64,000 nt of DNA, from the NCBI GenBank assembly GCA_964486745.1, contig CAZAOJ010000002.1, positions 2,958 through 66,957 on the forward strand, given 5' to 3'. The DNA comes from an uncultured Arcobacteraceae bacterium (lineage in GTDB: Bacteria; Campylobacterota; Campylobacteria; Campylobacterales; Arcobacteraceae). The translations under genes were made by a program, and so were the position numbers. Numbering within the stretch: the stretch's first letter is position 1; each line of letters opens with the position of its first letter. The notes under the pieces are model-generated. The model ran no database searches. It was not told the DNA's origin and saw only the letters and a list, made by a program, of their open reading frames with translations. Of the stretch, positions 1 through 64,000 are shown in pieces.

Positions 1-615
1 TTTTAGAATTTGATTTGTTTTGGAAAATGGTTTTGAACCAAAAAAACCTCTATAGCTTGATAATGGACTAGGATGTGGTGAAGTTATTATATGGTGTTTT
101 GATGAGTCAATAAGTTTTGATTTTGCAATAGCTGGATTTCCCCACAATATAAATACTATATTTTCTTTATTTTGTGATATATATTTTATAATATTGTCTG
201 TAAATATCTCCCAACCAACTTTATGATGTGATTTTGGTTTGGAATCTTCTACTGTTAAAATTGCATTAATTAGTAATACTCCTTGTTTTGCCCAAGGTGT
301 TAAATCTCCATCTAAACAATTACAGTTACCAATATCGTCTATAATCTCTTTTATAATATTTACCATTGATGGTGGATTTTTGATTGATGCTGGAGTTGAA
401 AATGCCAAACCTTGTGCTTGATGTGGTTGATGATATGGATCTTGCCCTAATATAACTACTTTTAAATTCTCATAAGGACATAACTCAAATGCTTTAAATA
501 TCTTATCTTCACTTGGATATATTTTTTTTGTTTTATACTCTTTATCTAAAAAAGTTTTTAAACTATTATAATATTCTTTTTGTTTCTCTTGTTTGATTAT
601 TTGATTCCAATTCAT
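1..615 (-). CDS. ung: uracil-DNA glycosylase, family 1 (C-terminal ~20 aa run off the window edge)
   Basis: Absent from the ORF track because there is no stop in the window. Minus-strand translation from the ATG at 615 reads MNWNQIIKQEKQKEYYNSLKTFLDKEYKTKKIYPSEDKIFKAFELCPYENLKVVILGQDPYHQPH... and later ...ITSPHPSPLSSYRGFFGSKPFSKTNQILK. GQDPYH and HPSPLS are the UDG family-1 signature motifs. Confidence 0.88.
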   Translation of the reverse strand, partial: MNWNQIIKQEKQKEYYNSLKTFLDKEYKTKKIYPSEDKIFKAFELCPYENLKVVILGQDPYHQPHQAQGLAFSTPASIKNPPSMVNIIKEIIDDIGNCNCLDGDLTPWAKQGVLLINAILTVEDSKPKSHHKVGWEIFTDNIIKYISQNKENIVFILWGNPAIAKSKLIDSSKHHIITSPHPSPLSSYRGFFGSKPFSKTNQILK

Positions 616-698
616 AAAGCATTATATAACAAAAGTGTTTATCAAACAATTATTAGATATAATTTATTTAATTAATATTATAAAAGGGTTATAAACAT

Positions 699-2498
699 AT
701 GTGTGGAATAGTTGGATATATTGGTAAACAAAATACTGCAGAGATTTTATTAAATGGATTAAAAGAGTTAGAGTACAGAGGTTACGATAGTGCAGGTATA
801 GCTATGCTAAATGAGAATAATATCGATGTATTTAAAGCTGTAGGGAAGATTGCAAATTTAAATGATAAAGTTGGCTCAAATATAGATAATAGCTATGAAT
901 TGGGTATTGGTCATACAAGATGGGCAACACATGGAAAACCAACAGAGTTAAATGCTCATCCCCATCTTGGAGAGTACTCTTATGTGGTACATAATGGTAT
1001 TATAGAAAACTACAAAGAGCTAAAAGATGAGCTTATTAATTTAGGACATAAGTTTGTTTCTCAAACAGATACAGAGGTGATAGTTCATCTTTTTGAACAC
1101 TATTTTAATGATCTTAATGATGCAACAAAAGCGTTTGAAACAACTGTAAAAAGACTAGATGGTGCATATTCGATTCTACTTATAACAAAAGCTCAAAAAG
1201 ATACAATATTTTTTATGAAGCATGGTTCACCAATGGCTATAGCAAAAGGTGATAATGAAAATGAATTTTTAATTGCAAGTAGTGATGCTCCACTTATAGG
1301 CTTAGCAAAAGAGGTTGTATATCTTGAAGATGGTGTATATGGAAAACTTACAGCTTCAAGTATAGAGTTTAGTCAAGATGTATCTTGGGTAAATCTTCCA
1401 TCATCAAAACAATTAGCTCAAAAAGATGGATATAGATTTTTTATGGAAAAAGAGATATACGAACAAGATGATGTTGTAACAGATGCTATGTTGGGAAGAT
1501 TAGGTGATAGCAGTATAGATTTTGATGAATTTGACAGCAGTATAATTGAAGGTATTGATGAAATTAAAATTTGTGCTTGTGGTACATCATATCATGCAGG
1601 ACTAACAGCATCATACTTATTTGAAAGATTGGCAAAAGTTAGATGTAGTGTAGAAATAGCAAGTGAGTTTAGATATAAAGAACCACTTCTTAGTAAAAAT
1701 ACATTGTTTTTGGTAATATCTCAAAGTGGTGAAACAGCTGATACTTTAGAAGCTTTAAAAATGGCTAAAAATGCTGGACTAAAATCAATAGTAATTTGTA
1801 ATGTTGATAACTCTTCTATGACAAGAGTAGCTGATCATACGGTACTTACAAGAGCTGGTATTGAAAAAGGGGTAGCAAGTACAAAAGCTTTTTCTACTCA
1901 AACAGTGGTATTGTGGATGATGGCACTATATTTTGCTAAACATAAACAAACTATTTGTGATGATGCAATATCAAATGAAATAGATGCTCTAAGAGAGGTA
2001 CCAAGATCTTTAAAAGTATACGATATAGTACATGAAAAATGTAGACGATTAAGCAAAAGATATCTTCATGGACATGGATTTTTCTTTATTGGTAGGGATG
2101 TCTTTTTTCCTCTTGCTCTTGAAGGTGCTTTAAAACTAAAAGAGATTAGTTATTTACATGCAGAAGGCTATCCTGCAGGAGAGATGAAGCATGGACCAAT
2201 AGCATTGGCTGATCCAGAACTATTTACAATAGCACTTATGCCTCAACATTTACATTATGATAAAATAAAATCAAATGTAGAGGAGTTAAGTGCTAGAGAT
2301 AGTACTATTTGTGCTATTTCTCCACTTGAGTTTGAATTAGCTGATGATTTTATAAAAACAAGTAAAACAGATCATTATATGTTGGAGTTTTTTGAGATGT
2401 TAGTAGTACTTCAACTTTTATCTATGGAGATAAGTGTACGACTTGGTAATGATGTAGATATGCCAAGAAATCTTGCAAAATCTGTAACAGTAGAGTAA
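699..2498 (+). CDS. glmS: glutamine--fructose-6-phosphate aminotransferase (isomerizing)
   Basis: 599 aa. MCGIVGY N-terminal nucleophile Cys start, class II amidotransferase domain, two SIS domains (SQSGETADT), C-terminal ...AKSVTVE. Confidence 0.97.
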   Translation: MCGIVGYIGKQNTAEILLNGLKELEYRGYDSAGIAMLNENNIDVFKAVGKIANLNDKVGSNIDNSYELGIGHTRWATHGKPTELNAHPHLGEYSYVVHNGIIENYKELKDELINLGHKFVSQTDTEVIVHLFEHYFNDLNDATKAFETTVKRLDGAYSILLITKAQKDTIFFMKHGSPMAIAKGDNENEFLIASSDAPLIGLAKEVVYLEDGVYGKLTASSIEFSQDVSWVNLPSSKQLAQKDGYRFFMEKEIYEQDDVVTDAMLGRLGDSSIDFDEFDSSIIEGIDEIKICACGTSYHAGLTASYLFERLAKVRCSVEIASEFRYKEPLLSKNTLFLVISQSGETADTLEALKMAKNAGLKSIVICNVDNSSMTRVADHTVLTRAGIEKGVASTKAFSTQTVVLWMMALYFAKHKQTICDDAISNEIDALREVPRSLKVYDIVHEKCRRLSKRYLHGHGFFFIGRDVFFPLALEGALKLKEISYLHAEGYPAGEMKHGPIALADPELFTIALMPQHLHYDKIKSNVEELSARDSTICAISPLEFELADDFIKTSKTDHYMLEFFEMLVVLQLLSMEISVRLGNDVDMPRNLAKSVTVE

Positions 2499-2501
2499 GT
2501 A

Positions 2502-3353
2502 TTATATAGTAAGGGTTGGAGTAAAAGCTTTTGTTCCCACTCTTACATTTTGTCCTATTTGAAGATTTTGTACTTCATCTTGGCTTATTACAACTTCAAC
2601 TATTTGTTGTGCAATGGAGATTATTGCAATATATATTACATCTACTTTTTTAATATCTAGTAACTCACCCTCAAATGAAAATTTTGCACTACCATTTGTT
2701 TTTAGTAAAATATCTTTTGGTAAACCATCATCTGTAATTTTTCCATTTTGTAAAACTATCACTCTTGATGCTAATTTATATATTTCACTTGGATCATGAC
2801 TTACCATAATAGTAGTAATATCAAATTTTTTATGAAGTGCTAAAATCTCTTTTTGTAATTTATTTCTCATAGATAAATCAAGTGCTGAAAGTGGCTCATC
2901 CAATAAAAGTAATTTTGGTTGACTCATCATAGCTCTACATAAGCTTACTCTTTGTTTTTGACCTCCACTTAGTCTGTTTGGAAGTCTATTTTTCAATTGG
3001 GTGAGTTGAGTTAATTCTAAAAGTTCATCTGCTAATTTTTGATTTTTATTAACAAATAAAAGATTTTGCTCTACACTCATATTTTCAAATAAAGCGTAAT
3101 CTTGAAAGACAAAACCGATCTCTCTTTTTTGTACAGGAAGTTTTTTATTTGAATCTAACCATATATTGTTGTGTACTTTTATTGTTCCTTTCGCATCTTC
3201 AAGTCCAGCTAAAATTCTTAAAAGTGTAGTTTTACCACTTCCGCTTACACCACTTAAAGCTATAAAATCACCTTGATTAATAGTTAGATTTATATCTAAA
3301 TTCATATTTTTATCTACACCATGTAAATTTTTATTAATATCTATTTGTATCAT
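2502..3353 (-). CDS. modC: molybdate ABC transporter ATP-binding protein with C-terminal TOBE-like domain
   Basis: Walker A GVSGSGKTT, signature LSGGQKQR, Walker B LLLLDEP, and a C-terminal ~60 aa extension. Sits in an operon with modA/modB-like genes. Confidence 0.8.
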   Translation of the reverse strand: MIQIDINKNLHGVDKNMNLDINLTINQGDFIALSGVSGSGKTTLLRILAGLEDAKGTIKVHNNIWLDSNKKLPVQKREIGFVFQDYALFENMSVEQNLLFVNKNQKLADELLELTQLTQLKNRLPNRLSGGQKQRVSLCRAMMSQPKLLLLDEPLSALDLSMRNKLQKEILALHKKFDITTIMVSHDPSEIYKLASRVIVLQNGKITDDGLPKDILLKTNGSAKFSFEGELLDIKKVDVIYIAIISIAQQIVEVVISQDEVQNLQIGQNVRVGTKAFTPTLTI

Positions 3354-4051
3354 TAGATAAATTTCCCGAACTTTTTATTTTGTTTTGCATTAAATATATA
3401 TACAGCTAAAAGTACAAAAAAGCTAATAGCAACCATAATACCACTATATATATGTGCCATAGAATAATCCATAATCTCTACCATTTCATAAATAGCAACA
3501 GAAGCAACTTTTGTTTCATCAGGTATGCTTCCCCCTACCATTAATACCACACCAAATTCCCCAATAGTATGTGCAAATGTTACAACTATTGCAGTTAAAA
3601 GTGATGGTTTTATATTTGGTAGAGCAACTTTTAAAATAGTTTCAAATTTACTTTTTCCTGCTATATATGATGCTTCAAGCATATTTTTATTTATAGATTC
3701 AAATCCACTTTGAAGTGGTTGTACCATAAATGGCAAAGAGTAAAAGCAACTAGCAACCACAAGTCCAGTAAAACTAAATACTAATTTAATATCAAATAGT
3801 TGTTCAAAAAAACCACCAATTGGTGAATTTGAACCTAATACTACGAGTATGTAAAATCCTAAAACTGAAGGTGGTAAAACTATAGGTAAAGCTGTGATTG
3901 CTTCTAGAAAAGGTTTTATTTTTGATGAGGTTTGTGATAGATACCAAGCAAGTGGCAAACTAATTAAAAATAGAATAAAACTTGTAAGAGCAGCTAATTT
4001 AAAAGATAAAATAAATGGAGCAAAATCTATATTAGATAAAATATCAATCAT
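3353..4051 (-). CDS. modB: molybdate ABC transporter permease
   Basis: 232 aa polytopic membrane protein of the MetI-type permease fold. Start/stop overlaps with its neighbours. Context between modA and modC. Confidence 0.8.
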   Translation of the reverse strand: MIDILSNIDFAPFILSFKLAALTSFILFLISLPLAWYLSQTSSKIKPFLEAITALPIVLPPSVLGFYILVVLGSNSPIGGFFEQLFDIKLVFSFTGLVVASCFYSLPFMVQPLQSGFESINKNMLEASYIAGKSKFETILKVALPNIKPSLLTAIVVTFAHTIGEFGVVLMVGGSIPDETKVASVAIYEMVEIMDYSMAHIYSGIMVAISFFVLLAVYIFNAKQNKKFGKFI

Positions 4052-4445
4052 TTAAAATTTCCAATATTGAAATATCGCTTGCATTAAATAAAATCACAAC
4101 TTCATCACCAATTTTTAGATTTAACTTTTGTGCTGACTCAAGTGTAATTATAGATTCTATAGTAGTATCAAAAATGTCTACTTTAATATTAGATAATAAT
4201 TCTCCATTTTCAATAGATATTATTTTACATTCTAGTTGATTATCTATACTTATATTTTTGTCAAATTGTTTAGCTATTGATATATTTGTTGGTTTTATTA
4301 ATAGTTTTACTTTAGAATTAATTTTTATATTTTTAGTTAATTCCAAACTCATCATAGTAATAACCAAGTCATTAAAATTAAATTTTACTATATGTAAGTT
4401 TTGATTATTTTGTATATCATTTACAGTTGTTATTAGACTACTCAC
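4044..4445 (-). CDS. TOBE/Mop-like molybdenum-binding domain protein
   Basis: 133 aa soluble protein inside the mod operon, overlapping both modA and modB. Repeated beta-rich K-x-I-S-I / I-x-V modules are consistent with tandem TOBE domains. Confidence 0.55.
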   Translation of the reverse strand: MSSLITTVNDIQNNQNLHIVKFNFNDLVITMMSLELTKNIKINSKVKLLIKPTNISIAKQFDKNISIDNQLECKIISIENGELLSNIKVDIFDTTIESIITLESAQKLNLKIGDEVVILFNASDISILEILND

Positions 4446-5188
4446 GGTATTAAGTATCCAAAATCTTTTAATATATTTTTTGTTTTATTATTTAATATAA
4501 AATTGTAAAAGGCTTTTACTTCATCACTATTGTTACTATTTTTTAATATAACAATACCTTGATTTATAGGTGTATATAGCTTTGTATCTACATCTATATA
4601 ATTTATATTTTCTTTGTACATTGACATTTTAGGACTATATAGGGCTGATTTTGCAATAAAGCCAATATCAGCAGCAGTTTTTGCATACATAACTGTCTGA
4701 GAAATAGATTCACCATATATAAATTTATTTTTAATATCATTGTATATATGTGCATTTTTTAAAGCTTCTACAGTAGCTTTACCATAAGGTGCAGTTTTTG
4801 GATTTGCTATTGCAATTCTTTTGATATTTTTTTCTTCTAAAAGTTTCATTTTTAAAGAAAAATCTCTAGGTTTGTTACTAAAATAAGCTAATGAACCTTG
4901 GGCATAAATAACTGGTTTAGTTAAAGCAATACTATCTTTATATAAAGCTTGTGGATATTTCATATTTGCAGACATAAATATATCATAAGGGGCATTGTGT
5001 TTGATTTGTGCAGTTAATTTACCACTTCCACCAAGTATAACTCTTACTTTTATATTTGGATATTGCTTATTAAATTCTTTTATAATCTTTGCTATAGCAT
5101 ATGATACATTCGCTGCAACTGCAACTGTAATAGTTTTTGAAAATAAAATTGTAGAAAATAAAAAAAATACAAGAAATAATCTAGTCAC
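4442..5188 (-). CDS. modA: molybdate ABC transporter periplasmic substrate-binding protein
   Basis: 248 aa with signal peptide MTRLFLVFFLFSTILFS. ModA-like TVAVAANVSYA...GGSGKL...ANPKTAPYG motifs. First gene of the mod operon. Confidence 0.85.
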   Translation of the reverse strand: MTRLFLVFFLFSTILFSKTITVAVAANVSYAIAKIIKEFNKQYPNIKVRVILGGSGKLTAQIKHNAPYDIFMSANMKYPQALYKDSIALTKPVIYAQGSLAYFSNKPRDFSLKMKLLEEKNIKRIAIANPKTAPYGKATVEALKNAHIYNDIKNKFIYGESISQTVMYAKTAADIGFIAKSALYSPKMSMYKENINYIDVDTKLYTPINQGIVILKNSNNSDEVKAFYNFILNNKTKNILKDFGYLIP

Positions 5189-5393
5189 TTCATTAATCCT
5201 TATTAGATATAAAATTTACGTTCATTATACAATTAATAAGCTATTTTACAGTTTAGATTAGTTAGTATTTGCTACTTTTATACGAAAGTGTAAGATACAT
5301 ACTTTATTCAAAATTTTACTTTCAATCTTAATTGATGGAAAACAAAATGGACAACAAAAGAATGGAAAACGATACGAAGAGTAAAACTCTTAG

Positions 5394-6635
5394 TTGGAAA
5401 ACAAAAGAATGGAAAACAAAATGGAAAACAAACAAAAATACCTATTTACAAGCGAAGTAGTAAGCCCTGGACATCCAGATAAATGTGCAGATATCATATC
5501 TGATAGCATAGTTGATAAACTAATTATTGGTGATAAAAATAGTCGAGTTGCATCAGAAGTTTTTGTTGCAGGAAAACATGTAGTTATTGGTGGAGAAGTT
5601 ACTAGTAAAACTAATTTAAGTGTTGATGATTATAAAAAAATAGCAATTGATGCACTTGAAAAGATTGGTTATCATAATAATGAATATTTTACAGATGAGG
5701 AGTGTTTAAAACCTCAAAATGTTGAAGTGCAAGTATTATTAAATAGACAAAGCCCAGATATTAATCAAGGTGTTGATCAGCAAGATGGTGAGACTGGCGC
5801 TGGAGATCAAGGGATTATGTTTGGTTATGCTGATTGTGAAACAGCAAATTATATGCCAAGTGCAATTTCATATGCTAGAATGTTAATGGAAAAAGTGTAT
5901 CATTATGCTTTAGAACATCCAAATAAACTTGGAGTTGATATTAAAACTCAGGTTACTATGGATTATGGTTATAAAGATAATTTTGAAACTTGTCAACCTC
6001 AAAAAATAGATACTATTGTAGTATCTGCTCCTTGTGTATCTAGTATGAATATTGATCAAGTAAGAGAGTTAATTTATGATTTAATTATAGATACTAATCT
6101 TCCATCAAACTTATTTAATCCTAAAGATTGTATAATACACATAAATCCAACTGGTAAGTATGTATCTCATAGTTCACTACATGATAGTGGATTAACTGGA
6201 AGAAAACTTATTGTTGATTCATTTGGTGGATATTCGCCTATTGGTGGTGGAGCACAAAGTAGTAAAGATTATACAAAAGTTGACAGAAGTGGTTTATATG
6301 CAGCACGTTATATAGCTAAGCATATAGTTGCAGCTGGTTTATCAAAAAAAGCAGTTGTTCAAATATCATACGCAATTGGAGTGGCTAAGCCAACTTCAGT
6401 ATCCGTAGATACTTGTGGTACTTGTATTGATGGAATGGATGATGATAAATTATCAGCATTTGTAATGGAAACATTTCCATTAACTCCAAATTGGATTACG
6501 AGAAAATTTGATTTAGATTTACCTAGTGCGGATACATTTTTGTATGCAGATGTAGCAGCAAGAGGTCAAGTAGGACAATCAGATTATCCATGGGAAAAAT
6601 TGGATATGCTAGAAGTATTTGAAGCATTAAAATAA
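5394..6635 (+). CDS. metK: S-adenosylmethionine synthetase (start uncertain: TTG 5394, ATG 5409 or ATG 5421)
   Basis: [30 protein letters not shown] and [19 protein letters not shown] are MetK signatures. Conserved MetK N-termini begin just before YLFTSE, which favours the ATG at 5421. Confidence 0.95.
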
Positions 6636-6645
6636 AAGGAATATT

Positions 6646-7521
6646 ATGAGTTTAATTAATCTATTCAACAGACTAAAAGGTGATAGTAACAAAGAAAGCA
6701 ATGTTAAAAAAGATGAAGGACCAAGCCACTGGGTAAAATGTCCAGAGTGTGATTCTTTAATGTTTTTTAAAGAGGTTGAAAATCAAAAACATGTTTGTCC
6801 TAAATGTAACTTTCATATGAGAATAGGAGCTAATCGTCGAATTGAGATGATGGCTGATGAAGGTAGTTTTGTTGAATTTGATAAAGAACTTATTCCTACT
6901 GATCCCCTAAACTTTTCAGATAAAAAAACATATAAGAAAAGATTAGAGGATGCTTATGCTAAAACAGGAAGAACATCTTCAATTGTAAGTGGTTCTTGTA
7001 CAATTAATAAAACTCCAGTAGAACTTGTAGTTTTTGACTTTGCTTTTATGGGTGGAAGTTTAGGTTCAGTTGAGGGTGAAAAGATTGTAAGAGCTGTAAA
7101 TAGAGCAATTGAGAAAAGATGTGGAGTTATTATTGTAAGTGCTAGTGGTGGAGCTAGAATGCAAGAATCAACATATTCTTTGATGCAGATGGCAAAAACA
7201 AGTGCAGCACTTAGAAAACTCGATAAAGAGGGTCTTCCTTTTATCTCTTTATTAACTGATCCTACTTTTGGTGGAGTATCTGCTTCATTTGCATTTTTAG
7301 GAGATATTTTAATCGCTGAACCTGGAGCTTTAATTGGTTTTGCAGGTGCTAGAGTAATTAAACAAACTATTGGTGCTGATTTACCTGAAGGTTTTCAACG
7401 AGCTGAATTTTTACTAGAACATGGATCTATTGATATGGTTGTAGATAGAAATGATATGAAAAAAACTCTTGGTGATCTTCTTAAAATATTTACTTCAAAT
7501 GAAGAAAAAACAGTAGCATAA
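6646..7521 (+). CDS. accD: acetyl-CoA carboxylase carboxyltransferase beta subunit
   Basis: N-terminal Zn ribbon CPECDS...CPKCNFH, followed by the carboxyltransferase domain ([19 protein letters not shown]). Confidence 0.95.
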
Positions 7522-7527
7522 ATAATA

Positions 7528-8112
7528 ATGCAAAATTTTAAAGGGCTTTATGCCCTTTGTGATTATCAAACACTTCAAAAAAAAGATATTTCTTTAGATA
7601 AATTTCTTCAAATAATATCAAAGTATGAAACGGTATATATTCAATATCGAGATAAGCTTAACTCTTTGGATATTCAAAAGCAAAATATAGAATTTTTAAA
7701 ACAGAACTGTAGTATTCCTATAATAATAAATGATCATTTGGAACTATTACCTTATGCTGATGGATTACATTTAGGACAAGAAGATTGTAAGGCTTTACAA
7801 GATAAATTTAATTTTAAAGATTTTAAACAAACTATAGATTATTTAAAAAAACAATATCCTAATAAAATATTTGGACTTTCAACTCATAACATTGAAGAGA
7901 TTAAAATTGCAAATGATTTAGATCTTGATTATATAGGTCTTGGTGCATATGCAAATACATCTACAAAAGATATCACGCAAATATTAGGATCTAAAATAAG
8001 TGAAATTGCATCATACTCTAAGCATCCTGTTGGTGCTATAGGTGGAGTTAAAATTACTGATAATATACCTAATATAAGTTATAACGTAGTTGGGAGTGAT
8101 TTGTATAAATGA
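7528..8112 (+). CDS. thiE: thiamine-phosphate synthase family protein
   Basis: 194 aa TIM-barrel ThiE-like pattern: YIQYRDK, INDHLELL..ADGLHLGQED, GLSTHN, IGLG, GAIGG. Confidence 0.7.
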   Translation: MQNFKGLYALCDYQTLQKKDISLDKFLQIISKYETVYIQYRDKLNSLDIQKQNIEFLKQNCSIPIIINDHLELLPYADGLHLGQEDCKALQDKFNFKDFKQTIDYLKKQYPNKIFGLSTHNIEEIKIANDLDLDYIGLGAYANTSTKDITQILGSKISEIASYSKHPVGAIGGVKITDNIPNISYNVVGSDLYK

Positions 8113-8567
8113 ATATAAATATCTATTCAATAGTAAAACCATCAAAAGATGAGTATGATAAAATTATAAACGATCTCATAAAATCATCTTTAAAATATGC
8201 TACAGTTAAAAATCATGCGATATTTAATAAAAATATTGCAAAAGCACAAACAATTGATGAAAAAAAAGCACAACAATCTTATACAAGTGCATATGAACCT
8301 TATATGAATAGTGGATTTAATATAGCATTAGATGTTTTAGGTAAACAAATAGATAGTTTTGAGTTTGCAAAATATATAGAAAACCACTCTACAGTTAATT
8401 TTTTTATAGGTGGTGCGTATGGATTTGAACAAAAATTTCTAAAAAAATGTGATTTAATTATAAGTTTAAGTAAATTAACTTATGCCCATAAAATAGCTAC
8501 ACTTACGTTGACAGAGCAAATATTTAGAGCACTGTGTATAAACAATAATCATCCATATCATAAATAA
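8109..8567 (+). CDS. rlmH: 23S rRNA (pseudouridine1915-N3)-methyltransferase (SPOUT)
   Basis: 152 aa. FFIGGAYGF...LSLSKLTYAHKIATLTLTEQIFRA...NHPYHK is the RlmH C-terminal knot signature. Confidence 0.88.
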   Translation: MNINIYSIVKPSKDEYDKIINDLIKSSLKYATVKNHAIFNKNIAKAQTIDEKKAQQSYTSAYEPYMNSGFNIALDVLGKQIDSFEFAKYIENHSTVNFFIGGAYGFEQKFLKKCDLIISLSKLTYAHKIATLTLTEQIFRALCINNNHPYHK

Positions 8568-8632
8568 TTTAGTAATTTTTAGATAAAATACTAAAATTTT
8601 ATTAAAATATATATTTAAGATAGGAAAAAGAA

Positions 8633-8989
8633 GTGCCAAATAGAAAACAAACAGAAGATTTAAAAAATATATTACTTGAAAGAAAAAAAGTAATTATTAG
8701 TAATGTAGAAGGAAGTCGAGATAGTATCGATGAACTTAAAAGTACAGAATGTAATGATGATTACGATTTTGCAGAAGTAAGTAGTGATAGTTTTAAAGAA
8801 GGAATTATTGCAAATAGACAACTTGATGAGCTTAAAGAGATAGATATTGCTTTAAAAGCTATTGAAGATGGAACGTATGGTACATGTGAGATGTGTGATG
8901 AAAAAATATCAATGGGAAGATTAAGAGCAAAACCATTTGCAAAATATTGTACACCTTGTCGTGAGATATATGAAGCAGAGCAAAGTTAA
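8633..8989 (+). CDS. dksA: DksA/TraR-family C4 zinc-finger regulator (GTG start)
   Basis: 118 aa with a coiled-coil N-half and then CEMCDEKI...YCTPC, the C4 finger typical of DksA/TraR. Confidence 0.75.
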   Translation: MPNRKQTEDLKNILLERKKVIISNVEGSRDSIDELKSTECNDDYDFAEVSSDSFKEGIIANRQLDELKEIDIALKAIEDGTYGTCEMCDEKISMGRLRAKPFAKYCTPCREIYEAEQS

Positions 8990-9018
8990 ATAATAGTATA
9001 ATAGCTTATAAAGGATGA

Positions 9019-10041
9019 TTGATGGGTTTAGGTAAATATATTTTTGGATCGTTAATTTTTATATTAGCAGTAGCTGGGTTTACTCATTTTGGTTTAGGTA
9101 TGGGTGATTACCGTTTTGAATACCAAGGTTTTGTTGTATTATTACCAATAGCAGTTTGGGTAGTATTACCAGCATTAGTGTTGTGGGTACTTACTATATT
9201 GCATCTTATGTATTATGGTTTTAAAGCTTACTTATATAAAAGATCAATAAGTAAAGATGAATCAAATCTATTTAAATTTATAAAAGATAAATTAGAATCA
9301 AAAGATACTAAGTATGGATTTAAAAATAAATCATTTGAAGAGGTTGCTGATGTTTTATCTCAAGCTAATTTATGTATTACAAAAGAGGAATTTGAAAGTT
9401 CGAATAAAGCTTTAACAGATGCGGTTAAACAAATTAATAAAATAAAATCTGGTATTTATGTAAGTGAAAAAGAGTATAAAATTGTAGCAGATGAAGAGCT
9501 TGAACAACAAAATCTAAGTAATAGAATTAAAGCTAATGGTGAATTTTATCTTGATGTATTAGCAAAAAGTAACCAATATTCAAAAGAGCTTGTAACTCAA
9601 GCATTTGAAAAATTAATTGATGAAAAATCTATAACTACAATTAAAAAATATATGAATGATGTTGAATTAAATGATGATTTAATTTTAAAAATATTTAAAA
9701 AAGATGCTCAACAACAAGAAGATTTTTCATTGACAAATGCAGAAATATTAAAATTAATTAGTAGATCTACTTTTGATAAAGATAAATATTTAGAATTTTC
9801 AAATATTTATAAAAGTTCAATGTCTCCAGATAGATTAATTCAAATTTTTGAAGAGTTAGTTAAAAATAATGATGAAGTTATGGATGCATATTTATACACT
9901 TTATTCCAATTTGAGATGATAGATGAGATTAGAGATATTTTAGTTGCTTCATCTAAAAATGAATATACACCATTTAAAGCATTATTAGATCTAAAAGATA
10001 GTGGTAAAAACTATACTTTAGATATGATATCTTACAAATAA
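9019..10041 (+). CDS. membrane-anchored hypothetical protein (2 N-terminal TM helices plus a helical cytoplasmic domain)
   Basis: 340 aa ORF with coding-like composition and two hydrophobic helices in the first 70 aa. No recognisable catalytic motif. Confidence 0.6.
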   Translation: MMGLGKYIFGSLIFILAVAGFTHFGLGMGDYRFEYQGFVVLLPIAVWVVLPALVLWVLTILHLMYYGFKAYLYKRSISKDESNLFKFIKDKLESKDTKYGFKNKSFEEVADVLSQANLCITKEEFESSNKALTDAVKQINKIKSGIYVSEKEYKIVADEELEQQNLSNRIKANGEFYLDVLAKSNQYSKELVTQAFEKLIDEKSITTIKKYMNDVELNDDLILKIFKKDAQQQEDFSLTNAEILKLISRSTFDKDKYLEFSNIYKSSMSPDRLIQIFEELVKNNDEVMDAYLYTLFQFEMIDEIRDILVASSKNEYTPFKALLDLKDSGKNYTLDMISYK

Positions 10042-10060
10042 TTAAAAAAGAAAAAAATAT

Positions 10061-10999
10061 ATGAGTACAACTATAGACTTTTCAAAATCCTTAGTTGTAC
10101 TTGCTCCACTTGCAGGTTATACTGATCTTCCATTTCGTACTGTTGTTAAAAAATTTGGAGTTGATATAACAATATCTGAGATGATAAGTTCAAATGCATT
10201 AGCTTATAATTCTAAAAAAACAATGAAGATGATTCAAAAAGCTTCAAATGAAGATCCATATTTTGTACAACTTTCAGGTAATAATCCAGATATTATGAGA
10301 AAAGCAGTTGAGATATTAAATGATATTGATGGGATTGCTGGTATTGATTTAAACTGTGGTTGTCCAGCTCCAAAAGTATTTAATCATGGTAGTGGATCAA
10401 ATCTTTTAGGCGATTTACCTAGACTTGCTGAGATATTAGGCACAATTAAAAAATATTCAAATAAAAAATATACAACTGCAAAGATAAGAATTGGAATAGA
10501 TGAAAAAATTCCAAAAGATATAGCTAGAGTGATTGAAGATTGTGGAGCAGATATGATATCTGTACATGGTAGAACAAAAAAAGGTGCATATAAAGCACCT
10601 GTTGATTATGATGCAATTGCACAAGTAAAACAAGAGGTAAATATTCCTGTAATTGCAAATGGAGATATTAAAAATTATGAGATAGCTCAAAAAGTTTTAA
10701 AACAAACAAATACTGATGGAGTAATGATAGGGCGTGGTGCTATTGGGAAACCTTGGATTTTTTATCAAATAAAAAATGGTTTAAGGGATGAAGAGATATC
10801 AAATGATCTAAAAAAAGAGATTATTATTGAACACTATGAACAGATGCTTGATTTTTATAATGAATATGGAGTAGTTATGTTTAGAAAACATCTACACACA
10901 TATTCAAAAGGTTATGATGGTGCAAATGAATTTAGACAAAGCATAAATAAAATTACTGATCCTGATATCATGAGACAAATTATTAAAGAATTTTTTTAA
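10061..10999 (+). CDS. tRNA-dihydrouridine synthase
   Basis: LAPLAGYTDLPFR, DLNCGCP (catalytic Cys), HGRT and NGDI motifs of the Dus family. Confidence 0.9.
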   Translation: MSTTIDFSKSLVVLAPLAGYTDLPFRTVVKKFGVDITISEMISSNALAYNSKKTMKMIQKASNEDPYFVQLSGNNPDIMRKAVEILNDIDGIAGIDLNCGCPAPKVFNHGSGSNLLGDLPRLAEILGTIKKYSNKKYTTAKIRIGIDEKIPKDIARVIEDCGADMISVHGRTKKGAYKAPVDYDAIAQVKQEVNIPVIANGDIKNYEIAQKVLKQTNTDGVMIGRGAIGKPWIFYQIKNGLRDEEISNDLKKEIIIEHYEQMLDFYNEYGVVMFRKHLHTYSKGYDGANEFRQSINKITDPDIMRQIIKEFF

Positions 11000-11008
11000 A
11001 GGAAATTT

Positions 11009-11818
11009 ATGGAAGAATATTATTATGAATTAAGTGTAACTCCAGCATCATCATATGATCAATTTTTGCAACTTATAATGAGCCTAACAAACGAGGCTAT
11101 AGAAGAAAATGATGGCACTATAATATCAAGAAGTATAGAAAATTTAGATGTTGTAGAATATGGGATTAAACAATTTGCCAATGCTGTAAATATACAGTGT
11201 GAAACAAAATTAGTAAAACTTAAAAATGAAGATTGGATAAATAACTATAAGAATGCAATACAACCAATTGCTGTAGCAGATTTTTATGTAAGACCATCAT
11301 GGGTAGATCCTAAAGAAGATCTTTTAAATATTGTAATTGATCCTGCTTTATCATTTGGTTCGGGTCATCATGAAACTACAAGTAGTTGTCTTGAAGCATT
11401 AAGTAAATTTTCTAAAAAAGATTTAACTATGGTTGATGTAGGTTGTGGTAGTGGAATACTAGCAATTGCAGGAGCAAAACTTGGACTTATTTGTGATGTA
11501 TGTGATACAGATAAATTAGCTGTAGAAGATACCATTAAAAATTTTAAAACTAATAATGTAAATATAAATAAATCATGGGTTGGAAGTATTACTCAAATAT
11601 CAAATAAATATGATATTGTAATGGCAAATATAGTTGCAGATGTATTAGTTCTAATTGCAAGTGATTTAAAGAAAAGCTTAAAAAAAGATGCAATACTAAT
11701 CTTATCAGGTATTTTAGATAAACATCACGATAAAGTTCTAAAGAAATTTAATAATTTAGATATAATTGACACAATTTATAAAAATGAATGGGTAACAATC
11801 ATTCTAAAAAACAAATAG
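11009..11818 (+). CDS. prmA: ribosomal protein L11 methyltransferase
   Basis: IDPALSFGSGHHETT and the VDVGCGSGILAI SAM motif. The size and N-terminal domain fit PrmA. Confidence 0.88.
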   Translation: MEEYYYELSVTPASSYDQFLQLIMSLTNEAIEENDGTIISRSIENLDVVEYGIKQFANAVNIQCETKLVKLKNEDWINNYKNAIQPIAVADFYVRPSWVDPKEDLLNIVIDPALSFGSGHHETTSSCLEALSKFSKKDLTMVDVGCGSGILAIAGAKLGLICDVCDTDKLAVEDTIKNFKTNNVNINKSWVGSITQISNKYDIVMANIVADVLVLIASDLKKSLKKDAILILSGILDKHHDKVLKKFNNLDIIDTIYKNEWVTIILKNK

Positions 11819-11827
11819 AGGGTATAA

Positions 11828-13843
11828 ATGAATAACAACCAGAATAAAAACGATAATAATAACAATAACTTTTTTAATAAAAATCCAATACTAATTTTTG
11901 CAATGTTTTCAATTGTAACAATTTTAGTATTTAAATCATTGTTTCCACAAGATGGTGGTGAAACAACTGTAACACCATATGGTCAAAAGCAAAAAAGTGT
12001 AACATACTCAGAATTGAAGCAGTTAATTAAAGATGGCAAAATCCAATATGTTGGAATTGGTGATACAACTTTAAAAGCTATATCAAAAAATGCAAATGGA
12101 ACAAAAGCTACATATCATGTAAGAAGAGTAGTTCCTGATAATACTTTAATACCATTGCTTGAAGAACAAAATATTGAATATGGCGGGATAAATGAAGAAA
12201 ATCTTTTAGCAGATATGTTATTTGGTTGGGTTTTACCATTGTTTATATTCTTTGGAATTTGGATGTTCTTAGCTAATAGAATGCAAAAGTCAATGGGTGG
12301 CGGAGGAGGAATCCTTGGCATGGGTGGCGCTAAAAAGATGATAAATAGTGAAAAACCTAATGTTAAATTTGAAGATATGGCAGGAAATAAAGAAGCTAAA
12401 GAAGAAGTTTCAGAGATTGTTGAATTTTTAAGAAATCCTGATAGATATGTAAAACTTGGAGCACAAATTCCAAAAGGTGTACTTTTAGTTGGACCTCCTG
12501 GTACTGGTAAGACACTTTTAGCAAAAGCAGTTGCAGGTGAAGCAGATGTTGAATTTTTAAGTGTAACAGGATCATCTTTTATTGAGATGTTTGTTGGAGT
12601 TGGAGCTAGTAGAGTTAGAGATTTATTTGAACAAGCAAAAAAAGTTGCCCCTGCAATTATATTTATTGATGAGATTGATGCAATTGGTAAAAGTCGTGCA
12701 AGTGGTGGAATGATGGGTGGTAATGATGAACGAGAGCAAACTTTAAACCAACTTTTAGCAGAGATGGATGGATTTAGTAGTGCTGCAGCTCCAGTTATTA
12801 TACTTGCTGCAACTAATAGACCAGAAGTACTTGATCCAGCACTTTTAAGACCAGGAAGATTTGATAGACAAGTTTTGGTTGATAAACCTGATCTTGAAGG
12901 AAGAATTGAGATCTTAAATGTACATATCAAAGATGTAAAATTAGGAAAAGATGTAGATTTAAGAGAAGTTGCTGTTATGACTGCTGGACTTGCAGGAGCT
13001 GATCTGGCAAATGTTATAAATGAAGCTGCACTTCTTGCAGGTCGTGCAAATAAAGAGGAAGTAACTGCAGAAGATTTTAAAGAAGCAGTTGAGAGACAAA
13101 TTGCTGGACTTGAAAAGAAAAGTAGAAGAATTTCTCCAAAAGAAAGAAGAATTGTTGCTTATCATGAATCTGGACATGCTTTAATTGCAGAGATTACAAA
13201 AGGTGCTAAAAAAGTTAATAAAGTAAGTATAGTTCCTAGAGGTTTAGCAGCTCTTGGATATACTTTAAATACACCACAAGAAAATAAATATTTAATGCAA
13301 AAACATGAGCTTATGGCTGAAGTTGATACATTATTAGGTGGACGAGCAGCTGAAGAAGTATTTATTGGTGAGATTAGTACAGGTGCTGGAAATGACCTTG
13401 AAAGAGCAACTGATATAATTAAATCTATGGCTACAATTTATGGTATGAGTGATGATAGTGTTGCTGGACTTATGGTACTTACAAAACAAAATAACCAATT
13501 TTTAGGTGGCGGTCAATCAACTAAAGATTATAGTGATGAGATGGCATTTACACTTGATAATTATATTAAGAAAGTTTTAAATGATAGATATAATGAAGTA
13601 TTGCAAACTTTAAGAGATAATCGTGAAGCTATGGAAGAGATGACTGCAGAACTTCTTGATATTGAAGTGATTAGTGGTAAACGAGTTCAAGAAATAATTA
13701 AACAAAATGGTGGTGTTATATTTGAAGATGAAGATCTACATCATGAAGCAGTTGAGGAAACTGAAAATACAGAACAAGAAGATGTAAAACAAAATGATAA
13801 TACAGAAGAATCATCAAATAATGATGAAAAAGCCAAAGATTAA
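11828..13843 (+). CDS. ftsH: ATP-dependent zinc metalloprotease FtsH
   Basis: Two TM helices, AAA+ Walker A GPPGTGKT, Walker B IIFIDEID, SRH, HESGHA zinc site, and an acidic C-terminal tail. Confidence 0.97.
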   Translation: MNNNQNKNDNNNNNFFNKNPILIFAMFSIVTILVFKSLFPQDGGETTVTPYGQKQKSVTYSELKQLIKDGKIQYVGIGDTTLKAISKNANGTKATYHVRRVVPDNTLIPLLEEQNIEYGGINEENLLADMLFGWVLPLFIFFGIWMFLANRMQKSMGGGGGILGMGGAKKMINSEKPNVKFEDMAGNKEAKEEVSEIVEFLRNPDRYVKLGAQIPKGVLLVGPPGTGKTLLAKAVAGEADVEFLSVTGSSFIEMFVGVGASRVRDLFEQAKKVAPAIIFIDEIDAIGKSRASGGMMGGNDEREQTLNQLLAEMDGFSSAAAPVIILAATNRPEVLDPALLRPGRFDRQVLVDKPDLEGRIEILNVHIKDVKLGKDVDLREVAVMTAGLAGADLANVINEAALLAGRANKEEVTAEDFKEAVERQIAGLEKKSRRISPKERRIVAYHESGHALIAEITKGAKKVNKVSIVPRGLAALGYTLNTPQENKYLMQKHELMAEVDTLLGGRAAEEVFIGEISTGAGNDLERATDIIKSMATIYGMSDDSVAGLMVLTKQNNQFLGGGQSTKDYSDEMAFTLDNYIKKVLNDRYNEVLQTLRDNREAMEEMTAELLDIEVISGKRVQEIIKQNGGVIFEDEDLHHEAVEETENTEQEDVKQNDNTEESSNNDEKAKD

Positions 13844-13883
13844 ATAATTTTTGGCTATAATATTTAATATCTTAGGAGGAAAC

Positions 13884-13958
13884 ATGAAAAATACTATAAA
13901 CTACATAAAAAATACAAGAACTACTGTACTCCTACTTCTACTGGGTAACTTACTCTAA
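13884..13958 (+). CDS. candidate leucine-rich leader peptide upstream of leuA (24 aa)
   Basis: AGGAGGA Shine-Dalgarno at 13874-13880, ATG at 13884. The peptide is MKNTINYIKNTRTTVLLLLLGNLL*, with five consecutive Leu codons (ctc cta ctt cta ctg) plus two more. It lies in the 199-nt gap between ftsH and leuA. Confidence 0.5.
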   Translation: MKNTINYIKNTRTTVLLLLLGNLL

Positions 13959-14042
13959 AGTATAAAATATAACATTTTATAAAAATTAAGAACCAGTTGA
14001 ATTTTTAAAATTCCATAATGACTTTTTAGAAGGTAAAATTAC

Positions 14043-15602
14043 ATGATAAACGAAAACAAAATATTAATATTTGATACAACATTAAGAGATGGTGAACAAA
14101 GCCCTGGTGCTTCAATGAATACTGAAGAAAAAATTACTATAGCTCAACAATTACAAAAATTAGGTGTAGATATAATTGAAGCTGGATTTGCTGCAGCTAG
14201 TCCTGGCGATTTTGATGCAATTGCAAGAATTTGTGAAGTTGTAGATAGATCAACTGTTTGTTCACTTTCGCGTGCATTAGACAATGACATAAAAGCTGCC
14301 GGAGAAGCAATACAAAAAGCTAAAAATAATAGAATTCATACATTTATAGCAACTAGTCCTATTCATATGGAATATAAATTAAAAATGACTCCAGATCAAG
14401 TTATTAAAAAAGCTGTTGATGCTGTTACTTATGCAAGAACTTTTACTAATGATGTAGAATTTTCACTTGAAGATGCAGGAAGAAGTGAAATGTCATTTAT
14501 GAAAGAGATAACTGATGCAGTAATTAGTGCAGGAGCAAGTACTATAAACTTGCCAGATACTGTTGGATATAGATTTCCAAATGAGATTGCTGATATGGTA
14601 AAACAAATGGTTGCATTTGTACAAAATAGAGCAATAATATCATTGCATAATCATAATGATTTAGGATTGGCAGTTGCAAATAGTCTTGCAGGTATTGTAG
14701 CTGGGGCTAGACAAGTTGAATGTACAATAAATGGTTTGGGTGAAAGAGCTGGAAATGCTGCAGTTGAAGAGATTGTAATGGCATTAAAAGTAAGAGCAGA
14801 TTTATTTGAAAAACCATTTGAAACTTCAATAAATACTACTGAAATCTATCCTACAAGCAGATTAGTTGCAACGATTACAGGAATTGAACCACAACCAAAT
14901 AAGGCAATTGTTGGTAAAAATGCATTTTCACATGAGAGTGGAATTCATCAAGATGGAATATTGAAAAATGCACAAACATATGAAATTATGAGTGCGGCAT
15001 CTATTGGACTAGATAAAGAAAATACTTTAGTTTTAGGTAAACATTCAGGTCGTGCAGCATTTAAAGACAAAATTGAATATTTAGGTTTTGATAATATAAG
15101 TGAAGAGATTTTAAATCAAACTTTTGATAGATTTAAATTACTTGCAGATAAGAAAAAAGTGATAGTAGATGATGATATTAGAATGTTAATGACGGATGAA
15201 GCTATAAACCATACAAAAACATTTGAATTGATTTCATTGCAAATATCAGATTGTTCAAATGGAGTTCCTAGTGCAGCTGTTACAATAAAGCATAACGATG
15301 TAGAGATTACAGATGCAGGAATAGGTGATGGTGCTATGGATGCAATATTTAAAACAATTGATAGAATTACAGGATATAATGGTCAATTAAATGATTATAA
15401 AGTAAAAGCTGTAAGTGAAGGTAAAGATGCTTTAGCAAAAGTTGTGTGTAAAGTAACATTTAATGATGATAATCCATCTATGATTGGACATGGATTAAGT
15501 ATAGACACTATGGTTGCTAGTGCAAGAGCTTATCTTGGAGCATTAAATAGCTATTTAAGTATGAAAAATAGTTTAAATAAAAGTTCATCACACCAAGTAT
15601 AA
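14043..15602 (+). CDS. leuA: 2-isopropylmalate synthase
   Basis: [27 protein letters not shown], and a C-terminal LeuA dimerisation/regulatory domain. 519 aa. Confidence 0.96.
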
Positions 15603-15605
15603 ATT

Positions 15606-17186
15606 ATGATAAAAGAGCTTATACTAAGATTCGCATACTTTTTAGAAGGCTCTGATTTATATTATAATATAAAGCACTTCTTTTATCTTTTTTTAGAGGA
15701 TACTCGATCTGTACGAAAAAAATATTTTGATTTTATGATGATATTTTTGGTTTTAAGTACAGTTGGTATCCTTATTTACGAAGTAAATCATAAGCCAGAA
15801 TCTTGGTTAGATCAATATGAAACTTTTGCAATTATTGTATTTATATTAGAATGGTTAGCAAGATTATGGGTAGTAAATCATTCTCATAAAATTATTATAA
15901 AAGACTTTGAAAAAGCTCAACTTATAAATCAACCATACGATATAAAACAATCATTAAAAACAATTTTAAAAGAAAAACTTGCATTTATTTTTTCACCAAT
16001 GTCAATCATTGATCTATTAGCAATCTTACCATACTATAGACCTTTAAGAATTTTACGTATTCTAATGTTATTTAGATTATTTAAACTTTTAAGATATGCA
16101 AATTCTGTAAAACAGTTTAGTGATGTATTTGTAGAAAAAAGATTTGAATTTTTTACTCTTACAATTATGTTTTTGATGTCTATAACTTTTGGATCAGCAA
16201 TAATATTTATATATGAAGGGGCTGGTTCAAATCCAAATATTACAAATTTCTTTGATGCTATATATTGGTCAATCATTACAATATCAACCGTAGGATTTGG
16301 AGATATAACACCTGTAACTATTGAAGGTAGAGTAGCTACAATTTTTCTAGTAATTACAGGTTTATCTGTAATTGCATTTTTTACTTCTATTGTTACTACA
16401 GCACTAGGTGAAAAATTAATTGCACTAAAAGAAGAAAAGGTAATAGGTGAAGCAAATGCTCTAAAAGATTTTGTTTTAATTTGTGGATATGGACGAATGG
16501 GTGAAGTATTAGCAAAAGAATTTAAAAAAATAAAACAAAAATTTATTGTAATTGATTTAGATGAAGATCAATTTTTACATACAAATTCACAAAATATATT
16601 ATCTATAAAAGGGGATGCTTCTGATTCTGATTTTTTAGCACATATTGGTATAAATAAAGGTGCGAGTAGTATTATAGCTTTAACAGATAATGATGCTGTA
16701 AATCTTTCAATTGTATTAACTGCTAGAAGTTTAAATCCAAATATAAATATTATTGCAAGAGCAAATGATAAAAAAATTAAAAAGAAACTTTTTTTAGCAG
16801 GAGCCAATGAAGTGGTTGCAGCAAATGAGATTACAGGTTTAGTAGCTGCAGAGTACATAGGCCAGCCAATTGCATTTAATGCAATAGATGATATTTTATT
16901 AGATAATGAAGGAGCTCTTTTAGGGGAAATTGAAGTTTTTGAAAACTCTTTTTACAAAAATCATACACTTGAACATATAGAATTTGAGAATTTTAATTTG
17001 ACATTAATAGGTGTTATAGAAGCAGAAACTAAAAAATTTATATTTAATCCAAATCAAGAAGAATATGTATTAAATGAACATGATATATTGATTGTTATTG
17101 GATTTGAAGCTGCAATTAAATCTTTTAGAATAGAAATTTTATCACATAGACCTAAAGCTCTTGAAGATAAAAGTGAAGAGGTGTAA
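15606..17186 (+). CDS. 6-TM voltage-sensor-like K+ channel with C-terminal RCK (TrkA-N) domain, Kch-like
   Basis: S4-like RPLRILRILMLFRLFKLLR with a basic residue at every third position. Selectivity filter TVGFGD. Rossmann CGYGRMG followed by an RCK domain. Confidence 0.85.
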   Translation: MIKELILRFAYFLEGSDLYYNIKHFFYLFLEDTRSVRKKYFDFMMIFLVLSTVGILIYEVNHKPESWLDQYETFAIIVFILEWLARLWVVNHSHKIIIKDFEKAQLINQPYDIKQSLKTILKEKLAFIFSPMSIIDLLAILPYYRPLRILRILMLFRLFKLLRYANSVKQFSDVFVEKRFEFFTLTIMFLMSITFGSAIIFIYEGAGSNPNITNFFDAIYWSIITISTVGFGDITPVTIEGRVATIFLVITGLSVIAFFTSIVTTALGEKLIALKEEKVIGEANALKDFVLICGYGRMGEVLAKEFKKIKQKFIVIDLDEDQFLHTNSQNILSIKGDASDSDFLAHIGINKGASSIIALTDNDAVNLSIVLTARSLNPNINIIARANDKKIKKKLFLAGANEVVAANEITGLVAAEYIGQPIAFNAIDDILLDNEGALLGEIEVFENSFYKNHTLEHIEFENFNLTLIGVIEAETKKFIFNPNQEEYVLNEHDILIVIGFEAAIKSFRIEILSHRPKALEDKSEEV

Positions 17187-17189
17187 AAA

Positions 17190-17894
17190 ATGAAAAAAAA
17201 TAAAATTATCATATACAGCTTTACATCACTTGCAGCTCAAATAGCAAAAATATTGCATGCGAAAAAATATAAAATATTAATTATAGAAGAAAATGAAGAA
17301 TTAGCTTTAAAAGCCAAAGAATTGGGATATGATGTAAAACAAATATCATTAATGGAAGATGTAAATATTATAGATATTGGTATAAATGATGAAAATATTA
17401 AAGCATTTTTTTGTCTAGGAAAAGATAAAAATACAAATTTATTTATAACTTTAAGTGTTAGAAATATAAATAAACAAATTAGAATTATTTCTGTATCACA
17501 TTCTAAACAAGATAATAAAACAATGTTATTAGCTGGTGCAACAAAAACTATAAATCCATATGAAATTGGAGCACTAAGAATATTTAGGCTTTTACATAAA
17601 CCAACAATTTTAAGTGTATTAGATGATATTTTATTCAATCAATCTGATATTGAAGTAGCTGAAATCATTATAACTAAAGGGTCTATATTTGATGGAGTTT
17701 ATTTAGATGAACTAAAATCAGTAGATAGACAAAAAGTGATTATTTTGGGTATTCAAGATAAAGAGATTAGTGATGATTTTATTTTCTTTTCAACTGGAAT
17801 CAATCATAAAATTGATGAAGGTGATACTTTAGTAGTACTAGGGCATAAAAATGATCTTATTGAGTTTAAAAAAACTGTAGATAGTATTATTTAA
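17190..17894 (+). CDS. soluble RCK/TrkA-like regulatory protein (TrkA-N plus TrkA-C)
   Basis: 234 aa with no TM helix. Degenerate Rossmann start, and a C-terminal TrkA-C-like segment (EIIITKGSIFDGVYLDEL...GDTLVVLG). Starts 3 nt after the channel gene. Confidence 0.65.
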   Translation: MKKNKIIIYSFTSLAAQIAKILHAKKYKILIIEENEELALKAKELGYDVKQISLMEDVNIIDIGINDENIKAFFCLGKDKNTNLFITLSVRNINKQIRIISVSHSKQDNKTMLLAGATKTINPYEIGALRIFRLLHKPTILSVLDDILFNQSDIEVAEIIITKGSIFDGVYLDELKSVDRQKVIILGIQDKEISDDFIFFSTGINHKIDEGDTLVVLGHKNDLIEFKKTVDSII

Positions 17895-17920
17895 ATTATT
17901 AATAAAAAGGGAAATATTTA

Positions 17921-19876
17921 GTGAAGTTGCATATGTTTATAAATCTTTTAAAAGAATCTTTTAGAGATTTAGCACCAATTGTATTGGTGATATTATTTTT
18001 TCAATTGGCCGTTATTCAAACAATTCCACCAAATTGGATATCGACTACGGTTGGATTATTTATAGTTGCTATAGGATTAGCAATATTTTTATTAGGTTTA
18101 GAAATAGGTATATTCCCTGTTGGAGAAGGTCTAGCAAAGGATTTTGCCAAGCGTGGTAGTTCATTTTGGGTATTGATTTTTGGTTTTGCCATTGGTTTTG
18201 GTACGACTATTGCTGAACCCGCCCTTGTAGTTATAGCTCAAAAAGCTGCAGCAATTAGTAGTGGAAGAATTGATGCTACAACTCTAAGATTTGTAGTTGC
18301 TGGATCTGTTGGATTTGCTATATTATTAGGTGTATATCGTATTATAAAAGGGCATCCAATACACTATTATATAATTGCTGGATATGTTGCAGTTGTATCA
18401 ATTACATTTGCAGCTCCTAAAGAGATAATAGGGCTTGCATATGATTTAGGTGGAGTTACTACTTCAACCGTTACAGTTCCACTAGTAGCTGCTCTTGGAA
18501 TTGGATTAGCATCAAATATCAAGGGAAGAAATCCTGTAATTGATGGCTTTGGTTTAATTGCTTTTGCTTCTCTTACTCCTATGATTTTTGTACAAATTTA
18601 TGGAATTGCAGTATATAATTTAGTGGATGCAAAAGATGTATTACATGTAATATCTGAAGTTGAAGCTGTTCCTACAAATGTAACTCTAAATTCATTAGTT
18701 AATGGAATATTAGGTGTTATAAAAGATATTATTCCAATTTTAGCAATTATTTTATTTTTTCAATATGGAGTAATTAGAAAAAATATTAAAAATATAAAAA
18801 CTGTATTTTTAGGTTTTGTATTTGTGGTAATTGGTTTATATGCTTTTATTTTAGGACTAGAATTAGGATTGTTTTCACTTGGTGAAAGTATGGCAGCTGA
18901 GCTTACAGCAACTGGGTCTAGTTGGATTATATATACTTTTGGATTTGCTATAGGATTTGCTACAACCATGGCAGAACCTGCACTTATGGCAGTGGCAAAA
19001 AAATCAAAAGAGATTAGTGATGGAAAAATTAATGATTTTGCATTAAGACTTTTTGTTGCACTTGGTGTTGCTTTTGGTATAGCTTTAGGTTCATTTAGAA
19101 TTATAGATGGTGGGCATATTCATTATTATATTATTGTTGGGTATATGATTGTGATTGCATTAACATTTATAGCTCCAAAATATATAATACCAATTGCTTA
19201 TGATAGTGGTGGTGTTACAACTTCAACAGTTACAGTTCCTTTAGTAGCAGCTTTAGGAATTGGATTAGCTACAAATATTGAAGGACGTTCACCATTAATT
19301 GATGGATTTGGTCTAATTGCTTTTGCTTCATTATTTCCAATGATATCTGTTATGGCATATGGAATTATAAGTGAAAAATTTAATATAAAATCAGATACTC
19401 AAAAAGAAAAAGAGATAATGTCAAAACCTATATCTGAGGAAGAAGGCTCTAATCTTTCTCATGTAAATGTAGATGGTGGAACATTATTAGAGAAATTAAA
19501 TTTATCATTTTCTGCTGTTGTTGTAATAGTACCTCAAAATAAAAAAGAGGATGTACTACATGCAGCAAGGGATTATGGAGCAACAGGTGTAACGCATTTT
19601 AAAGCGCATGGAATGGGATTAGATGAGATGGATAATATTTTTAGATTTGAAGCAGAAGCTTCTGATGAAGTTTTATTATTTATTTTACCTGATAGCTTGG
19701 TAAATAAAGTATTAGATGGTATAATTCATAGATTACATATTACAAGTACTGGTGATGGAATAGCCTTTTCTATACCAATTAGTAATATGAAAGGTATTAG
19801 TGTAAGGCAAAAGCATACATTTGAAAATGAAATCAAAGATGAAATTAATAAAAAGATTCAAAAGGATAAGAGTTGA
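17921..19876 (+). CDS. fused tandem DUF1538 membrane domains plus C-terminal P-II-like domain
   Basis: Clear internal duplication: residues ~55-235 versus ~310-490 share FGFAIGF.TT.AEPAL, GGVTTSTVTVPLVAALGIGLA and IDGFGLIAFASL. The C-terminal ~110 aa (VVVIVPQNKKEDVLHAARDYGATGVTHFKAHGMG...) looks like a GlnB/P-II fold. Confidence 0.75.
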   Translation: MKLHMFINLLKESFRDLAPIVLVILFFQLAVIQTIPPNWISTTVGLFIVAIGLAIFLLGLEIGIFPVGEGLAKDFAKRGSSFWVLIFGFAIGFGTTIAEPALVVIAQKAAAISSGRIDATTLRFVVAGSVGFAILLGVYRIIKGHPIHYYIIAGYVAVVSITFAAPKEIIGLAYDLGGVTTSTVTVPLVAALGIGLASNIKGRNPVIDGFGLIAFASLTPMIFVQIYGIAVYNLVDAKDVLHVISEVEAVPTNVTLNSLVNGILGVIKDIIPILAIILFFQYGVIRKNIKNIKTVFLGFVFVVIGLYAFILGLELGLFSLGESMAAELTATGSSWIIYTFGFAIGFATTMAEPALMAVAKKSKEISDGKINDFALRLFVALGVAFGIALGSFRIIDGGHIHYYIIVGYMIVIALTFIAPKYIIPIAYDSGGVTTSTVTVPLVAALGIGLATNIEGRSPLIDGFGLIAFASLFPMISVMAYGIISEKFNIKSDTQKEKEIMSKPISEEEGSNLSHVNVDGGTLLEKLNLSFSAVVVIVPQNKKEDVLHAARDYGATGVTHFKAHGMGLDEMDNIFRFEAEASDEVLLFILPDSLVNKVLDGIIHRLHITSTGDGIAFSIPISNMKGISVRQKHTFENEIKDEINKKIQKDKS

Positions 19877-21228
19877 AAAAAACAAAAGATACAATAGATA
19901 GAATTAAAAAAAGTAATTGTGAAACAGATAAAACATTTTTTCAAGCCGTTGAAGAAGTAGTAGATAGTTTACAGCCAGTATTAGATAGTAATCCTATGTA
20001 TGAAAGACATGCAATAATGGAAAGACTAACTACTCCAGATAGACAATTTAAATTTAAAGTTGTATGGATGGATGATAAGCAAAATATCCAAGTAAATACA
20101 GGATATAGAATACAATTTAATAATGCACTTGGCCCTTATAAAGGTGGTTTAAGATTCCATCCAAGTGTAAATGCTGGTATTTTAAAATTTTTAGCATTTG
20201 AACAAATATTTAAAAACTCTTTGACTGGTTTACCTATTGGAGGAGCAAAAGGTGGAAGTGATTTTGATCCAAAAGGGAAGTCTGATTTTGAAATTATGAA
20301 GTTTTGTAGTGCATATATGACTGAACTTCATAAATATATAGGACCAAGAATTGATGTACCCGCAGGTGATATTGGAGTAGGGGGTAGAGAAATTGGATAT
20401 CTTTTTGGAGAATATAAAAAAATCACTTCTACATATGAAGGTGTTTTAACTGGTAAGCCATTTATGTTTGGTGGATCTTTGATGAGACCAGAAGCTACAG
20501 GGTATGGATGTGTATATTTTACAGATGAGATGCTTAAATATGCAGGTAAAAAAGGTTTTGAAGGAAGAGTTTGTACGGTAAGTGGAGCAGGTAATGTTGC
20601 TATTCATACAATAGAAAAGCTTTATGCTTTAGGAGCAAAACCTGTAACTTGTAGTGATAGTAGAGGTACTATTTATGATTCTAGAGGAATTGACTTAGAA
20701 CTTTTAAAAGATTTAAAATTAAATAAAAGAGTATCTTTAGAGAAATATTGTGAAAAAAATAGTGATGCAGTGTATGTAAAAGTTGAAGACTATCCAAAAG
20801 ATGGTCACTATGCTTGGACAATTAAATGTGACTGTGCATTTCCTAGTGCAACTCAAAATGAATTAACAGAAGTAGATGCTAAAAATCTTATAAAAAATGG
20901 TTGTATTAGTGTAAGTGAAGGTGCTAATATGCCTTCAACTCCTGAAGCAATTACTTTATTACAAAAAAATGATATATTATTTGCACCTGCAAAAGCAGCA
21001 AATGCTGGTGGAGTTGCTGTTAGTGAATTTGAGATGAGTCAAAATGCAGCAATGGCAAAATGGTCATATGAAATTGTTGATGAGAGATTAGAAAAAACAA
21101 TGAGATCAATTTGTAAAAGAGTTCATTTAACTGCTGAAGAGTATGGAGTTGCTGGTAATTATATGCATGGAGCAAATATTGCAGGATTTAAAAGAGTAGC
21201 TGATGCAATGATAGCTGAAGGTGTATAA
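19873..21228 (+). CDS. gdhA: NADP-specific glutamate dehydrogenase (TTG start overlapping the upstream stop by 4 nt)
   Basis: GPYKGGLRFHP, GGAKGGSDFDPKG (catalytic Lys), GAGNVA Rossmann motif. 451 aa. Confidence 0.95.
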   Translation: MKKTKDTIDRIKKSNCETDKTFFQAVEEVVDSLQPVLDSNPMYERHAIMERLTTPDRQFKFKVVWMDDKQNIQVNTGYRIQFNNALGPYKGGLRFHPSVNAGILKFLAFEQIFKNSLTGLPIGGAKGGSDFDPKGKSDFEIMKFCSAYMTELHKYIGPRIDVPAGDIGVGGREIGYLFGEYKKITSTYEGVLTGKPFMFGGSLMRPEATGYGCVYFTDEMLKYAGKKGFEGRVCTVSGAGNVAIHTIEKLYALGAKPVTCSDSRGTIYDSRGIDLELLKDLKLNKRVSLEKYCEKNSDAVYVKVEDYPKDGHYAWTIKCDCAFPSATQNELTEVDAKNLIKNGCISVSEGANMPSTPEAITLLQKNDILFAPAKAANAGGVAVSEFEMSQNAAMAKWSYEIVDERLEKTMRSICKRVHLTAEEYGVAGNYMHGANIAGFKRVADAMIAEGV

Positions 21229-21537
21229 TTGACTTTAGAAGATATATTAAATAATGATGAAGCTGTAGCAATATATTTTTCTGGTAAAAATTGTGGTGTA
21301 TGCCATGTGTTGCAACCAAAGATTAAATCATTACTTGAAACTTCTTTTCCTAATATTAAATATTATTCATTTGATGCACAAGAACAACAAGTTCTTGCTG
21401 CATCATTAAATGTATTTACAGTACCAACACTTTTAATATTTTTTGATAAAAAAGAGTTTATACGAAAATCAAGAAATATTTCTATATCTTTACTTGAAGA
21501 TGAAATTTCACGACCTTATAATATGATATTTTCATAA
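21229..21537 (+). CDS. thioredoxin-fold protein (CGVC motif)
   Basis: 102 aa. FSGKNCGVCHVL active-site-like CxxC and TVPTL cis-Pro loop. TTG start directly abutting the gdhA stop. Confidence 0.7.
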   Translation: MTLEDILNNDEAVAIYFSGKNCGVCHVLQPKIKSLLETSFPNIKYYSFDAQEQQVLAASLNVFTVPTLLIFFDKKEFIRKSRNISISLLEDEISRPYNMIFS

Positions 21538-21552
21538 TTTATAGGAACTTAT

Positions 21553-21978
21553 ATGAAAAATACAATATATATTATAGTAGTTATGTTTTTATTAGCACAA
21601 TTAATTCAACCAAATAAAACTAATCCAACTACAAATAAAGAATTGGAGATACAAACTCCAAAAAATATAAAAATTATTTTAAAAAAAGCATGTTATGATT
21701 GTCATTCAAATGAGACGACATGGCCTTGGTATAGCAAAATAGCACCACTATCTTGGACAATAGCTTCACATGTAAATGATGGTAGATCTTGGGTTAATTA
21801 TTCTATTTGGAATACATATACACAAGAAGAAAAAGATAAAAAATTAAAACAAACATTTAGAGCAATTTATGTAGCAATGCCTCCTAGTAGTTATATTACA
21901 TTTCATCAAAATGCAAACCTTTCATCTAGTGAACGTAAAGAAGTTCGAGATTGGATTAAAGAACTTGGTAAACATTAA
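21553..21978 (+). CDS. haem-binding-domain protein (CxxCH, exported)
   Basis: Signal or anchor helix, then CYDCHSNETTWPWYSKIAPLSW, which resembles the Haem_bd family signature. Confidence 0.7.
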   Translation: MKNTIYIIVVMFLLAQLIQPNKTNPTTNKELEIQTPKNIKIILKKACYDCHSNETTWPWYSKIAPLSWTIASHVNDGRSWVNYSIWNTYTQEEKDKKLKQTFRAIYVAMPPSSYITFHQNANLSSSERKEVRDWIKELGKH

Positions 21979-22535
21979 TGAATTTATGTGGTATAGATGA
22001 AGCCGGGCGTGGGCCACTAGCTGGTCCTTTAGTTGTTGCTGGAGTTGTTTTAAAAAATGATATTGAAGGTTTAAATGATTCAAAAAAACTTACTGAAAAA
22101 AAAAGAGAAATATTATATGAGCAAATTATATTAAATTCTTCTTATCATATTGTTAGTACTTCAAATGATACTATTGATGAAATTGGCTTAAGTAAAGCAA
22201 TAAAGAATAGTATAGAACAAATTATAAAAAATATAGATGCCAATGAATATCTTATGGATGGAAACACTTCATTTGGAATTAATATTTTACAACATAAAAT
22301 AAAAGCAGATGCAACTGTTAAAGAAGTAAGTGCAGCTTCAATTTTAGCAAAAGTTACAAGAGATAGGTTTATGTGCAGTTTATCAAAACAATTTGATAAA
22401 TATGAATTTGACAAACATAAAGGTTATGGGACTAAAAAGCATATAGAACTTATTAAAAAATATGGATTAAGCTCTTTACACCGCAAGAGCTTTAAATTAA
22501 AAGCTCTTGAGGAACAACCTAGTTTATTTAATTAA
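21978..22535 (+). CDS. rnhB: ribonuclease HII
   Basis: GIDEAGRGPLAGPLVVA, DSKKL, and the KGYGT..H motif. Confidence 0.93.
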   Translation: MNLCGIDEAGRGPLAGPLVVAGVVLKNDIEGLNDSKKLTEKKREILYEQIILNSSYHIVSTSNDTIDEIGLSKAIKNSIEQIIKNIDANEYLMDGNTSFGINILQHKIKADATVKEVSAASILAKVTRDRFMCSLSKQFDKYEFDKHKGYGTKKHIELIKKYGLSSLHRKSFKLKALEEQPSLFN

Positions 22536-24516
22536 CATCTAAAATTTTAGGTTCTGGTTTTCCAATATGGTAACCTTGTAGATAATCAACACCAAGCTTA
22601 GTTAATATATCTTCAATAGCTTGTGAATGAACTTTTTCTGCTACAACTTCAAGGTTTAAAGATTGGACCACTTTTACAATACTTTTAACAACTTTTAAAG
22701 AGTTTTTATCTGTATCTAAATTTTCAACTAATGAACTATCAAGTTTAATAATATCTATATTAAGATTTAAAATATAATTAAAGTTTGAGTATCCACTACC
22801 AAAATCATCAATTGCAATTTTTGCACCATAAGATTTAACTTGATTGATAAATACATTTAAAGCATCAAAATCTGATATCTCTTGAGTCTCAAGAAGTTCT
22901 ATAACTACACTTGAACTATATTTATATTCATCTAATAATTTAAATAATAGTTTAATTGTATCTTTATTCGTAATATCTTCAAGTGCAAAATTTAATGAAA
23001 ATTTTACTTTTGTATTTTTTGAAGTAAAGTAATCAAATGTACTTTGAATTAATTGTTGTGTCAATTGAGAGTATAAATTAGCATTTTGTGCTACTTCAAT
23101 AAAATAATCAGGAGTGTAAACCATATCTGCATCTTTTAATCTCATAAGAGTTTCATATTTAACAATTTTATTCTCTTTTGGAGATTTCATTGGTTGAAAA
23201 TATGGAACTATATTGTTGGACTGTAATGCCTCTTCAATTTTGTTTGACCAAATCATATGTTGCATATACTCATCTTCTAATTGAAAAGAATCATCATATT
23301 TTACTATATCTGTTCTTGTTTTTTTTGCGTATTCTAAAGCAAGTTCTGTTTTTTCTAGTGCTCTAGAATAATCATTAACTATAAATCCGATATGTATTCT
23401 AATATTTATATCTGTATATTTATATTGAAATTTATGAGTATTTATTGTTTTAATTAAACTTTTTAAATCTTTTTTTGTAATATCATATTTGTATAATAAT
23501 GCAAATTTATCTGCAGTTACTCTATAAACACTAACTTCTTTTTTTACTGTATCTTTTAATAATATAGCTAATTCTTTTAAAATGAAATCAGCTACATTTG
23601 TTCCATAGAAGTTATTTAATTGTCTAAATTTATCTATATCAATCAATGCTAAAGAAAATTTTTCTTTTGTCTCTAAATCTTTTTGTAATTTAATAAAATT
23701 ATAAATATTTGTCAAGCTATCAATGTATAGACTATTAATAAGTTTATCATAATAAAATTTTGTAGTTTCTAGTAGTTTATTAAAAGCATTTTGTAATGTA
23801 CCTATCTCTTCAATTGATGTATTTACATTTGCTTTTAAGCTTAAATCATTTGCATCAGATATTCTTTTAATTTCTTGTGTAAATTTTATAATTGGTGTTA
23901 CCATCTTTTTATTAATTACAAAGAAGAAAATATAAAAGAAAACTACAATAAATATTACAAAAAATAATAAGAAATAGTAAGTCATCATATCTAGTGATAT
24001 TTTAATATCGCTTGGAGGATATTTTATATCTAATACACCATTAACCTCTCCAGCTTTTGTATTATAATGACAAGTGATACAATCTTGAGTAACTTTCATT
24101 GGATATAAAAATCTAATACTTCCATCTTGCTCAATGATAAATTGTTCTTCACCTTTCATTGCTTTTTGAATTAATGGATCAGAGTCAACTATTTGTTTAT
24201 CATGTTTTATTATACCTAATATCTCTTCAACATTATGGCTTCTATAAGATGATACTTTCATTCCTTTTCTTACATATTCTAATCTTGATAATATTTTATT
24301 TAGATCTTCTTTCCCCCACCCCTCTTGCATTCTTGTATTCATAGTTTCAAAAATAAGTTCACTAGTTTTTCTTGCATCATCTTCTGCAAGATTATTTAAT
24401 GCAACATCTTTAATATATACAGTTGATAGTAGTAAAATAACGATACTTATAAATAAGAATCCAAATACTATTCTTATTATTAATTGTTTATTTGAAATAT
24501 AGTTTGTCGTTTTCAT
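22528..24516 (-). CDS. membrane sensor: periplasmic c-type-haem domain, HAMP, degenerate GGDEF, EAL phosphodiesterase
   Basis: TM, periplasmic domain with CITCH, TM, HAMP. The GGDEF position reads RVTADKF, which is degenerate. The EAL domain has ETLMR, DDFGSGYS, KLD and QGY. The track ORF starts at GTG 24531; the ATG at 24516 has GGAG 9 nt upstream. Confidence 0.82.
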   Translation of the reverse strand: MKTTNYISNKQLIIRIVFGFLFISIVILLLSTVYIKDVALNNLAEDDARKTSELIFETMNTRMQEGWGKEDLNKILSRLEYVRKGMKVSSYRSHNVEEILGIIKHDKQIVDSDPLIQKAMKGEEQFIIEQDGSIRFLYPMKVTQDCITCHYNTKAGEVNGVLDIKYPPSDIKISLDMMTYYFLLFFVIFIVVFFYIFFFVINKKMVTPIIKFTQEIKRISDANDLSLKANVNTSIEEIGTLQNAFNKLLETTKFYYDKLINSLYIDSLTNIYNFIKLQKDLETKEKFSLALIDIDKFRQLNNFYGTNVADFILKELAILLKDTVKKEVSVYRVTADKFALLYKYDITKKDLKSLIKTINTHKFQYKYTDINIRIHIGFIVNDYSRALEKTELALEYAKKTRTDIVKYDDSFQLEDEYMQHMIWSNKIEEALQSNNIVPYFQPMKSPKENKIVKYETLMRLKDADMVYTPDYFIEVAQNANLYSQLTQQLIQSTFDYFTSKNTKVKFSLNFALEDITNKDTIKLLFKLLDEYKYSSSVVIELLETQEISDFDALNVFINQVKSYGAKIAIDDFGSGYSNFNYILNLNIDIIKLDSSLVENLDTDKNSLKVVKSIVKVVQSLNLEVVAEKVHSQAIEDILTKLGVDYLQGYHIGKPEPKILDVN

Positions 24517-24610
24517 AAATATAGTCTCCACATCGTGTTACATTATTGTAACATAAGGAAGATTAATATATCTATATGTTACAATTTCAAAAATTATTAA
24601 AAGGGATAAA

Positions 24611-25138
24611 ATGAAAAAATTATTTATTTTGTTGACATTAGTTGGTTCATTGTTATATGCATCAAATCCAGTTGCAGTACTTCAAACTACCCAAGGGGAT
24701 ATTGAAATAGAGTTAAGACCTGATTATGCTCCAAAGGCAGTTGAAAACTTTGTTACACATATTAAAAATGGTTATTATGATGGATTGATTTTTCATAGAA
24801 TTATTAGACAGTTTATGATTCAAGGTGGAGATCCAACTGGTACAGGAAGAGGTGGAGAATCTATTTGGGGTAAACCATTTAAAGATGAATTTGCACCAAA
24901 TGTAGTATTTGATAGATCTGGAATTTTAGCAATGGCAAATGCTGGACCAAATACAAATGGAAGTCAATTTTTTATTACAACGGTTCCAACTTCTTGGTTA
25001 AATGGAAGACATACAATATTTGGATATGTAAAAAAATCTTCTATGCCAGTAGTTAAAAAACTTGAAAATGTTCAAGTTGGATTTAGAGATAAACCTATAA
25101 AAGAACAAAAAATTATAAAAGCTTATATTAAAGAATAA
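24611..25138 (+). CDS. periplasmic cyclophilin-type peptidyl-prolyl isomerase
   Basis: Signal peptide, then FHRIIRQFMIQGGDP, MANAGPNTNGSQFFIT and HTIFG. Confidence 0.93.
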   Translation: MKKLFILLTLVGSLLYASNPVAVLQTTQGDIEIELRPDYAPKAVENFVTHIKNGYYDGLIFHRIIRQFMIQGGDPTGTGRGGESIWGKPFKDEFAPNVVFDRSGILAMANAGPNTNGSQFFITTVPTSWLNGRHTIFGYVKKSSMPVVKKLENVQVGFRDKPIKEQKIIKAYIKE

Positions 25139-25142
25139 CTAT

Positions 25143-25541
25143 ATGAAAAAAGTGTTGATTATGTGTACTGGTAATTCTTGTAGAAGTATTATTGGTGAAG
25201 CACTGATAAATAAAGAGTTAGATGGGATTGAAGCTTATAGTTGTGGTGTTAATCCAAGTGGTAAAGTAAATCAAAATGCAAAAAAGATATTAGTTCAAAA
25301 TGATGTATGGGATGATAAATATTATTCAAAACATTTAGATGAAGTTATTGATATAGAATTTGATTTAGTTGTAACTGTATGTGATCATGCAAATGAAACT
25401 TGTCCCATTTTTCCTAAAGTTACTGATAAAATTCATGTTGGGTTTGAAGATCCTGATGGAAAAGAATTTGATGCTTTTATAAAAACATATGATGAAATAA
25501 GAAATAAACTTTTACCAATAATAAAGAATAAATTAAATTAA
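25143..25541 (+). CDS. arsC: LMW-PTPase-family arsenate reductase
   Basis: P-loop CTGNSCRS at the N-terminus, conserved downstream Cys pair (VCDHANETCP), 132 aa. Confidence 0.8.
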   Translation: MKKVLIMCTGNSCRSIIGEALINKELDGIEAYSCGVNPSGKVNQNAKKILVQNDVWDDKYYSKHLDEVIDIEFDLVVTVCDHANETCPIFPKVTDKIHVGFEDPDGKEFDAFIKTYDEIRNKLLPIIKNKLN

Positions 25542-25637
25542 TATATATTAATTGTTTGATTAAGTTTTATAATTTAAGTTTCTATATATAAATTTCAGTT
25601 AGTATTATAAGAAATTTTTATATATGAAAGATAAATT

Positions 25638-26309
25638 ATGAACAAAATATTTCAATTTGGTCAAAAAATAGATCAGTATGAGTTTAAAGTAATCAATGAA
25701 AGAGATGCAAGAGCTAGTGCAGGAATAATGTTTTTATTTGGAATAATTACATTATTCTCTTTTATAATGACAAAAAATCTATTTTGGGCAAATTTATTTA
25801 CAATCACATTTATAATTGAGTTTATAATAAGGGTATTTGTAAATCCTATTTATGCACCATATATGATACTTGGTTCAATCATTGTTTCAAATCAAGAACC
25901 AGATTGGGTAGAAGCTAGTCCTAAGAAATTTGCATGGATATTAGGTGTAATTTTAGGTTTTATTATGAGTTATTTTATATTATATGATATTATGACTCCG
26001 GCACGACTTATTACCTGTTTAGTGTGTTTGGTTCTTCTTTATATGGAAAGTGTATTTGGTATATGTCTAGGATGTATAATATATAAAAAATTAAATGTTA
26101 AATTATATAAATGCCCTGGTGGAGTTTGTGAAATGACACAAAACAAAACTAGTAATAAAAATAAATATATTATTCTAGTTGGTTTTTTAGTACTTTTTTA
26201 TGGGGTATTTTATTCTCTTAAAACATATAAATATCACAATACAACTTCTTCAAATTTAACTCAAGAACAAATTGATGAGATGGAATTTGATAAAGAAGAA
26301 GATGAATAG
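25638..26309 (+). CDS. polytopic membrane protein (DUF4395-like) with C-terminal Cys cluster and extra TM
   Basis: 223 aa with four or more hydrophobic helices, then CLGCIIYKK...CPGGVC. Family assignment is from memory only. Confidence 0.5.
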   Translation: MNKIFQFGQKIDQYEFKVINERDARASAGIMFLFGIITLFSFIMTKNLFWANLFTITFIIEFIIRVFVNPIYAPYMILGSIIVSNQEPDWVEASPKKFAWILGVILGFIMSYFILYDIMTPARLITCLVCLVLLYMESVFGICLGCIIYKKLNVKLYKCPGGVCEMTQNKTSNKNKYIILVGFLVLFYGVFYSLKTYKYHNTTSSNLTQEQIDEMEFDKEEDE

Positions 26310-26403
26310 AATTTATATCTAAATTATGAATATATTCCATTTCAATAGATTATTGATATGGGCTATAAACAGATGTGGGTAAAACATAATTGTAATTAGT
26401 AAA

Positions 26404-26751
26404 TTATTTTTTATTAAAGTCAGTATCATAAATATATGATGCTATATCTTGTAAGTAGTCCTCTTCAAATCCTAGTGTTGGCATAATTTCATATTTATTA
26501 ATTGCACTACTCATTAAAGAACCTTCTTTATTTGGATTGCTAACCCATTTTGACATGTATTTAACAAAATCAACTTTATTAGGAAATGCTCTTATATAGT
26601 TTTTTTTAACTTCTTTCATAGATGGTGCAGAAATGTTTTCTGTTCTAAAATGACATGTAACACAATTTCCATTAAACAACAACTCACCAATATTATTTGA
26701 ACTATATGCAGTAGATATTGAAATTAAGAATAATATTATAAATTTATACAT
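26404..26751 (-). CDS. small periplasmic class I cytochrome c
   Basis: Signal peptide plus a single CVTCH haem motif and a distal Met (YEIMPTLG). 115 aa. Confidence 0.82.
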   Translation of the reverse strand: MYKFIILFLISISTAYSSNNIGELLFNGNCVTCHFRTENISAPSMKEVKKNYIRAFPNKVDFVKYMSKWVSNPNKEGSLMSSAINKYEIMPTLGFEEDYLQDIASYIYDTDFNKK

Positions 26752-26849
26752 AACTGGATTATATCACATTATATTAATAAAACAAATAAAAGAATTAAGT
26801 GTTTATTATGAAATATAAGGTAAAATTACAAAAAAATTAAGGATATAAA

Positions 26850-27005
26850 ATGGAAGAAAAAATATTAGCTTGTGATAATGATATATGTTTAAAAAAAGAT
26901 GAATGTGAAAGATATAGACTTTTCAAAGAAGGTGCAAAAGAATATAAAACTCATAATGGTAAACCACATAAAGGTTGTGGACAATTTATTAAAAATACAA
27001 AATAA
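26850..27005 (+). CDS. small Cys-containing hypothetical protein (51 aa, below the ORF-track cutoff)
   Basis: AAGGA 7 nt upstream of the ATG. Peptide MEEKILACDNDICLKKDECERYRLFKEGAKEYKTHNGKPHKGCGQFIKNTK* has four Cys. Lies in an otherwise empty 385-nt gap. Confidence 0.35.
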   Translation: MEEKILACDNDICLKKDECERYRLFKEGAKEYKTHNGKPHKGCGQFIKNTK

Positions 27006-27136
27006 TATAAATTTATATAAGTGGAAAATCATTTAAAGTATTTATTTAAATATATAAAGATATACTATTTAAACTAATCTTTAAAAAATAGTTATATAAA
27101 TAAAGCTATAAATTAATAATAAACTGGAGTGGATAT

Positions 27137-27505
27137 ATGGAAAATGTTATGAAAGATCTTTTGCCGCAAAATATAAGTAATATGAAAATTGATGTGGAAA
27201 AATTTATAGAACTTTTAAATAATAAAGAGGCTATCTTGGTTGATATTAGAATGCCATTTGAAACTGCAGTTTGGGGACTTAATTTTGGACTTAAAATACC
27301 AGCAAATGAATTACCAGATAATTTAGAAAAATTACCAAAAGATAAACTAATTGTAGTTGCTTGCCCAAAAACTGATAGGTCAATTATGGCAAGAACTTAT
27401 CTAGCTGCACTTGGATATGAGACAAAATATTTATCTGGTGGAATTTTAGGATTGGTAGAAAGACTAAAAGGTGGTAAAGCTAAAGATATAGACTTAAAGA
27501 GTTAA
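27137..27505 (+). CDS. single-domain rhodanese-like sulfurtransferase
   Basis: 122 aa. LVDIR...VVACPKTDRS active-site Cys loop, followed by A..L...GY. Confidence 0.75.
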   Translation: MENVMKDLLPQNISNMKIDVEKFIELLNNKEAILVDIRMPFETAVWGLNFGLKIPANELPDNLEKLPKDKLIVVACPKTDRSIMARTYLAALGYETKYLSGGILGLVERLKGGKAKDIDLKS

Positions 27506-27506
27506 T

Positions 27507-28109
27507 ATGTATCAAGTGAAATATGCAGGTCCAAGACCCATAATCTCCCAACATGGAATAACTTATAAAGATGGCAAAGAGGATAAATATATCTATCTTC
27601 AAATTGCAATTGAAATTTTAAAAGATATTGATTGTGATTATGAAAATATTAAATTTCACACACATGTAGTTAAAAATAAAGAGTTATCTCAAGAACAAAT
27701 TGATGAGATATTGTCTAAATATGAAAATGAACTAGAAGAACATATAAAAACGGAAGTTCAAAACTACAAAGAAAAAATAAAATGCGAAATAGAATCTGTC
27801 CAAAAAATGAAAAATATTAATGATATTGAAAAAAATATTTGGATTGAAAACATTAATATTATGACAGATTATAGAATACAGAGAGCTATAAATAAAATAT
27901 ATTATATGCATTGTATAAATGATATTAAATATATAATTCTTAAAAAAAGAATCAAAGAGATAGATACACCTTTTAATGAAAAATTTTGGCATGTATTAGA
28001 AACGATTCAAGGGGCATTAGAAAGTGGTAAGAAGTCTGTTTCAACAAAGCTTGAAGAGGTTACACTAGATAATGGCAATATGATTATGAAATTACACATA
28101 AATATATAA
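27507..28109 (+). CDS. hypothetical protein
   Basis: 200 aa ORF starting 1 nt after the rhodanese stop. Lys/Glu-rich, no recognisable motif. Confidence 0.5.
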   Translation: MYQVKYAGPRPIISQHGITYKDGKEDKYIYLQIAIEILKDIDCDYENIKFHTHVVKNKELSQEQIDEILSKYENELEEHIKTEVQNYKEKIKCEIESVQKMKNINDIEKNIWIENINIMTDYRIQRAINKIYYMHCINDIKYIILKKRIKEIDTPFNEKFWHVLETIQGALESGKKSVSTKLEEVTLDNGNMIMKLHINI

Positions 28110-28111
28110 AA

Positions 28112-29416
28112 ATGAAAACTACAAAAAGCTTAGGATTTAAAGAATTACTTGCAATTGCCATAGGTGGTATGGTTGGGGGTGGAATATTTACAATTTTAGG
28201 AATTTCAGTTTCTATGGTTGGGTTTTTGGCTCCGTTTGCTATTGCATTTGGTGGTATAATTGCTTGGTTTGCAGCATATTCATATGTGAAACTTGGTGTT
28301 TATTACAAAGATGAAGGTGCAACTTATGCTTTTTTTAAAAGAACATATCCAAATACCCATATGGCAGCTTCTTTTATAGGGTGGTATACAATATTTGGAT
28401 ATATAAGTACTTTATCTTTATATGCATATACATTTTCTGCTTATGCTTTAAGTGGTTTTGATTTTTCTCAAAATGAATTATTTAGAAAGCTTTTAGCTAT
28501 AAGTATCATTGTATTTTTTGCATTTGTGAATATTTGGAGTGTAAAAGGTATGGGAAAACTTGAAGATATTATGGTGTATTTAAAACTATTTATACTTTTT
28601 GTTATATCTATGGTGTTAATATTTTTTGCTAATGTTGATTTGAATAATTTTGTTTTAACTATTAAAAATGATTTTTCTTCAACTTCAATGATGAGTATTT
28701 TAATGGTTTCATCTATAACATTTGTAGCATATGAAGGGTTTCAATTAGTTATAAATGCTGTAAATGATATGGAAGATCCAGATATAAACATACCAAAAGC
28801 GATATATTGGGCAATTGTATTGGTTGCATTAATATATTTTATTATAGCTTTAAGTGCAATAGTTGCTATTCCTGTAGATGATTTGATTCAAAATAAAGAA
28901 TCTGCCTTAGCAACAGGAGCAGGACAAATTATGGGTAATCTAGGGCAAAATTTAGTAGTATTTGGAGCTATTTTAGCAACAAGTAGTGCTATTAATGGTA
29001 CATTATTTGGATCATCTCATCAAATGGCAAGAATAGCGCAAGATGGATATTTTCCAAAAATATTAATTAAAAGAAAAAATAATATTCCATATATGGCAAT
29101 TATAACTATGTCTGTAATTTCATCTTTACTTATATTGGTTGGTGGACTTCAACTTATTTTAGAGTTTGGAAGTATTACGTTTTTATTGGTATCTTTACTT
29201 ATGGCAATAGCAAATTTTAAAATAAGAACAAAAACAAATTCATCTTTTATTATTACTATAATTTCAATGTTTGGATTAAGTATTGGTGCATCTTTAATCA
29301 TCTATTATGAATATATAACAAATAAAGAACAACTATTATTTATTTTTATCTTATATATACTTTTAACATTAAGTGCATGGATATATGCAAATTTTATTAA
29401 AAATAAAATATCTTAA
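28112..29416 (+). CDS. APC-superfamily amino acid/polyamine permease
   Basis: 434 aa, ~12 TM, N-terminal IAIGGMVGGGIFTILG motif typical of the APC family. Confidence 0.8.
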   Translation: MKTTKSLGFKELLAIAIGGMVGGGIFTILGISVSMVGFLAPFAIAFGGIIAWFAAYSYVKLGVYYKDEGATYAFFKRTYPNTHMAASFIGWYTIFGYISTLSLYAYTFSAYALSGFDFSQNELFRKLLAISIIVFFAFVNIWSVKGMGKLEDIMVYLKLFILFVISMVLIFFANVDLNNFVLTIKNDFSSTSMMSILMVSSITFVAYEGFQLVINAVNDMEDPDINIPKAIYWAIVLVALIYFIIALSAIVAIPVDDLIQNKESALATGAGQIMGNLGQNLVVFGAILATSSAINGTLFGSSHQMARIAQDGYFPKILIKRKNNIPYMAIITMSVISSLLILVGGLQLILEFGSITFLLVSLLMAIANFKIRTKTNSSFIITIISMFGLSIGASLIIYYEYITNKEQLLFIFILYILLTLSAWIYANFIKNKIS

Positions 29417-30151
29417 ATGGAAATATATCTACTATATTTTTTTGTAACACTATTTTTTTCAACTTTATTCGCTATGGGTGGAGTTGGAAGTGCAGTTGCA
29501 CTTGTATCAATATTTCCAATGATGGGACAAAGTTTTGATCTTTCTAAGGCTTTAGCTTTATTTATAAATACATCTTCAATGATTAGTACATCTATTATGA
29601 ATTTTAAAAGAGGTATGTTAGATTTTAAATTTGCCATGCCTTTGGTTATTTCAGTTCTGATAGCAACACCTATTGGCGCAGTTTTATCTCAATATGTAAA
29701 TCATATATATTTACAGTGGCTATTAGTTTGTTTTTTATTAATTAGTGCTAGTTTACTTTTATTTGGTAAAAAAGAGGCCAAAACTGTATATACAAAAGTA
29801 TGGATATTATATTTTATAGGTTTTAGTGTTGGAATTATTTCTGGTATGCTTGGAGTTGGTGGTGGAAGTTTAATTATGCCACTTTTGATTTTACTTGGAT
29901 TTGATGCAAAAAAAGCTGCCTATGCTGTTAGTTTTGTAATACCCTTTTCAACTTTTGGTGCATTTTTGACATATCTTCAATTTGTTCAAATAGATTGGAT
30001 TTTATTAGGGGTTGTTACTGTTGCTGCACTTATTGGTGGATATATTGGTGGTAAAATTATGCACTATAAGTTGGATCAATCACAAGTAAAAAAACTTATT
30101 GCAATAGTTTTATATCTAGTTGCTATTAAAATGATTTTATCTTTGATTTAG
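29417..30151 (+). CDS. TauE/SafE-family anion exporter (DUF81)
   Basis: 244 aa, ~7-8 TM, with a repeated G-x-GG-G motif (AMGGVGSA; GMLGVGGGSLIMP). Confidence 0.75.
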   Translation: MEIYLLYFFVTLFFSTLFAMGGVGSAVALVSIFPMMGQSFDLSKALALFINTSSMISTSIMNFKRGMLDFKFAMPLVISVLIATPIGAVLSQYVNHIYLQWLLVCFLLISASLLLFGKKEAKTVYTKVWILYFIGFSVGIISGMLGVGGGSLIMPLLILLGFDAKKAAYAVSFVIPFSTFGAFLTYLQFVQIDWILLGVVTVAALIGGYIGGKIMHYKLDQSQVKKLIAIVLYLVAIKMILSLI

Positions 30152-30154
30152 TTT

Positions 30155-30841
30155 TTAAATATCTAATTGATCTAGTAAACTTTGAAAGTTTTTAATATGT
30201 ATTTTTTTTCTTGAGATATCAATAATCCCATCTTTTTTTAATTTTTGTAAACTTCTATTTACAACTTTTCTAACACTTCCAACCATAGCAGCTATATCTT
30301 CATGTTTTAAGTTATCAATTACATTTAACTTTGCAATCCCATTTTCAACTTGCGTAAATCTTGCAAATAGCTGTAAGACTCTTTGATAAACATCATAAAA
30401 AGATAAGCTTACAGCTAAGTTTTCCATTGATTTTAGTTTTGATGCCACATAAGAATAAAAATATTGTTTAAATTTTTCATCCTCATCTATCATCTTTTTT
30501 ACGTCATTCAAAGGAATTTGAACAATATGTGCATCCTCTAAAACTTCAGAGATATATTGATTTGGTTTACCATCTAAAAGAGAAACTACATCAAACATAT
30601 CTCCTCTACTTAGAAGATATAATGTTTGTTCTTTTGACGTATTAAAATCTATATCATAAATTTTTATTTTACCATCTAGTATGAAGTAAAAATATCTAGC
30701 TGTATCAGTATTATTTAAAGGGTCATCTCCAACTTTAAAAAAAAGATCTTTTTTATTTTTAATTTGAATTGGTAATTTATTTATTTGTTCTAAGACAAGA
30801 AGCTGATTATGATTATCTGCAGAGGTTATAATTTCGTTCAT
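30155..30841 (-). CDS. Crp/Fnr-family transcriptional regulator
   Basis: cNMP-binding beta-barrel (FFKVGD...YFILDGKIKIY...GDMFD) and C-terminal HTH (HEDIAAMVGSVRKVVNRSLQKLKKDG). No N-terminal Cys cluster, so it is not a classic O2-sensing Fnr. Confidence 0.85.
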   Translation of the reverse strand: MNEIITSADNHNQLLVLEQINKLPIQIKNKKDLFFKVGDDPLNNTDTARYFYFILDGKIKIYDIDFNTSKEQTLYLLSRGDMFDVVSLLDGKPNQYISEVLEDAHIVQIPLNDVKKMIDEDEKFKQYFYSYVASKLKSMENLAVSLSFYDVYQRVLQLFARFTQVENGIAKLNVIDNLKHEDIAAMVGSVRKVVNRSLQKLKKDGIIDISRKKIHIKNFQSLLDQLDI

Positions 30842-30852
30842 ATAGAATCATA

Positions 30853-30880
30853 CACAAAAATAGCTTAAGCTATTTTTGTG
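30853..30880 (-). terminator. perfect 12-bp palindrome (CACAAAAATAGC-TTAA-GCTATTTTTGTG) at the hsp20 operon 3' end and crp/fnr 5' region
   Basis: Read directly. It overlaps the last codons and stop of the 30870..31556 CDS and lies 12 nt upstream of the crp/fnr-family start. It could be a terminator or an operator. Confidence 0.45.
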
Positions 30881-31556
30881 TTTTAGGTTTATTTTTTGGT
30901 ATAGTTATATTTAATATACCTTTAGAGTATTTACTTGTAAGTTTATCTATATTTGCATCATTAGGTAATGTAAATATTCTACTAAAACTTTGTACATATC
31001 TCTCTTTTTGAATATAATTTGTATCTTTTTTATCTGTATTTTTTTGACTTGTTGCATTTATAGATAGTAAATGATCTTTTGCCTCAATTTTTATATCTTT
31101 TTCTTCAACACCAGGTATTTCTAAAGTTACTATATATTTATCTTTTTGCTCTTTTAAATCGGATAATGGAGCAAAACTCATAGAACTAAATGAATCTTTA
31201 AAAAATGGATCATTAGCAAACATTGAATTAAATGAAGCAAAACTTCTCATCATCTCATCTTGCATCTTTCTTATTTCTACAAAAGGATCATGAATTGTAT
31301 GTTCACTTTTTACATTTTGCACAAGTTCTTCCTTTTGCTCCTTTTTTTCAATTTTACTATTATCATTAATATTTGAAACAACTTTTTTTACTTCTAAATT
31401 ATCATCTGCAATCAAACCTACTGTTTCATTAGAATTAGTTGCAACATTACTAACATTATTTGTCTTTAAATCGTATATAAAATATCCCTGTATTGCTACA
31501 ACAAATGCCAAAATAAAAAGTAAAAATTTAAATCTTTGCGAACTATTTGTTCCCAT
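30870..31556 (-). CDS. Hsp20/alpha-crystallin protein with N-terminal membrane anchor or signal and long linker
   Basis: N-terminal hydrophobic helix FKFLLFILAFVVAIQGYFIY. C-terminal ACD reads DKYIVTLEIPGVEEKDIKIEAKDHLLSINA...ERYVQSFSRIFTLP...GILNITIPK. Confidence 0.8.
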   Translation of the reverse strand: MGTNSSQRFKFLLFILAFVVAIQGYFIYDLKTNNVSNVATNSNETVGLIADDNLEVKKVVSNINDNSKIEKKEQKEELVQNVKSEHTIHDPFVEIRKMQDEMMRSFASFNSMFANDPFFKDSFSSMSFAPLSDLKEQKDKYIVTLEIPGVEEKDIKIEAKDHLLSINATSQKNTDKKDTNYIQKERYVQSFSRIFTLPNDANIDKLTSKYSKGILNITIPKNKPKTQK

Positions 31557-31568
31557 TTTAAATCCTTT

Positions 31569-31994
31569 CTATTTTATTGAAATAGATTTAGGTTTAGATT
31601 TTTTAGTTTTTTGTAATTCTACTTCTAATCTACCATTTTCATATTTTGCATCAATTTTTTTAGTATCAATATTGTCTGGAATTGTATATCTTCTTTCAAA
31701 TTTTCCAAAAGAGCTTTCACAAATATAATAATCATCTCTACTTAACTCTTTTTGATACTTTCTAATTGCACTAACAACCAACATATTATCTTCTATCTTA
31801 AGATCAATGTCCTCCTTTTTAACACCAGGTAAATCAATCTCTACATGAAAACTACTATCATCTTTTTTTGCTAAATTTGAAAAAGGAAGATGACTAGCCA
31901 AGTTTTTAAAAGTTTGAGTCGCTTTTTGAGAAACTGACTCAATCCCTTTTTCAATATCTTGTGTTAAATCTTTTGCTTTATTAATTATTTCCAT
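31569..31994 (-). CDS. Hsp20/alpha-crystallin small heat-shock protein
   Basis: FHVEIDLPGVKKEDIDLKIEDNMLVVSA...FGKFERRYTIP...NGRLEVEL. Confidence 0.88.
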   Translation of the reverse strand: MEIINKAKDLTQDIEKGIESVSQKATQTFKNLASHLPFSNLAKKDDSSFHVEIDLPGVKKEDIDLKIEDNMLVVSAIRKYQKELSRDDYYICESSFGKFERRYTIPDNIDTKKIDAKYENGRLEVELQKTKKSKPKSISIK

Positions 31995-32010
31995 AATACA
32001 CCTCCTAAAT

Positions 32011-32463
32011 TTATTTAATTTTTATTTTTTTATTTTTTTGCTCTTTTTGTTTTTGTAATTTTGGAACTACTACTTCAAGTACACCATCTGTTGATGAAGC
32101 ATGAATATTTTCAATATCTACATCTTCAGGTAATGCAAATGATCTTTTAAATACTCCATAACTACTTTCTATTTTGTAGTAATTTTCCTCTTTTAGTTCA
32201 TCTTTTATTTTTCTTTCACCTGAAATAATAAGATTATTGTCCTCAATTTGAATATCAATATCATCCTTACTCATTCCTGGTAAATCAACTTCGATATGAT
32301 AAGCAAACTCACCTTCTCTAGTATTTACACTTGGATTAAAATCAGTTTGAAATGTATCCGCATTAACTACTGGATTAAATTCATTTAACATTGAATTTAA
32401 TATATCAAAACCTCTTCTAAATTCTCTAAATTGTGTATTTGGATTGTATCTTGTTACTAACAT
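32011..32463 (-). CDS. Hsp20/alpha-crystallin small heat-shock protein
   Basis: YHIEVDLPGMSKDDIDIQIEDNNLIISGER...YGVFKRSFALP...DGVLEVVVPK. Confidence 0.9.
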   Translation of the reverse strand: MLVTRYNPNTQFREFRRGFDILNSMLNEFNPVVNADTFQTDFNPSVNTREGEFAYHIEVDLPGMSKDDIDIQIEDNNLIISGERKIKDELKEENYYKIESSYGVFKRSFALPEDVDIENIHASSTDGVLEVVVPKLQKQKEQKNKKIKIK

Positions 32464-32605
32464 TTTAAACTCCTTGTTTTTTATTTAATGAAATTCTATA
32501 TAATTTTATAAAATAGTTCTGCCACTTAGGTAGCATTTTGAGGAATTTCCAATTTTTCATTAAGTATATAAATCATATAATCTAAAAATAACAAAAGGAA
32601 TAACT

Positions 32606-33637
32606 ATGCAATACCCAACTACACTTAAAGATTCAAACTCTTTATTGGCAAAATATCTTACCCCAGAAATTTTTGAGAAATTAAAAGATAAAGTTACATC
32701 AAATGGTTTTACATTACAACAAGCAATAAATTCAGGTGTACAAAACCCAGATAGTGGAATTGGTGTATATGCTGGAGATGAAGAATCATACGAGATCTTT
32801 GATCTATTGTTTGATCCTATTATTCAAGAGTATCATGGGTTTAATAAGAATGATAAACATAAATCAAACTTAGATATAAGTCAGTTAAATATTTCAAATC
32901 CAGATCCAAAAAATGAATATATCTTATCAACTCGTATTAGGGTAGGAAGAAATGTAAAAGATATGCCATTAGGACCAGCTATTAGTAATACGCAAAGAGA
33001 TCAAATAGAAAAGGATGTATCAGATATATTAAGTAAATTTGATGGTAATTTAGCTGGAAAATATTTTCCGTTAAATAATATGAGTAAAGAGGATCAAGAA
33101 TCATTAATAAAAGATCATTTCTTATTCAAAGAGGGAGATAGATTTCTAGATGCAGCTGGACTTAATGCAGATTGGCCAAATGGAAGAGGTATATTTCATA
33201 ATAATGATAAAACATTTTTAGTATGGATTAATGAAGAGGATCAATTAAGAATTATCTCTATGCAAAGTGGCGCAGATATTAAAGAAGTATTTACAAGGTT
33301 AGTAGATGCAATTAATAAAATAGAAAAACAAATACCATTTTCTTATAACGATCATTTAGGGTTTATTACAAGTTGTCCTACAAATTTAGGAACGGCTATG
33401 AGAGCTAGTGTCCATATAAAGTTACCAAACTTAGGTTCTAATATGGAACAGTTTAAAGAAATTGCAAATAAATATAATGTACAAATCAGAGGTATACATG
33501 GTGAACACTCTAATAGTGAAGGTGGCATTTATGATATATCTAATAAAAGAAGATTAGGGGTTACAGAAGTTCAGTGTGTGCAAGATATGTATGATGGTAT
33601 TGTTGCTCTTATAAAAGCAGAAAAAGAGCTAGAATAG
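32606..33637 (+). CDS. eukaryote-type arginine kinase (two-domain phosphagen kinase)
   Basis: The full N-terminal guanidino-specificity domain is present (LAKYLTPEIFEKLKDK.T..GFTLQQAINSGVQNPDSGIGVYAGDEESY). The catalytic domain has STRIRVGRN, NEEDQLRIISMQ, CPTNLGTAMRASVH and RGIHGEHS. Confidence 0.9.
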   Translation: MQYPTTLKDSNSLLAKYLTPEIFEKLKDKVTSNGFTLQQAINSGVQNPDSGIGVYAGDEESYEIFDLLFDPIIQEYHGFNKNDKHKSNLDISQLNISNPDPKNEYILSTRIRVGRNVKDMPLGPAISNTQRDQIEKDVSDILSKFDGNLAGKYFPLNNMSKEDQESLIKDHFLFKEGDRFLDAAGLNADWPNGRGIFHNNDKTFLVWINEEDQLRIISMQSGADIKEVFTRLVDAINKIEKQIPFSYNDHLGFITSCPTNLGTAMRASVHIKLPNLGSNMEQFKEIANKYNVQIRGIHGEHSNSEGGIYDISNKRRLGVTEVQCVQDMYDGIVALIKAEKELE

Positions 33638-33638
33638 T

Positions 33639-34844
33639 TTAGTTTAGATCAGATTTTTCAAGTAAAGAGTTAGATATAGATTTTTTTGGATTTATATTTG
33701 CTTTTTGTTTGAAAGCTTCTACTTGTCTTATAAGATTATCTTTTCCATCACAAAGTTTATTTTGAGCATCTTCAAAACTTGAAGTTGCTTTTTTTAGGTT
33801 TGTACCAATATTATTTAGGTCTTCGGTGAAATTTACAAATTTAGTATATAGTTTTTCAGCTCGTTTTGTAACTTCTGTGATATTTTTTGCTTGTTTCTCA
33901 TATCTCCAGCTGTTTTCTACTGCTTTTAATGCTACAAGTAATGTAGTAGGGCTTACCAATACAATTTTCTTTTTAAAAGCTATATCAAATAGTGTTTTGT
34001 CATTTTCAAAAGCAAGAGTTAATGCACTTTCAATTGGTATAAACATAAAAATAAAATCTAAAGTATTTAATCCTTTTAGTTTTTCATAGTTCTTATTGCT
34101 TAAACCTAAAATATGGTTATTAATTGATTTTAAATGTTCATTTAAAAAATAGTTTTTTTCATTATGATCTTCACTACTTAAGTATTGTTCATAAGATATT
34201 AAAGATGTTTTAGCGTCAATTATAATATCTCTTTGTTGTGGAAGTTTTACTATAACATCAGGACGGTAAGATTTATTATTTTCATCTTTTAATGCAACTT
34301 CAGTAAAATATTCATAATCTTTTCGTAAACCTGAATTTTCTAATACCCTAGAAAGTATCATCTCCCCCCAGCTACCTTGAGTTTTATTATTACCTTTTAG
34401 TGCATTTGTAAGATTTGTAGCATCTTGGCTTAGTTGCATATTTAATTCTTTTAGATTTCCTAGTTCAGCTTGCAGCATTGCTCTATCTTTTGATTCTTTA
34501 TCATAAACATCTTCAACTTTTTTTCTAAATGATTCGATTTGATCTTTCATAGGAGTTAAAATATTATTTAAATCATAATTTGCTTGTTGGGAAAATTTTT
34601 TATTATTTTGTTCAAATATTTCATTTGCAATATTTTTAAATTCATTTTTTAATTTATGTTCATTTTGTTCCATATAATATAGTTTTTCTTTATATGCAAC
34701 AAGTTGAATTTCAAGTTGTTGAGTTGTTACTTGAAGTTGAGTATTTTGTTTTGTAAGTTTTGTATGTGAAATTAATAACCAAATAGTTGATATAATAAAT
34801 ATTGCAAGCAATACTATTAATATCAACTCAAGATCTATAATCAA
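33639..34844 (-). CDS. rmuC: DNA recombination protein RmuC
   Basis: N-terminal TM, long coiled coil, then the RmuC nuclease-like core (WGEMILSRVLE..GL...YRPDVIVKLP..R.IIIDAK). Confidence 0.88.
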   Translation of the reverse strand: MIIDLELILIVLLAIFIISTIWLLISHTKLTKQNTQLQVTTQQLEIQLVAYKEKLYYMEQNEHKLKNEFKNIANEIFEQNNKKFSQQANYDLNNILTPMKDQIESFRKKVEDVYDKESKDRAMLQAELGNLKELNMQLSQDATNLTNALKGNNKTQGSWGEMILSRVLENSGLRKDYEYFTEVALKDENNKSYRPDVIVKLPQQRDIIIDAKTSLISYEQYLSSEDHNEKNYFLNEHLKSINNHILGLSNKNYEKLKGLNTLDFIFMFIPIESALTLAFENDKTLFDIAFKKKIVLVSPTTLLVALKAVENSWRYEKQAKNITEVTKRAEKLYTKFVNFTEDLNNIGTNLKKATSSFEDAQNKLCDGKDNLIRQVEAFKQKANINPKKSISNSLLEKSDLN

Positions 34845-36121
34845 TCCAATAGCTCCTGTACTACTTGTTTATCTGAAAATGGGAGTTTTTGATCATATAT
34901 TATTTGAGCAGTTTCATCCCCTTTTCCTAAAATTAGAACTACGCTATTATCTTCTATTTTTGATAAAGCTATCACTATAGCTTTTTTTCTATTTATTTCT
35001 ACAGTAACATTGTCTTGTTTTTTTATACCTTTTAAAATATCATCAACAATAATGTCTGGATCTTCAAATCTTGGATTATCGCTTGTCACAATAATATCTT
35101 TACAAAATTCAGAAGCAATTTTTCCCATAATAGGACGTTTGGTTCTATCTCTATCTCCTCCTGCTCCAAATACACATATAATATCTTTATCTGTAAAACT
35201 TTCAAATACTTTTTTCATACCATCAGGAGTATGTGCAAAATCTACTATTACAAGTGGGTTATGTGATATAATTTCCATTCTACCAGATACTCCAGCAAAA
35301 TTCTCAACTGCTGCAGCAATTTGTGCAAAAGGTTTTTTTGTAAGTATATGTGCTGCACTAAATGCTGCAACTATATTATATACATTAAATAGCCCATATA
35401 GATTTGATGTAAAATTAAATATTTCATTAAAATGTTGTAATACTATGTGGACACCATTTTTAAAGCTATATGCTTGTACTTTATAAGTTGCTGGATTATC
35501 AAGTCCATACGCAAATCCATTTTTACGACTAAATCTTACTTTAGGATCATCTTTATTGATTAGTTTTGGTGTATCATCTTTGAAAAATGAATTTTTTACA
35601 TTGATATATTCTTGTAATGTTTTATGATAATCTAAATGATCTTGAGTAATATTTGTATGAATTTTTAATGCGAATTTCAAACCCTCAATTCTCTTTTGTA
35701 CAATTGCATGAGAACTAACTTCCATAATAAAAAAGTCACAACCATTTTGTATTGCTTCTTGAATATGTGCAAAGTTTGCTAGTTGAACTGGCGTTGTTAA
35801 ACTATATTCTTCAATTCTTTGATCATTAATGAAAAAGCCTCTTGTCCCTTGTAGCGCAACATTATATCCCAAGTCTAATAATATTGAATACAAAGCTGCA
35901 GCAGTTGTAGTTTTACCATTTGTTCCAGTAATACCAACAATCTTTATAGATGAATTATCAATAAAGTTTTTTAGATCATTAGATTTTATAATATCTTGAG
36001 CATTATTGTCTTTGGCATTTTGTATAAATTTTTCATTTTCATGATTATATACAAATATTGTATTTTCATCTACTTCTTGTGAGTTATCAGTAAAAAACTG
36101 ATTATTTAATTTAATTTTCAT
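34841..36121 (-). CDS. murE: UDP-N-acetylmuramoyl-L-alanyl-D-glutamate--2,6-diaminopimelate ligase
   Basis: GITGTNGKTTT P-loop, Mur ligase middle and C domains, DNPR motif (SDNPRFEDP) typical of mDAP-adding MurE. Confidence 0.9.
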   Translation of the reverse strand: MKIKLNNQFFTDNSQEVDENTIFVYNHENEKFIQNAKDNNAQDIIKSNDLKNFIDNSSIKIVGITGTNGKTTTAAALYSILLDLGYNVALQGTRGFFINDQRIEEYSLTTPVQLANFAHIQEAIQNGCDFFIMEVSSHAIVQKRIEGLKFALKIHTNITQDHLDYHKTLQEYINVKNSFFKDDTPKLINKDDPKVRFSRKNGFAYGLDNPATYKVQAYSFKNGVHIVLQHFNEIFNFTSNLYGLFNVYNIVAAFSAAHILTKKPFAQIAAAVENFAGVSGRMEIISHNPLVIVDFAHTPDGMKKVFESFTDKDIICVFGAGGDRDRTKRPIMGKIASEFCKDIIVTSDNPRFEDPDIIVDDILKGIKKQDNVTVEINRKKAIVIALSKIEDNSVVLILGKGDETAQIIYDQKLPFSDKQVVQELLD

Positions 36122-36693
36122 TTTACTACTTCTAGTTTTTTATATAAATTCTCGATTTTATTATCAAAAGCAAAATGCTTATCATATGTTTCAAGATAAG
36201 ATAAAGCTGTAGTTGTAAAATCATTATCAATAAGTTGCTCTACAAAGTTACAGAAATCATTTTTATTATAGATTGCAACTTTTGTACTAAACATTATATC
36301 TTCAAATGCTATACGAAAAGAACCTCTTGATTCTATAAGTTGTAAAAAATCATCATATTCTATAGCATTTATATCTTCAGTTGTTGTAGTTGATATATCA
36401 TTCAATATTTTTGATATTTGTTCCACATCACCATCGTATGCATCAATTAATCCTACTATATATGATATGGCATTTTCTGGATCCTCAACTTTTGCTACAG
36501 AATAATAATCAAATAAACTTTGAGCCTTCTCTTCACTTTCAGTTGCTATATCACAAAATACTGCATATAAACCAATCTCTTCATTCTCTGGTTCTTCTTT
36601 CATTAGTTGTGCATATAAAAATAAGGCTTTATCATATTGTCTTGCTACAAAGTAAGCATTTGCATCTGATAATAATTTATTTTTATTAATCAT
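36118..36693 (-). CDS. acidic hypothetical protein (TPR-like N-terminus)
   Basis: 191 aa ORF overlapping the murE start and the nfu stop. No catalytic motif seen. Confidence 0.55.
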   Translation of the reverse strand: MINKNKLLSDANAYFVARQYDKALFLYAQLMKEEPENEEIGLYAVFCDIATESEEKAQSLFDYYSVAKVEDPENAISYIVGLIDAYDGDVEQISKILNDISTTTTEDINAIEYDDFLQLIESRGSFRIAFEDIMFSTKVAIYNKNDFCNFVEQLIDNDFTTTALSYLETYDKHFAFDNKIENLYKKLEVVK

Positions 36694-36977
36694 TAAACTA
36701 ATTCTCCCATTTTATCTTCCATTCCAATAGGAACATTAATAATTCTAAGTTCTGGATGAATAGCAGACTTAATCTCTTTTTCAACAATAAATTTTAGTGT
36801 ACTACTACTAGCAGCACACCCAATACATGAACCTTGAAGTTGTACAAATATATTTCCATTTTCAATTTTTAGTAAAGATATAGCACCACCATCTTGAGCA
36901 AGCATTGGAGAAACTTTATTTTTTATAATTGTTTCAACTGGTTCTTGTAAATCTTCATCACTAAACGGTATACTCAT
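36693..36977 (-). CDS. NifU C-terminal-domain (Nfu-type) Fe-S scaffold/carrier protein
   Basis: 94 aa. ML..DGG...L......V.L.GSCIGCAAS..TLK motif. Confidence 0.85.
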   Translation of the reverse strand: MSIPFSDEDLQEPVETIIKNKVSPMLAQDGGAISLLKIENGNIFVQLQGSCIGCAASSSTLKFIVEKEIKSAIHPELRIINVPIGMEDKMGELV

Positions 36978-36978
36978 A

Positions 36979-37101
36979 TTATTTAATTTCCTTTTTTGCT
37001 TTATTTGATTTTTTAATCATTACTATAAAAATAGCACTCAAACCTAAAATTACACCTATAGTTTCAAATATAAATGTTAAAGTTACAGGTTGATTAAGCA
37101 C
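36979..37101 (-). CDS. candidate 40-aa single-TM small protein between ileS and nfu (GTG or TTG start)
   Basis: GAGGT 6 nt upstream of the GTG at 37101 (TTG at 37104). Peptide (M)LNQPVTLTFIFETIGVILGLSAIFIVMIKKSNKAKKEIK*. Its stop lies 1 nt before the nfu ATG, suggesting translational coupling. The start overlaps the ileS stop. Confidence 0.35.
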   Translation of the reverse strand: MLNQPVTLTFIFETIGVILGLSAIFIVMIKKSNKAKKEIK

Positions 37102-39826
37102 CAACTACCTCACTACATCTTGGACATAAAGAGTTTTCATCTTTACTTCTATATTTCCAACATCTTGGACATTTTGCTTTGGCTGCATGATAAACTTCAA
37201 ATTTATATCCATCTACTTCGAAACTATCTATAACATTATCTTCAGTGTGTTTAATTACTTTTGATACAACAAACCAATCTTCAGCAACAGTTGAATCAAG
37301 AGCTAAAATATCTTTTGAATCTGTATAAATTACTAATTCAAGAGTTGATTTAATTACTTTTTCTTTATTTAATCTATCTTTTATTTCAGCAAATTTATTT
37401 TTTGCATTCATTAGATGCTCTTCATTTAAATCCACAGTTATTTCTGGTATAAAATATTTTGGCATATCAAAAATAGATTCAGCCCCATTGCTTATAACTT
37501 GTGGTGCATGTTGAACTAATTCATTCATGGTATAAGTTAATACTGGTGCAAGATTAGTAATAAAAGCCTTTGCAATCATAGCCATTGCACTTTGTGTTGC
37601 TAATCTTGTTTTAGAATTTTTACCATCACAGTACATTTTATCTTTTGAGATATCAATATATATATTTGATAAATCAGCTACTAAAAAATGATTTAGTTTA
37701 TTTAATCCTCTACTATAGTCATTTGTTTTAAATGCTTCATCAACCTCTTTAAAGACATTGTGTGCTTTATTTAAAATCCACTTGTCCATAATTCCCATAT
37801 CTTCTATTGGAACAATTTTTTCAAGTTCATGAACATTACCAAGTAAAATTTTACCAGTATTTCTTATTTTTCTATATTGTTCTGCCATTTGTTTTAGTAT
37901 TTCATCAGATATTTTAAGATCAGATTGATAATCACTCATAGCAACCCAAAGTCTAAGTATTTCAGACCCATACTGTTTGATTACTTTATCAGGTGCAACT
38001 ACATTACCTTTTGACTTAGACATCTTTTCACCCTTGGCATCTACAGTGAAACCATGAGTAAGAATAGATTTATAAGGAGTAATTTCATTTGAAGCAAGTG
38101 AAGTTAAAAGTGAAGATTGAAACCAACCTCTATGTTGATCACTACCTTCGAGATACATATCAGCTGGATAAGTTCCTGCATCATAGTTTCTACTTCTTAA
38201 CACTGCATTTTGTGTAGAACCACTATCAAACCATACATCTAAAATATCCATAGTTTTTTCTAAATCATCTGGATTTAAACCACTTCCAGGATATAAAAGT
38301 TCTTCAATACTTAAATCATACCAAGCATCAGCACCTTTCATCTCAAAAATCATAGCAATATAATTTAAAACTTGTTCATCATAAACTATCTCATCAGTTA
38401 ATTTATTTCTAAAAAATGCGATAGGTACTCCCCAATCTCTTTGTCTTGAAATACACCAATCAGGACGACCCTCTATCATAGTTTTTAATCGATTTTTTCC
38501 ATGTTCTGGATAAAATTTTACATTTTCAATAGCCTCAAGTGCATTTTGTCTTAATGTTTTTCCCTCTTTTCCATAAGGTTCATCCATAGATATAAACCAC
38601 TGCTTAGTAGCTCTAAAAATAATAGGCTTATGTGTTCTCCAACAATGTGGATATGAGTGAGTTATATCCACTCTTTTAATTAATGCATCACCTAAAAGTT
38701 CTAAAATTCTATCATTTGCTTTAAATACATTCATATTTAAAAATTCTTCTGGATTTGGAAGTAGTTTTTCTCTTACAATAGTATTATCATAAGCACCATT
38801 ACTACCAACTGGCATAAGAACTTCAAGACCATATTTTAGACCAACTTTATAGTCATCCTCACCATGACCTGGAGCAGTGTGTACTGCACCTGTACCACTA
38901 TCCATAAGTACATGTTCACCTAAAACAATTTTTGATTTTCTTCCATTTAAAGGATTTATTGCATATGTATTTTCTAAAGTTTTTGGATCAATTTGTTCAA
39001 CAATTTCACCTTTTACTATCTCATTTTCAATACAAAAATCGTGTAGTTTTTTAGCTACTATAAATCCATCTGAAGTTTTTACATAAGTCTCTTCACCATT
39101 TAAAGCAATACCTGTATTAGCAGGAAGTGTCCATGGAGTTGTAGTCCATATAATTACAGATTCATCACTATTTTCTAGTTTAAATGCTACATAAATAGAT
39201 GGAGATACTTTATCTTCATATTCAACTTCAGCTTCAGCCAATGCAGTTTGAGCTGCCCAAGACCAATATACAGGTTTACTTCTTTGAATTAATAAACCTT
39301 TATTTGCTATAGATATAAGTTCTCTATAAATATTTGCTTCAAATTTGAAATCCATGGTTAAATAAGGATTTTCCCAATCACCTAAAATACCAAGAGTTTT
39401 GAATTCGTCTCTTTGAATATCAATAAATTTTGTAGCATGATCACGGCAAAGCTGTCTAAGTTTTGATTTAGGTAACTCTTTTTTCTTTTTACCACCAATC
39501 TTCTCTTCAACTTTTTGCTCAATAGGCAATCCATGACAATCCCAACCTGGAACATATCGTACTGATTTTCCATCAAAATAATTGTATTTAACTATAATAT
39601 CTTTTAGTACTTTATTTAATGCATGACCAATATGAATATTTCCATTTGCATAAGGTGGTCCATCATGTAATGTAAATGTTTCACAACCTTTTCGGTTAGC
39701 TTTCATTTTATCATATACTTTTTGTTCATCCCAAAGTTTATATTGCTTTGGTTCATTGTTTGGCAAGCTTCCACGCATAGGGAAACTTGTTTTTGGTAAC
39801 TGTAGTGTGTCTTTATAATCGATCAT
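37094..39826 (-). CDS. ileS: isoleucine--tRNA ligase
   Basis: 910 aa. HIGH motif (NGNIHIGHA), KMSKS, CP1 editing domain, C-terminal Zn finger CPRCW...CPRC. Confidence 0.97.
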   Translation of the reverse strand: MIDYKDTLQLPKTSFPMRGSLPNNEPKQYKLWDEQKVYDKMKANRKGCETFTLHDGPPYANGNIHIGHALNKVLKDIIVKYNYFDGKSVRYVPGWDCHGLPIEQKVEEKIGGKKKKELPKSKLRQLCRDHATKFIDIQRDEFKTLGILGDWENPYLTMDFKFEANIYRELISIANKGLLIQRSKPVYWSWAAQTALAEAEVEYEDKVSPSIYVAFKLENSDESVIIWTTTPWTLPANTGIALNGEETYVKTSDGFIVAKKLHDFCIENEIVKGEIVEQIDPKTLENTYAINPLNGRKSKIVLGEHVLMDSGTGAVHTAPGHGEDDYKVGLKYGLEVLMPVGSNGAYDNTIVREKLLPNPEEFLNMNVFKANDRILELLGDALIKRVDITHSYPHCWRTHKPIIFRATKQWFISMDEPYGKEGKTLRQNALEAIENVKFYPEHGKNRLKTMIEGRPDWCISRQRDWGVPIAFFRNKLTDEIVYDEQVLNYIAMIFEMKGADAWYDLSIEELLYPGSGLNPDDLEKTMDILDVWFDSGSTQNAVLRSRNYDAGTYPADMYLEGSDQHRGWFQSSLLTSLASNEITPYKSILTHGFTVDAKGEKMSKSKGNVVAPDKVIKQYGSEILRLWVAMSDYQSDLKISDEILKQMAEQYRKIRNTGKILLGNVHELEKIVPIEDMGIMDKWILNKAHNVFKEVDEAFKTNDYSRGLNKLNHFLVADLSNIYIDISKDKMYCDGKNSKTRLATQSAMAMIAKAFITNLAPVLTYTMNELVQHAPQVISNGAESIFDMPKYFIPEITVDLNEEHLMNAKNKFAEIKDRLNKEKVIKSTLELVIYTDSKDILALDSTVAEDWFVVSKVIKHTEDNVIDSFEVDGYKFEVYHAAKAKCPRCWKYRSKDENSLCPRCSEVVGA

Positions 39827-39896
39827 TTATATAATCATCCTGTTATTAAAAATAGGATAGAGTATATCTAAAGTATATTTAGTAAAAGGTTAAATA

Positions 39897-40403
39897 ATGA
39901 ATGATATAAATTTTACACAAAATGATATGATTAAAATGCAAAATATATTAAGACAAAATAATGAAACAATTACATGTGCAGAAAGTTGTACTGGAGGATT
40001 AATTGCTTCTGAAATTACAAAAATAGCTGGTTCATCTTCTATATTTAAAGGATCAATAGTAACTTATTGCAATGAGGTTAAAGAGAAAGAACTAGGTGTA
40101 TCAAAGCAAACTATGATAGATAATGGTGTAGTTAGTATAGAAGTAGTAAATGAGATGTTAGATGGAGTGATTAAAAAGTTTGACGCATCTTATGCAGTTG
40201 CTGTTAGTGGAGTTGCAGGTCCAGGAGGTGGAACAAAAGATAAACCAGTAGGTATGGTAGTTGTTGGAGCATGTACAAGTAATGGTTTAAAAGATACCCA
40301 AATATATCACTTTAAAGGTGATAGAATATCAGTACAAAATCAAGCCAAAAACAAGGCTTTAGAAAAAGTTTTTAAATTTATCTCAAAAACTCTTGACAAA
40401 TAA
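39897..40403 (+). CDS. CinA C-terminal-domain / nicotinamide-nucleotide amidohydrolase family protein
   Basis: TCAESCTGGLIAS...VSGVAGPGGGT..KPVG motifs. 168 aa. Confidence 0.85.
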   Translation: MNDINFTQNDMIKMQNILRQNNETITCAESCTGGLIASEITKIAGSSSIFKGSIVTYCNEVKEKELGVSKQTMIDNGVVSIEVVNEMLDGVIKKFDASYAVAVSGVAGPGGGTKDKPVGMVVVGACTSNGLKDTQIYHFKGDRISVQNQAKNKALEKVFKFISKTLDK

Positions 40404-40421
40404 AAAAAATATCTGTATAAT
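40393..40421 (+). promoter_or_regulatory. consensus sigma70 promoter for the tRNA cluster
   Basis: TTGACA (40393-40398), a 17-nt spacer, then TATAAT (40416-40421). The first tRNA begins at 40441. The -35 element lies inside the last codons of the upstream CDS. Confidence 0.65.
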
Positions 40422-40440
40422 TCCAGTCCATTTTATGAAT

Positions 40441-40516
40441 GACCTGTTAGCTCAGTCGGTAGAGCATCTCCCTTTTAAGGAGGTGGCCGTTGGTTCGAAT
40501 CCAACACGGGTCACCA
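40441..40516 (+). tRNA. tRNA-Lys (anticodon UUU)
   Basis: Hand-folded cloverleaf. Acceptor GACCTGT/ACGGGTC, anticodon loop CTTTTAA, T-loop GGTTCGAATCC, encoded CCA. Confidence 0.88.
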
Positions 40517-40532
40517 TTTCAATGTTATTTTC

Positions 40533-40608
40533 GGTCGATTAGCTCAGTTGGTAGAGCGCTACCCTTACAAGGTAGACGTCAGTGGTTCGAGTCCACTATC
40601 GACCACCA
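40533..40608 (+). tRNA. tRNA-Val (anticodon UAC)
   Basis: Acceptor GGTCGAT/ATCGACC, D arm AGCTCAGTTGGTAGAGC, anticodon loop CTTACAA, T-loop GGTTCGAGTCC, CCA. Confidence 0.88.
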
Positions 40609-40611
40609 TAT

Positions 40612-40686
40612 GGTCCCATCATCTAGTGGTTAGGATTGCTGGTTTTCATCCAGTCCACAGGAGTTCAAATCTCCTTGGGATCACCA
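40612..40686 (+). tRNA. tRNA-Glu (anticodon UUC)
   Basis: Acceptor GGTCCCA/TGGGATC, D arm TCTAGTGGTTAGGA, anticodon stem GCTGG/CCAGT with loop TTTTCAT, T-loop AGTTCAAATCT, CCA. Confidence 0.85.
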
Positions 40687-40701
40687 TATTATAAAAAAGA
40701 A

Positions 40702-40778
40702 GCGGTGGTAGTTTAGTTGGTTAGAATGCCTGCCTGTCACGCAGGAGGTCGCGAGTTCGAGTCTCGTTCACCGCGCCA
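40702..40778 (+). tRNA. tRNA-Asp (anticodon GUC)
   Basis: Acceptor GCGGTGG/TCACCGC, anticodon stem CCTGC/GCAGG with loop CTGTCAC, T-loop GGTTCGAGTC, CCA. Confidence 0.88.
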
Positions 40779-40865
40779 CTTTTTTTATTTAAATTTCAAT
40801 CAAAATATTTCACATTTTTAAGCTAAAATATAATCAATTTTTATTATAATTCTTTTCTTATTTAT

Positions 40866-40941
40866 GACCCTGTCGTCTAGTGGCTAAGGACCTCTGGATT
40901 TCCTCCAGATGACGTAAGTTCAACTCTTACTGGGGTCGCCA
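40866..40941 (+). tRNA. second, divergent tRNA-Glu-like gene (anticodon UUC, pyrimidine at position 37)
   Basis: Acceptor GACCCTG/TGGGGTC, D arm GTCTAGTGGCTAAGGAC, anticodon stem TCTGG/CCAGA with loop ATTTCCT, T arm GTAAG-TTCAACT-CTTAC, CCA. Separated from the other four tRNAs by 87 nt containing TATAAT-like elements. Confidence 0.7.
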
Positions 40942-41031
40942 ATCAAAACATTAATATTATAAGATTTTATATAGATATTTAAAAGTAGTTGTTTTTAAAG
41001 TTTATTTAGGTGATACTTGAAGGTGATGCTT

Positions 41032-41059
41032 TTTATAATCCCTTTATAGGGATTATAAA
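41032..41059. terminator. 12-bp perfect hairpin between the tRNA cluster (+) and the nap operon end (-)
   Basis: TTTATAATCCCT-TTAT-AGGGATTATAAA read directly. Flanked by T/A runs on both strands, consistent with a bidirectional intrinsic terminator. Confidence 0.6.
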
Positions 41060-41069
41060 TTGATATATT

Positions 41070-41513
41070 TTAAGTATAAGTTACTATTCTTTTATTTTCA
41101 TTTGCACTATTTCTCATATCATCATACAGTTTTTGATATTTAACTTTATCTTCAAATGAAATAGGAGTACGAATCGATTTAAATTCAACTAATTTATCAT
41201 CTTTATATACACCACTAATTTGTGCATACACCCAGTAATAACCACTATCTTTTCTCATATTCTTTACAAATCCACGCCATTTTCTACCGCTTTTTATAAC
41301 TTCCCATAAGTCTTTAAAAGCAGCTTTTGGCATATCTGGATGTCTTACTATATTATGTGGCTTTCCAACTAATTCATCTGGAGTGTATCCACTAATTTGA
41401 GCAAATGTTTCATTTGCATATGTGATATTACCATTTAAATCTGTTCTTGATATGATTAGTTCATCAGATGGAACTTTTGTTTCTATTAAAAATTCACTTG
41501 CATTATATTGCAT
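41070..41513 (-). CDS. stand-alone Aer/CetB-type PAS domain protein (last gene of the nap operon)
   Basis: ISRTDLNGNITYANETFAQISGYTPDELVGKPHNIVRHPDMPKAAFKDLWEVIKSGRKWRGFVKNMRKDSGYYWV matches the FAD-binding Aer PAS signature (N.VRHPDMP). The ATG at 41513 has AAGGA upstream and lies 1 nt after the napD stop. The track ORF start at 41555 would overlap napD. Confidence 0.85.
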   Translation of the reverse strand: MQYNASEFLIETKVPSDELIISRTDLNGNITYANETFAQISGYTPDELVGKPHNIVRHPDMPKAAFKDLWEVIKSGRKWRGFVKNMRKDSGYYWVYAQISGVYKDDKLVEFKSIRTPISFEDKVKYQKLYDDMRNSANENKRIVTYT

Positions 41514-41514
41514 T

Positions 41515-41901
41515 TTATTTTCCTTTATTATCAAACTCTCGAGCAAAACCTTCAAGGTCTTTTTTCTTTAGGTCTCCTCTATAGATAATATCTTTAGGAT
41601 CTAAAGTATCATCATGAAGCATTTTTGGAACAGCATCAGCATTGTTTAATACTTCCATATGTTGATCTAATTCATCTTCACTATATGCCATTTGCATATC
41701 TGCAGCTATAACATGAGGAATTGCTTCAATGACTCTTAGCTTTTCTAGTTCTTCAGATACTCCTTCACCTTCAATAGTAATAATTACCCTTCCTTTTTCA
41801 TCATGAAGATGATAATCACAAGCTTCACAGTTTTTTAAGTTTTCTACTACTTCGTCTAAATACTTTGGTAATGTTTGTACTACTATACTTGATATGTTCA
41901 T
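41515..41901 (-). CDS. napD: NapD chaperone for NapA (with C-terminal extension)
   Basis: MNISSIVVQT...VENL......E.H.....G..I.TIEGE.....E....I..I..V and its position as the nap operon tail gene. 128 aa, longer than the typical ~90-110 aa. Confidence 0.8.
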   Translation of the reverse strand: MNISSIVVQTLPKYLDEVVENLKNCEACDYHLHDEKGRVIITIEGEGVSEELEKLRVIEAIPHVIAADMQMAYSEDELDQHMEVLNNADAVPKMLHDDTLDPKDIIYRGDLKKKDLEGFAREFDNKGK

Positions 41902-41913
41902 TTATAATCCCTT

Positions 41914-42894
41914 TTATTTTAGTTTATAATAATTAAATTTGTTTGAATCTGTTGCTACAAATAATTCATCTTCATTTATGAATAATATTGTATTTAATGT
42001 CATTAGATTATTTGTAAGCTTGTATAATTCATTTTTTGTATTTGTATTAAATACTACTACATTGTTTTGTTCATCAACACTATATGCACCTAAATTACCA
42101 CTAGGTGATAAACCTGCTGCATATATTAAGAACCAATGTTTTTTTCTTAATGAGTAACTTTTATTTGATTTTAAATCATATACTACACATCTTCCATCTT
42201 GACCTGCAGTTATAATTTTATTATTCTTGAAATCAACTTTAAATACTTTATCAAGATTTTTACCTTCAAGGATTTTGATGATTTTAGCATTTTTAATATC
42301 AACTAATTTTAAATCACCACTTTCATCTGCGACAATTGCTAAAGATTTATCTTCATTTAAAGCAAAATCAGCAAATGTAGAGTTAAACTCTGCATCTGGT
42401 GCAATTATATCTAATGACCAAATTACCTTTTTATTTTTTAGGTCATATGTATACATTTTATTTCCAAGAGTTTCAAATAAAATAGTATTTTCATCCAAAA
42501 ATTTTGTTTTTGTTACATATAATCTATCATTTACACTAATGATTTTTTCTATTTTATCATTTTGGCTAATATATATCTCTCTATATCCACTTTTTGCTTG
42601 TACTGTAAATACAATTTTATCGTTTATAGCATCTACATTATAAATTTTTGCATCAATCTCATCACCCATAAAATCTGTAATTTTTGGTACAGTTATTGTT
42701 GTAATTAAATCATGAGTAGTTAAATCAAAAATATTAATTGCTCCAGCTTGTGTTGATGTTAGTAAGTTATTTTTATGTTTTACTACATCTGTCACTCCAC
42801 CACTTGCAGTGTATACAAATGTAGGTACTAAATCTTTTGCAAATAAATTTATATTAAGAAGTATTAATAGTAGTGTAGTTAATAATTTACGCAT
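41914..42894 (-). CDS. napL: NapL periplasmic beta-propeller protein
   Basis: Signal peptide, repeated WD40-like blades, and position between napF and napD as in epsilonproteobacterial napAGHBFLD operons. Confidence 0.78.
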   Translation of the reverse strand: MRKLLTTLLLILLNINLFAKDLVPTFVYTASGGVTDVVKHKNNLLTSTQAGAINIFDLTTHDLITTITVPKITDFMGDEIDAKIYNVDAINDKIVFTVQAKSGYREIYISQNDKIEKIISVNDRLYVTKTKFLDENTILFETLGNKMYTYDLKNKKVIWSLDIIAPDAEFNSTFADFALNEDKSLAIVADESGDLKLVDIKNAKIIKILEGKNLDKVFKVDFKNNKIITAGQDGRCVVYDLKSNKSYSLRKKHWFLIYAAGLSPSGNLGAYSVDEQNNVVVFNTNTKNELYKLTNNLMTLNTILFINEDELFVATDSNKFNYYKLK

Positions 42895-43204
42895 TTGGAT
42901 TAAACCCAGTATTTATCTCTTCATTTTTTTGATTTATTTTATCTATCTCTTCTTGATATTCTTCTTGAAGCTTAGCCATTTTAGATTCAATATCTTCATA
43001 GTTTGCAGCAGTTAATAGCTGAGATCTTGTCCATTGTACTTCTATATCATTTCCATACTCTGCACCCATATCTTCAATTTTTTCTTTATATTCATCTAAA
43101 TCTTTACAAATTACTTCAGTATTATCAAAAGTATCTGTTAGTTTTATAAACCAACCACCAAGTCCATCTGATTCTACATGAGATATAAATTTTACTGCTG
43201 ACAT
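42887..43204 (-). CDS. acidic cytoplasmic hypothetical protein inserted between napF and napL
   Basis: 105 aa with no signal peptide. Starts 2 nt after the napF stop and overlaps the napL start by 8 nt. C-terminal coiled-coil-like MAKLQEEYQEEIDKINQKNEE. Confidence 0.6.
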   Translation of the reverse strand: MSAVKFISHVESDGLGGWFIKLTDTFDNTEVICKDLDEYKEKIEDMGAEYGNDIEVQWTRSQLLTAANYEDIESKMAKLQEEYQEEIDKINQKNEEINTGFNPNA

Positions 43205-43206
43205 TT

Positions 43207-43692
43207 TTATCCTTTAATTATCTTTATTGCATCACTTGGACATACACTTATACAAAATCCACAACTTGTACATTTATTTTCATGAATAATTGGTTTGAAC
43301 ATAGCCGTAAATTCAATTGCATTATCCAAACATGGGTCCTTACAAGAAAAGCACATAGTACTATTCCAACTCATACATTTTGCTGTATCTATACTAAATA
43401 TAAGATTAATATTTTTTAAATTCTCTATTTTTAATACATCATTGTTACAAGCCTTTGCACACTCATCACAATAAGTACAGCCACTATTTGAAAAATCTAA
43501 TATTGGAGTACCATCATCTTGTATTACTATAATTTGTTCTTCACAAATCGTTGCACAATCTTTAGTTTCACACTTTATGCAGCCAGTTGTAAAATCTTCT
43601 TCATTTTCAAAATATGGTGGTCTTATAATAATAAATTCATTATTTTGTTTAAACGGTTTTGTTAAACTTTTAAATAATTCTCTTCTTTGCAT
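43207..43692 (-). CDS. napF: NapF ferredoxin-type maturation protein
   Basis: N-terminal RRELF twin-Arg-like motif and several CxxCxxCxxxC(P) 4Fe-4S motifs (CTYCDECAKAC, CFSCKDPC, CTSCGFCISVCP). Confidence 0.85.
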   Translation of the reverse strand: MQRRELFKSLTKPFKQNNEFIIIRPPYFENEEDFTTGCIKCETKDCATICEEQIIVIQDDGTPILDFSNSGCTYCDECAKACNNDVLKIENLKNINLIFSIDTAKCMSWNSTMCFSCKDPCLDNAIEFTAMFKPIIHENKCTSCGFCISVCPSDAIKIIKG

Positions 43693-43704
43693 AATTTTAT
43701 AAAA

Positions 43705-43737
43705 CTAAGAGTTAAGGTATTAACACTTAACTCTTAG
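43705..43737 (-). terminator. 12-bp perfect hairpin plus T-tract between napB and napF (intra-operon terminator or attenuator candidate)
   Basis: Minus strand reads CTAAGAGTTAAG-tgttaatac-CTTAACTCTTAG followed by TTTTATAAAATT, then the napF ATG. Confidence 0.5.
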
Positions 43738-43746
43738 TAATTGATA

Positions 43747-44385
43747 CTATTTTGTAGTATCAATATCTTCCATAAATTTTGTATCATCCCATGATGATTT
43801 ATAAGCACCATCTTTTGATGTAAATTCAGGTTTAAAATTATTTGGAGTAATTAATTTTACATCCATATCTTGTGGAGCATGACATTGTGAACAATTAAAT
43901 CTTCCTTGGTACAATGTTTTTCCAGCTTTAATAGATACATTTGATAATTTATCACTAGAAGTATTATCTACTTTTTTACCATTTTTCATTACTTTACCAT
44001 CAGCTGCAATAGCAGTAGCTGGTCTAAAGTTTGTCATATGTGACACTGGTACACTTGGGATTGTTTTATCATAAGGTGCACTATCAACATGACAAGTGAT
44101 ACATTGGTTGTTATTTTGAGTAATTGGTAACATACCAGTAGTATCGTGAGGTATCATAGGTGGAGCATCTTGGAATGCTCTTTTCATTACTTTACTACTT
44201 CCAGCTGCAGCTTTACTATATTGAACACCAGGTGTCATTACTGCACTTTCATCTGACAGAGCTGTATTTCTATAACTTAATTGCTCAGCAGAAACCATAT
44301 TATTACTACTACCACTAACACAACCTACAAATATCGTTGCTCCCGCAATTAAGCTTAAAGTTATTAGTTTAGTTCTTTTTAACAT
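43747..44385 (-). CDS. napB: NapB dihaem cytochrome c subunit (long form, possible lipobox FVGC)
   Basis: Two CxxCH motifs (CITCH, CSQCH) and the conserved PP.IPH segment (DAPPMIPHD). 212 aa. Confidence 0.88.
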   Translation of the reverse strand: MLKRTKLITLSLIAGATIFVGCVSGSSNNMVSAEQLSYRNTALSDESAVMTPGVQYSKAAAGSSKVMKRAFQDAPPMIPHDTTGMLPITQNNNQCITCHVDSAPYDKTIPSVPVSHMTNFRPATAIAADGKVMKNGKKVDNTSSDKLSNVSIKAGKTLYQGRFNCSQCHAPQDMDVKLITPNNFKPEFTSKDGAYKSSWDDTKFMEDIDTTK

Positions 44386-45202
44386 CTTTATTCCTTGCTA
44401 TAAAATTTCTAATTGAAAAATTTAATGCATCGTCATCACAAACTTCGACACATCTTCCACAATTTGTACATTCGCCCATTAGTATTTGTTCACTTGATTT
44501 ACCAATCATAAACAATACTTGATTTTCTGGACAAACTTCTTTACATTTCATACAAACTGTACATTTCTCTTCATCATGATCTACTCTAATTAGGCTAAAT
44601 TTCCCTAAAGTTGAATAGAATCCACCAAGTGGACAAATATGTCCACACCAACCATTTTTTAATATAAAAAGATCAAATAAAAATATTACAAGCATAGCTG
44701 CCCAACCAAACCCAAGACCAAAAATAATTGATCTATGAGTTATAGAAATTGGAGAGATAAACTCAAACGCAGTTACACCTAAAATATATGATAACACTAA
44801 ACTAAGTGCTAATACCCAATATCTTATATTTCTACTTGCTGGTTGTTTTTTTTGTATTTGGTTAAAACCAAATTTTCTTCTTATATAGTTTGCACTATCT
44901 GTAATTAAATTTACAGGACAAACCCAAGAACAAAAAACTCTACCACCAATTACTAAATAAAATATTGTAATAATAGCTGCACCTAATATAACATTTGTTG
45001 CCATAGCTGCACCTGCACTAAACATTTGTAATGCAGCAAATGGGTCACTCAATGGAATTATTCCTAAAACAGAAGATGAACTAAGATTTCCTTGTAGCAT
45101 CTTCCATCCCCAAACATTTCCAGCAAAATATAAGAACATAAGAGAGACTTGCGTTAATCGTCTTAATATTAAGAATCTATAATGTTTCCATATACTAGTC
45201 AT
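44369..45202 (-). CDS. napH: NapH membrane quinol dehydrogenase subunit
   Basis: 4 TM, CxxC motifs at the TM ends (FCSWVCP, WCGHICP), and two C-terminal 4Fe-4S motifs (CTVCMKCKEVCP, CTNCGRCVEVC). Confidence 0.9.
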   Translation of the reverse strand: MTSIWKHYRFLILRRLTQVSLMFLYFAGNVWGWKMLQGNLSSSSVLGIIPLSDPFAALQMFSAGAAMATNVILGAAIITIFYLVIGGRVFCSWVCPVNLITDSANYIRRKFGFNQIQKKQPASRNIRYWVLALSLVLSYILGVTAFEFISPISITHRSIIFGLGFGWAAMLVIFLFDLFILKNGWCGHICPLGGFYSTLGKFSLIRVDHDEEKCTVCMKCKEVCPENQVLFMIGKSSEQILMGECTNCGRCVEVCDDDALNFSIRNFIARNKDVKKN

Positions 45203-45977
45203 CTAGTAGTCCCCCCATATCATTAAGACTATCAACTGCTTTTCTTTCACTCATTTTAGTAACAGTATGAATCTCTTTTGCATCTTTTAATCTTTCTTCA
45301 TCTTTTTTATCCCAACCTTTGACATAATTTGTGTCAACAGCACCTAAAACTATATCTCTAGGTAATACTGTAATAGCAGCTTTCTTAGTTACACAGGCAT
45401 GTTCGCAAAGCCCGCATCCCGTACAAAAGTCACTATCAACAATTGGTTTTAAAAATGCATGTTTACCTGTTCTATCATTTTTGTCATATTGTAGATAAAT
45501 TGCTTTATCTAAAAGAGGACAAGCTCTATAACAAGCATCACATTGAATTCCCCAAAAAGCAATACAATTTTTAGTATCAACTACTGCTACACCCATTTTT
45601 GCAATATTTATATCTAGCTTTCCATTAGTTGTAACACTACTTTCATCTAATGCACCACTTGGACAAACTGGCACACAAGGTATATCATCACACATATAAC
45701 AAGCGATATCTCTTGGTGTAAAATATGGAGTTCCCAATGGTTTATTATCTCCTGGCTTAGCAAGAATTAAGGTATCATAAGGGCATGCTTCAACACATAA
45801 TCCACATTTTATACAAGTTTTTAAAAAATCTTCTTCCTTTATAGCTCCAGGTGGTCTTAATATTAACTTATTAGCCGTTACTTCGTCTACATAAGCACTC
45901 CACATTAAACCACCTAGGGCAGTTAATCCTGCCCCTCTAGCTATATTTAAAATAAATTTTCTTCTATCAGTTGCCAT
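45195..45977 (-). CDS. napG: NapG periplasmic ferredoxin subunit (Tat signal)
   Basis: DRRKFIL twin-arginine signal and four 4Fe-4S motifs (CIKCGLCVEACP, CTGCGLCEHAC and others). Confidence 0.9.
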   Translation of the reverse strand: MATDRRKFILNIARGAGLTALGGLMWSAYVDEVTANKLILRPPGAIKEEDFLKTCIKCGLCVEACPYDTLILAKPGDNKPLGTPYFTPRDIACYMCDDIPCVPVCPSGALDESSVTTNGKLDINIAKMGVAVVDTKNCIAFWGIQCDACYRACPLLDKAIYLQYDKNDRTGKHAFLKPIVDSDFCTGCGLCEHACVTKKAAITVLPRDIVLGAVDTNYVKGWDKKDEERLKDAKEIHTVTKMSERKAVDSLNDMGGLLDD

Positions 45978-46008
45978 ATTTTACTTTCACTTTTTATATT
46001 TTTATTTA

Positions 46009-48843
46009 TTATGCTTTATAAATTTTTACCGCACATTTTTTATAATCTGTTTGTTTAGATTGTGGACAAGTTGCGTCAAGACATACTTTATTAATAAGTA
46101 CTCTTTCATCAAACCATGGTACAAATACTAAACTTCTTGGTGGTCGGTTTCTTCCTCTAGTTTCAACTCTAGCTTTAACTTTTCCACGTCTTGATTCAAC
46201 CCATGCTAAATCTCCACGTTTAAGACCTCTTTCTTTTGCTGTTGTTGGATGCATGTAACAAAGTGCTTCTGGAACTGCTCTATATAACTCAGGAACTCTC
46301 ATAGTCATAGTTCCACTATGCCAGTGCTCAAGTACCCGTCCTGTACATAACCAAGTATCATACTCTGCATCTGGTTTTTCTGGTGGCTCCATGTATGGTC
46401 TAGCAAAGATTTTTGCTTTGTTTTTAAGTGATTTTTTCTTTTTATCTTTAACACCCATTAAATCACCTTGCATTAATGCTTTTGCAAGAGAACCGTAGAA
46501 TGCATGAGTTGATCCATTTCCAGATTTAGCAACTGCTTTTGCTGCATATGGATCGTATTTAACATTAAATCTCCATTGTGTTTCTTTACCATCAACAACA
46601 GGCCATTTAAGTCCTCTTACTTTGTGGTAAGTAGTAAATGGTGCAAGGTCATGTCCGTGTCCTCTACCAAATGATGCATATTCTTCAAATAGGTATTCAT
46701 GAATCATAAATCCATAACCTTTGAAAACTTTACCATCACTACCTTTTACATTTCTGCTATCACCATTACATTCAGTATTATCATAACCTTTTTGTGGGAA
46801 AGAATTTAAATCAATTTTGTATGATTTTGCTCTTTCATTTGCAAAAAGTATTTCATACATAGTAGTATCACCATTGTATCCCATAGTTTTAGCTTTTGCT
46901 CTAACGTCAGCTAATTTTTTACCATTTCTTAGTGTATATGGTCCCCATAGATCATTTACAGTAAATCTTTTTGAGAATTCTACCCATTGCCAAGTATCAG
47001 ACATAGCATCACCTACAGGTAATACTTGTTGTCTCCAGTGCTGAGTTCTTCTTTCTGCATTACCGTAAGCTCCCCATTTTTCATAGATCATTGCACTTGG
47101 TAAAATTAAATCAGATACTTTTGCTGAAATTCCTGGATAGCCATCTGAAGTTACAATAAAGTTATCCATTTCACGAGCTGCTTTAATCCAGTGTTTTGCA
47201 GAAGCTGAATCTTGATATGGGTTACATACATTTACCCATGCAAATTTTACAACACCATCTTCAATATCTCTGTGAATTTTCATAATATGTTGATTTCCAA
47301 CTGGATTTAAAGTACCATTTGGAATTTTCCAACCATCTTCAGTAATTTTTCTGTGTTTTGGTGATTTTACCATCATATCTGCTGGTAATCTATGACAGAA
47401 TGTTCCAACTTCTCTAGCTGTACCACAAGCACTTGGTTGACCAGTAAGTGAGAATGCACCATTTCCTGGTAATGCTTGTTTATTTAGTAAAAAGTGTACA
47501 TTATATGATAAAGTATTTACCCAAGTTCCACGTGTATGTTGATTCATACCCATAGTCCAAAAAGATACTACTTTTCTTCCTTTTTCTACATATAAATCAG
47601 CTAAGAATTGTAATTTCTTTTTAAACTCTTCAATATCTTCATCTGGATCACCTTTTGAAACTTTTGCAGTATAATCTAAAGTATAAGGTGCAAGGAATTT
47701 TTTGTATTCTTCAAAAGAGATTTCCCAGTGTTTAAGACCAGCTGGTTTATTAACCATATCATCACCAGCTTTATATCCATATGGTGCTAATGCTGGAGCT
47801 TCATCTTCAGATACTTTATGTACCATCTCATGATTTATTGTTTCCATCTCTTTTGCAGTATACTTACCTGCAGATCCATCAGGTCTAACTGGAGTAAGTG
47901 ATTTCTCACCTTTTCTTCTCATACCATAACCCATATTAACTGGAGATGCAGCAAAAACTATATTTTTCTTAACAAAATCCCAATCAATAGCTTCAGGATG
48001 ATTATAAACAATTTCTCTTGCAATATAATTCCATAAAGCTAAATCTGTATTTGGTTTGAAAATAATATTTGCATCACCAAGGTCACAAGTTCTGTGAGTA
48101 TATGTTTGAATATTTACAACTTTTACTCTATCTGGATCAGATAATTTTCTATCTGTAACTCTTGACCATAAAATAGGGTGCATTTCTGCCATATTTGATC
48201 CCCAAGTTACGATTGTATCAGTTAACTCAATATCATCATAACAACCTGATGGTTCATCAATACCAAATGTTTGGTAAAAACCAACAACCGCAGATGCCAT
48301 ACAGTGTCTAGCATTTGGATCAATTGCATTTGATCTAAATCCACCTTTCATCATCTTTTGAGCTGCATAACCTTCCATTACAGTATATTGCCCAGAAGCA
48401 AATACTGCAACACCTTCAGGTCCAGATGCTTTTAATGCTTTTTTAGCATGAAATTCCATTTCATCAAATGCTCTTTTCCAAGAAACAGGAGCAAATTTTC
48501 CATGTTTGTCAAATTCACCTTTAGCATTTACTCTAAGAAGTGGAGTTTTAAGTCTATCTTCTCCATACATGATTTTTGCATTAAAGTAACCTTTGATACA
48601 GTTAAGGCCTCTATTTACAGGAGCTGCTGGATCCCCCTTAACCGCTACAATTTTTCCATTTTTCGTAGCCATCATGATACCACAACCCGTACCACAAAAT
48701 CTACACGCTGCTTTATCCCATCGCCAACCATTTTGAGCATCTTTTGATGCTGCTTGCATTGATGATGGTACACTCATACCTACTGCTGCTGCTGCACTAG
48801 CCGCCGCAGAACTTTTAAGAAAATCTCTTCTTGAAAGTGCCAT
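46009..48843 (-). CDS. napA: periplasmic nitrate reductase catalytic subunit NapA
   Basis: 944 aa. SRRDFLK Tat signal, N-terminal 4Fe-4[10 protein letters not shown], and bis-MGD molybdopterin oxidoreductase domains. Confidence 0.97.
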
Positions 48844-48881
48844 ATTCTCTCCTTATGTATTTTGTCGTTATTAAACAATAA

Positions 48882-48923
48882 ATTGTAGCTTTTTCAAGGT
48901 TAAAATTACTTGATATATGTCAA
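48882..48923 (-). promoter_or_regulatory. class II Crp/Fnr-type promoter of the nap operon
   Basis: Minus strand reads TTGAC-ATAT-ATCAA (48923-48910), 22 nt, then TACAAT (48887-48882). If +1 is near 48875, the box is centred at -41.5. AAGGAG lies 5 nt before the napA ATG. Confidence 0.6.
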
Positions 48924-49011
48924 GATTATGACAAATATAAGTATTAAGTATATAAAGTGGGTAAAAAGGTAAATTAGGAGTATTTTTATCGGATATAAAA
49001 TTGTGTATTAT

Positions 49012-49037
49012 AATATGAGATCAAAAGATCTCATATT
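49012..49037 (-). terminator. 11-bp perfect hairpin immediately after the stop of the 49038..49742 gene
   Basis: AATATGAGATC-AAAA-GATCTCATATT read directly. Abuts the stop codon at 49038-49040. Confidence 0.55.
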
Positions 49038-49742
49038 TTATTTTGTTCTTTGAACTAGGTACATTCCAATTGCTTGAAGTTTTTTCCCTTTTATGTTTCC
49101 ACAAATTTTACTTTCTACTAAAAATGATTTAGCTTCAGCAGTAGATTCAAATGTTTTATTAGTTTTTTGACACATCTTTTTATACATCATAGCACCTTTT
49201 TTTATAGCTTTGGCTTGTCTTTTTTTAGTTGCAGCCATATCTTTTGCTAAAGATTTTTCTACCATTTTATATAGAGCATCAAATCTCATAATTTTCCCAC
49301 CATTTTGTGCAGCAAATTTTTCAGCTGCTTGTTTAGTACCAAACGCATATTTACTAACTACACTCATAGTTCCAGGTTTTTTACTACCTACTACAAAATA
49401 TGCATCTTTTGAATCTATAAATTTTAATGTTGTGTTATCAACTACTTTAAAATTTTCTAATTTTGTATTATTTACAACGGCATCTTGAATCATACAAACT
49501 ATTGAACAATAGTGCTTACCATGATTTTTATGTGTTGCTGCATGATTTGTTTTATAAAACATTGGTAATGTCATACCACATACAGGACAATACATCTTAT
49601 TTTTACCATCTTGTAGTATTGTTGCTTTTTCAACTGGCACCATTCTATAGTTTTTCATTGTTTTTTGCATTGGTTTATCCATTGCACTACTTATAACTAG
49701 TGAACCTAAAACTAATAGGCTAATTAATATTTTTTTCATCAT
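49038..49742 (-). CDS. periplasmic NosL/TRASH-like metal-chaperone paralog with C-terminal two-Cys module
   Basis: AAGGAG precedes ATGATG at 49742. Signal peptide MMKKILISLLVLGSLVISSA. CPVCGM-x24-C-x3-C. NosL-like core AYFVVGSKKPGTMS..SKYAFGTKQAAEKFAAQNGGKIMRFD. The tail has ...MYKKMC...SKICG... Confidence 0.75.
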   Translation of the reverse strand: MMKKILISLLVLGSLVISSAMDKPMQKTMKNYRMVPVEKATILQDGKNKMYCPVCGMTLPMFYKTNHAATHKNHGKHYCSIVCMIQDAVVNNTKLENFKVVDNTTLKFIDSKDAYFVVGSKKPGTMSVVSKYAFGTKQAAEKFAAQNGGKIMRFDALYKMVEKSLAKDMAATKKRQAKAIKKGAMMYKKMCQKTNKTFESTAEAKSFLVESKICGNIKGKKLQAIGMYLVQRTK

Positions 49743-49876
49743 TTCTCCTTTTGATATTTGAAACTCTAACAAATTATTGTTAATTAAATGTTAATTATTG
49801 ATAAAGATTAATAAATAATTAATAAAAAAGTGATAAGATTACTGAATAATTCTTAGAAAATGTTTGGAGCTTATTA

Positions 49877-51019
49877 ATGTATATAAAAAAGATATATATT
49901 GTATTGTGGATTTTATTTTTATCTACTAATATATATGGATATGAATTTACAAAAGTTGCAAAAACTAAGCCAATATTGATACAAGAAGGACAAAGTAAAT
50001 ATTGGTGTCCTGTATGTGGACACACTTTATCAAAATATTATAAAACAAATTATATAGCAAAACTTAAAAATGGAACCAAAAGACAATATTGTAGTCTAAG
50101 ATGTTTGGTTACTGATTTAAATAATTATGGTATAGATTTAAGTGCAGTAGCTGTGATTGATGCTAAAACAGAAAAGTTAATAAATGCTCATGATGCCTAT
50201 TTTGTAGTTGGTTCAAAAATAAATGGAACAATGAGTAAAAAAAGTAAATTAGCTTTTGCTTTAGAAAATGACGCTAAAAACTTTGTAAAACAATATAAGG
50301 GTAAAATTGTAGATTTTCAAGAAGCACTTAAAATGGCGCAAGACTCTTTAAAAATAGATAATAAAATACAAAAAAAACTAAAACAAAAAAAATTATATAA
50401 AATAGGTAAGAGAATTTTTAATAAAGTTTGTAATCAAGATATAGATATAGAGGATTATTTAGAGATAAATGAACTTAAATCTGCAATAGTAAATGAACAT
50501 CTATGTGAACCATTAAATTATAAGCAACTTCATGCTTTAGCATTGTACTTATGGGAAAAACAAGCATTAGGTGATGGTGAAGATATTGAGGGTAGGGTTG
50601 AAGTAACTACTGATGAAAAATGTCCTGTGTGTGGTATGTTTACATATAAATATCCAAAATGGGCAGCACAAATATTTTTTAAACATGATAACCATGAGCA
50701 TCATTATAGTTTTGATGGGGTAAAAGATATGATGAAATTTTATTTTAATCCTATGGCATGGGGAGACTATAAAAATAGTAAAAAAGAGAATATAACTAAG
50801 ATTTTAGTTACAGATTATTATTCTCAAAAAGCAATAGATGCTACAAAAGCATATTATGTAATAGGAAGTGATGTATATGGACCTATGGGAAATGAACTAA
50901 TACCTTTTGAAAATAAAGATGATGCAAATACCTTTAAAAATGACCATAGAGGTGAAAAAGTTATACAATTTGAGAATATATTAGAAGATGAAGTTTATAA
51001 ACTTGATACAGGAAAATAG
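49877..51019 (+). CDS. periplasmic double NosL-like protein (TRASH/NosL, two-Cys linker module, NosL)
   Basis: Signal peptide. Domain 1: CPVCGH-x25-C-x3-C, AYFVVGSKINGTMS...AFALENDAKNFVKQYKGKIVDF. Linker: IFNKVC...EHLCE. Domain 2: CPVCGM...AYYVIGSDVYGPMGNELIPFENKDDANTFKNDHRGEKVIQF. Confidence 0.78.
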   Translation: MYIKKIYIVLWILFLSTNIYGYEFTKVAKTKPILIQEGQSKYWCPVCGHTLSKYYKTNYIAKLKNGTKRQYCSLRCLVTDLNNYGIDLSAVAVIDAKTEKLINAHDAYFVVGSKINGTMSKKSKLAFALENDAKNFVKQYKGKIVDFQEALKMAQDSLKIDNKIQKKLKQKKLYKIGKRIFNKVCNQDIDIEDYLEINELKSAIVNEHLCEPLNYKQLHALALYLWEKQALGDGEDIEGRVEVTTDEKCPVCGMFTYKYPKWAAQIFFKHDNHEHHYSFDGVKDMMKFYFNPMAWGDYKNSKKENITKILVTDYYSQKAIDATKAYYVIGSDVYGPMGNELIPFENKDDANTFKNDHRGEKVIQFENILEDEVYKLDTGK

Positions 51020-51340
51020 ATGAATAAAAAAAGTCATTTTTTAATATATTTTATATTATTCTTGAGTTCTACTTTAATAGCACAAATTTTATATTTAAAT
51101 AGTGTCAAATCTAATACTAACGAACAATTAAAAAAGAAAAATCAATTTGTAAAGTTAGTGGGTCTTCCAGATTTAGCAATTTGTACAGAAGCTTCATATA
51201 TTAGACATAGAAGTTTAAGTGATTTAAGCTCTATTTATAAAGATGATTCAATATTAAGAGAATATTTTCCCTCTTCATATGCATATAATCATTCTGGTTT
51301 GTATAATAAAATATCTTCAAAGGTTGTAAATGTTAAGTAA
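51020..51340 (+). CDS. small N-terminally anchored membrane/periplasmic protein
   Basis: 106 aa with one N-terminal TM. Its start abuts the upstream stop, and it overlaps the downstream permease gene by 11 nt. Confidence 0.55.
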   Translation: MNKKSHFLIYFILFLSSTLIAQILYLNSVKSNTNEQLKKKNQFVKLVGLPDLAICTEASYIRHRSLSDLSSIYKDDSILREYFPSSYAYNHSGLYNKISSKVVNVK

Positions 51341-52517
51341 AATAAATCTATATTTAGTGCAATATGCCATTGGTTCCATATTAAGAGCTAAATACAAATC
51401 CCTTTTTATTACTATAATATTTACTTTTTTGACTTTTTTATTAACATCAATATTTTTTATATCTAATTCAATCAAATATGAACTAAATAGTACGGTTGAG
51501 TCTTTACCTCAAATTATTGTACAGAAAATAAAAGCAGGTCGTCAATATGATATTGAAGTAAATAATATAGAACAAATATTAGAATTAAATGGCGTAGTTG
51601 ATGCAGTTGCCAGAGTTTGGGGATATTATTATTTTGAAAATGCTGGAGTTAATTTTAGTATTGTTGGGCTTAATCAATATGAAACACAGTATAAAAAAAG
51701 TTTTACTAATATAGTTGAAAAATTTAATTTAGATAAATTAAGTAAAAATCCATCAATGGTAGTAGGACAGGGTGTATATAAAGTGTTAAATGACAACTAT
51801 TATACAAAATATTTTAATTTTATAAAACCTGATGGAACTTTTAAGCAAGTTGATATTGCTGGTATTTTTGATTCAAATATTCAATTAGAATCAAATGATG
51901 TTATAGTTTTACAACAAGATATAGCAAGACAAATTATGGGTATGCGTGAAGACATGGCAACTGATATTGTTGTAAAAGTTGCAAACCCAAAAGAGATATT
52001 AATGATAGCTTCTAAAATAAAATTGATGTTTCCTGATACTAGAGTTATTACAAATGAAGATTTAAAAGTGAGTTATGACAATATCTTTGATTATAAAAGT
52101 GGAATATTTTTAGCTTTATTTATTATAAGTTTATTTACATTTTTTATAATAATATATGATAAAAGCAGTGGTTTAAGTAGTGAAGAAAAAAGAGAGATTG
52201 GTATATTAAAAGCTGTGGGATGGACTGTAGATGATATATTAAAAGAAAAATTTTATGAAGCATTTATTATCTCATTTATTGCATATTTATTGGGTGTAAT
52301 ATTAGCTTTTACTTTTGTGTATATATTTCAAGCACCAATACTAAGAGATATATTTGTAGGATATTCACAATTAAAAACAACTTTTGAATTACCATTTATA
52401 TTTGATATACAAACATTGTTTTTAGTATTCTTTTTAAGTGTACCAATTTATATAGCTGCAACAATAATTCCATCTTGGAAAAGTGCGACTATTGAAACAG
52501 ATGAGGCGATAAGATAA
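51330..52517 (+). CDS. FtsX/MacB-type ABC transporter permease with large periplasmic domain
   Basis: 395 aa. TM1, a ~220-aa extracytoplasmic domain, then three C-terminal TMs containing the FtsX-like segment (EKREIGILKAVGW). Confidence 0.8.
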   Translation: MLSKINLYLVQYAIGSILRAKYKSLFITIIFTFLTFLLTSIFFISNSIKYELNSTVESLPQIIVQKIKAGRQYDIEVNNIEQILELNGVVDAVARVWGYYYFENAGVNFSIVGLNQYETQYKKSFTNIVEKFNLDKLSKNPSMVVGQGVYKVLNDNYYTKYFNFIKPDGTFKQVDIAGIFDSNIQLESNDVIVLQQDIARQIMGMREDMATDIVVKVANPKEILMIASKIKLMFPDTRVITNEDLKVSYDNIFDYKSGIFLALFIISLFTFFIIIYDKSSGLSSEEKREIGILKAVGWTVDDILKEKFYEAFIISFIAYLLGVILAFTFVYIFQAPILRDIFVGYSQLKTTFELPFIFDIQTLFLVFFLSVPIYIAATIIPSWKSATIETDEAIR

Positions 52518-53188
52518 TGATAAAATTAAAAAATATTACCAAAATATATCAAATGAATAAAAATGATAAAGTAATAGCTTTAAATAATATAAATTTACAC
52601 TTTAAAGAGGGTGAACTTATAGTCTTAAAAGGTTCAAGTGGTAGTGGAAAAAGTACTATACTATCTTTAATTGCAGCTTTAAGTAAACCTACTAGTGGTG
52701 AAGTAATTGTAGATGAAAAAAGAATTTCAAAGTTACCAGATAATTTTGCTGCATTATATAGACGAGAAAATATAGGCTTTGTATTTCAAAAATATAATTT
52801 AATACCAACTTTAAGCGTTAAAGATAATATTATACAGCCATTAATTCCAGCTAATCCTCCTGAAGATGAGTTAAAAGTAAAACTAGATAATGTAATGAAA
52901 AGATTTAGTATAGAGCATAAAAAAGATTTGATTGTTAGAAATTTATCTGGTGGAGAGCAACAAAGAGTTGCAATTGCAAGAGCTCATATAAATAATCCCA
53001 AAATTATAATTGCAGATGAACCAACAGCAAATTTAGATGAAAAGTTATCTTTAGATTTTATAAAAATCTTAAAACAATTAAAAGAATCAAATAAAACTAT
53101 AATAGTTGCAACTCATGACCCTTTATTTTTTGATTTAGATTTTGTTGATAAAGTTATAGAGATTTATAATGGGAATATTGTTGAATGA
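52517..53188 (+). CDS. ABC transporter ATP-binding protein (MacB/LolD-like)
   Basis: Walker A GSSGSGKST, Q-loop, signature LSGGEQQR, Walker B IIIADEPT, H-loop THD. Confidence 0.9.
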   Translation: MIKLKNITKIYQMNKNDKVIALNNINLHFKEGELIVLKGSSGSGKSTILSLIAALSKPTSGEVIVDEKRISKLPDNFAALYRRENIGFVFQKYNLIPTLSVKDNIIQPLIPANPPEDELKVKLDNVMKRFSIEHKKDLIVRNLSGGEQQRVAIARAHINNPKIIIADEPTANLDEKLSLDFIKILKQLKESNKTIIVATHDPLFFDLDFVDKVIEIYNGNIVE

Positions 53189-54144
53189 TTTTATCACCTG
53201 AAGTTATTTCTATATTAATACTTGATATAGTATTTGTATTTTTTGCATTAATTGCTTTTTATTTAAGTATTAGAATATCATTGTATTGGGATATAAATTC
53301 AACATCTAAGATGCAATATACACTTGAAAAACAAAGTTCATTAGCTGCAACTATTATAAAATATATATTTATTATAAAATTACCTTTATTTTTATTTTTT
53401 ATTTTTACTTTAGATAAAATATCTAATGTTTTAACTGGAGCAATGTGTGCAGCTGGAGTTGTTGATGCAACATCGTATGGTACATATCTATTTATTTTAA
53501 AGATTATAAATATATATTTATTTGGATATTGGTTAATGTTGCATTATTTAGATATAAAATATGAAAATTTACCATATGTCAAATTAAAATTTAGATTTTT
53601 TACTATAGCATTTTTTGTATTTATTAGTGAGATTATTCTTGAAATCTTGATGTTTTCATCTATTGATATATCAAAAATGGTAAGTTGTTGTGGAACTTTA
53701 TATTCAAGTTCAGCAACTTCTGTAATCTCTTCAATATTTTTGATACCTACATCAGTATTATTAAGTCTGTTTTATGGTATATTTTTGATGATGATATGTT
53801 TTTACTATTTAAAAAATAGATATATGTTTAGTATTATGAATTTTTTATTTATAATCGTATCAATAATAAGTCTTATATCATTTTTTGGTACATACATTTA
53901 TGAGTTACCAACTCATCATTGTCCATTTTGTTTTTTACAAAAAGATTACTATTATGTAGGGTATTTGATTTATACATTATTGTTTATTGGTACATTTTAT
54001 GGGATAAGTGTTGGAATTATAAAACAAAAAAATCAATATATTCAAAAAAAATTGAATATATCATTGATATTTAATTTATTGTATGTAATATTAGTAAGTG
54101 CATATCCACTTATTTATTATATAAAAAATGGTGTATGGTTATAA
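53185..54144 (+). CDS. polytopic (~8 TM) membrane protein with MCAAG, SCCG and HHCPFC motifs, unknown family
   Basis: 319 aa, very hydrophobic. Three Cys-containing motifs near predicted helix ends. Overlaps the ATPase gene by 4 nt. Confidence 0.6.
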   Translation: MILSPEVISILILDIVFVFFALIAFYLSIRISLYWDINSTSKMQYTLEKQSSLAATIIKYIFIIKLPLFLFFIFTLDKISNVLTGAMCAAGVVDATSYGTYLFILKIINIYLFGYWLMLHYLDIKYENLPYVKLKFRFFTIAFFVFISEIILEILMFSSIDISKMVSCCGTLYSSSATSVISSIFLIPTSVLLSLFYGIFLMMICFYYLKNRYMFSIMNFLFIIVSIISLISFFGTYIYELPTHHCPFCFLQKDYYYVGYLIYTLLFIGTFYGISVGIIKQKNQYIQKKLNISLIFNLLYVILVSAYPLIYYIKNGVWL

Positions 54145-54167
54145 ATTATAAGAAATAAAGAGGAAAT

Positions 54168-54623
54168 ATGAAAAAAATATTAATAAATAGTATTGTTAGT
54201 TTATCATTATGTTCAAATGTAGTAGCAAGTGAAGAGTTATCAATAAGACAGCAAGATGTATCACCGCAACAGCTTCAAAAACAAAATAAACAAGTGGTAA
54301 AATTAGCTGCACTTGAAGAATCAAAAAGTGTACCACAAAAAATTGATAAATATACAACTATTGTAGATATAAAGGCAAAAGACACTACATTAATTTATAC
54401 TTTTGAGATAAATACAGGTGTAAAAAGTGATGAAGCAATTATTAAAGAGGATCATTCACGAATGAAAAAAGCTGTTACTCAAGGTATTTGTAGAAGTTCA
54501 AAAAGATTTATGGATGCACAAATTACAAAAGTATATAGATATATTAGTGCTGTATCAAAAAAAGAATTATTTAAATTTGTTGTTAATCAAGATGTATGTT
54601 CAAAACTTAATAAGGATTATTAA
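54168..54623 (+). CDS. exported hypothetical protein
   Basis: 151 aa with a signal peptide (MKKILINSIVSLSLCSNVVAS) and two further Cys. No known motif. Confidence 0.55.
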   Translation: MKKILINSIVSLSLCSNVVASEELSIRQQDVSPQQLQKQNKQVVKLAALEESKSVPQKIDKYTTIVDIKAKDTTLIYTFEINTGVKSDEAIIKEDHSRMKKAVTQGICRSSKRFMDAQITKVYRYISAVSKKELFKFVVNQDVCSKLNKDY

Positions 54624-55063
54624 TGAGGATTTTTAGTTTTATATTTTTATTTATTATGTTATTTCTTTCTGGTTGTGAGCAAACCAAAAAAGATGGTGTA
54701 GCAAAAGTACACTGGGATAGAGATATGTGTGCTAGATGTGTGATGGTTGTTAGTGATAGAAAAAATACAGCTCAAACAAGAGATCCAAATACTGGTAAAG
54801 TATATATGTTTGATGATATAGGGTGTATGATACTTTGGTTCAAAGATGAACAAATACCTTGGAAAGATAAAGCCAAAATTTGGATAACAGATGTTAATTC
54901 AGGTGAGTGGATTGATGCAAGAACAGCGTTTTATGATACAACAAATATAACACCTATGGCATATGGATTTTCAGCCCATAAAACAAAAGATACTATTAAA
55001 GAAGGTGAAGAGATAGTTGATTTTAATGAGATGGCAAGAAGAGTTATAAAAATAGGAAAATAA
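54623..55063 (+). CDS. CxxCxM...DDxGCM lipoprotein (NosL-related, type 2)
   Basis: Lipobox LSGC. Motifs CARCVM, YMFDDIGCMILWFKD, TPMAYGFSAH. Paralog of 58195..58659. Confidence 0.7.
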   Translation: MRIFSFIFLFIMLFLSGCEQTKKDGVAKVHWDRDMCARCVMVVSDRKNTAQTRDPNTGKVYMFDDIGCMILWFKDEQIPWKDKAKIWITDVNSGEWIDARTAFYDTTNITPMAYGFSAHKTKDTIKEGEEIVDFNEMARRVIKIGK

Positions 55064-55065
55064 AC

Positions 55066-56274
55066 TTATTTTTTAAACATTAGTGGTTTTGTATCTTCAA
55101 TAAGAAGTGATGGTTCTATAAAAGGTGCTAGTTGTCCTAAAAAGTTTAATAAACTCATAATAGGACTAGCATAAAAAAATTTTACTTTTGGATTATAGTG
55201 CCATAGTTGATCAGCATATTGGTATATTCTATGTGTTGTATTACCTATATTATCTTTGTTTGAATCAAATCCTGTATAATAACTCCAATAATTGTATTGT
55301 ATAATATTTGTATTTGAGTAGTATCCCGCTAGATCTTTAACTATATCATCAATATTATTATCAAAAATATTATTTGTGATTGTATTATCTTTTATTGTTT
55401 GATGAAAATGAATAGCTTCTTTATTATATGAGATGGTATTGTTTGTAATATATCGTTTCATCCCTTTTGCTTTTTCACCACCATCTATATATATTGCCTT
55501 TGCATTAAATTTTAATATATTATGATCCAATACAAAATTGGATACACCACTAATTACTATTCCAATCCCAGCAGCGCCCTTTGAACTTAATATCTTATTA
55601 TTAGATACAATCATATCTTTTGCTCCCATAACCATGATAGCTACAGAGTTATGTTTATATGTATTGTGTTTTAATATATTATTATGACTATTTTGTATAT
55701 GTGTGGCAAATCTATTGTTTGTAAATCTATTGTTTGCGAATTTATTGTTATTGCTATAATTTAGTGTTATATCTCTTGAGTTATTAATAGTATTATTATT
55801 AAATATATTATTATTTGCATAATACAGCTTTAAAGCATTTCCTCTTAATGTAATATCAATATCTTTAGAGTTTATAAAGTTGTTTATAATTTTTGAATTA
55901 TTTACTATATTCATATCTATGCCATATAGATTATCTATAATTTTACAGTTTTGTATAGTGCAATTTGAAGAGTTATTTATAGATATACCAGCATCAATAC
56001 TCGTCATCATATTGCCACTATTTGTAATAGTTAAATTTTTTAAAATGACATTTGAGCTATTAATAGTAACTACACTATTTTTTTGTTCACCTTTTATAAT
56101 AACATTTGAATCTTTACCTAGTATAGTAAGTGGTTTATTTATAATTATATTTCCATTATAAATACCACTTGAGAGTTTAATTGTGGAGTAAGGTTTTGCT
56201 TTATTAATAGCTTTTTGTAAGCTATTAGAATAGGAAAAAGAGATAAAAATTAAAATTGATATAACTATTTTCAT
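55066..56274 (-). CDS. second NosD-family periplasmic parallel beta-helix protein (NosD2)
   Basis: 402 aa with signal peptide. Collinear with NosD at 62087..63313: AINKA...G.Y.GNI.INKPLT..GK, repeated N-rich beta-helix turns, and a near-identical tail YQYADQLW.YNP.VKFFY.SP..SLLNFL..LAPF. Confidence 0.8.
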   Translation of the reverse strand: MKIVISILIFISFSYSNSLQKAINKAKPYSTIKLSSGIYNGNIIINKPLTILGKDSNVIIKGEQKNSVVTINSSNVILKNLTITNSGNMMTSIDAGISINNSSNCTIQNCKIIDNLYGIDMNIVNNSKIINNFINSKDIDITLRGNALKLYYANNNIFNNNTINNSRDITLNYSNNNKFANNRFTNNRFATHIQNSHNNILKHNTYKHNSVAIMVMGAKDMIVSNNKILSSKGAAGIGIVISGVSNFVLDHNILKFNAKAIYIDGGEKAKGMKRYITNNTISYNKEAIHFHQTIKDNTITNNIFDNNIDDIVKDLAGYYSNTNIIQYNYWSYYTGFDSNKDNIGNTTHRIYQYADQLWHYNPKVKFFYASPIMSLLNFLGQLAPFIEPSLLIEDTKPLMFKK

Positions 56275-56303
56275 ATTTATCTCTTAAGCAGTAAAAATAG
56301 ATT

Positions 56304-56828
56304 TTAATAAAACCTATGAATCTCTTCTAAAATATTAGCAAATTCCATATCATCACCTTTTTGCTTTAAAAATTCAGTTAGATATTTTTGGCTATCTTCT
56401 ATAGTTTTTGTTTTTTCTATCTCTAATAGTTCTTTGTATAAATCAGCTATAATCTCTATAGCATGTTTTGATATAGTTTTTCTTGATGCATGATATCCTA
56501 TAATTTTACCAGTATCAGTATCTTTTCTAATTTCAAACTCTGTAAATATCCAATAATATCGTCCATCTTTTGCAAGATTTTTAACTACGGCATTTATATT
56601 TTTACCTTGACTTATTGTTTCCCATAGTAATTTAAATACAACTTTTGGCATATCTGGATGTCTTACTATATTATGTGGTTTACCTATTAGTTCTTCTAGT
56701 GTATAACCTGATACTTCCATAAAATAATCATTAGCAAATGTAATTCTACCTTTTTCATCAGTTTCACTTACGATATATCGATTTGGATCTAATATTATCT
56801 CTTCATCTATTGGTGTTGGTTTAATCAT
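56304..56828 (-). CDS. stand-alone Aer/CetB-type PAS domain protein inside the nos operon
   Basis: VSETDEKGRITFANDYFMEVSGYTLEELIGKPHNIVRHPDMPKVVFKLLWETISQGK...GRYYWIF. Paralog of 41070..41513 with an additional C-terminal helical ~50 aa. Confidence 0.85.
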   Translation of the reverse strand: MIKPTPIDEEIILDPNRYIVSETDEKGRITFANDYFMEVSGYTLEELIGKPHNIVRHPDMPKVVFKLLWETISQGKNINAVVKNLAKDGRYYWIFTEFEIRKDTDTGKIIGYHASRKTISKHAIEIIADLYKELLEIEKTKTIEDSQKYLTEFLKQKGDDMEFANILEEIHRFY

Positions 56829-56839
56829 ATTTTATCCTT

Positions 56840-57346
56840 TTATATTCTACCATTTATAAGTCTAATTAATGCATCTTTTACTTCATCAAATTTAAATATT
56901 CTTTTTCCACTATATTTTTTTGCAAATGCTTTTGCATCATCTTCATTTCCAATTGCTACAAGATCATCCCCTGCAGGTGAAATTGCTCTACTTCCATATA
57001 TAAAGAATGCTTCTTTTGCATTAATTGGTTTCATTGTAATATAATCAGTTACAACAATATCTTTAAAGTCTTTTTCACTTTTAACACCTACATCATACCA
57101 TTTCCCAGGACGGTGATAAAATTCAAACATTGATTTTGGGCTTGAAAAATATACAGTCTTACCATTTTTAAGAGTAATTTTAGCTACCCATTTTGGATCT
57201 TTGTATACTTTGAAGTGTCGTACTAAACAGATTGTATCTTTTGTATAATCCATAGTGTATGTTTGTTTAACTTTTGGTGGTAATAAATTAGTAGCATGTA
57301 ATAATCCACTTAATAATATACCAACTAACAATATCTTTTTAATCAT
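56840..57346 (-). CDS. nosL: NosL-family accessory protein (lacks the CxxCGM motif)
   Basis: Signal peptide. NosL core AFFIYGSRAISPAGDDLVAIGNEDDAKAFAKKYSGKRIFKFDEV. Sits after nosY, as in Wolinella-type clusters. Confidence 0.72.
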   Translation of the reverse strand: MIKKILLVGILLSGLLHATNLLPPKVKQTYTMDYTKDTICLVRHFKVYKDPKWVAKITLKNGKTVYFSSPKSMFEFYHRPGKWYDVGVKSEKDFKDIVVTDYITMKPINAKEAFFIYGSRAISPAGDDLVAIGNEDDAKAFAKKYSGKRIFKFDEVKDALIRLINGRI

Positions 57347-57357
57347 TTTATAACTCC

Positions 57358-58185
57358 TTAAACTAAATCTTTCTTTTTAAATATATTAAAACCAAGATAT
57401 GAAAATACTAAACCAAGTGTAACAGGATAAAGTATTGATAATACTACAAAAGTTGATTGTTTCATAGAATCTAATATATAAAAGGCAACAGGACCCATAA
57501 CTGTAAGTTCTGGATCAAATAGTGAAATAGCTGCAACTCTAAATATCTCCATAGGATTTATCATTGCTATAAATATAATAAGTTGTTCATCAAATCTTTG
57601 TTGCATCATTAAAGATATAAGCGCTATATCAATAAATGCTAAAAGTGCAATCCATACAAAAAAAGCAATTCCTAGAGCAACTTCACTTGATTTTACAAAA
57701 GATGAAACAAAAAAAGCTATACCTAAAAATGCACTACTCATAGCAAATAAAAGTCCAGTATATAAAAAGAATATATTCCATGGTATATCAGCACCTTTAA
57801 TTGCTCCATAAACAATTGCAGCAATCATAGCAAATATTACAGGGATATATACAGTGATAAATCTTCCAATAATTTTACCCCAGTAATATTGTTTTAATGA
57901 GATTGGAAATGATAGCATATATTCTAATACATGACTATCTCTATCTCCAGAGATTGAACGCACTGTTGTAATAAGTATAAATATTGGTAATATTACAATT
58001 GTAATTTGTATATACATAAGTAGTAATCTACTTAATCCACTAAACCCCATTACTTGAGATTCTGTAACTCCAGCTATAAAAAATAAAGCTATAAGCCCAC
58101 CAAAAACCACTGAATAAACTAAAAACCATTTGGCTCTTATTGATTCTTTTAAATCTAAATATGAGATTAATAATAAATTATTCAT
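57358..58185 (-). CDS. nosY: NosY ABC-2-type permease
   Basis: 275 aa, 6 TM ABC-2 topology, nos context. Confidence 0.82.
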   Translation of the reverse strand: MNNLLLISYLDLKESIRAKWFLVYSVVFGGLIALFFIAGVTESQVMGFSGLSRLLLMYIQITIVILPIFILITTVRSISGDRDSHVLEYMLSFPISLKQYYWGKIIGRFITVYIPVIFAMIAAIVYGAIKGADIPWNIFFLYTGLLFAMSSAFLGIAFFVSSFVKSSEVALGIAFFVWIALLAFIDIALISLMMQQRFDEQLIIFIAMINPMEIFRVAAISLFDPELTVMGPVAFYILDSMKQSTFVVLSILYPVTLGLVFSYLGFNIFKKKDLV

Positions 58186-58194
58186 ATGTTTCCT

Positions 58195-58659
58195 CTAATA
58201 TCCTAATATTTGTTTTCTTATTTTTGGGTTTGCCATATGCTCACCTCTTAACATTCTAATTATTACTTCACCAAATTTTATGCAATCTTTACACGGTTTT
58301 TCATATGCAGAAAATCCGTATAACATTGGAGTTTTTTCATTAATTGTAAAATTTGCTTGAAATGGATCGATAAATTTTTTTGTATCATTTGTAAATATCT
58401 TGGCTTTTATATTTTTTAGATCAATTTTATTATCTTTTGCCCAAAGTATCATACATCCTACATCATCAAAATATACAGTACTACCATTCTCATCTAATTT
58501 TGATGTATTAATATTAGATTTTGGCAATGGCATATTGCATTGAGGACAAATATGTTGATCCTTTTTTGCTTGCTCATCTGTTTTTGGTTTTGATGATCCA
58601 CAGCCACTAATAATAAATGACAATAATATAGTAAAAAATAGTTTAATGAACAATTTCAT
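58195..58659 (-). CDS. CxxCxM...DDxGCM lipoprotein inserted between nosF and nosY
   Basis: Lipobox ISGC. Motifs CPQCNM, VYFDDVGCMILWAKD, TPMLYGFSAY. Overlaps the nosF 3' end by 17 nt. Confidence 0.7.
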   Translation of the reverse strand: MKLFIKLFFTILLSFIISGCGSSKPKTDEQAKKDQHICPQCNMPLPKSNINTSKLDENGSTVYFDDVGCMILWAKDNKIDLKNIKAKIFTNDTKKFIDPFQANFTINEKTPMLYGFSAYEKPCKDCIKFGEVIIRMLRGEHMANPKIRKQILGY

Positions 58660-59284
58660 CTGATATAATTTTCCCTAAATCCATATAAATTTGACGGTTA
58701 ACTAATTGTTCAACCTCTTCTAGTCTATGTGTTACAAATAATAATACTTTATCATCTTCATTTTGTTTTAATAATCTATAAAAATCATCTCTTGCTTTTG
58801 GATCAAGATTTGCAGTTGGTTCATCATATATGATAATATCACTTTTTTTAGCTAAACTAATAGCAATAAGAAGTTTTTGTTTCATCCCACCACTTAATTT
58901 AAAAAATGATTTATTCATATTTGTATTTATATCTAGTTTCATCTCGTTGGCATAGTGTTTAATAAGTTCTTTATCAACCTTTGCACTAGTACTAATATAT
59001 GAGATCAATTCAGAAATACTTAATTTAATAGGTGGTGGAAGCTGAGGTACAAAACTAATATTTTGTAATACCTTTACTCTATCATGAATAGGATTTAAAC
59101 CATCTATTAAAACTTCCCCCTTTGTAGGATGGTAATATCCTAAAATAGATCTAATAAGAGTAGTTTTACCAGCTCCATTTGCACCCATTAATGCAATGGA
59201 ATCATTTTTATTAAAATCTACATTTACATTATCTAAAGATATATGTGAACCAAATTTTTTAGTTAAATTTTTTATTTTTATCAT
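58643..59284 (-). CDS. nosF: NosF ABC ATPase
   Basis: Walker A GANGAGKTT, signature LSGGMKQK, Walker B IIIYDEPT. nos context. Confidence 0.85.
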   Translation of the reverse strand: MIKIKNLTKKFGSHISLDNVNVDFNKNDSIALMGANGAGKTTLIRSILGYYHPTKGEVLIDGLNPIHDRVKVLQNISFVPQLPPPIKLSISELISYISTSAKVDKELIKHYANEMKLDINTNMNKSFFKLSGGMKQKLLIAISLAKKSDIIIYDEPTANLDPKARDDFYRLLKQNEDDKVLLFVTHRLEEVEQLVNRQIYMDLGKIISDEIVH

Positions 59285-59287
59285 AAT

Positions 59288-60193
59288 TTATACTAGACCT
59301 TTTAATCTGAAATCAAAACTCAATGCATCTGCATGACATACATCAATACATCTTCCACATAGTGTACAATCTGCACCACTAATATATGCAGTTTTTATCT
59401 CTTTTTCACTAATTTGTTTTTTATATTTTGCTTTAGTTATCTCTAAAACTTGATTTTCAAAACATACATCATGACATACCATACAGCTATCACAATTATC
59501 ATTCCACTGAACTCTAAGTGCTGATACTTTCCCAATATAACCATAAGTGGTACCTATTGGACATATGTATGTACACCATGCTCGACGTGAAAAGAAAACT
59601 TCCATAGCAAATACAACAACAACCCAAATTAGAGCAACACTCCAACCATAAGCAATCATTCTACTTAAAATACCTACTACATTAAATGTTTCAAATACTA
59701 AGTAACCACTTGTAAAACTTAGAAGTAAAAATACTGCCCAGAAAATATGTCTAACTCTATGGTCAAATTTTCTACTTTTGATTATTTTTTTATTTACTAA
59801 TGTATTGTGCCATTTTTCACCTATTTCACTAAGTATACCATATGGACATACCCAAGCACAATAAGATCTTCCTCCAAGTAAAAGATATACAATTACAATA
59901 GTTGTAGTTCCTATAATCATATTAATTGGTATATGATAAGTAGCCAAAAATACTTCTAAAGTCATAAAAGGATCAATCATATGAAATCCTAAAAATCTTG
60001 ATCCACTTAAAGTTCCTTCAAGCATTTGTAAATCAATAAAAAATGATAAGAAAAAAAGAAGATGAATAGAAATTACTAAAATCCATCTTTTCATTCTATA
60101 ACTAAACTTTCTTTTACCATCTTTTGTAACATCAAAAAATGTATCCCAAAAAGTTGTATTTTTTATTGTTGCCCGATTATTATACTTATCCAT
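59288..60193 (-). CDS. nosH: NosH (NapH-like membrane quinol dehydrogenase subunit)
   Basis: TM helices with YCAWVCP and WCTYICP motifs, plus C-terminal CDSCMVCHDVC and CTLCGRCIDVC clusters. Paralog of napH in this window. Confidence 0.85.
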   Translation of the reverse strand: MDKYNNRATIKNTTFWDTFFDVTKDGKRKFSYRMKRWILVISIHLLFFLSFFIDLQMLEGTLSGSRFLGFHMIDPFMTLEVFLATYHIPINMIIGTTTIVIVYLLLGGRSYCAWVCPYGILSEIGEKWHNTLVNKKIIKSRKFDHRVRHIFWAVFLLLSFTSGYLVFETFNVVGILSRMIAYGWSVALIWVVVVFAMEVFFSRRAWCTYICPIGTTYGYIGKVSALRVQWNDNCDSCMVCHDVCFENQVLEITKAKYKKQISEKEIKTAYISGADCTLCGRCIDVCHADALSFDFRLKGLV

Positions 60194-60210
60194 TTTATTT
60201 TCCTAAAGTA

Positions 60211-60711
60211 TTATTTGTTTTCAAGTGCTTTAGCACGTTCAGGGAATTCTCCAATCTCTTTTGCCAATTCTCTAAAATCAGATTCATCTAATGACATTAA
60301 TAAACCTTTCATAATAATATTTTCTTTTCTACCAGCTTTAAAATCAACCAAATCTTGATAAATAACTTCTTCGCTTTGTCCAAAAAGTTTTGGTCCCATC
60401 ATAGGTTTTCCATTTTGAAAACCACTACCATTAACACCATGACAAGAAGAACATTTACTTTTATATTTTTGACTAACTTTAAATGCTCCAGCATTTCCTG
60501 CTTTTTCTCTTAATGCATTTAATGCATCATTTTCTTTTTCTCTATCAGATTTCTCTTTAGGTTTAGTCTCTTGTGCATTTGCTGTTCTATTACCAATATC
60601 TGCTATAACTTTACCATGCTCTCCTCCGTGATATGCACCACCTTGTGAAGCAGTATATGCCATAAGTGCTAAAACAATTAATGTTGAAATTCCTGCTATT
60701 ATATTTTTCAT
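60211..60711 (-). CDS. nosC2: NosC2 monohaem cytochrome c
   Basis: Signal or anchor sequence, single CSSCH, and position after nosC1. Confidence 0.75.
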   Translation of the reverse strand: MKNIIAGISTLIVLALMAYTASQGGAYHGGEHGKVIADIGNRTANAQETKPKEKSDREKENDALNALREKAGNAGAFKVSQKYKSKCSSCHGVNGSGFQNGKPMMGPKLFGQSEEVIYQDLVDFKAGRKENIIMKGLLMSLDESDFRELAKEIGEFPERAKALENK

Positions 60712-61316
60712 TTTCTTGCTCCTAGTTTTTCTATCTCATTATTAAATTTGTATATCTCTTGTGCTATCTCTTTTATTTGTTGATCACTCATCATCTTAAT
60801 TAAATCATCCATTAAAGGGTTTGATTTTTTCCCACTTTTAAAATCATTAATTGCATTATAAATAAAATCAGCATCTTTACCTAAAAGTGATGGTCCTACC
60901 ACTCCATTTGCATAATCATCATGACAAGCAGAACATTTTAATTTAAAATTTTTACTTAATTGTTTTACTATTAAAGATATCTGAACTCTTTCATATGGAC
61001 TTCTAATATGCATATTAGCATCTAAGATTGTTCTAGGTTTTTCTCTTACAGAAGCATCATTATTTGCTGGTTGTGCATTTTGAGAGTATTCACTATTTAC
61101 ATTATAATCATAATAATATGCTTTGCCATCTTTTACTTGAAGCTTTGTTTTAGCTTTTTCTTTTACTTTTATCTCATTTGCATTTGTGTTTTGTTCAATC
61201 TCAATTTGAGGATTATTATTTGTTGCTAAAGTCTTACTTTCTTTTGTATCACTTTGTTTTTTATCACCACAACCAATAAAAGCAACTAAACATAGTGTAT
61301 ATATTAGTAATTTCAT
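60708..61316 (-). CDS. nosC1: NosC1 monohaem cytochrome c (lipobox FIGC)
   Basis: Single CSACH. C-terminal region homologous to NosC2 (FK.G.K.N..M......M.....E.A.EI). Confidence 0.75.
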   Translation of the reverse strand: MKLLIYTLCLVAFIGCGDKKQSDTKESKTLATNNNPQIEIEQNTNANEIKVKEKAKTKLQVKDGKAYYYDYNVNSEYSQNAQPANNDASVREKPRTILDANMHIRSPYERVQISLIVKQLSKNFKLKCSACHDDYANGVVGPSLLGKDADFIYNAINDFKSGKKSNPLMDDLIKMMSDQQIKEIAQEIYKFNNEIEKLGARK

Positions 61317-62059
61317 ACTCTTTTTCCTTTTTCATAATAATCTTCATATGTTAATCTTGGTTTTATAACTATCGAAGGAGTTTGCGTAGGACATACCTCT
61401 TGACATACTCCACATCCTGTACATCCATCATAGATTTCAGGTCTAATTATTCCAACTTTCGTTCTAACCATTTCAATAGCACCTAGAGGGTTTGGCATAG
61501 GACACATATCTGCACATAAACTACAAGCTTTTCCTTCATATGATTCATATTTTTCTAAAACTTTTTCTTCATATTGAGTTACATTTGTTTGATTTGTTAA
61601 AAATTCTTTCATTTTTTTAGCATGTCCCTTAGGTACAGGTTTTCGCTGAACTGCAAGACAAGATCTTGGGTGTTCAAGTACTGCTATTCCCATTTTAATA
61701 TCAGTTGCTTTTTCTGTATGATGATCTAAAGCTCCACTTGGACAAGCTAATACACATGGTACTGCTTCACAAGCATAACATCCTCTTTCATTTGCATCTA
61801 TATAAGGAGTTCCTACTCCATGTCCTTTACCAAAATCTGATAATTTTATAGAGTGATATGGACATACTTGTAAACACTGTCCACATTTTATACATAGTGC
61901 TAAAAATTCATCCTCTTCAACAGCACCTGGAGGTCTTAGACGATTTTCTGCTCTAACTCCCATAGGGCTAAAAGCGACTCCTGCACCTGCAGCTAGTGCC
62001 AATATTCCAATAGTTGAATATTTTATAAAATCTCTTCTATCTGTTTTAAACTTTGCCAT
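61313..62059 (-). CDS. nosG: NosG (NapG-like periplasmic poly-ferredoxin, Tat signal)
   Basis: DRRDFIKY twin-Arg signal and four 4Fe-4S motifs (CIKCGQCLQVCP, CTGCGVCQEVCP and others). Confidence 0.85.
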   Translation of the reverse strand: MAKFKTDRRDFIKYSTIGILALAAGAGVAFSPMGVRAENRLRPPGAVEEDEFLALCIKCGQCLQVCPYHSIKLSDFGKGHGVGTPYIDANERGCYACEAVPCVLACPSGALDHHTEKATDIKMGIAVLEHPRSCLAVQRKPVPKGHAKKMKEFLTNQTNVTQYEEKVLEKYESYEGKACSLCADMCPMPNPLGAIEMVRTKVGIIRPEIYDGCTGCGVCQEVCPTQTPSIVIKPRLTYEDYYEKGKRV

Positions 62060-62086
62060 ATTGTTTTATCCTTTGCCTATATAAAT

Positions 62087-63313
62087 CTAATTTGTTTTAT
62101 CTTGTTTTATTGATACAAGTGGTCTTTGATCTTCTAATAAAAATAGTGGTTTAGAAAATGGAGCTAATTTTGCTAAAAAATTTAATAGTGATATTACAGG
62201 AGATCCATAAAAAAATTTTACATCAGGATTATATATCCAAAGTTGATCAGCATATTGATAAACTCTATGTGGAGTATCTCCTATATTGTCATTATTCTTA
62301 TCAAACCCCTCATAGTTATCCCAATAGTTTTCTACTATTTCATTTTCGTTTGTTTTACTACCTCTACTATCATTTACAATATCTTCAATATTACCCATAA
62401 TAATGTTTTTCTTAATAATATTATTCTCACTTAAAGAGTGAAAATGCATAGCTTCACTATTATATAGAATTTTATTTCCAATTATCCAGTCATGAGTATC
62501 TGGTTCAAATGGACTTCTATCAATATAAAAACCTTGCGCACAGTATATAACTGTATTATTCTTAAGTGTAAAATTTGATACATCTTTAAGACCAATACCC
62601 ATACCAGTAGCTCCAAGTGAACTCTGCACTGTATTATTAGTTGCAATAGTGTCTTGTGAATACATAAAGAATATACCAACTGAATTATATTTGTAAGTAT
62701 TATTTCTAACTATATTTTTACCAGCATACATAAAGTGTAAAGAATATCTATTATATTCCCCATAGTTTTCCTCAATAATATTACCATGAGAATACCATAC
62801 AACCATATCTCTTGATTTTTTTAATGTATTTTTCTTGATTAGATTATCATTACTATACCAAAGTCTAAGTCCATCACCTCTTAATCCTAAATCTACATCT
62901 TTTGATGTGATATTATTATTTGAGACAATAGAATTATTTACCATTTGTAAATCAATACCGAATAAACAATCTTTTATAGTACAGTTGCTAATTTCATTTT
63001 GTTTTCCATCACTTAGTTTGATAGCAGAATCAAGATTTTCATGTCTATCACCGCTGTTTATTATAGTTAAATTTTTTAATGTTATATATGAACCTTTTGC
63101 TACTATTACAGTACCTTTATTTTGCCCATCAATAATAACACTATCACTTTTTCCTATGATTGTAAGAGGTTTATTAATAGTAATATTACCTTTGTATACT
63201 CCAGCAGGAAGTTTAAGAATAGATCCTGCTGGTGCTTTATTTATAGCATCTTGCAATATATTTGCATCTGCATAGATAAAACATAAAAAACTAATAATTA
63301 AACTTCTTAACAC
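62087..63313 (-). CDS. nosD: NosD periplasmic copper-handling beta-helix protein
   Basis: 408 aa, signal peptide, parallel beta-helix repeats, position after nosB. Confidence 0.85.
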   Translation of the reverse strand: MLRSLIISFLCFIYADANILQDAINKAPAGSILKLPAGVYKGNITINKPLTIIGKSDSVIIDGQNKGTVIVAKGSYITLKNLTIINSGDRHENLDSAIKLSDGKQNEISNCTIKDCLFGIDLQMVNNSIVSNNNITSKDVDLGLRGDGLRLWYSNDNLIKKNTLKKSRDMVVWYSHGNIIEENYGEYNRYSLHFMYAGKNIVRNNTYKYNSVGIFFMYSQDTIATNNTVQSSLGATGMGIGLKDVSNFTLKNNTVIYCAQGFYIDRSPFEPDTHDWIIGNKILYNSEAMHFHSLSENNIIKKNIIMGNIEDIVNDSRGSKTNENEIVENYWDNYEGFDKNNDNIGDTPHRVYQYADQLWIYNPDVKFFYGSPVISLLNFLAKLAPFSKPLFLLEDQRPLVSIKQDKTN

Positions 63314-63332
63314 TTGATTTTCCTATTAATAT

Positions 63333-64000
63333 TTATTTTGATTGATTTGTTTCATTCATAGCTTTTTGTTTAGCAAAAAATGCTAATAAGCTAAGTAAAC
63401 TAATTGCTACAATCATATAAAATCCAATAGTAGGATAAGAGTGTGTAGTAAACTGTGCAATTTTACCATCTCCAAATACTGTTGGCATAAATGGTTTTAT
63501 TTTAAATGCACCCCAGTCATGAAGATTATGTCCAAACCAATATAGCCAATAAGAGTAATCAGCTATAAATAATAGTGGTAAAGATGCTGGAATTAACATA
63601 AGATAATTTAAGATTTTATTATTATAAATCATAAATAAAATCATACATAAAGATAATCCTAATAAAGCATAAATACCTATTTCTCTTTCTATATGTCCAC
63701 CAACCCACATAGGATCCATACCTACATAGTGATTGATTGTATTCATCTCATGAACTTCTCCACTATATCCATCAAAATGGAAAAATACTGGAATACCTTC
63801 AGGGAATGCTTCTTTTGGATAATTTGGTGCTTCAAGTGATACTGCCCAAATAGGAAGTGACGCTACACCAATTTCAGCTGATGACTCTATCATCTTATCT
63901 AGATTGTTATGTGCGTCTTTTTCTGTAGTAACACTTTTGTATCTACCTTTATTGTATAAATTCCAAACAGACTTACTGATAGATGAAATCTCTTCACTTT
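63333..64000 (-). CDS. nosB: NosB membrane protein (N-terminus beyond the window)
   Basis: The reading frame stays open upstream of the track start Met at 63893, all the way to position 64000 (...SEEISSISKSVWNLYNKGRYKSVTTEKDAHNNLDKMIESS...). Several TM helices. Position is 5' of nosD, as in Wolinella nosZ-B-D-G-C1-C2-H-F-Y-L. Confidence 0.7.
   Translation of the reverse strand, partial: SEEISSISKSVWNLYNKGRYKSVTTEKDAHNNLDKMIESSAEIGVASLPIWAVSLEAPNYPKEAFPEGIPVFFHFDGYSGEVHEMNTINHYVGMDPMWVGGHIEREIGIYALLGLSLCMILFMIYNNKILNYLMLIPASLPLLFIADYSYWLYWFGHNLHDWGAFKIKPFMPTVFGDGKIAQFTTHSYPTIGFYMIVAISLLSLLAFFAKQKAMNETNQSK

Follow-up and report, generated by a model that had tools for sequence, protein, structure and literature searches.

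The stretch of DNA analysed here, a window of 64,000 nucleotides from an uncultured Arcobacteraceae bacterium, carries on its plus strand a closely packed string of genes that runs from ftsH to rnhB. Within this string lie a six-TM voltage-sensor-type K+ channel with a C-terminal RCK part (TrkA_N and TrkA_C by Pfam; 15606–17186), recognizable by its TVGFGD filter and an Arg-rich S4-like helix; a soluble RCK protein (TrkA_N and TrkA_C by Pfam, together with synteny; 17190–17894); the gene that is our subject here (17921–19876); gdhA (19873–21228); and, both assigned by Pfam, a thioredoxin-like gene (21229–21537) and a Haem_bd gene (21553–21978). The subject gene opens with a GTG codon that has a Shine-Dalgarno-like AAGGGA 8 nt upstream and encodes 651 residues; an alternative ATG at 17933 would give a 647-residue form, which likewise occurs in database records. 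Pfam finds DUF1538 (PF07556) in it twice (together 456 bits, cut-off 22.6, E 1.4e-137) and P-II (PF00543) at residues 532–626 (34.6 bits, cut-off 25), NCBIfam models match both DUF1538 halves, and the AF2 model of the whole chain has a mean pLDDT of 86.4. As its translation reads, the gene product is a single-chain membrane protein of the sparsely studied DUF1538/UmpAB family with a P-II-like domain at its tail, which bears out the architecture proposed in an earlier note on this DNA. From the N-terminus, the chain comprises an UmpA-like DUF1538 half (residues 6–229; 17936–18607), an UmpB-like DUF1538 half (residues 259–490; 18695–19390), a charged linker (residues 491–525; 19391–19495) that leads from the membrane domain to the P-II-like domain and is poorly ordered in the model (block mean pLDDT of 48–49 over residues 501–520 and below 50 at residues 505–514), the P-II-like domain itself (residues 526–634; 19496–19822) and a Lys/Glu-rich C-terminal tail (19823–19873), in which DSSP on the AF2 model places a helix at residues 631–650 and whose length, in the alignment, differs between relatives.

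The membrane part is an internal duplication of one module. An ungapped alignment of its halves gives 56% identity across 229 residues (E 8e-83), and a remnant of the duplication is still visible in the DNA, where a repeat search pairs 18171–18470 with 18930–19229 (300 nt at 67% identity, spaced by 759 nt). The earlier note had described this duplication, and the motifs it quoted as shared are present in each half of the translation. Scored alone against the NCBIfam models, half 1 reaches 294 bits with UmpA (NF041627) and 196 bits with UmpB, while half 2 reaches 249 bits with UmpB (NF041628) and 235 bits with UmpA; since half 1 fits UmpA best and half 2 UmpB best, the A–B order appears to be retained. 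These scores fall far short of the equivalog cut-offs of 490 bits for UmpA and 500 bits for UmpB. The whole protein scores 516 bits on the UmpA model, but this is the two halves summed, so that no equivalog membership is to be read from it, and on these scores the names UmpA and UmpB are not merited. Residues E99, P100 and D175 in half 1 and E352 and D428 in half 2 are invariant in a set of 82 sequences that extends to relatives with about 25% identity. The Lys+Arg pattern of half 2 is the reverse of that of half 1: mean values for half 1 versus half 2 are 2.79 versus 0.99 at the N-terminus, 0.24 versus 3.01 in loop 1, 2.80 versus 1.01 in loop 2, 2.24 versus 0.50 in loop 6 and 0.65 versus 3.65 at the C-terminus. 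The two halves are thus predicted to sit in the membrane in opposite orientations, half 1 N-in/C-out and half 2 N-out/C-in.

Fold searches with the whole model are swamped by matches to its P-II domain, and the membrane part was also searched by itself. A sequence search of PDB chains gave no match to it at E up to 10, and Foldseek against the PDB with the 500-residue membrane model gave none at E up to 0.001, with TM scores of at most 0.22. The wide VIA-align search placed a vinculin helical bundle first (Z 7.0) and gave Z 5.9 for the MgtE transmembrane domain, both in the noise range for helical proteins, and in the ESM Atlas DUF1538 clusters alone matched (TM 0.93–0.96), all others remaining at or below 0.28. 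The modelled DUF1538 membrane fold has no detectable solved counterpart, blank searches not amounting to proof of a new fold. It matches no solved transporter, so known folds offer no model for its mechanism.

P-II proteins belong to the most widely distributed signal transducers, and to our knowledge few of their transporter targets are understood. The C-terminal domain belongs to this superfamily both by profile and by its modelled ferredoxin-like fold (beta-alpha-beta twice), with VIA Z scores of 10.5 for SbtB, 10.3 for PII and 10.2 for CPII (92–95 residues, rmsd 2.6–3.5) and a Foldseek probability of 1.00 at TM scores, by target, of 0.6–0.79. The P-II fold expected in the earlier note is accordingly recovered, but 2-oxoglutarate sensing, its rationale for the locus, finds no footing in the residues. 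In an alignment of the domain with solved P-II proteins and the two GlnK-type proteins of the same genome, the hallmarks left are G35/G37 and the GDG of the B-loop alone, and GDG itself varies among separate P-II-like homologues. R38 is replaced by L, Q39 by D or a variable residue and K90 by I, the K58 position falls within a deleted loop, R101/R103 are absent, and the T-loop is short compared with that of canonical P-II and has lost the modifiable Tyr51. Judged by its ATP/2-oxoglutarate residues and Tyr51, the domain is not a canonical GlnB/GlnK protein, and two ordinary amtB–glnK pairs are found elsewhere in the genome. Three copies of residues 520–651 are predicted to form a homotrimer with an ipSAE of 0.81, a value that may echo the prediction model's memory of solved P-II trimers; the best control reached 0.01, contacts agreed to at least 94% over three runs, and the partner pLDDT was 76. 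The mark applied to this prediction is reached by 20 of 30 solved one-chain pairs and by 1 of 23 single chains. In one close relative (P0126), a cytidylate-kinase-like nucleotide-binding domain stands in the place of the P-II domain.

Contrary to what had been supposed, the three-part chain is by no means special to this locus. It is the normal form in the roughly 80 Arcobacteraceae species sampled and in a second Campylobacterales family. A word-index search returned 3993 matches, in proteins of 358–1140 residues, and the best 120 of these are nearly all of about 650 residues with both Pfam domains; both DUF1538 halves share one open frame in 46 of 46 matching Campylobacterota genomes. An assembly or frameshift artefact was considered as a source of the fusion and is rejected, since the same unbroken frame recurs in about 80 independent species genomes. 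In the tree, fused forms are monophyletic (support 100/100) and nested among relatives that have an A–B gene and a separate, overlapping P-II-like gene, which shows that the fusion arose once within Campylobacterales. Among 20 sampled loci of other Campylobacterota, 16 have an unfused DUF1538 gene: 12 are A–B genes of about 500 residues whose transporter is 51–72% identical to the fused form, and four are more distant forms of 511–670 residues (23–35%). A P-II-like gene (111–125 residues, once 194) adjoins the unfused gene at 14 of these 16 loci, often overlapping it by 4 nt, and its product is 23–35% identical to the fused C-terminal domain. In other phyla, both A, B and P-II as three separate genes and A–B plus P-II genes occur; separate A, B and P-II genes, given in the earlier note as the usual arrangement, were found at one locus (L106) and in plasmid annotations. 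Carriage of the fused form on a plasmid or mobile element is not seen, as every plasmid match stays under 60% identity and falls short of 80% coverage. These comparisons show that DUF1538 transporters have a conserved pairing with a P-II-like protein, be it encoded by a gene of its own or fused to them, and the covalent fusion is Rosetta-stone evidence for a joint function of transporter and P-II-like part. Our literature search (DUF1538, UmpAB, PF07556/PII-like and P-II domain architectures) found no description of either the pairing or the fusion, nor does the valve-plug P-II preprint mention a DUF1538/P-II pairing.

The gene that follows the transporter encodes an NADP-specific glutamate dehydrogenase of 451 residues (NF006929 equivalog, 690 bits, cut-off 536, with PF00208 and PF02812 both present). 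As the earlier note had read, the transporter stop TGA (19874–19876) and the gdhA start TTG (19873–19875) overlap so that the genes share 4 nt; the TTG has an AAGGA site 6 nt ahead of it, and relatives start gdhA with ATG at the equivalent position. The junction is just as tight in the two nearest species (0 and −1 nt in L006 and L007, against −4 nt here). Adjacency of DUF1538 and gdhA is nevertheless not conserved, a finding that the earlier note had named among those that would refute its reading. Among the 74 species loci that were informative, just two have gdhA directly downstream of the transporter, both among the closest relatives, and three more, from three other lineages (L030, L048 and L068), have it elsewhere in the neighbourhood, within a few kb. 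Presence of the two genes is uncoupled: gdhA occurs in 32 of 61 family genomes, about half being without a match, one genus has the transporter without gdhA (g5) and another gdhA without the transporter (g2), and the 20 loci of other Campylobacterota families yielded no match for gdhA, K+ channel or RCK. The adjacency is a gene-order quirk local to one genus and not a conserved functional module. Within the clade formed by L006, L007 and the present genome there may be selection for co-expression of transporter and gdhA, as the two are tightly juxtaposed in all three species.

The upstream K+ channel and RCK genes, which the earlier note had also pointed out, are present and are better conserved neighbours than gdhA. 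They lie directly upstream of the transporter in 35 of 72 relatives, but this arrangement is confined to Arcobacteraceae and is patchy there. On the downstream side, Trx or Haem_bd follows the transporter directly at 40 of 74 loci, and here gdhA has displaced them. Intergenic gaps along the ftsH-to-rnhB string are 3, 3, 26, −4, 0, 15 and −1 nt, unrelated housekeeping genes included. A consensus scan, which is uninformative in such AT-rich DNA, counted 75 promoter-like sites where 82 would be expected, and the transporter–gdhA junction had no terminator-like site.

The description of DUF1538 as uncharacterised, given in the earlier note, is outdated. UmpAB of Halomonas zhaodongensis is a pH-dependent Na+(Li+,K+)/H+ antiporter of this family, measured in heterologous assays, for which both subunits are required (PMC5484666). 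The clone stopped at umpB, so the UmpAB paper is silent on whether umpB is succeeded by a P-II gene in Halomonas (PMC5484666). DUF1538 also figures in a list of ion-transport features from which growth pH is predicted (PMC13255231). The protein described here shares with UmpAB the Pfam family of both halves, the A-then-B order, two homologous seven-helix modules (jointly required in UmpAB) and the AEP and D-x-GGVTT motifs with their membrane carboxylates. It differs in that UmpA and UmpB are two polypeptides forming a heterodimer, whereas here A, B and the P-II-like part form one chain; its halves score about half of the equivalog cut-offs; and UmpAB was studied without a P-II partner, while antiport by the present protein is putative. 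With AmtB–GlnK and SbtA–SbtB it has in common a P-II-fold protein genetically coupled to a membrane transporter, best structural matches that include SbtB, PII and CPII, and a predicted homotrimer. Unlike in those systems, the membrane fold is an unrelated one not known to be trimeric, the P-II part is joined to the transporter covalently instead of acting in trans, and neither the canonical ATP/2-oxoglutarate residues nor the long plug T-loop is kept. The unfused A–B and P-II-like loci of other Campylobacterota, Clostridia and other phyla consist of homologous parts in close genetic coupling, but there the P-II-like protein is made as a chain of its own, whereas here each transporter carries one such domain on a linker of about 35 residues.

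We consider it reasonably probable that the gene encodes an inverted-repeat DUF1538 secondary transporter, likely a monovalent cation/H+ exchanger, with a cytoplasmic non-canonical P-II-like domain. By analogy with UmpAB, it would exchange a monovalent cation (Na+, K+ or Li+) for H+, with the invariant carboxylates E99/D175 and E352/D428 as candidate carriers of ion and proton. The P-II-like domains of three chains may, as modelled, form a trimer beneath the membrane that would respond to a small ligand, possibly an adenine nucleotide and not 2-oxoglutarate, and would gate the transporters in cis, opening or plugging them, much as GlnK does with AmtB and SbtB with SbtA in trans. In a compact, tightly packed genome, gdhA would have been inserted between the transporter gene and trx in one genus and be co-transcribed through its position, not as part of a conserved module. 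The sole basis for the suggested ion specificity is the one characterised relative, in a heterologous assay, and with both halves far below the UmpA/UmpB cut-offs the substrate could differ from that of UmpAB. A bolder version, in which the P-II-like hub trimerises three inverted-repeat transporters and gates them in cis through a ligand that is not 2-oxoglutarate and is bound non-canonically, we offer as tentative. If true, P-II-controlled transport would gain, beside AmtB–GlnK and SbtA–SbtB, a third class with a mechanism of its own, and the natural fusion would mean that the P-II-like partner acts directly on the DUF1538 transporter.

Other readings of the locus have to be weighed against this. 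First of all, the channel, RCK, exchanger and GDH could form a genus-specific operon for K+–glutamate osmoadaptation, a real but recently evolved link. K+ glutamate is an established primary osmotic response in other bacteria. The genes from channel to gdhA all point the same way and are spaced by 3, 26 and −4 nt, each of the clade's three genomes has a tight gdhA junction, and gdhA lies a few kb from the same cluster in the three further lineages mentioned above. Packing equally tight, however, joins plainly unrelated genes (leuA–channel, 3 nt; gdhA–trx, 0 nt; Haem_bd–rnhB, −1 nt), and gdhA has no match in about half of the family genomes. We regard such an operon as rather unlikely, and its corollary, that K+ would accumulate in step with increased synthesis of glutamate as its counter-ion, as no easier to credit.

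Second, the protein could be a P-II-regulated transporter or channel for something other than an alkali cation (an anion, a metal or a metabolite), which we think quite unlikely; that UmpAB-type antiport would be a side activity or a trait of the Halomonas branch is a comparably long shot. The low scores of both halves against the UmpA/UmpB cut-offs and a membrane fold unlike any solved transporter are consistent with another substrate, as are the chemically diverse transporters served by known P-II-like partners (AmtB, SbtA and NrtBCD, from PDB titles) and the exchange of the P-II domain for a cytidylate-kinase-like one in P0126. Against this, the family's sole experimental datum is cation/proton antiport (PMC5484666), and the invariant membrane carboxylates and recurrent K+ channel/RCK neighbours suit cation handling. 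Finally, a nitrogen/2-oxoglutarate or ammonium module, in which P-II would sense 2-oxoglutarate and ATP/ADP and gate a transporter working with GDH, draws on the P-II profile and fold, the real stop/start overlap with an NADP-GDH gene and the tight junction in the two closest species, but is highly improbable given the lost ligand residues and Y51, the shortened T-loop, the two canonical amtB–glnK pairs available for nitrogen sensing, the rarity of gdhA adjacency with its uncoupled presence over genera, and the 20 loci of other Campylobacterota families lacking gdhA, channel and RCK matches.

These results have consequences for annotation. RefSeq labels the unfused A–B/P-II pairs 'DUF1538 domain-containing protein' and 'P-II family nitrogen regulator'; 'nitrogen regulatory protein PII' should be avoided as a name for the present gene, and gdhA adjacency is unsuitable for inferring the function of the transporter. 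The pairing of DUF1538 with P-II-like proteins is widespread, and the Arcobacteraceae fusion offers a one-polypeptide construct for testing P-II-like regulation, ligand and stoichiometry, for which culturable hosts exist, for example Malaciobacter canalis and Poseidonibacter species.

The transporter gene (17921–19876, + strand) is an ORF encoding a single chain of 651 aa, in which a Pfam scan recognizes two DUF1538 domains (E 1.4e-137) and a P-II domain at residues 532–626 (34.6 bits, gathering score 25), the architecture that an earlier note had read from the sequence. The internal duplication described there also holds, the two membrane halves being 56% identical over 229 residues without a gap, and it is still visible in the DNA (300 nt at 67% identity, copies 759 nt apart). 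We consider it fairly likely that the protein exchanges cations for protons as a one-chain member of the UmpAB family and is regulated in cis by a non-canonical P-II-like domain that forms trimers, and that gdhA is a neighbour by position only, peculiar to this genus.

gdhA (+ strand; 451 aa; 690 bits to the NADP-specific glutamate dehydrogenase equivalog, cut-off 536) begins with a TTG at 19873, which overlaps the transporter stop, TGA at 19874–19876, by the 4 nt previously claimed. An AAGGA site lies 6 nt upstream of this TTG, the conserved N-terminal sequence would be lost if the next in-frame ATG were the start, and in the two closest relatives gdhA starts with ATG at the equivalent position. 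The string contains nine co-directional genes (window 11828–22535, + strand), namely ftsH, leuA, K+ channel, RCK, transporter, gdhA, trx, Haem_bd and rnhB, and is ended by a convergent HAMP-GGDEF-EAL protein of c-di-GMP turnover (22528–24531, − strand, 667 aa), whose GGDEF domain looks degenerate (54 bits vs 198 for EAL). A recently evolved K+-glutamate operon in the window's genus is favoured by the tight transporter–gdhA junction in all three species of the clade (−4, 0 and −1 nt), but the packing is equally tight between functionally unrelated genes of the string, with gaps from leuA to rnhB of 3, 3, 26, −4, 0, 15 and −1 nt; the overlap is thus weak evidence of a functional link here, and we regard such an operon as unlikely. 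Overlaps are the norm in this genome of 2.0 Mb and ~28% G+C.

The wider distribution of gdhA likewise speaks for a positional neighbour, and the loci compared do not bear out the conserved DUF1538–gdhA module envisaged earlier. The architecture is present in 80 species-level genomes, and at the 74 species loci with an informative downstream flank, gdhA lies directly downstream of the transporter at only two, L006 and L007, which are the window's two closest relatives (84% and 78% identity); Trx and/or Haem_bd occupies this place at 40 and other genes at 32. Flanked directly by the transporter gene and trx in the window, gdhA looks inserted there into a conserved order, ftsH-leuA-(channel-RCK)-transporter-trx-Haem_bd. 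It is found upstream in three other lineages, ~1.3 kb away at locus L030 and before leuA at L048 and L068. Furthermore, gdhA is matched in only 32 of 61 family genomes, genus g5 having the transporter and no gdhA, and genus g2 having gdhA and no DUF1538. At 20 loci from other Campylobacterota families, no match to gdhA, channel or RCK was found. A TVGFGD filter, an Arg-rich S4-like helix and RCK domains mark the upstream channel, and the next gene encodes a soluble RCK protein. These two genes directly precede the transporter at 35 of 72 informative Arcobacteraceae loci (leuA does so at 26 of 72) and are scattered across both main branches of the tree; the pair is a frequent but dispensable neighbour, and the context fits monovalent-cation handling by the transporter, short of proof.

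Assignment of the membrane part rests on kinship to UmpA and UmpB, after which DUF1538 proteins are named in NCBIfam. UmpAB of Halomonas zhaodongensis, cloned via complementation of E. coli KNabc, forms a heterodimer in which both subunits are required, and its Na+(Li+,K+)/H+ antiport depends on pH (PMC5484666); the description of DUF1538 as uncharacterised is therefore out of date. The one characterised member of the family thus has two subunits, whereas here A, B and the P-II-like domain form one chain. The A-then-B order is kept: the N-half alone favours UmpA (294 bits, cut-off 490; UmpB 196) and the C-half UmpB (249 bits, cut-off 500; UmpA 235). Neither half earns equivalog membership, the whole-protein score of 516 bits being both halves summed on one model, and these shortfalls leave some room for a substrate other than alkali cations, which we think quite improbable. 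Across 82 aligned family members, with identities as low as ~25%, E99-P100, D175, E352 and D428 are invariant, E99/D175 and E352/D428 forming two symmetric membrane carboxylate pairs at helix breaks (AEP, D-x-GGVTT). Lys+Arg in equivalent loops alternates in opposite phase between half 1 and half 2 (N-terminus 2.79 vs 0.99, loop 1 0.24 vs 3.01, loop 2 2.80 vs 1.01, loop 6 2.24 vs 0.50, C-terminus 0.65 vs 3.65), so that the positive-inside rule predicts antiparallel halves and a cytoplasmic C-terminus with its P-II-like domain. AF2 models are confident (pLDDT 86.4 at full length; 87.3, pTM 0.87, for residues 1–500). For the membrane domain, neither sequence search nor Foldseek found a solved structure alike, the best VIA-align Z of 7.0 is within noise, and ESM Atlas matches are DUF1538 clusters only.

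The P-II fold of the C-terminal domain is confirmed by VIA (Z 10.5 to SbtB, 10.3 to canonical PII and 10.2 to CPII, over 92–95 residues) and Foldseek (probability 1.00, TM by target 0.6–0.79). An alignment with P-II proteins of solved structure and with both GlnK-type proteins of this genome shows that it retains the beta2/T-loop base glycines and the B-loop GDG, a motif variable even among separate homologues; on the other hand, R38 is replaced by L, Q39 by D and K90 by I, the K58 region is deleted, R101/R103 and Tyr51 are missing and the T-loop is shorter. With these canonical effector residues gone, the domain is best called P-II-like and would, by homology, not be the 2-oxoglutarate/ATP sensor first supposed. 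Each of two canonical glnK–amtB pairs (contigs C28:714–2283 and C53:3893–5381) has a 112-aa P-II with GDGKIF and a full T-loop adjoining the ammonium transporter gene; ordinary nitrogen sensing is thus encoded elsewhere in the genome. A 2-oxoglutarate/nitrogen module, as proposed in the earlier note, is very improbable given these pairs, the lost residues and the rarity of gdhA adjacency. Three copies of residues 520–651 are predicted to form a trimer (ipSAE 0.81, best control 0.01; at least 94% contact agreement between runs, partner pLDDT 76), passing a mark reached in the tool's calibration by 20 of 30 solved one-chain pairs and 1 of 23 single chains, although the model may here be reproducing P-II trimers learned from solved structures.

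A word-index search gave 3993 matches among proteins of 358–1140 aa; nearly all of the best 120 are Arcobacteraceae or other Campylobacterota proteins of ~650 aa in which both Pfam domains are present. DUF1538 occurs in 46 of 301 Campylobacterota genomes, always with both halves in one frame (46/46; ~500 aa or ~640–690 aa). The sample of 20 loci in other Campylobacterota includes four of the fused form, and a called P-II-like gene adjoins the DUF1538 gene at 14 of the 16 unfused loci; these separate genes (111–125 aa, once 194 aa; 23–35% identity to our C-terminal domain) often overlap it by 4 nt. In a maximum-likelihood tree of membrane parts, all 25 P-II-fused proteins (21 Arcobacteraceae, four from a second family) form one clade (support 100/100) nested among forms whose P-II is encoded separately; one fusion event thus suffices. 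Among 3570 family matches at 50% clustering, the full-length triple fusion is essentially one cluster. Both the pairing and the covalent form are abundant in databases, and a literature search found no published description of either.

Outside the phylum, locus L107 has a fused A-B gene (614 aa), then a 120-aa gene (6071–6433) whose product is without a Pfam match and may represent another P-II-like subunit that has diverged further, then P-II. L106 has A, B and P-II as separate genes plus a CBS gene; the CBS-domain and HMA (heavy-metal-associated) proteins directly following (1942–2559) would add a link to metals and one more module that senses nucleotides. On plasmids from outside the phylum, RefSeq annotations read 'DUF1538 | P-II family nitrogen regulator'. 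In the Campylobacterota locus L092 (5360–9502), the ORF after the A-B gene starts out P-II-like (32% identity over 63 residues) and runs on as a 1380-aa frame; P-II may be joined there to a large protein encoded downstream, or the frame may be an artefact of ORF calling. Finally, in the close metagenomic relative P0126 (724 aa; DUF1538 x2 part 57% identical), a C-terminal cytidylate-kinase-like/AAA_18 P-loop domain replaces the P-II-like one, which suggests that one regulatory module can be exchanged for another and that nucleotides are read by both.

Follow-up and report, generated by a model that had tools for sequence, protein, structure and literature searches.

The current account of heat-shock control in the Campylobacterota rests on the repressors HrcA and HspR, which act with CIRCE and HAIR elements, respectively, in the control of dnaK, clpB and related genes. 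Class II activators of the CRP/FNR family, such as E. coli CRP and FNR and cyanobacterial NtcA, combine a cNMP-binding-like domain with a Crp-type helix-turn-helix (HTH) and serve regulons of carbon, oxygen and nitrogen metabolism. A Crp-family protein of Deinococcus radiodurans, DdrI, reportedly influences heat and other stress responses; it belongs to a distant lineage and is said to recognize a CRP-like site. A literature search, which was not exhaustive, found no description of a Crp/Fnr-type heat-shock regulator in the Campylobacterota. In the Firmicutes, heat-shock genes are linked in the genome to McsB, a member of the CtsR regulon that phosphorylates proteins and has a catalytic domain homologous to that of arginine kinases (AKs). 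An AK clade from Epsilonproteobacteria has already been described in work that PMC11492440 cites (Suzuki 2013; Fraga 2019). 'Cluster A' of Suzuki et al. 2013 includes Sulfurovum lithotrophicum AK together with sequences from Nitratifractor, Moritella and Oceanithermus, and activity of the S. lithotrophicum enzyme, which belongs to the same clade as the AK examined here, has been shown according to the literature.

Organization of the locus

The window, a stretch of 64,000 nucleotides from an uncultured Arcobacteraceae bacterium, contains a gene encoding a predicted AK that diverges from an operon of three hsp20 genes and a Crp/Fnr-family regulator gene (crp). Open reading frames confirmed this layout, including the shared AK–hsp20A intergenic region of 142 nt (32464-32605), as given in an initial annotation of the window. 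The features of the locus are:

25139-33638, no strand assigned: accessory block of ~8.5 kb (rhodanese, 200-aa ORF, APC permease, TauE, crp, hsp20CBA, AK)
30155-30841, minus strand: Crp/Fnr-family regulator, 228 aa, last gene of the operon (PF00027 and PF13545)
30852-30881, minus strand: hairpin with a 13-bp stem covering the hsp20C stop and the hsp20C-crp gap (-16 kcal/mol, z = -5.8)
30870-31556, minus strand: hsp20C, 228 aa, N-terminal hydrophobic helix, linker and alpha-crystallin domain (PF00011, residues 134-227)
31569-31994, minus strand: hsp20B, small heat-shock protein (sHSP), 141 aa, conserved second gene (PF00011, 3.4e-26)
32011-32463, minus strand: hsp20A, sHSP, 150 aa, first gene of the operon (PF00011, 3.2e-27)
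32493-32498, minus strand: predicted hsp20A -10 box, TAGAAT, exactly 21 nt downstream of the operator
32520-32535, no strand assigned: putative 16-bp palindromic operator, TGCCACTTAGGTAGCA on the plus strand (consensus TGCTACTTAAGTAGCA)
32554-32581, plus strand: predicted AK promoter, TTTTCA-16 nt-TATAAT, matching the consensus at 10 of 12 positions
32606-33637, plus strand: AK, arginine (phosphagen) kinase, 343 aa, two domains (PF02807 and PF00217)

All three sHSPs carry the alpha-crystallin domain PF00011 (E = 7.5e-22 to 3.2e-27). The strongest 19-residue hydropathy window of hsp20C (2.2) covers residues 9-27, and in other operons the hsp20C slot is taken by a secreted YfdX protein, giving hsp20A–hsp20B–(hsp20C or yfdX)–crp as the conserved unit. 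The hairpin at the hsp20C/crp junction is kept, with one compensatory pair change, in two relatives with the same gene arrangement, L022 and L173. The block as a whole is accessory: in G001, a genome of the same genus that lacks it, rmuC lies directly next to the orthologue of the ORF at 24611-25138, and a shorter version of the block is found in L173. The hsp20A-hsp20B-hsp20C-crp operon is probably a widespread, self-contained stress module, and the AK and the operon are probably two accessory modules that were acquired independently and came to lie back to back.

The arginine kinase and its ancestry

By its sequence features, and in agreement with the initial annotation, the 343-aa protein is an arginine kinase complete with both domains, and not McsB. 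Pfam assigned the N-terminal alpha-helical guanidino-substrate domain (PF02807) to residues 9-74 (E = 5.7e-32; 110 bits against a cut-off of 25.7) and the C-terminal catalytic domain (PF00217) to residues 133-341 (E = 1.5e-80). The motifs quoted in the annotation are all present, namely SGV (43-45), DSGIGVY (49-55), STRIRVGR (108-115), NEEDQLRIISM (209-219), CPTNLGT with the reactive Cys (257-263) and IRGIHGEHS (294-302) with the Arg/Glu residues of RGxHGEH; a further motif lies at 265-270, and the catalytic motifs are intact. DSGIGVY is an arginine-type specificity loop (D-S-G-x-G-x-Y), which we take to correspond to Limulus residues 62-68, and aligns with DSGVGVY of Anthopleura AK; the Val-to-Ile change affects a position that touches the substrate through its backbone. 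Among solved structures, the closest are those of true arginine kinases, from Anthopleura (4rf6, ~1e-124 per domain) and from arthropods (~1e-130).

The position of the gene beside a heat-shock operon, together with the catalytic domain shared with McsB, could suggest that the enzyme acts on proteins, marking damaged ones with phosphoarginine in the heat-shock response as a functional analogue of McsB. This is scarcely credible for an enzyme that has the specificity loop and the complete N-terminal small-substrate domain, the PF02807 domain that McsB lacks. Identity to the domains of Anthopleura AK is ~56%, whereas McsB matches the catalytic domain only, at ~1e-25 to 1e-27. All NCBIfam McsB models scored far under their cut-offs (NF002194, 164 bits against 385; NF053707, 143 against 500), and the adjacency of AK and hsp20 is not conserved. 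The AK is predicted to phosphorylate free L-arginine reversibly with ATP (EC 2.7.3.3 type), making phosphoarginine as an ATP buffer.

The annotation had described AKs as known in only a handful of bacteria, which no longer holds: hundreds of close bacterial homologues exist, already named 'phosphagen kinase' at NCBI, and the gene occurs in at least 80 GTDB species genomes from the Campylobacterota, Bacteroidota, Gammaproteobacteria, Deinococcota and Candidatus Uhrbacteria. Its view of a patchy, non-vertical distribution was borne out. The gene is present in 10 of 41 relatives, and the clade mixes Arcobacteraceae, Sulfurimonas, Sulfurovum, Flavobacteriaceae, Shewanella and others, so that families and phyla are interspersed in the tree and a broadly vertical bacterial family is not seen. 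The window AK shares its clade with sequences from Sulfurovum, Sulfurimonas and Deinococcota and groups with the AKs of L022 and L173 (SH-aLRT 95). Identity to bacterial homologues from other genera, families and phyla is 62-78%, and to the two taxa with the same gene arrangement 87 and 76%. This intermixing indicates frequent transfer of AK between bacteria, and the window gene was probably acquired in this way and not straight from a eukaryote; the tree contains only a few eukaryotic sequences. By sequence the enzyme is a genuine member of a known, horizontally spread family. It resembles the Epsilonproteobacteria AKs in domain structure, catalytic motifs and patchy distribution and differs from them in nothing of substance, except that its place beside a stress operon is specific to its lineage.

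The Crp/Fnr-family regulator

The protein encoded by the last gene of the operon has a cNMP-binding-type beta-barrel (PF00027, 1e-12) and a Crp-type HTH (PF13545, 2.8e-12), as in the class II CRP/FNR activators. Its matches to M. tuberculosis CRP, NtcA and SdrP are remote, with a best E-value to a solved structure of 3e-11, and it scored far under the cut-offs of the NCBIfam CRP, FNR and NtcA equivalogs. In an alignment, the cAMP-contact residues GE...RTS of M. tuberculosis CRP are replaced by DV...NQY, and none of the 228 residues is a cysteine, leaving no FNR-type [4Fe-4S] cysteine cluster; the class II activators differ in both respects. A Lys in the recognition helix (GSVRKVVNR) occupies the position of CRP Glu181. 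We infer that the protein forms a cAMP-independent dimer. Homologues (cut-off 1e-25) were found in 104 of 251 genomes of the order. The regulator is rare in the Arcobacteraceae.

A conserved operator with fixed spacing

The predicted target of this dimer is the palindrome TGCTAC-TTAA-GTAGC(A), with a half-site that differs from the TGTGA or TTGAT of the class II activators. With a gap of 21 nt to the -10 box of hsp20A, the centre of the operator falls near -41.5 from the predicted start; the DNA is AT-rich, and the -10 boxes and transcription starts given here are predicted. Class II CRP/FNR activators use a 16-bp two-fold symmetric site at this distance, in place of the -35 element. Two other readings of the intergenic region were rejected: TGGCAG-N5-TTTT is not a sigma-54 promoter, having no GC at -12, and an RNA thermometer is unlikely in an hsp20A leader of only ~25 nt, given the inferred -10 box, with the conserved TTCRTTAAATAAA lying at or around the predicted start and not in a foldable leader.

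The operator is kept in L022, L173 and ~30 metagenomic hsp20-crp operons, and in ~31 of 32 metagenomic operons the -10 box follows at exactly 21 nt. In the window genome (G000), four intergenic sites scored at least 24.9 bits, at hsp20/AK, dnaK, htpX and yfdX, the next best reaching 16.1, and perfect 12-base half-site matches numbered two against 0.03 expected. The same palindrome with the same spacing precedes dnaK, htpX and yfdX in the window genome, and dnaK, clpB, hsp20 and yfdX in other families. Every qualified site, across dozens of promoters, has a -10-like hexamer at 21 nt; in a spacing control, 46 matches were obtained at 26 nt versus 177 at 21 nt.

Raw counts of the palindrome (up to two mismatches) are inflated by matches in coding sequence, so that many genomes without the regulator also match. 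Only the requirement of an intergenic context and of the -10 spacing resolved this. The composite site of palindrome and spaced -10 box occurs in 70 of 104 regulator-positive and 17 of 147 regulator-negative genomes of the Campylobacterales (odds ratio 15.7, p = 3e-20), and 37 of the 39 genomes with at least two composite sites encode the regulator. Sites in regulator-positive genomes are intergenic and upstream of hsp20, dnaK, clpB and yfdX, while in seven regulator-negative genomes all nine sampled palindrome matches lay inside ORFs.

The exceptions might mean that a different factor binds the palindrome and that the Crp-family gene merely travels with hsp20 or yfdX genes. For the 34 regulator-positive genomes lacking an exact composite match, possible causes are operator divergence, paralogues that pass the 1e-25 cut-off and gaps in the assemblies. 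The 17 regulator-negative genomes carry one site each, except for two with two to three, and some of these look true and lie in incomplete genomes. We regard a different factor as very unlikely, given that over 20 genomes have the site immediately beside crp, in two gene orders and with different targets (hsp20 or yfdX), that the sampled genomes without the regulator contain no qualified sites, and that 16-bp two-fold symmetry suits a Crp/Fnr dimer.

Activation or repression

With the Crp-family protein as the probable ligand of the operator, the sign of its effect has to be considered. Campylobacterota promoters often need only a -10 box. An operator overlapping the -35 region, as this one does, would be well placed for a repressor that occludes the stress promoters and is released on stress, like HrcA or HspR, and the known heat-shock regulators of the phylum are repressors. 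We consider repression doubtful because the 21-nt spacing is invariant over many non-homologous promoters in at least six families, as class II CRP/FNR activators, unlike repressors, typically show through their stereospecific contact with RNA polymerase; in addition, a -35 hexamer is absent and family precedent favors activation. HrcA and HspR do repress, and an operator overlapping the -35 region could equally do so.

Under the favored reading, class II activation, the regulator would autoregulate its own hsp20-crp operon. Its further targets in the window genome would be an internal dnaK promoter, htpX and yfdX, with clpB, DUF1931, DUF308, Usp and peroxiredoxin genes as candidate targets in other families. 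This putative regulon consists of chaperones and proteases, unlike the metabolic regulons of known class II activators. DdrI is comparable in being a Crp-family protein tied to stress and heat-shock genes. The regulator would work alongside the classical HrcA/CIRCE system: the window genome contains hrcA, with CIRCE elements at hrcA and clpB, and its dnaK has two elements, a CIRCE where the operon begins and the new operator in the stretch from grpE to dnaK. The proposed system resembles HrcA-CIRCE and HspR-HAIR in its target genes and differs from them in protein family, operator and, probably, sign.

The arginine kinase beside the operator

The annotation had proposed a 'stress island' uniting AK and the sHSPs. 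As a functional link this is weak. Full AK–hsp20 synteny was found only in three close relatives, L022/L023 (AK 87% identical) and L173, and no conserved AK–sHSP linkage was detected beyond them when 10 relatives, 80 named genomes and the most similar metagenomic homologues were examined. The 10 relatives have no hsp20, window-type crp or rmuC gene within ~6 kb of AK, and some 90 other AK loci contain neither an hsp20 gene nor a Crp-family gene linked to sHSP genes. Upstream of AK genes elsewhere, the new operator (at least 13 bits) was found in none of 88 regions, and CIRCE or HAIR in none of 90. Conversely, AK is absent from ~30 other, metagenomic, hsp20-crp operons. The AK–hsp20 position is peculiar to one small Arcobacteraceae lineage, in which the juxtaposition would have arisen once.

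The idea is kept alive because a heat-shock-type operator lies in the shared gap at a class I-compatible distance from AK. The juxtaposition would put the operator ~60 nt ahead of the transcription start predicted for AK, with its centre at about -60.5 in the window, -61.5 in L022 and -59.5 in L173. One operator might then serve both promoters, in class II fashion at hsp20A (-41.5) and class I fashion at AK (near -61), so that phosphoarginine buffering is induced together with the holdases and DnaK and supplies ATP for refolding. The location between the promoters, near the classical class I position, is consistent with such integration, as are the retention of the arrangement in three diverged taxa with AKs 76-87% identical and the induction of AK under stress in eukaryotes, as reported by reviews. 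Set against this, the AK-side spacing from operator to -10 box is not fixed (40, 41 and 39 nt in the three taxa), AK has its own promoter with a 10/12 consensus match, the regulator and an AK unlinked to the operator coexist in G038, and the 88 AK loci and ~30 hsp20-crp operons noted above keep operator and AK apart; the commonest AK neighbor elsewhere encodes an ArgB-like amino-acid kinase and not a stress protein. Such an integrated island is rather unlikely, and co-regulation of AK through the shared operator is possible. The -10 box of the predicted AK promoter and its flanks are invariant in the three taxa with the arrangement. The apparent strength of this promoter speaks against dependence of AK on the regulator.

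Conclusions

The interpretation in the initial annotation is partly supported. The locus likely comprises two modules, an AK of the bacterial clade and a Crp/Fnr-activated stress operon, that were juxtaposed once. On its own the AK adds little, being one more member of a bacterial clade far bigger than the 'handful' of the literature, and the more interesting result is the apparent control of a stress regulon by the Crp-family regulator encoded next door. The genomic patterns lead us to lean towards a new master activator of a proteostasis regulon, independent of cAMP and Fe-S and present in ~40% of the Campylobacterales genomes sampled. That the same activator has in addition captured AK through a shared bidirectional operator, co-inducing phosphoarginine buffering with ATP-dependent chaperones, is unlikely.

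The defined 16-bp site makes the proposed regulon directly testable, and the window offers a natural experiment on whether a transferred energy-buffering enzyme becomes wired into a regulon by landing beside its operator. If the model is true, a Crp-family factor would give the heat-shock response a third arm, probably a positive one, in vent and marine lineages of the Campylobacterota, an arm that is absent from those Campylobacterales families that lack the regulator.

A candidate operator shared by stress-protein genes

All five open reading frames of the initial annotation were confirmed, with PF00011 in each of the three proteins named as small heat shock proteins (sHSPs) and PF00027 plus PF13545 in the Crp/Fnr-family regulator (Pfam). 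The operon hsp20A-hsp20B-hsp20C-crp and the divergent arginine kinase (AK) gene are separated by a gap that carries a palindrome followed by a predicted promoter element:

30155-30841, minus strand: crp, the 228-aa regulator gene at the end of the operon
30870-31556, minus strand: hsp20C, encoding a membrane-anchored Hsp20
32464-32605: AK–hsp20A gap, 142 nt
32498-32493, hsp20 strand: predicted −10 box TAGAAT, exactly 21 nt past the palindrome
32535-32520, hsp20 strand: candidate operator palindrome TGCTACCTAAGTGGCA, upstream of hsp20A
32606-33637, plus strand: AK gene (343 aa)

The same palindrome and 21-nt spacing were found in two fetched homologue loci, L022 and L173, and in two comparison genomes from unrelated families (G030 and G038). 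In the window's own genome (G000), TGCTACTTAAGTAGCA occurs twice without mismatch, where 0.03 occurrences would be expected for the 12 half-site bases, and a weight-matrix scan returned four intergenic sites of at least 24.9 bits, the next best match scoring 16.1 bits.

Operator sites in the window's own genome and the −10 box at 21 nt
C2 (window 32520-32535): hsp20A downstream, AK divergent; TAGAAT
C42:5220: dnaK, in the 88-nt grpE–dnaK gap (C42:5154-5241) of hrcA-grpE-dnaK; TATACT
C57:59: M48/HtpX protease downstream; TAGAAT
C15:28382: secreted YfdX-family protein downstream; TAAAAT

The 16.1-bit site (C11:16438) has a perfect TATAAT at 21 nt and lies ahead of a gene for a Trx2-type thioredoxin with an N-terminal zinc ribbon, which may be an additional member of the putative regulon. 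Among metagenomic operons, 22 combine a site of at least 18 bits with a −10 hexamer exactly 21 nt on, in most cases a perfect TATAAT, and nine more have the weaker variant TGCYACCTARGGGGCA at identical spacing; only one operon had no operator site.

Co-occurrence of regulator and operator

No regulator homologue (E ≤ 1e-10) was detected in 24 other Arcobacteraceae genomes, in agreement with a published remark that A. butzleri is without FNR/CRP-family regulators. Homologues of 35-45% identity occur in other families of the order, and vent and marine metagenomes yielded more than 100 clusters of 68-77% identity. In regulator-bearing genomes the sampled sites were intergenic and mostly had the 21-nt spacing, lying ahead of hsp20 and clpB (G038), of yfdX, clpB, dnaK and a 99-aa gene (G040), of hsp20 and two small genes (G029), or of hsp20 (G030). 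All nine matches sampled from seven genomes without the regulator fell within long open reading frames and had no −10 box.

This association was also seen in an order-wide survey of 251 genomes, in which a composite site was defined as the palindrome core followed after 21 nt by TANNNT, and a regulator homologue by E ≤ 1e-25 (Fisher odds ratio 15.7, p = 3e-20).

Regulator and composite site in 251 genomes
Regulator present (104 genomes): site present 70, absent 34
Regulator absent (147 genomes): site present 17, absent 130

The regulator was present in 37 of the 39 genomes with at least two composite sites. A reversed-pattern control matched in five genomes. With the −10 core shifted to 26 nt there were 46 hits, none in G000, versus 177 at 21 nt; a dozen or more of these 46 are in fact genuine 21-nt sites in which TATAAT is followed by a second TANNNT. 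The site directly adjoins the regulator gene in more than 20 genomes from at least six families; one family has it ahead of yfdX–DUF1931–DUF308, another ahead of hsp20. Among the further putative targets seen in other families are grpE-dnaK, clpB and the genes for a 1-Cys peroxiredoxin, Usp and an EI24-family membrane protein. Membership of the predicted regulon thus varies by lineage, as clpB has the new operator in G038, G040 and a third comparison genome (G171) but not in G000, where CIRCE-like and HAIR-like elements lie upstream (contig C82).

Organization of the hsp20–crp operon

The recurring unit in 46 fetched regulator loci is hsp20A–hsp20B–(hsp20C or secreted YfdX protein)–crp; the order crp→hsp20A-B was also seen, and an AK gene was present in only two loci. 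The third slot, taken by either a membrane-anchored Hsp20 or a secreted YfdX-family protein (as in L183, L188 and L216), suggests that this position supplies an envelope-facing chaperone. A perfect hairpin with a 13-bp stem, ACACAAAAATAGC-TTAA-GCTATTTTTGTGT (30852-30881, z = −5.8), covers the hsp20C stop codon and the 28-nt gap ahead of crp. Both L022 and L173 retain this hairpin, the L022 copy showing a compensatory pair change, and it may set the ratio of regulator to sHSP expression. The L022 hairpin core, GTAGC-TTAA-GCTAC, corresponds to the operator half-sites in swapped order.

Predicted mode of action of the regulator

A 16-bp site of two-fold symmetry would suit a Crp/Fnr dimer. The operator centre lies about 41.5 bp before the inferred hsp20A start, at an invariant distance and with no −35 hexamer, an arrangement that would be the signature of class II activation. 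Given this invariant position, the regulator is probably an autoregulated activator, a reading that we favour over a repressor on the strength of promoter geometry. At the cAMP-contact positions, where M. tuberculosis CRP has GE…RTS, the regulator has DV…NQY, so its sensor is predicted not to be for cAMP; lacking any cysteine, it is not expected to carry an FNR-type cluster either. The classical CIRCE system of the repressor HrcA coexists in G000 with the new operator system, with sites at hrcA (the start of hrcA-grpE-dnaK), at clpB and at three more positions. Since the dnaK operon begins with CIRCE and its grpE–dnaK gap holds the new operator and −10 box, both systems appear to control dnaK.

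The operator could also serve the divergent kinase gene. Its distance to the TATAAT box conserved in the predicted AK promoter is 40 nt in the window, 41 nt in L022 and 39 nt in L173, which places the operator centre at about −60.5, −61.5 and −59.5, respectively, relative to the predicted AK start, a position compatible with class I activation. Nevertheless, we consider such co-regulation unlikely: the spacing on this side varies, the predicted AK promoter already matches the consensus at 10 of 12 positions, and no other AK is linked to the operator, not even in G038, where kinase and regulator are both present. The operator was absent from all 88 AK upstream regions, and neither CIRCE nor HAIR (the operator of the repressor HspR) was found in any of 90 such regions.

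Identity and ancestry of the arginine kinase

This AK adds a member to a family already known. Both domains of a phosphagen kinase (PF02807 and PF00217) are present, as are all the motifs quoted in the initial annotation (residues 43-55, 108-115, 209-219, 257-263 and 294-302). The best solved-structure matches are true arginine kinases (Anthopleura 4rf6 at ~1e-124 per domain, arthropod enzymes at ~1e-130). The distinction from McsB was likewise upheld, McsB structures matching in the catalytic domain only, at 1e-25 to 1e-27, and NCBIfam McsB models scoring 90-165 bits against cut-offs of 381-679.

The statement that such enzymes are known in only a handful of bacteria no longer holds. Two-domain AKs were already reported from Sulfurovum, Nitratifractor, Desulfotalea, Myxococcus and Moritella, those of S. 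lithotrophicum and D. psychrophila having been studied enzymologically; for the Epsilonproteobacteria clade, PMC11492440 cites Suzuki 2013 and Fraga 2019. A protein search gave at least 120 clusters of at least 72% identity among the matches listed, for several of which NCBI or JGI records already read 'phosphagen kinase [Sulfurimonas sp.]' or 'arginine kinase'. Of 41 related genomes, 10 encode a PF02807 domain, and at least 80 AK loci (53-75% identity) turned up when GTDB species genomes were scanned. The GTDB carriers include Arcobacter sp. 15-2, Poseidonibacter ostreae and Halarcobacter within the Arcobacteraceae, Sulfurimonas, Sulfurovum and Sulfurospirillum among further Campylobacterota, and, elsewhere, Flavobacteriaceae (including Polaribacter), Shewanella sp. 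DAU334, Psychromonas, a Deinococcota bin and Candidatus Uhrbacteria. The homologues of two Uhrbacteria (CPR) genomes (L169, L170) have two domains, 53-54% identity and a very long branch. On a 6.4-kb metagenome contig (L245, JGI Ga0401699_0015096), four to five AK genes or gene fragments lie in tandem, one of them encoding a 495-aa protein that has an additional catalytic-domain piece; these sequences form a long branch nested within the bacterial clade.

In a maximum-likelihood tree, 98 bacterial AKs formed one group (SH-aLRT 80) adjoining a cnidarian AK. Families and phyla are thoroughly mixed inside this group, which speaks against a broadly vertical family, and the Arcobacteraceae AKs require at least nine changes on well-supported branches. 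The clade being bacterial and already published, the label 'eukaryote-type' holds for sequence only; the immediate ancestry is bacterial. The window AK clusters with those of L022 (87% identity) and L173 (76%) with support of 95, followed by Sulfurimonas-labelled proteins (76-78%), the Arcobacter and Poseidonibacter enzymes being further off (66-68%). Within the genus, AK seems to have been gained in separate events. The AK of the same-genus genome G002 is a different one (65-68% identity), divided between two contig ends (C216, C25) and set in another gene context; G002 has no regulator homologue.

Pairing of the kinase with the hsp20 operon

Neither tblastn nor the more sensitive phmmer found hsp20, a window-type crp, rmuC or tauE within ~6 kb of AK in 10 related genomes. 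AK homologues of 77-78% identity adjoin GGDEF or CZB signalling genes, and the order murE–rmuC–AK<>hsp20A-B-C–crp was repeated only in L022/L023 (87%-identical AK) and in L173, where the block is shorter, without permease and TauE. The commonest AK neighbour, in 11 of ~90 loci, encodes an ArgB-like amino-acid kinase (PF00696; e.g. L094:822-1688), which fits a role of AK with free arginine and hints at a link with arginine supply.

In the same-genus genome G001 the entire rhodanese-to-AK block (25139-33638) is missing and the peptidyl-prolyl isomerase gene orthologous to 24611-25138 directly adjoins rmuC, so this block is accessory, a variable hotspot. The divergent pairing of AK and hsp20 is a recent, lineage-restricted juxtaposition within it. 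The interpretation in the initial annotation is partly supported: a two-domain kinase outside McsB, from a horizontally mixed clade, stands, whereas the rarity of the enzyme does not, and the pairing behind the proposed stress island is lineage-specific.

Conclusions

No description of a Crp/Fnr-type stress regulon of this kind was found in the literature searched, coverage of which was incomplete. The comparative genomics of the sites and gene contexts described here apparently defines such a regulon, and this predicted, apparently undescribed system is the most noteworthy outcome of the analysis.

Follow-up and report, generated by a model that had tools for sequence, protein, structure and literature searches.

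A conserved gene module pairing NosL-type proteins with a type VII ABC transporter as a candidate periplasmic Cu(I) hand-off system in an Arcobacteraceae bacterium

Type VII ABC motors do not carry substrates across the membrane; ATP hydrolysis instead moves their periplasmic domain. The closest analogs of the module described here are the NosDFYL proteins and the FetABCD proteins of Campylobacter jejuni. The Fet cluster of C. jejuni combines an 8-transmembrane (TM) Cys protein with an ABC transporter and thioredoxins, and a redox role has been proposed for it (PMC10783030). In the solved NosL, which also holds Zn, the Cu(I) ligands are Cys62 and Met64, both strictly conserved, together with Met145; NosL homologs exist outside nos clusters (PMC8457098). 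NosDFYL has no counterpart of the 8-TM protein of the module (G5), and the module core has no NosD-like beta-helix protein. A literature search for the module itself and for the identifiers COG4314 and PF05573 found no description of it, so the earlier impression that this gene combination is not a described system holds.

The module is in a window of 64,000 nucleotides from an uncultured Arcobacteraceae bacterium. Seven co-oriented open reading frames (ORFs), all confirmed by an ORF check of the window, occupy positions 49877–55063 of the + strand and encode G1 through G7. Junctions computed from their coordinates are 0, −11, −1, −4, +23, and −1 nt, in exact agreement with the translational coupling reported in a preliminary description of this DNA, and the motifs named there (MCAAG, SCCG, HHCPFC, CxxCxM, and DDxGCM) are all present. 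No terminator-like hairpin was found within the block. The genes napA, napG, napH, and napB are on its 5′ side and a clade-II-type nos accessory cluster is on its 3′ side.

All seven ORFs are real, but the conserved unit consists of five genes rather than the seven originally grouped together. This core encodes one or two secreted NosL-type proteins, an anchored protein of ∼100 aa, a permease, an ATPase, and G5, and it recurs in Campylobacterota (including Nitrosophilus) and Desulfobacterota (Desulfonema and Geobacteraceae). In 76 of 82 loci an ABC gene directly precedes G5, and farther 5′ are FtsX (55 of 65 loci), the G2-type protein (53 of 65), and NosL (41 of 52). Because the gene order recurs in unrelated lineages, it is not a chance pattern of ORFs. 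The 4-nt overlap between G4 and G5 recurs in Desulfonema, Geobacteraceae, and a JGI contig, suggesting that the two proteins are co-translated to form a complex. Some Campylobacterota loci have only the ABC gene and G5, or G5 alone (L004, L006, L016, L017, L055, and L100). This counts against the reading favored below, as G5 can evidently function, or degenerate, where the set is incomplete.

The first core gene, G1 (51019 being the last position of the ORF that begins at 49877, + strand), encodes a secreted protein and putative periplasmic Cu(I) chaperone. It had been described as a double NosL-like exported protein, and indeed has a signal peptide, no lipobox, and two stretches that match Pfam NosL (E 1e-51). 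G1 also matches the solved NosL chains 7og7 and 7osf. Its first domain has the motif CPVCGH and its second has CPVCGM and GPMG. Across loci, the NosL proteins of the module are secreted without a lipobox and almost all have CxxCGM; NosL-type proteins retain the Cu(I) ligand motif CxxCxM and the Met loop. As CxxCGM matches ligands Cys62 and Met64 of the solved NosL, we read the module NosLs as Cu(I) chaperones. A NosL-like gene divergent from the operon had also been noted, and the secreted protein encoded at 49038–49772 (− strand) matches Pfam NosL (E 4e-15) and carries YCPVCGM and YCSIVC. The gene call of the public contig gives it 233 aa, and its true start is probably at the MMKK codons, ∼33 nt inside the ORF. 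A relative of this gene is beside the module in five other loci, divergent in three (L020, L022, and L030) and co-oriented in two (L008 and L027).

G2 (51020–51340, + strand) is a small bitopic protein with one N-terminal hydrophobic segment as its anchor and a periplasmic tail of ∼60 aa. It matches no family in Pfam or NCBIfam. Residues D51 and R62 are invariant across both lineage groups, and H63, D68, E81, and P84 are conserved at 90% or more.

The identification of G3 (51330–52517, + strand) and G4 (52517–53188, + strand) as an FtsX-type permease and its ATPase is borne out by family matches and by structure prediction, which place the pair among type VII (MacB/LolC/FtsX-type) transporters. 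G3 has four TM helices; TM1 and TM2 flank a periplasmic domain in which no Cys, His, or Met is conserved. It matches Pfam FtsX (E 2e-13) and, weakly, LolCE and MacB, and many of its close homologs also match MacB_PCD. In Foldseek searches, the AlphaFold2 (AF2) model of G3, of moderate confidence (pLDDT 64), resembles LolE, LolC, MacB, Spr0694/0695, YtrF, HrtB, BceB, FtsX, and YbbP (E down to 8e-13). G4 matches ABC_tran (E 8e-37), FtsE (6e-57), LolD (2e-55), and MacB (4e-51).

These likenesses raise the possibility that the ABC pair is an ordinary type VII system for lipoprotein release, antimicrobial-peptide or macrolide efflux, or FtsEX-dependent division that is beside NosL genes by chance. 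The top structural matches of G3 are LolE and LolC, the best NCBIfam matches of the pair are LolCE, LolD, FtsE, and MacB, G3 is annotated at the source as "ABC-type lipoprotein release transport system permease", and G7 is a lipoprotein. However, scores are far under the equivalog cutoffs (LolCE, 43 of 362 bits; LolD, 188 of 308; FtsE, 193 of 265; MacB, 174 of 966), a MacA-type adaptor, EnvC, or LolA partner is absent, and the NosLs of the core are soluble rather than lipoproteins. In both Campylobacterota and Desulfobacterota, the ABC genes are locked with NosL, G2, and G5 in a conserved block, and the distribution of the module is patchy, unlike that of a housekeeping system. Such an ordinary system thus has only a very slight probability. 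In particular, a Lol or peptide-efflux system, the outcome that would have undercut the preliminary description, is contradicted by the low equivalog scores, the lack of a membrane fusion protein (MFP) adaptor, and the solubility of the module NosLs.

G5 (53185–54144, + strand) is an 8-TM protein whose family, as yet undescribed, comprises 830 clusters at 50% identity. Its AF2 model has eight helices (pLDDT 84; pTM 0.80), with low confidence in two Cys loops (172–177 and 240–244). Neither G5 nor 34 diverse members match a family in Pfam or NCBIfam, and the model has no fold match in the PDB (best E 1.3), consistent with the earlier claim that this Cys-motif protein has no equivalent in NosDFYL. 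The motifs MCAAG (87–91), SCCG (167–170), and HHCPFC (244–249) are within the loop consensus sequences GAMC88AxG, SC168C169G, and YELPTH244xC246PFC249. Residues Q44, A86, M87, C88, G91, W116, D123, C168, C169, P242, P247, F248, and G259 are invariant, C246 and H244 are nearly so, and C249 is sometimes D or N. The conserved Cys and His residues are all in three loops that are predicted to be periplasmic, an orientation assigned by the positive-inside rule only.

The arrangement of these cysteines could also be that of a DsbB- or VKOR-like thiol-disulfide oxidoreductase that, with the ABC pair, sets the redox state of cysteines in NosL or client proteins and does not itself bind metal. The predicted periplasmic cysteines of G5 comprise a CxxC (CPFC) where a short helix begins, a vicinal CC, and one more Cys; 1 of 34 family members has a weak match to VKOR (E 0.015), a ResA/DsbE-like thioredoxin adjoins the module in a Geobacteraceae locus, and the analogous C. 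jejuni Fet cluster has its proposed redox role (PMC10783030). Yet C88, C168, and C169 never vary, whereas several members have Asp, Asn, or Gly in place of the second Cys of the CxxC, a pattern that better fits a metal ligand than an obligatory redox CxxC. Furthermore, the PDB search showed no resemblance in fold between G5 and DsbB, VKOR, or DsbD. G5 also has no conserved cytoplasmic Cys for electron input, its relatives give no consistent Pfam signal, and thioredoxin neighbors are rare among loci. We therefore give an oxidoreductase little credence and favor a metal site, which could bind Ag, Hg, Cd, or Au instead of Cu(I).

The neighborhoods of the module in other lineages independently support the copper link that had been proposed for this gene set. 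Among Desulfobacterota-type relatives of G5 with at least 4 kb of flanking sequence (n = 28, mostly unclassified metagenome contigs), copper genes, namely Cus-type RND/CusB, TAT multicopper oxidase, or YtkA, flank 17 loci. A CusA/CzcA-family RND pump (TIGR00914; 1e-226), a CusB-like adaptor bearing an HMBD domain, or both are encoded in 15 loci, a TAT multicopper oxidase in eight, and YtkA in three. In 13 of 13 RND pumps, the TM4 motif opens with Ala instead of Asp, which we take to be the monovalent Cu/Ag type in Nies's HME classification. In five loci (L038, L044, L048, L055, and L100), the module or a lone G5 is directly 5′ of, and co-oriented with, CusB/CusA-like genes. TonB-related genes are also found: exbB-exbD-tonB are adjacent to the module in L035 and a TonB-dependent receptor, not of the TonB-copper subtype, is nearby in L031. 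These neighbors fit uptake better than they fit an outward hand-off.

An importer of Cu(I) or another soft metal would use NosL as binding protein, G5 as pathway, and the ABC pair as energizer, and would supply cytoplasmic or membrane cuproproteins. Hosts come from sulfidic, Cu-poor settings where copper is scarce, and the pairing of a periplasmic chaperone with an 8-TM partner recalls the layouts of CopC/CopD and MerP/MerT. In L035, a two-component system and the exbB-exbD-tonB genes precede the module in one orientation, and the TonB-dependent receptor near L031 adds to this. Conversely, that receptor is not of the TonB-copper subtype, and no characterized type VII ABC transporter known to us imports a substrate via its own membrane domain. 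The conserved soft ligands in G5 are in one loop set and form no ladder across the membrane or at its cytoplasmic face. Export or detoxification also better accounts for how often the module is fused in an operon with Cus-type efflux genes. Import is, in our assessment, quite unlikely.

The relationship of the module to nos is more local. The convergent gene at 55066–56274 (− strand), the stop of which is 2 nt from the end of G7, was correctly recognized as a second NosD paralog: NosD2 belongs to the true NosD family (TIGR04247, 332 bits versus a cutoff of 300; Pfam NosD and Beta_helix) and is 49% identical to NosD of the nos operon (NosD1; 62087–63313). NosD2 is at this exact place only in the contig of the window. 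In L031 it is between PAS and NosL genes, and in L032 a NosD-like gene is ∼2 kb past a displaced G6-G7 pair. The association of NosD2 with the module is local, not conserved.

The last two genes are likewise separable. G6 (54168–54623, + strand) is a secreted protein of 151 aa with a signal peptide and no family match in Pfam or NCBIfam, and has homologs only in a few close relatives (L001–L003, L031, and L032). G7 (54623–55063, + strand) is present in 14 of 26 Campylobacterota loci. It is, as described, a lipoprotein (lipobox LSGC) with CxxCxM (CARCVM) and DDxGCM (DDIGCM) motifs, but it is not unrelated to NosL: the match to Pfam NosL is subthreshold (2e-4), and in profile–profile comparison with the module NosLs (hhalign) the probability is 98% (E 1.5e-13), making G7 a divergent protein of the NosL fold. 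CxxCxM, FDDxGC, and TPMxYGF are its conserved features. A paralog in the nos operon (58195–58659, − strand), between nosF and nosY, is 39% identical to G7 (E 9e-26; same cluster) with the motifs ICPQCNM, FDDVGCM, and TPMLYGF, and is kept at this position in all nos-linked loci. As G6 and G7 are ∼5.5 kb from the core in L032, we regard the pair as a separable, lineage-specific add-on.

The window alone could suggest a parallel NosDFYL, a second system dedicated to maturation of N2O reductase that delivers Cu (or Cu and sulfide) to NosD2 or NosZ via G7 and G1. Here the module has nap on one side and nos on the other and ends 2 nt from a true NosD paralog, a paralog of G7 is inside the nos operon, and eight Campylobacterota loci share the adjacency to nos. 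In five Sulfurimonas loci, G7 is followed by a gene for a Crp/Fnr-type regulator. But the block is not specific to nos: of 26 Campylobacterota loci with enough flanking sequence, the other 18 are away from nos. In Desulfonema, Geobacteraceae, and many metagenome relatives, the neighbors of the module are Cus pumps, multicopper oxidases, YtkA, or unrelated genes. Adjacency to NosD2 is confined to the window and two relatives, and a NosD-like beta-helix protein is never in the core. A dedicated nos system is thus unlikely and, given these counts, a parallel NosDFYL feeding NosD2 is a local specialization at most. Conservation of the core and its link to copper elsewhere held up across neighborhoods; the seven-gene block and specificity for nos did not.

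On balance, we suggest that the module is an ATP-driven machine that hands off Cu(I) at the periplasmic surface of the cytoplasmic membrane, a reading we consider somewhat probable. Cu(I) is the most likely metal, judging from homology to NosL and from neighboring genes. The thiolate cluster of G5, with His244 and Met87, would present a high-affinity Cu(I) site to the periplasm. G3 and G4 would be a type VII (MacB/LolCDE-like) motor that converts cytoplasmic ATP hydrolysis to movement of the periplasmic domain. Together with G2 and its conserved Arg-His, this movement would make Cu(I) pass between G5 and soluble chaperones of the NosL type (here G1), possibly with all five proteins in a single complex. 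By analogy with every characterized type VII system, we favor an outward direction, from membrane site to periplasmic carrier. The module is widespread and uncharacterized, and its chaperones may pass Cu(I) to whichever client is encoded nearby. In this organism, where G6 and the lipoprotein G7 would extend the core as a two-gene accessory, clients would be the N2O-reductase assembly line (NosD/NosL/NosZ), possibly via G7 and NosD2; in other genomes, they would be Cus-type efflux pumps or multicopper oxidases.

Seven genes, G1 to G7, lie head to tail on the + strand of the window (49877–55063), with junctions of 0, −11, −1, −4, +23, and −1 nt. G1 (49877–51019, +) encodes two Pfam NosL domains (1e-51) and a cleavable signal peptide, G2 (51020–51340, +) a protein with one N-terminal hydrophobic segment, G3 (51330–52517, +) a permease with an FtsX C-terminal domain and a weak likeness to LolCE and MacB, and G4 (52517–53188, +) an ABC ATPase nearest to FtsE, LolD, and the MacB NBD that scores under all equivalog cut-offs. 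G5 (53185–54144, +) carries the motifs MCAAG, SCCG, and HHCPFC, G6 (54168–54623, +) is secreted, and G7 (54623–55063, +) has the lipobox LSGC together with CARCVM and DDIGCM. Pfam and NCBIfam scans of G2, G5, and G6 matched nothing. No terminator-like hairpin is found inside the block (the single one found lies outside it), and a sigma-70 promoter scan of the AT-rich window DNA (about 23–34% G+C) returned 71 candidates versus 70.5 expected. Every detail of the preliminary description as regards ORFs, junctions, motifs, and neighbors is borne out by the ORF coordinates and family searches.

The block is located between nap and nos genes. On its 5′ side are napA, napG, napH, and napB, and a NosL protein (49038–49772, −) is divergent from G1. 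On its 3′ side, NosD2 (55066–56274, −) is convergent with G7 at a distance of 2 nt and scores 332 bits against the TIGR04247 cut-off of 300; it is a full-length paralogue, 49% identical to NosD1, the NosD of the nos operon. NosD2 and a small PAS-domain protein (56304–56828, −) are appended to that operon, which continues on the − strand with NosL, NosY, a 154-aa gene, NosF, and NosH, then two small cytochrome-like genes, NosG, NosD, and a NosB-like gene. Among related nos clusters, the PAS gene is present in most and NosD2 is absent from most; in locus L031, a complete Sulfurimonas-like chromosome, NosD2 is placed between NosL and PAS.

Relatives of G5 number ∼1,950 in a 90%-clustered collection, and at 50% identity the family falls into 830 clusters (E of at most 1e-3). 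Every one is unnamed or annotated as "hypothetical," and none has a Pfam domain. Loci carrying these relatives (designated by L numbers) comprise 28 from GTDB genomes, all Campylobacterota; those of Desulfonema ishimotonii, a Geobacteraceae MAG, Nitrosophilus kaiyonis, and a large JGI contig; and 80 metagenome loci retrieved with a Desulfobacterota-type alignment. The close relatives of the window are Sulfurimonas/Sulfurovum-type Campylobacterota; Desulfobacterota-type relatives, mostly on unclassified metagenome contigs, are treated here as a second group. Gene order, derived from ORF clustering and tblastn, recurs as NosL, small anchored protein, FtsX, ABC, and G5, with the NosL position occupied either by one two-domain gene or by two single-domain genes. 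Where enough upstream sequence was available for assessment, ABC is found upstream of G5 in 76 of 82 loci, FtsX in 55 of 65, the small protein in 53 of 65, and NosL in 41 of 52. The 4-nt overlap between ABC and G5 is the same in the window and in the Desulfonema, Geobacteraceae, and JGI loci.

The remaining two genes are distributed differently. G6 is confined to the closest relatives of the window, homologues of G7 are located 3′ of G5 in 14 of 26 Campylobacterota loci and in none of the second group, and in L032 the G6–G7 pair is ∼5.5 kb away from the core and ∼2 kb from a NosD-like gene. Therefore, the unit described earlier as one operon of seven genes consists of a core of five and a local accessory of two; the core is widespread, and the seven-gene block does not generalize as a unit. 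A tblastn search of 72,556 plasmids returned no match to G5, and hence nothing points to a mobile metal-resistance island. In three loci (L008, ∼8.3–9.3 kb; L027; L032, 8191–9261), one or two genes are inserted between FtsX and ABC and break the usual 1-nt overlap. One insert has an ORF6N domain and those of L008 and L027 are ORFs of 238 aa and 335 aa; they may represent a mobile or toxin–antitoxin-like insertion.

Matches to PF05573 occur in both domains of G1, in the divergent gene (4e-15), and in the NosL of the nos operon (2e-17). NosL proteins of the module are secreted and almost all have C-x-x-C-G-M; in other lineages, C38, C41, and M43 are kept in at least 90% of sequences. In NosL of S. 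denitrificans, Cys62, Met64, and Met145 serve as strictly conserved Cu(I) ligands that are essential for loading N2O reductase, Cys59 of the same CxxCxM stretch binds structural Zn, and some homologues outside nos clusters have already been noted (PMC8457098). Alignment of G1 domain 2 to solved NosLs places the Cu(I) ligand residues in register. By sequence, the equivalents are CPVCGM and GPMG in G1 domain 2, CPVCGM and GTMS in the divergent NosL, and CARCVM and TPMAYG in G7; in G1 domain 1 a His replaces the first Met ligand, and the 168-aa NosL of the nos operon is without all three equivalents. G1 and nearly all module NosLs have a signal peptide and no lipobox, unlike the lipid-anchored canonical NosL, and a lipobox is present only in the accessory G7 and its nos-operon paralogue. 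G7 is below the Pfam NosL threshold (22.2 bits vs. 24). Profile–profile alignment to the module NosLs (hhalign) gives a probability of 98% and an E of 1.5e-13, and the lipobox Cys, CxxCxM, FDDxGC, and TPMxYGF are conserved in its family; by the profile comparison G7 is a divergent NosL.

The nos operon itself has a NosL-fold paralogue of G7, the 154-aa lipoprotein encoded between nosF and nosY (58195–58659, −), which keeps ICPQCNM, FDDVGCM, and TPMLYGF and occupies the same position in all nos-linked loci. Because the Pfam-NosL of this operon (56840–57346, −; 168 aa) lacks both CxxCxM and the Met loop, the 154-aa protein may be the functional Cu chaperone of the clade-II nos cluster. G1 (residues ∼155–235; 50340–50590) and the divergent NosL (the C-terminal ∼80 residues of 49038–49772) also have a helical extension with two conserved Cys (e.g., GKRIFNKVC … HLCEP), and in several Sulfurimonas loci a 218-aa single-domain module NosL starts with it. 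The extension has no Pfam match and resembles a heme-less remnant of the start motif of class I cytochrome c.

Residues 263–389 of G3 match PF02687 (FtsX; E of 2.2e-13, 50.7 bits, cut-off 25.5), and MacB_PCD is matched too by many close homologues of G3. Its AF2 model, of moderate confidence (pLDDT 64), has transmembrane helices at 22–58, 242–279, 300–345, and 360–394 and a beta-rich periplasmic region (62–241) between the first two. Foldseek aligns this model to LolE (9rlc_E, 7.8e-13) and MacB (5gko, 1.6e-10), with further matches to LolC, Spr0694/0695 (5xu1), YtrF, HrtB, BceB, FtsX, and YbbP (overall about 1e-12 to 1e-5). The best models for G4, which overlaps G3 by 1 nt, are FtsE (6e-57), LolD (2e-55), and the MacB NBD (4e-51). 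G3 and G4 thus resemble type VII systems (LolCDE–LolA, MacAB–TolC, FtsEX–EnvC, YbbAP–TesA, HrtBA, and BceAB) in fold and ATPase class, respectively, and by homology they would be expected to act by mechanotransmission or by extraction from the outer leaflet or outer face. The FtsX domain and fold uphold the earlier assignment to type VII ABC systems; G3 and G4 belong to this superfamily and to none of its characterized subfamilies.

That the pair is an ordinary member of the Lol, MacB, or FtsEX systems is suggested by these same resemblances but is essentially excluded. Equivalog scores are far too low, the module falling under every cut-off: G3 scores 43 bits against 362 for LolCE and G4 188 against 308 for LolD, and the MacB model gives 17 bits for G3 and 174 for G4 against a cut-off of 966. 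Nor are the customary partners present: the module pairs its ABC proteins with NosL, an ∼100-aa anchored protein, and G5 rather than with LolA, MacA, EnvC, or TesA. The G1–G7 block has no HlyD/MFP gene, and MFPs in other loci are parts of adjacent CusBA-like RND pumps. The core NosLs are soluble, without the lipobox expected of a Lol cargo, and the block is kept together with NosL, G2, and G5; its presumed cargo is a metal ion. The periplasmic domain of G3 has no conserved Cys, His, or Met, so G3 itself probably does not bind metal. G2 keeps the periplasmic motif L[PT]DL..(T)EA.YTRH … LEHFPSGS, with D51 and R62 in every sequence and H63 in 97% of them.

The AF2 model of G5 has eight helices (pLDDT 84, pTM 0.80), and its three Cys motifs map to the TM2–3, TM4–5, and TM6–7 loops. 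Lys and Arg are concentrated in the four other short loops (8.2 vs. 4.0 per sequence), and the Cys loops and both termini are therefore predicted to be on the periplasmic side. An alignment of 34 diverse members shows no substitution at C88, C168, or C169 and almost none at H244 and C246, whereas a few members have Asp, Asn, or Gly in place of C249. Such a pattern is more in keeping with metal ligation than with an obligatory redox CxxC; the rival reading here is that of a thiol-redox maintenance system. DsbB, VKOR, and DsbD–CcdA were considered for G5 and rejected on the absence of an HMM or fold match and on the nonconservation of C249. Likewise, family HMMs speak against a protein of the CopD or MerT type or a FetA, as PF05425, MerT/MerC, and PF10080 are absent from G5 and the 34 relatives at E up to 5. 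At that threshold Pfam yields only scattered single matches among the 34 (VKOR in one, E of 0.015; DUF3262 in two). The best Foldseek match of the model in the PDB has an E of 1.3, indicating no fold relative, and hhalign comparisons for an internal repeat (four 2-TM hairpins, N-half vs. C-half) gave probabilities of 5% or less. The view of G5 as a novel membrane component, with neither a Pfam or NCBIfam family nor a fold relative in the PDB, holds.

Two independent lines of genomic context point to copper: nos clusters in Campylobacterota, and genes for Cus pumps, multicopper oxidases, and YtkA in the second group. Among Campylobacterota loci with at least 4 kb of flank, a nos cluster adjoins 8 of 26. 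The others adjoin two-component systems, TonB–ExbBD, a TonB-dependent receptor, membrane proteins of the DsbD_2 type, a Crp/Fnr regulator, or genes with no evident relation. In the second group, copper genes are nearby in 17 of 28 loci. A CusA/CzcA-family RND protein (TIGR00914, 1e-226) and/or a CusB-like adaptor with a heavy-metal-binding domain is found in 15 loci, and TAT-exported multicopper oxidases and YtkA-like proteins are found in eight and three loci of this group, respectively. In L038, L044, and L048, the pump genes are directly 3′ of the module and co-oriented with it. The TM4 charge-relay motif (AIG…D…EN) starts with Ala in place of Asp in all 13 RND pumps, which we take to mark the monovalent Cu(I)/Ag(I) type in the HME-RND classification.

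The copper link proposed in the preliminary description is thus retained, resting on these neighbors and on the NosL ligand motifs. Its focus on nos and NosD2 is not general, as most Campylobacterota loci are away from nos and NosD2 adjoins the module only in this lineage. The same contexts bear on the rival reading of the module as a second maturation machine dedicated to nos: its position in the window and the eight nos-linked loci are in keeping with such a role, but copper contexts differ between the two groups, and the module is not an N2O-reductase-specific device.

Several loci have further genes beside or in place of the module. In L055 (10001–16321) and L100 (7167–13480), G5 is present without ABC, FtsX, or NosL genes. 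CusB-like and CusA-like genes follow it directly in the same orientation, and genes resembling multicopper oxidases lie upstream, an arrangement which suggests that G5 can partner a Cu efflux pump by itself. In L031 (1–6606), the region upstream of the module encodes a 918-aa fusion with NapH/NosR-like Fer4_5, NosL, and DUF4198, two membrane proteins of the DsbD_2 type, a TonB-dependent receptor and a two-component system, as well as a G7/NosL-like protein with a membrane anchor, a set that may constitute a second kind of NosL-centered membrane system. When examined for a copper-receptor subtype, this TonB-dependent receptor matched only generic siderophore and heme receptor models. In five Sulfurimonas loci not adjoining nos (L007, L008, L011, L014, and L027), G7 is followed by an amidohydrolase and a 210-aa Crp/Fnr-type regulator (cNMP_binding and HTH_Crp_2), reminiscent of the Nss regulators of N-oxide respiration in Wolinella. 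A few kb upstream of the module in a Geobacteraceae MAG (L034, 1625–6022) and an unclassified JGI metagenome contig (L036, 1–2232) are proteins of ∼1,300–1,470 aa with a weak multicopper-oxidase domain, which we take to recall the outer-surface multicopper proteins OmpB and OmpC of Geobacter.

Relative to known systems, the module shares with NosDFY–NosL (P. stutzeri, 7osf–7osj and 7znq; S. denitrificans NosL, 7og7) a NosL-fold chaperone with CxxCxM and a Met loop, an ABC ATPase/permease pair working in the periplasm rather than by transmembrane transport, and, in the window, a gene neighborhood. It differs in that its permease is of the FtsX/MacB type (type VII) whereas NosY is of the ABC-2 type, its NosLs are soluble rather than lipoproteins, G2 and G5 are extra components with no NosDFYL counterpart, and it also occurs outside nos-carrying loci. 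The actual NosY of the window (57358–58185) has ABC2_membrane. Because the core has neither the NosD beta-helix nor an ABC-2 permease, the module is not a NosDFYL member.

The nearest architectural analogue found in the literature is FetMP–FetABCDEF of C. jejuni (PMC10783030, PMC6083913), in which FetA (an 8-TM Cys-rich protein with DUF2318 and YHS), the FetBCD ABC, and thioredoxins support P19, the role of FetA and FetBCD being unknown according to the authors (PMC10783030). Both systems combine a periplasmic metal-binding protein (P19/FetP in the Fet cluster), an 8-TM Cys-rich protein, an ABC, and sometimes thioredoxins, in epsilonproteobacterial hosts. G5, in contrast, has no Pfam match and neither of the FetA periplasmic domains; the Fet cluster has two permease genes, a link to an Ftr1-type iron permease, and iron regulation, whereas the module is tied to NosL and copper genes. 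CopC–CopD (YcnJ), MerP–MerT, and CusF–CusCBA also pair a membrane protein lined with thiols or Met with a small carrier of Cu(I) or Hg(II) in the periplasm, the metal passing to or from the membrane protein. The module is often in an operon with CusBA-like genes, and there NosL could act in a CusF-like manner. However, CopD, MerT, and CusF show no sequence or fold relation to the module, and their pairs have no ABC motor. A search of the full-text literature, with most subscription journals outside its coverage, found no published description of the module, and the identifiers COG4314 and PF05573 led to nothing further on it.

In every characterized type VII ABC system that we know of, ATP hydrolysis in the cytoplasm moves a periplasmic domain, and this domain extracts or pushes cargo, located where the inner membrane faces the periplasm, toward a partner there. 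For the module, the steps that follow are inferred, except for the folds and motifs. Cu(I) would be held by G5 in a thiolate/His/Met site at the membrane surface, and G3 and G4, together with G2, would drive its transfer to the soluble NosL chaperones. Release of Cu from NosL has been proposed to involve an exposed histidine of the partner (PMC8457098), a role that the conserved Arg-His of G2 could fill. The chaperones would then serve local clients, in the window the nos assembly line, perhaps via G7 and NosD2, and elsewhere Cus pumps or multicopper oxidases.

Stated generally, a periplasmic Cu(I) hand-off module is the reading toward which we lean, with some reserve. The direction of transfer is clearly less certain than the hand-off itself, and here a Cu importer, in which the metal would travel inward, is the rival; the likeness of G3 and G4 to systems that act at the outer face of the membrane suggests export to a periplasmic partner. 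The most specific version of the hand-off, in which the core is a new type VII class with metal-ion cargo that, through ATP-driven motion of its MacB-like periplasmic domain, strips Cu(I) from G5 (a thiolate-lined protein of a new fold family), loads the NosLs, and is the missing source of their Cu(I), is a tentative proposal that may well prove wrong.

The module is probably a new kind of type VII ABC system that works with metallochaperones and includes a membrane family lacking described relatives; as known here from sequence and models, it is widespread and clearly delimited. It bears on how Cu(I) gets to NosL and other periplasmic chaperones, a question for the biogenesis of N2O reductase, the sole biological sink known for this greenhouse gas, and equally for copper homeostasis in sulfidic, copper-poor habitats and for copper supply and removal in redox-interface bacteria. 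If the specific proposal is true, the module would stand as a fifth functional class beside the four of type VII ABC systems (Lol, MacAB, FtsEX, and the YbbAP/Hrt-like extractors) and would give a role to more than 800 sequence clusters now annotated only as "hypothetical protein." It would also be the missing upstream Cu(I) source for NosL-dependent assembly of N2O reductase and multicopper oxidases, and would feed Cus-mediated detoxification too, in anaerobic and microaerophilic bacteria. The analogy to FetABCD of Campylobacter suggests that bacteria may handle periplasmic metals more generally by combining an FtsX-type ABC with a Cys-rich 8-TM protein. The module would provide a testable route of copper supply or detoxification for Sulfurimonas, Sulfurovum, Arcobacteraceae, Geobacteraceae, and Desulfobacterota, the dominant bacteria of redox interfaces.
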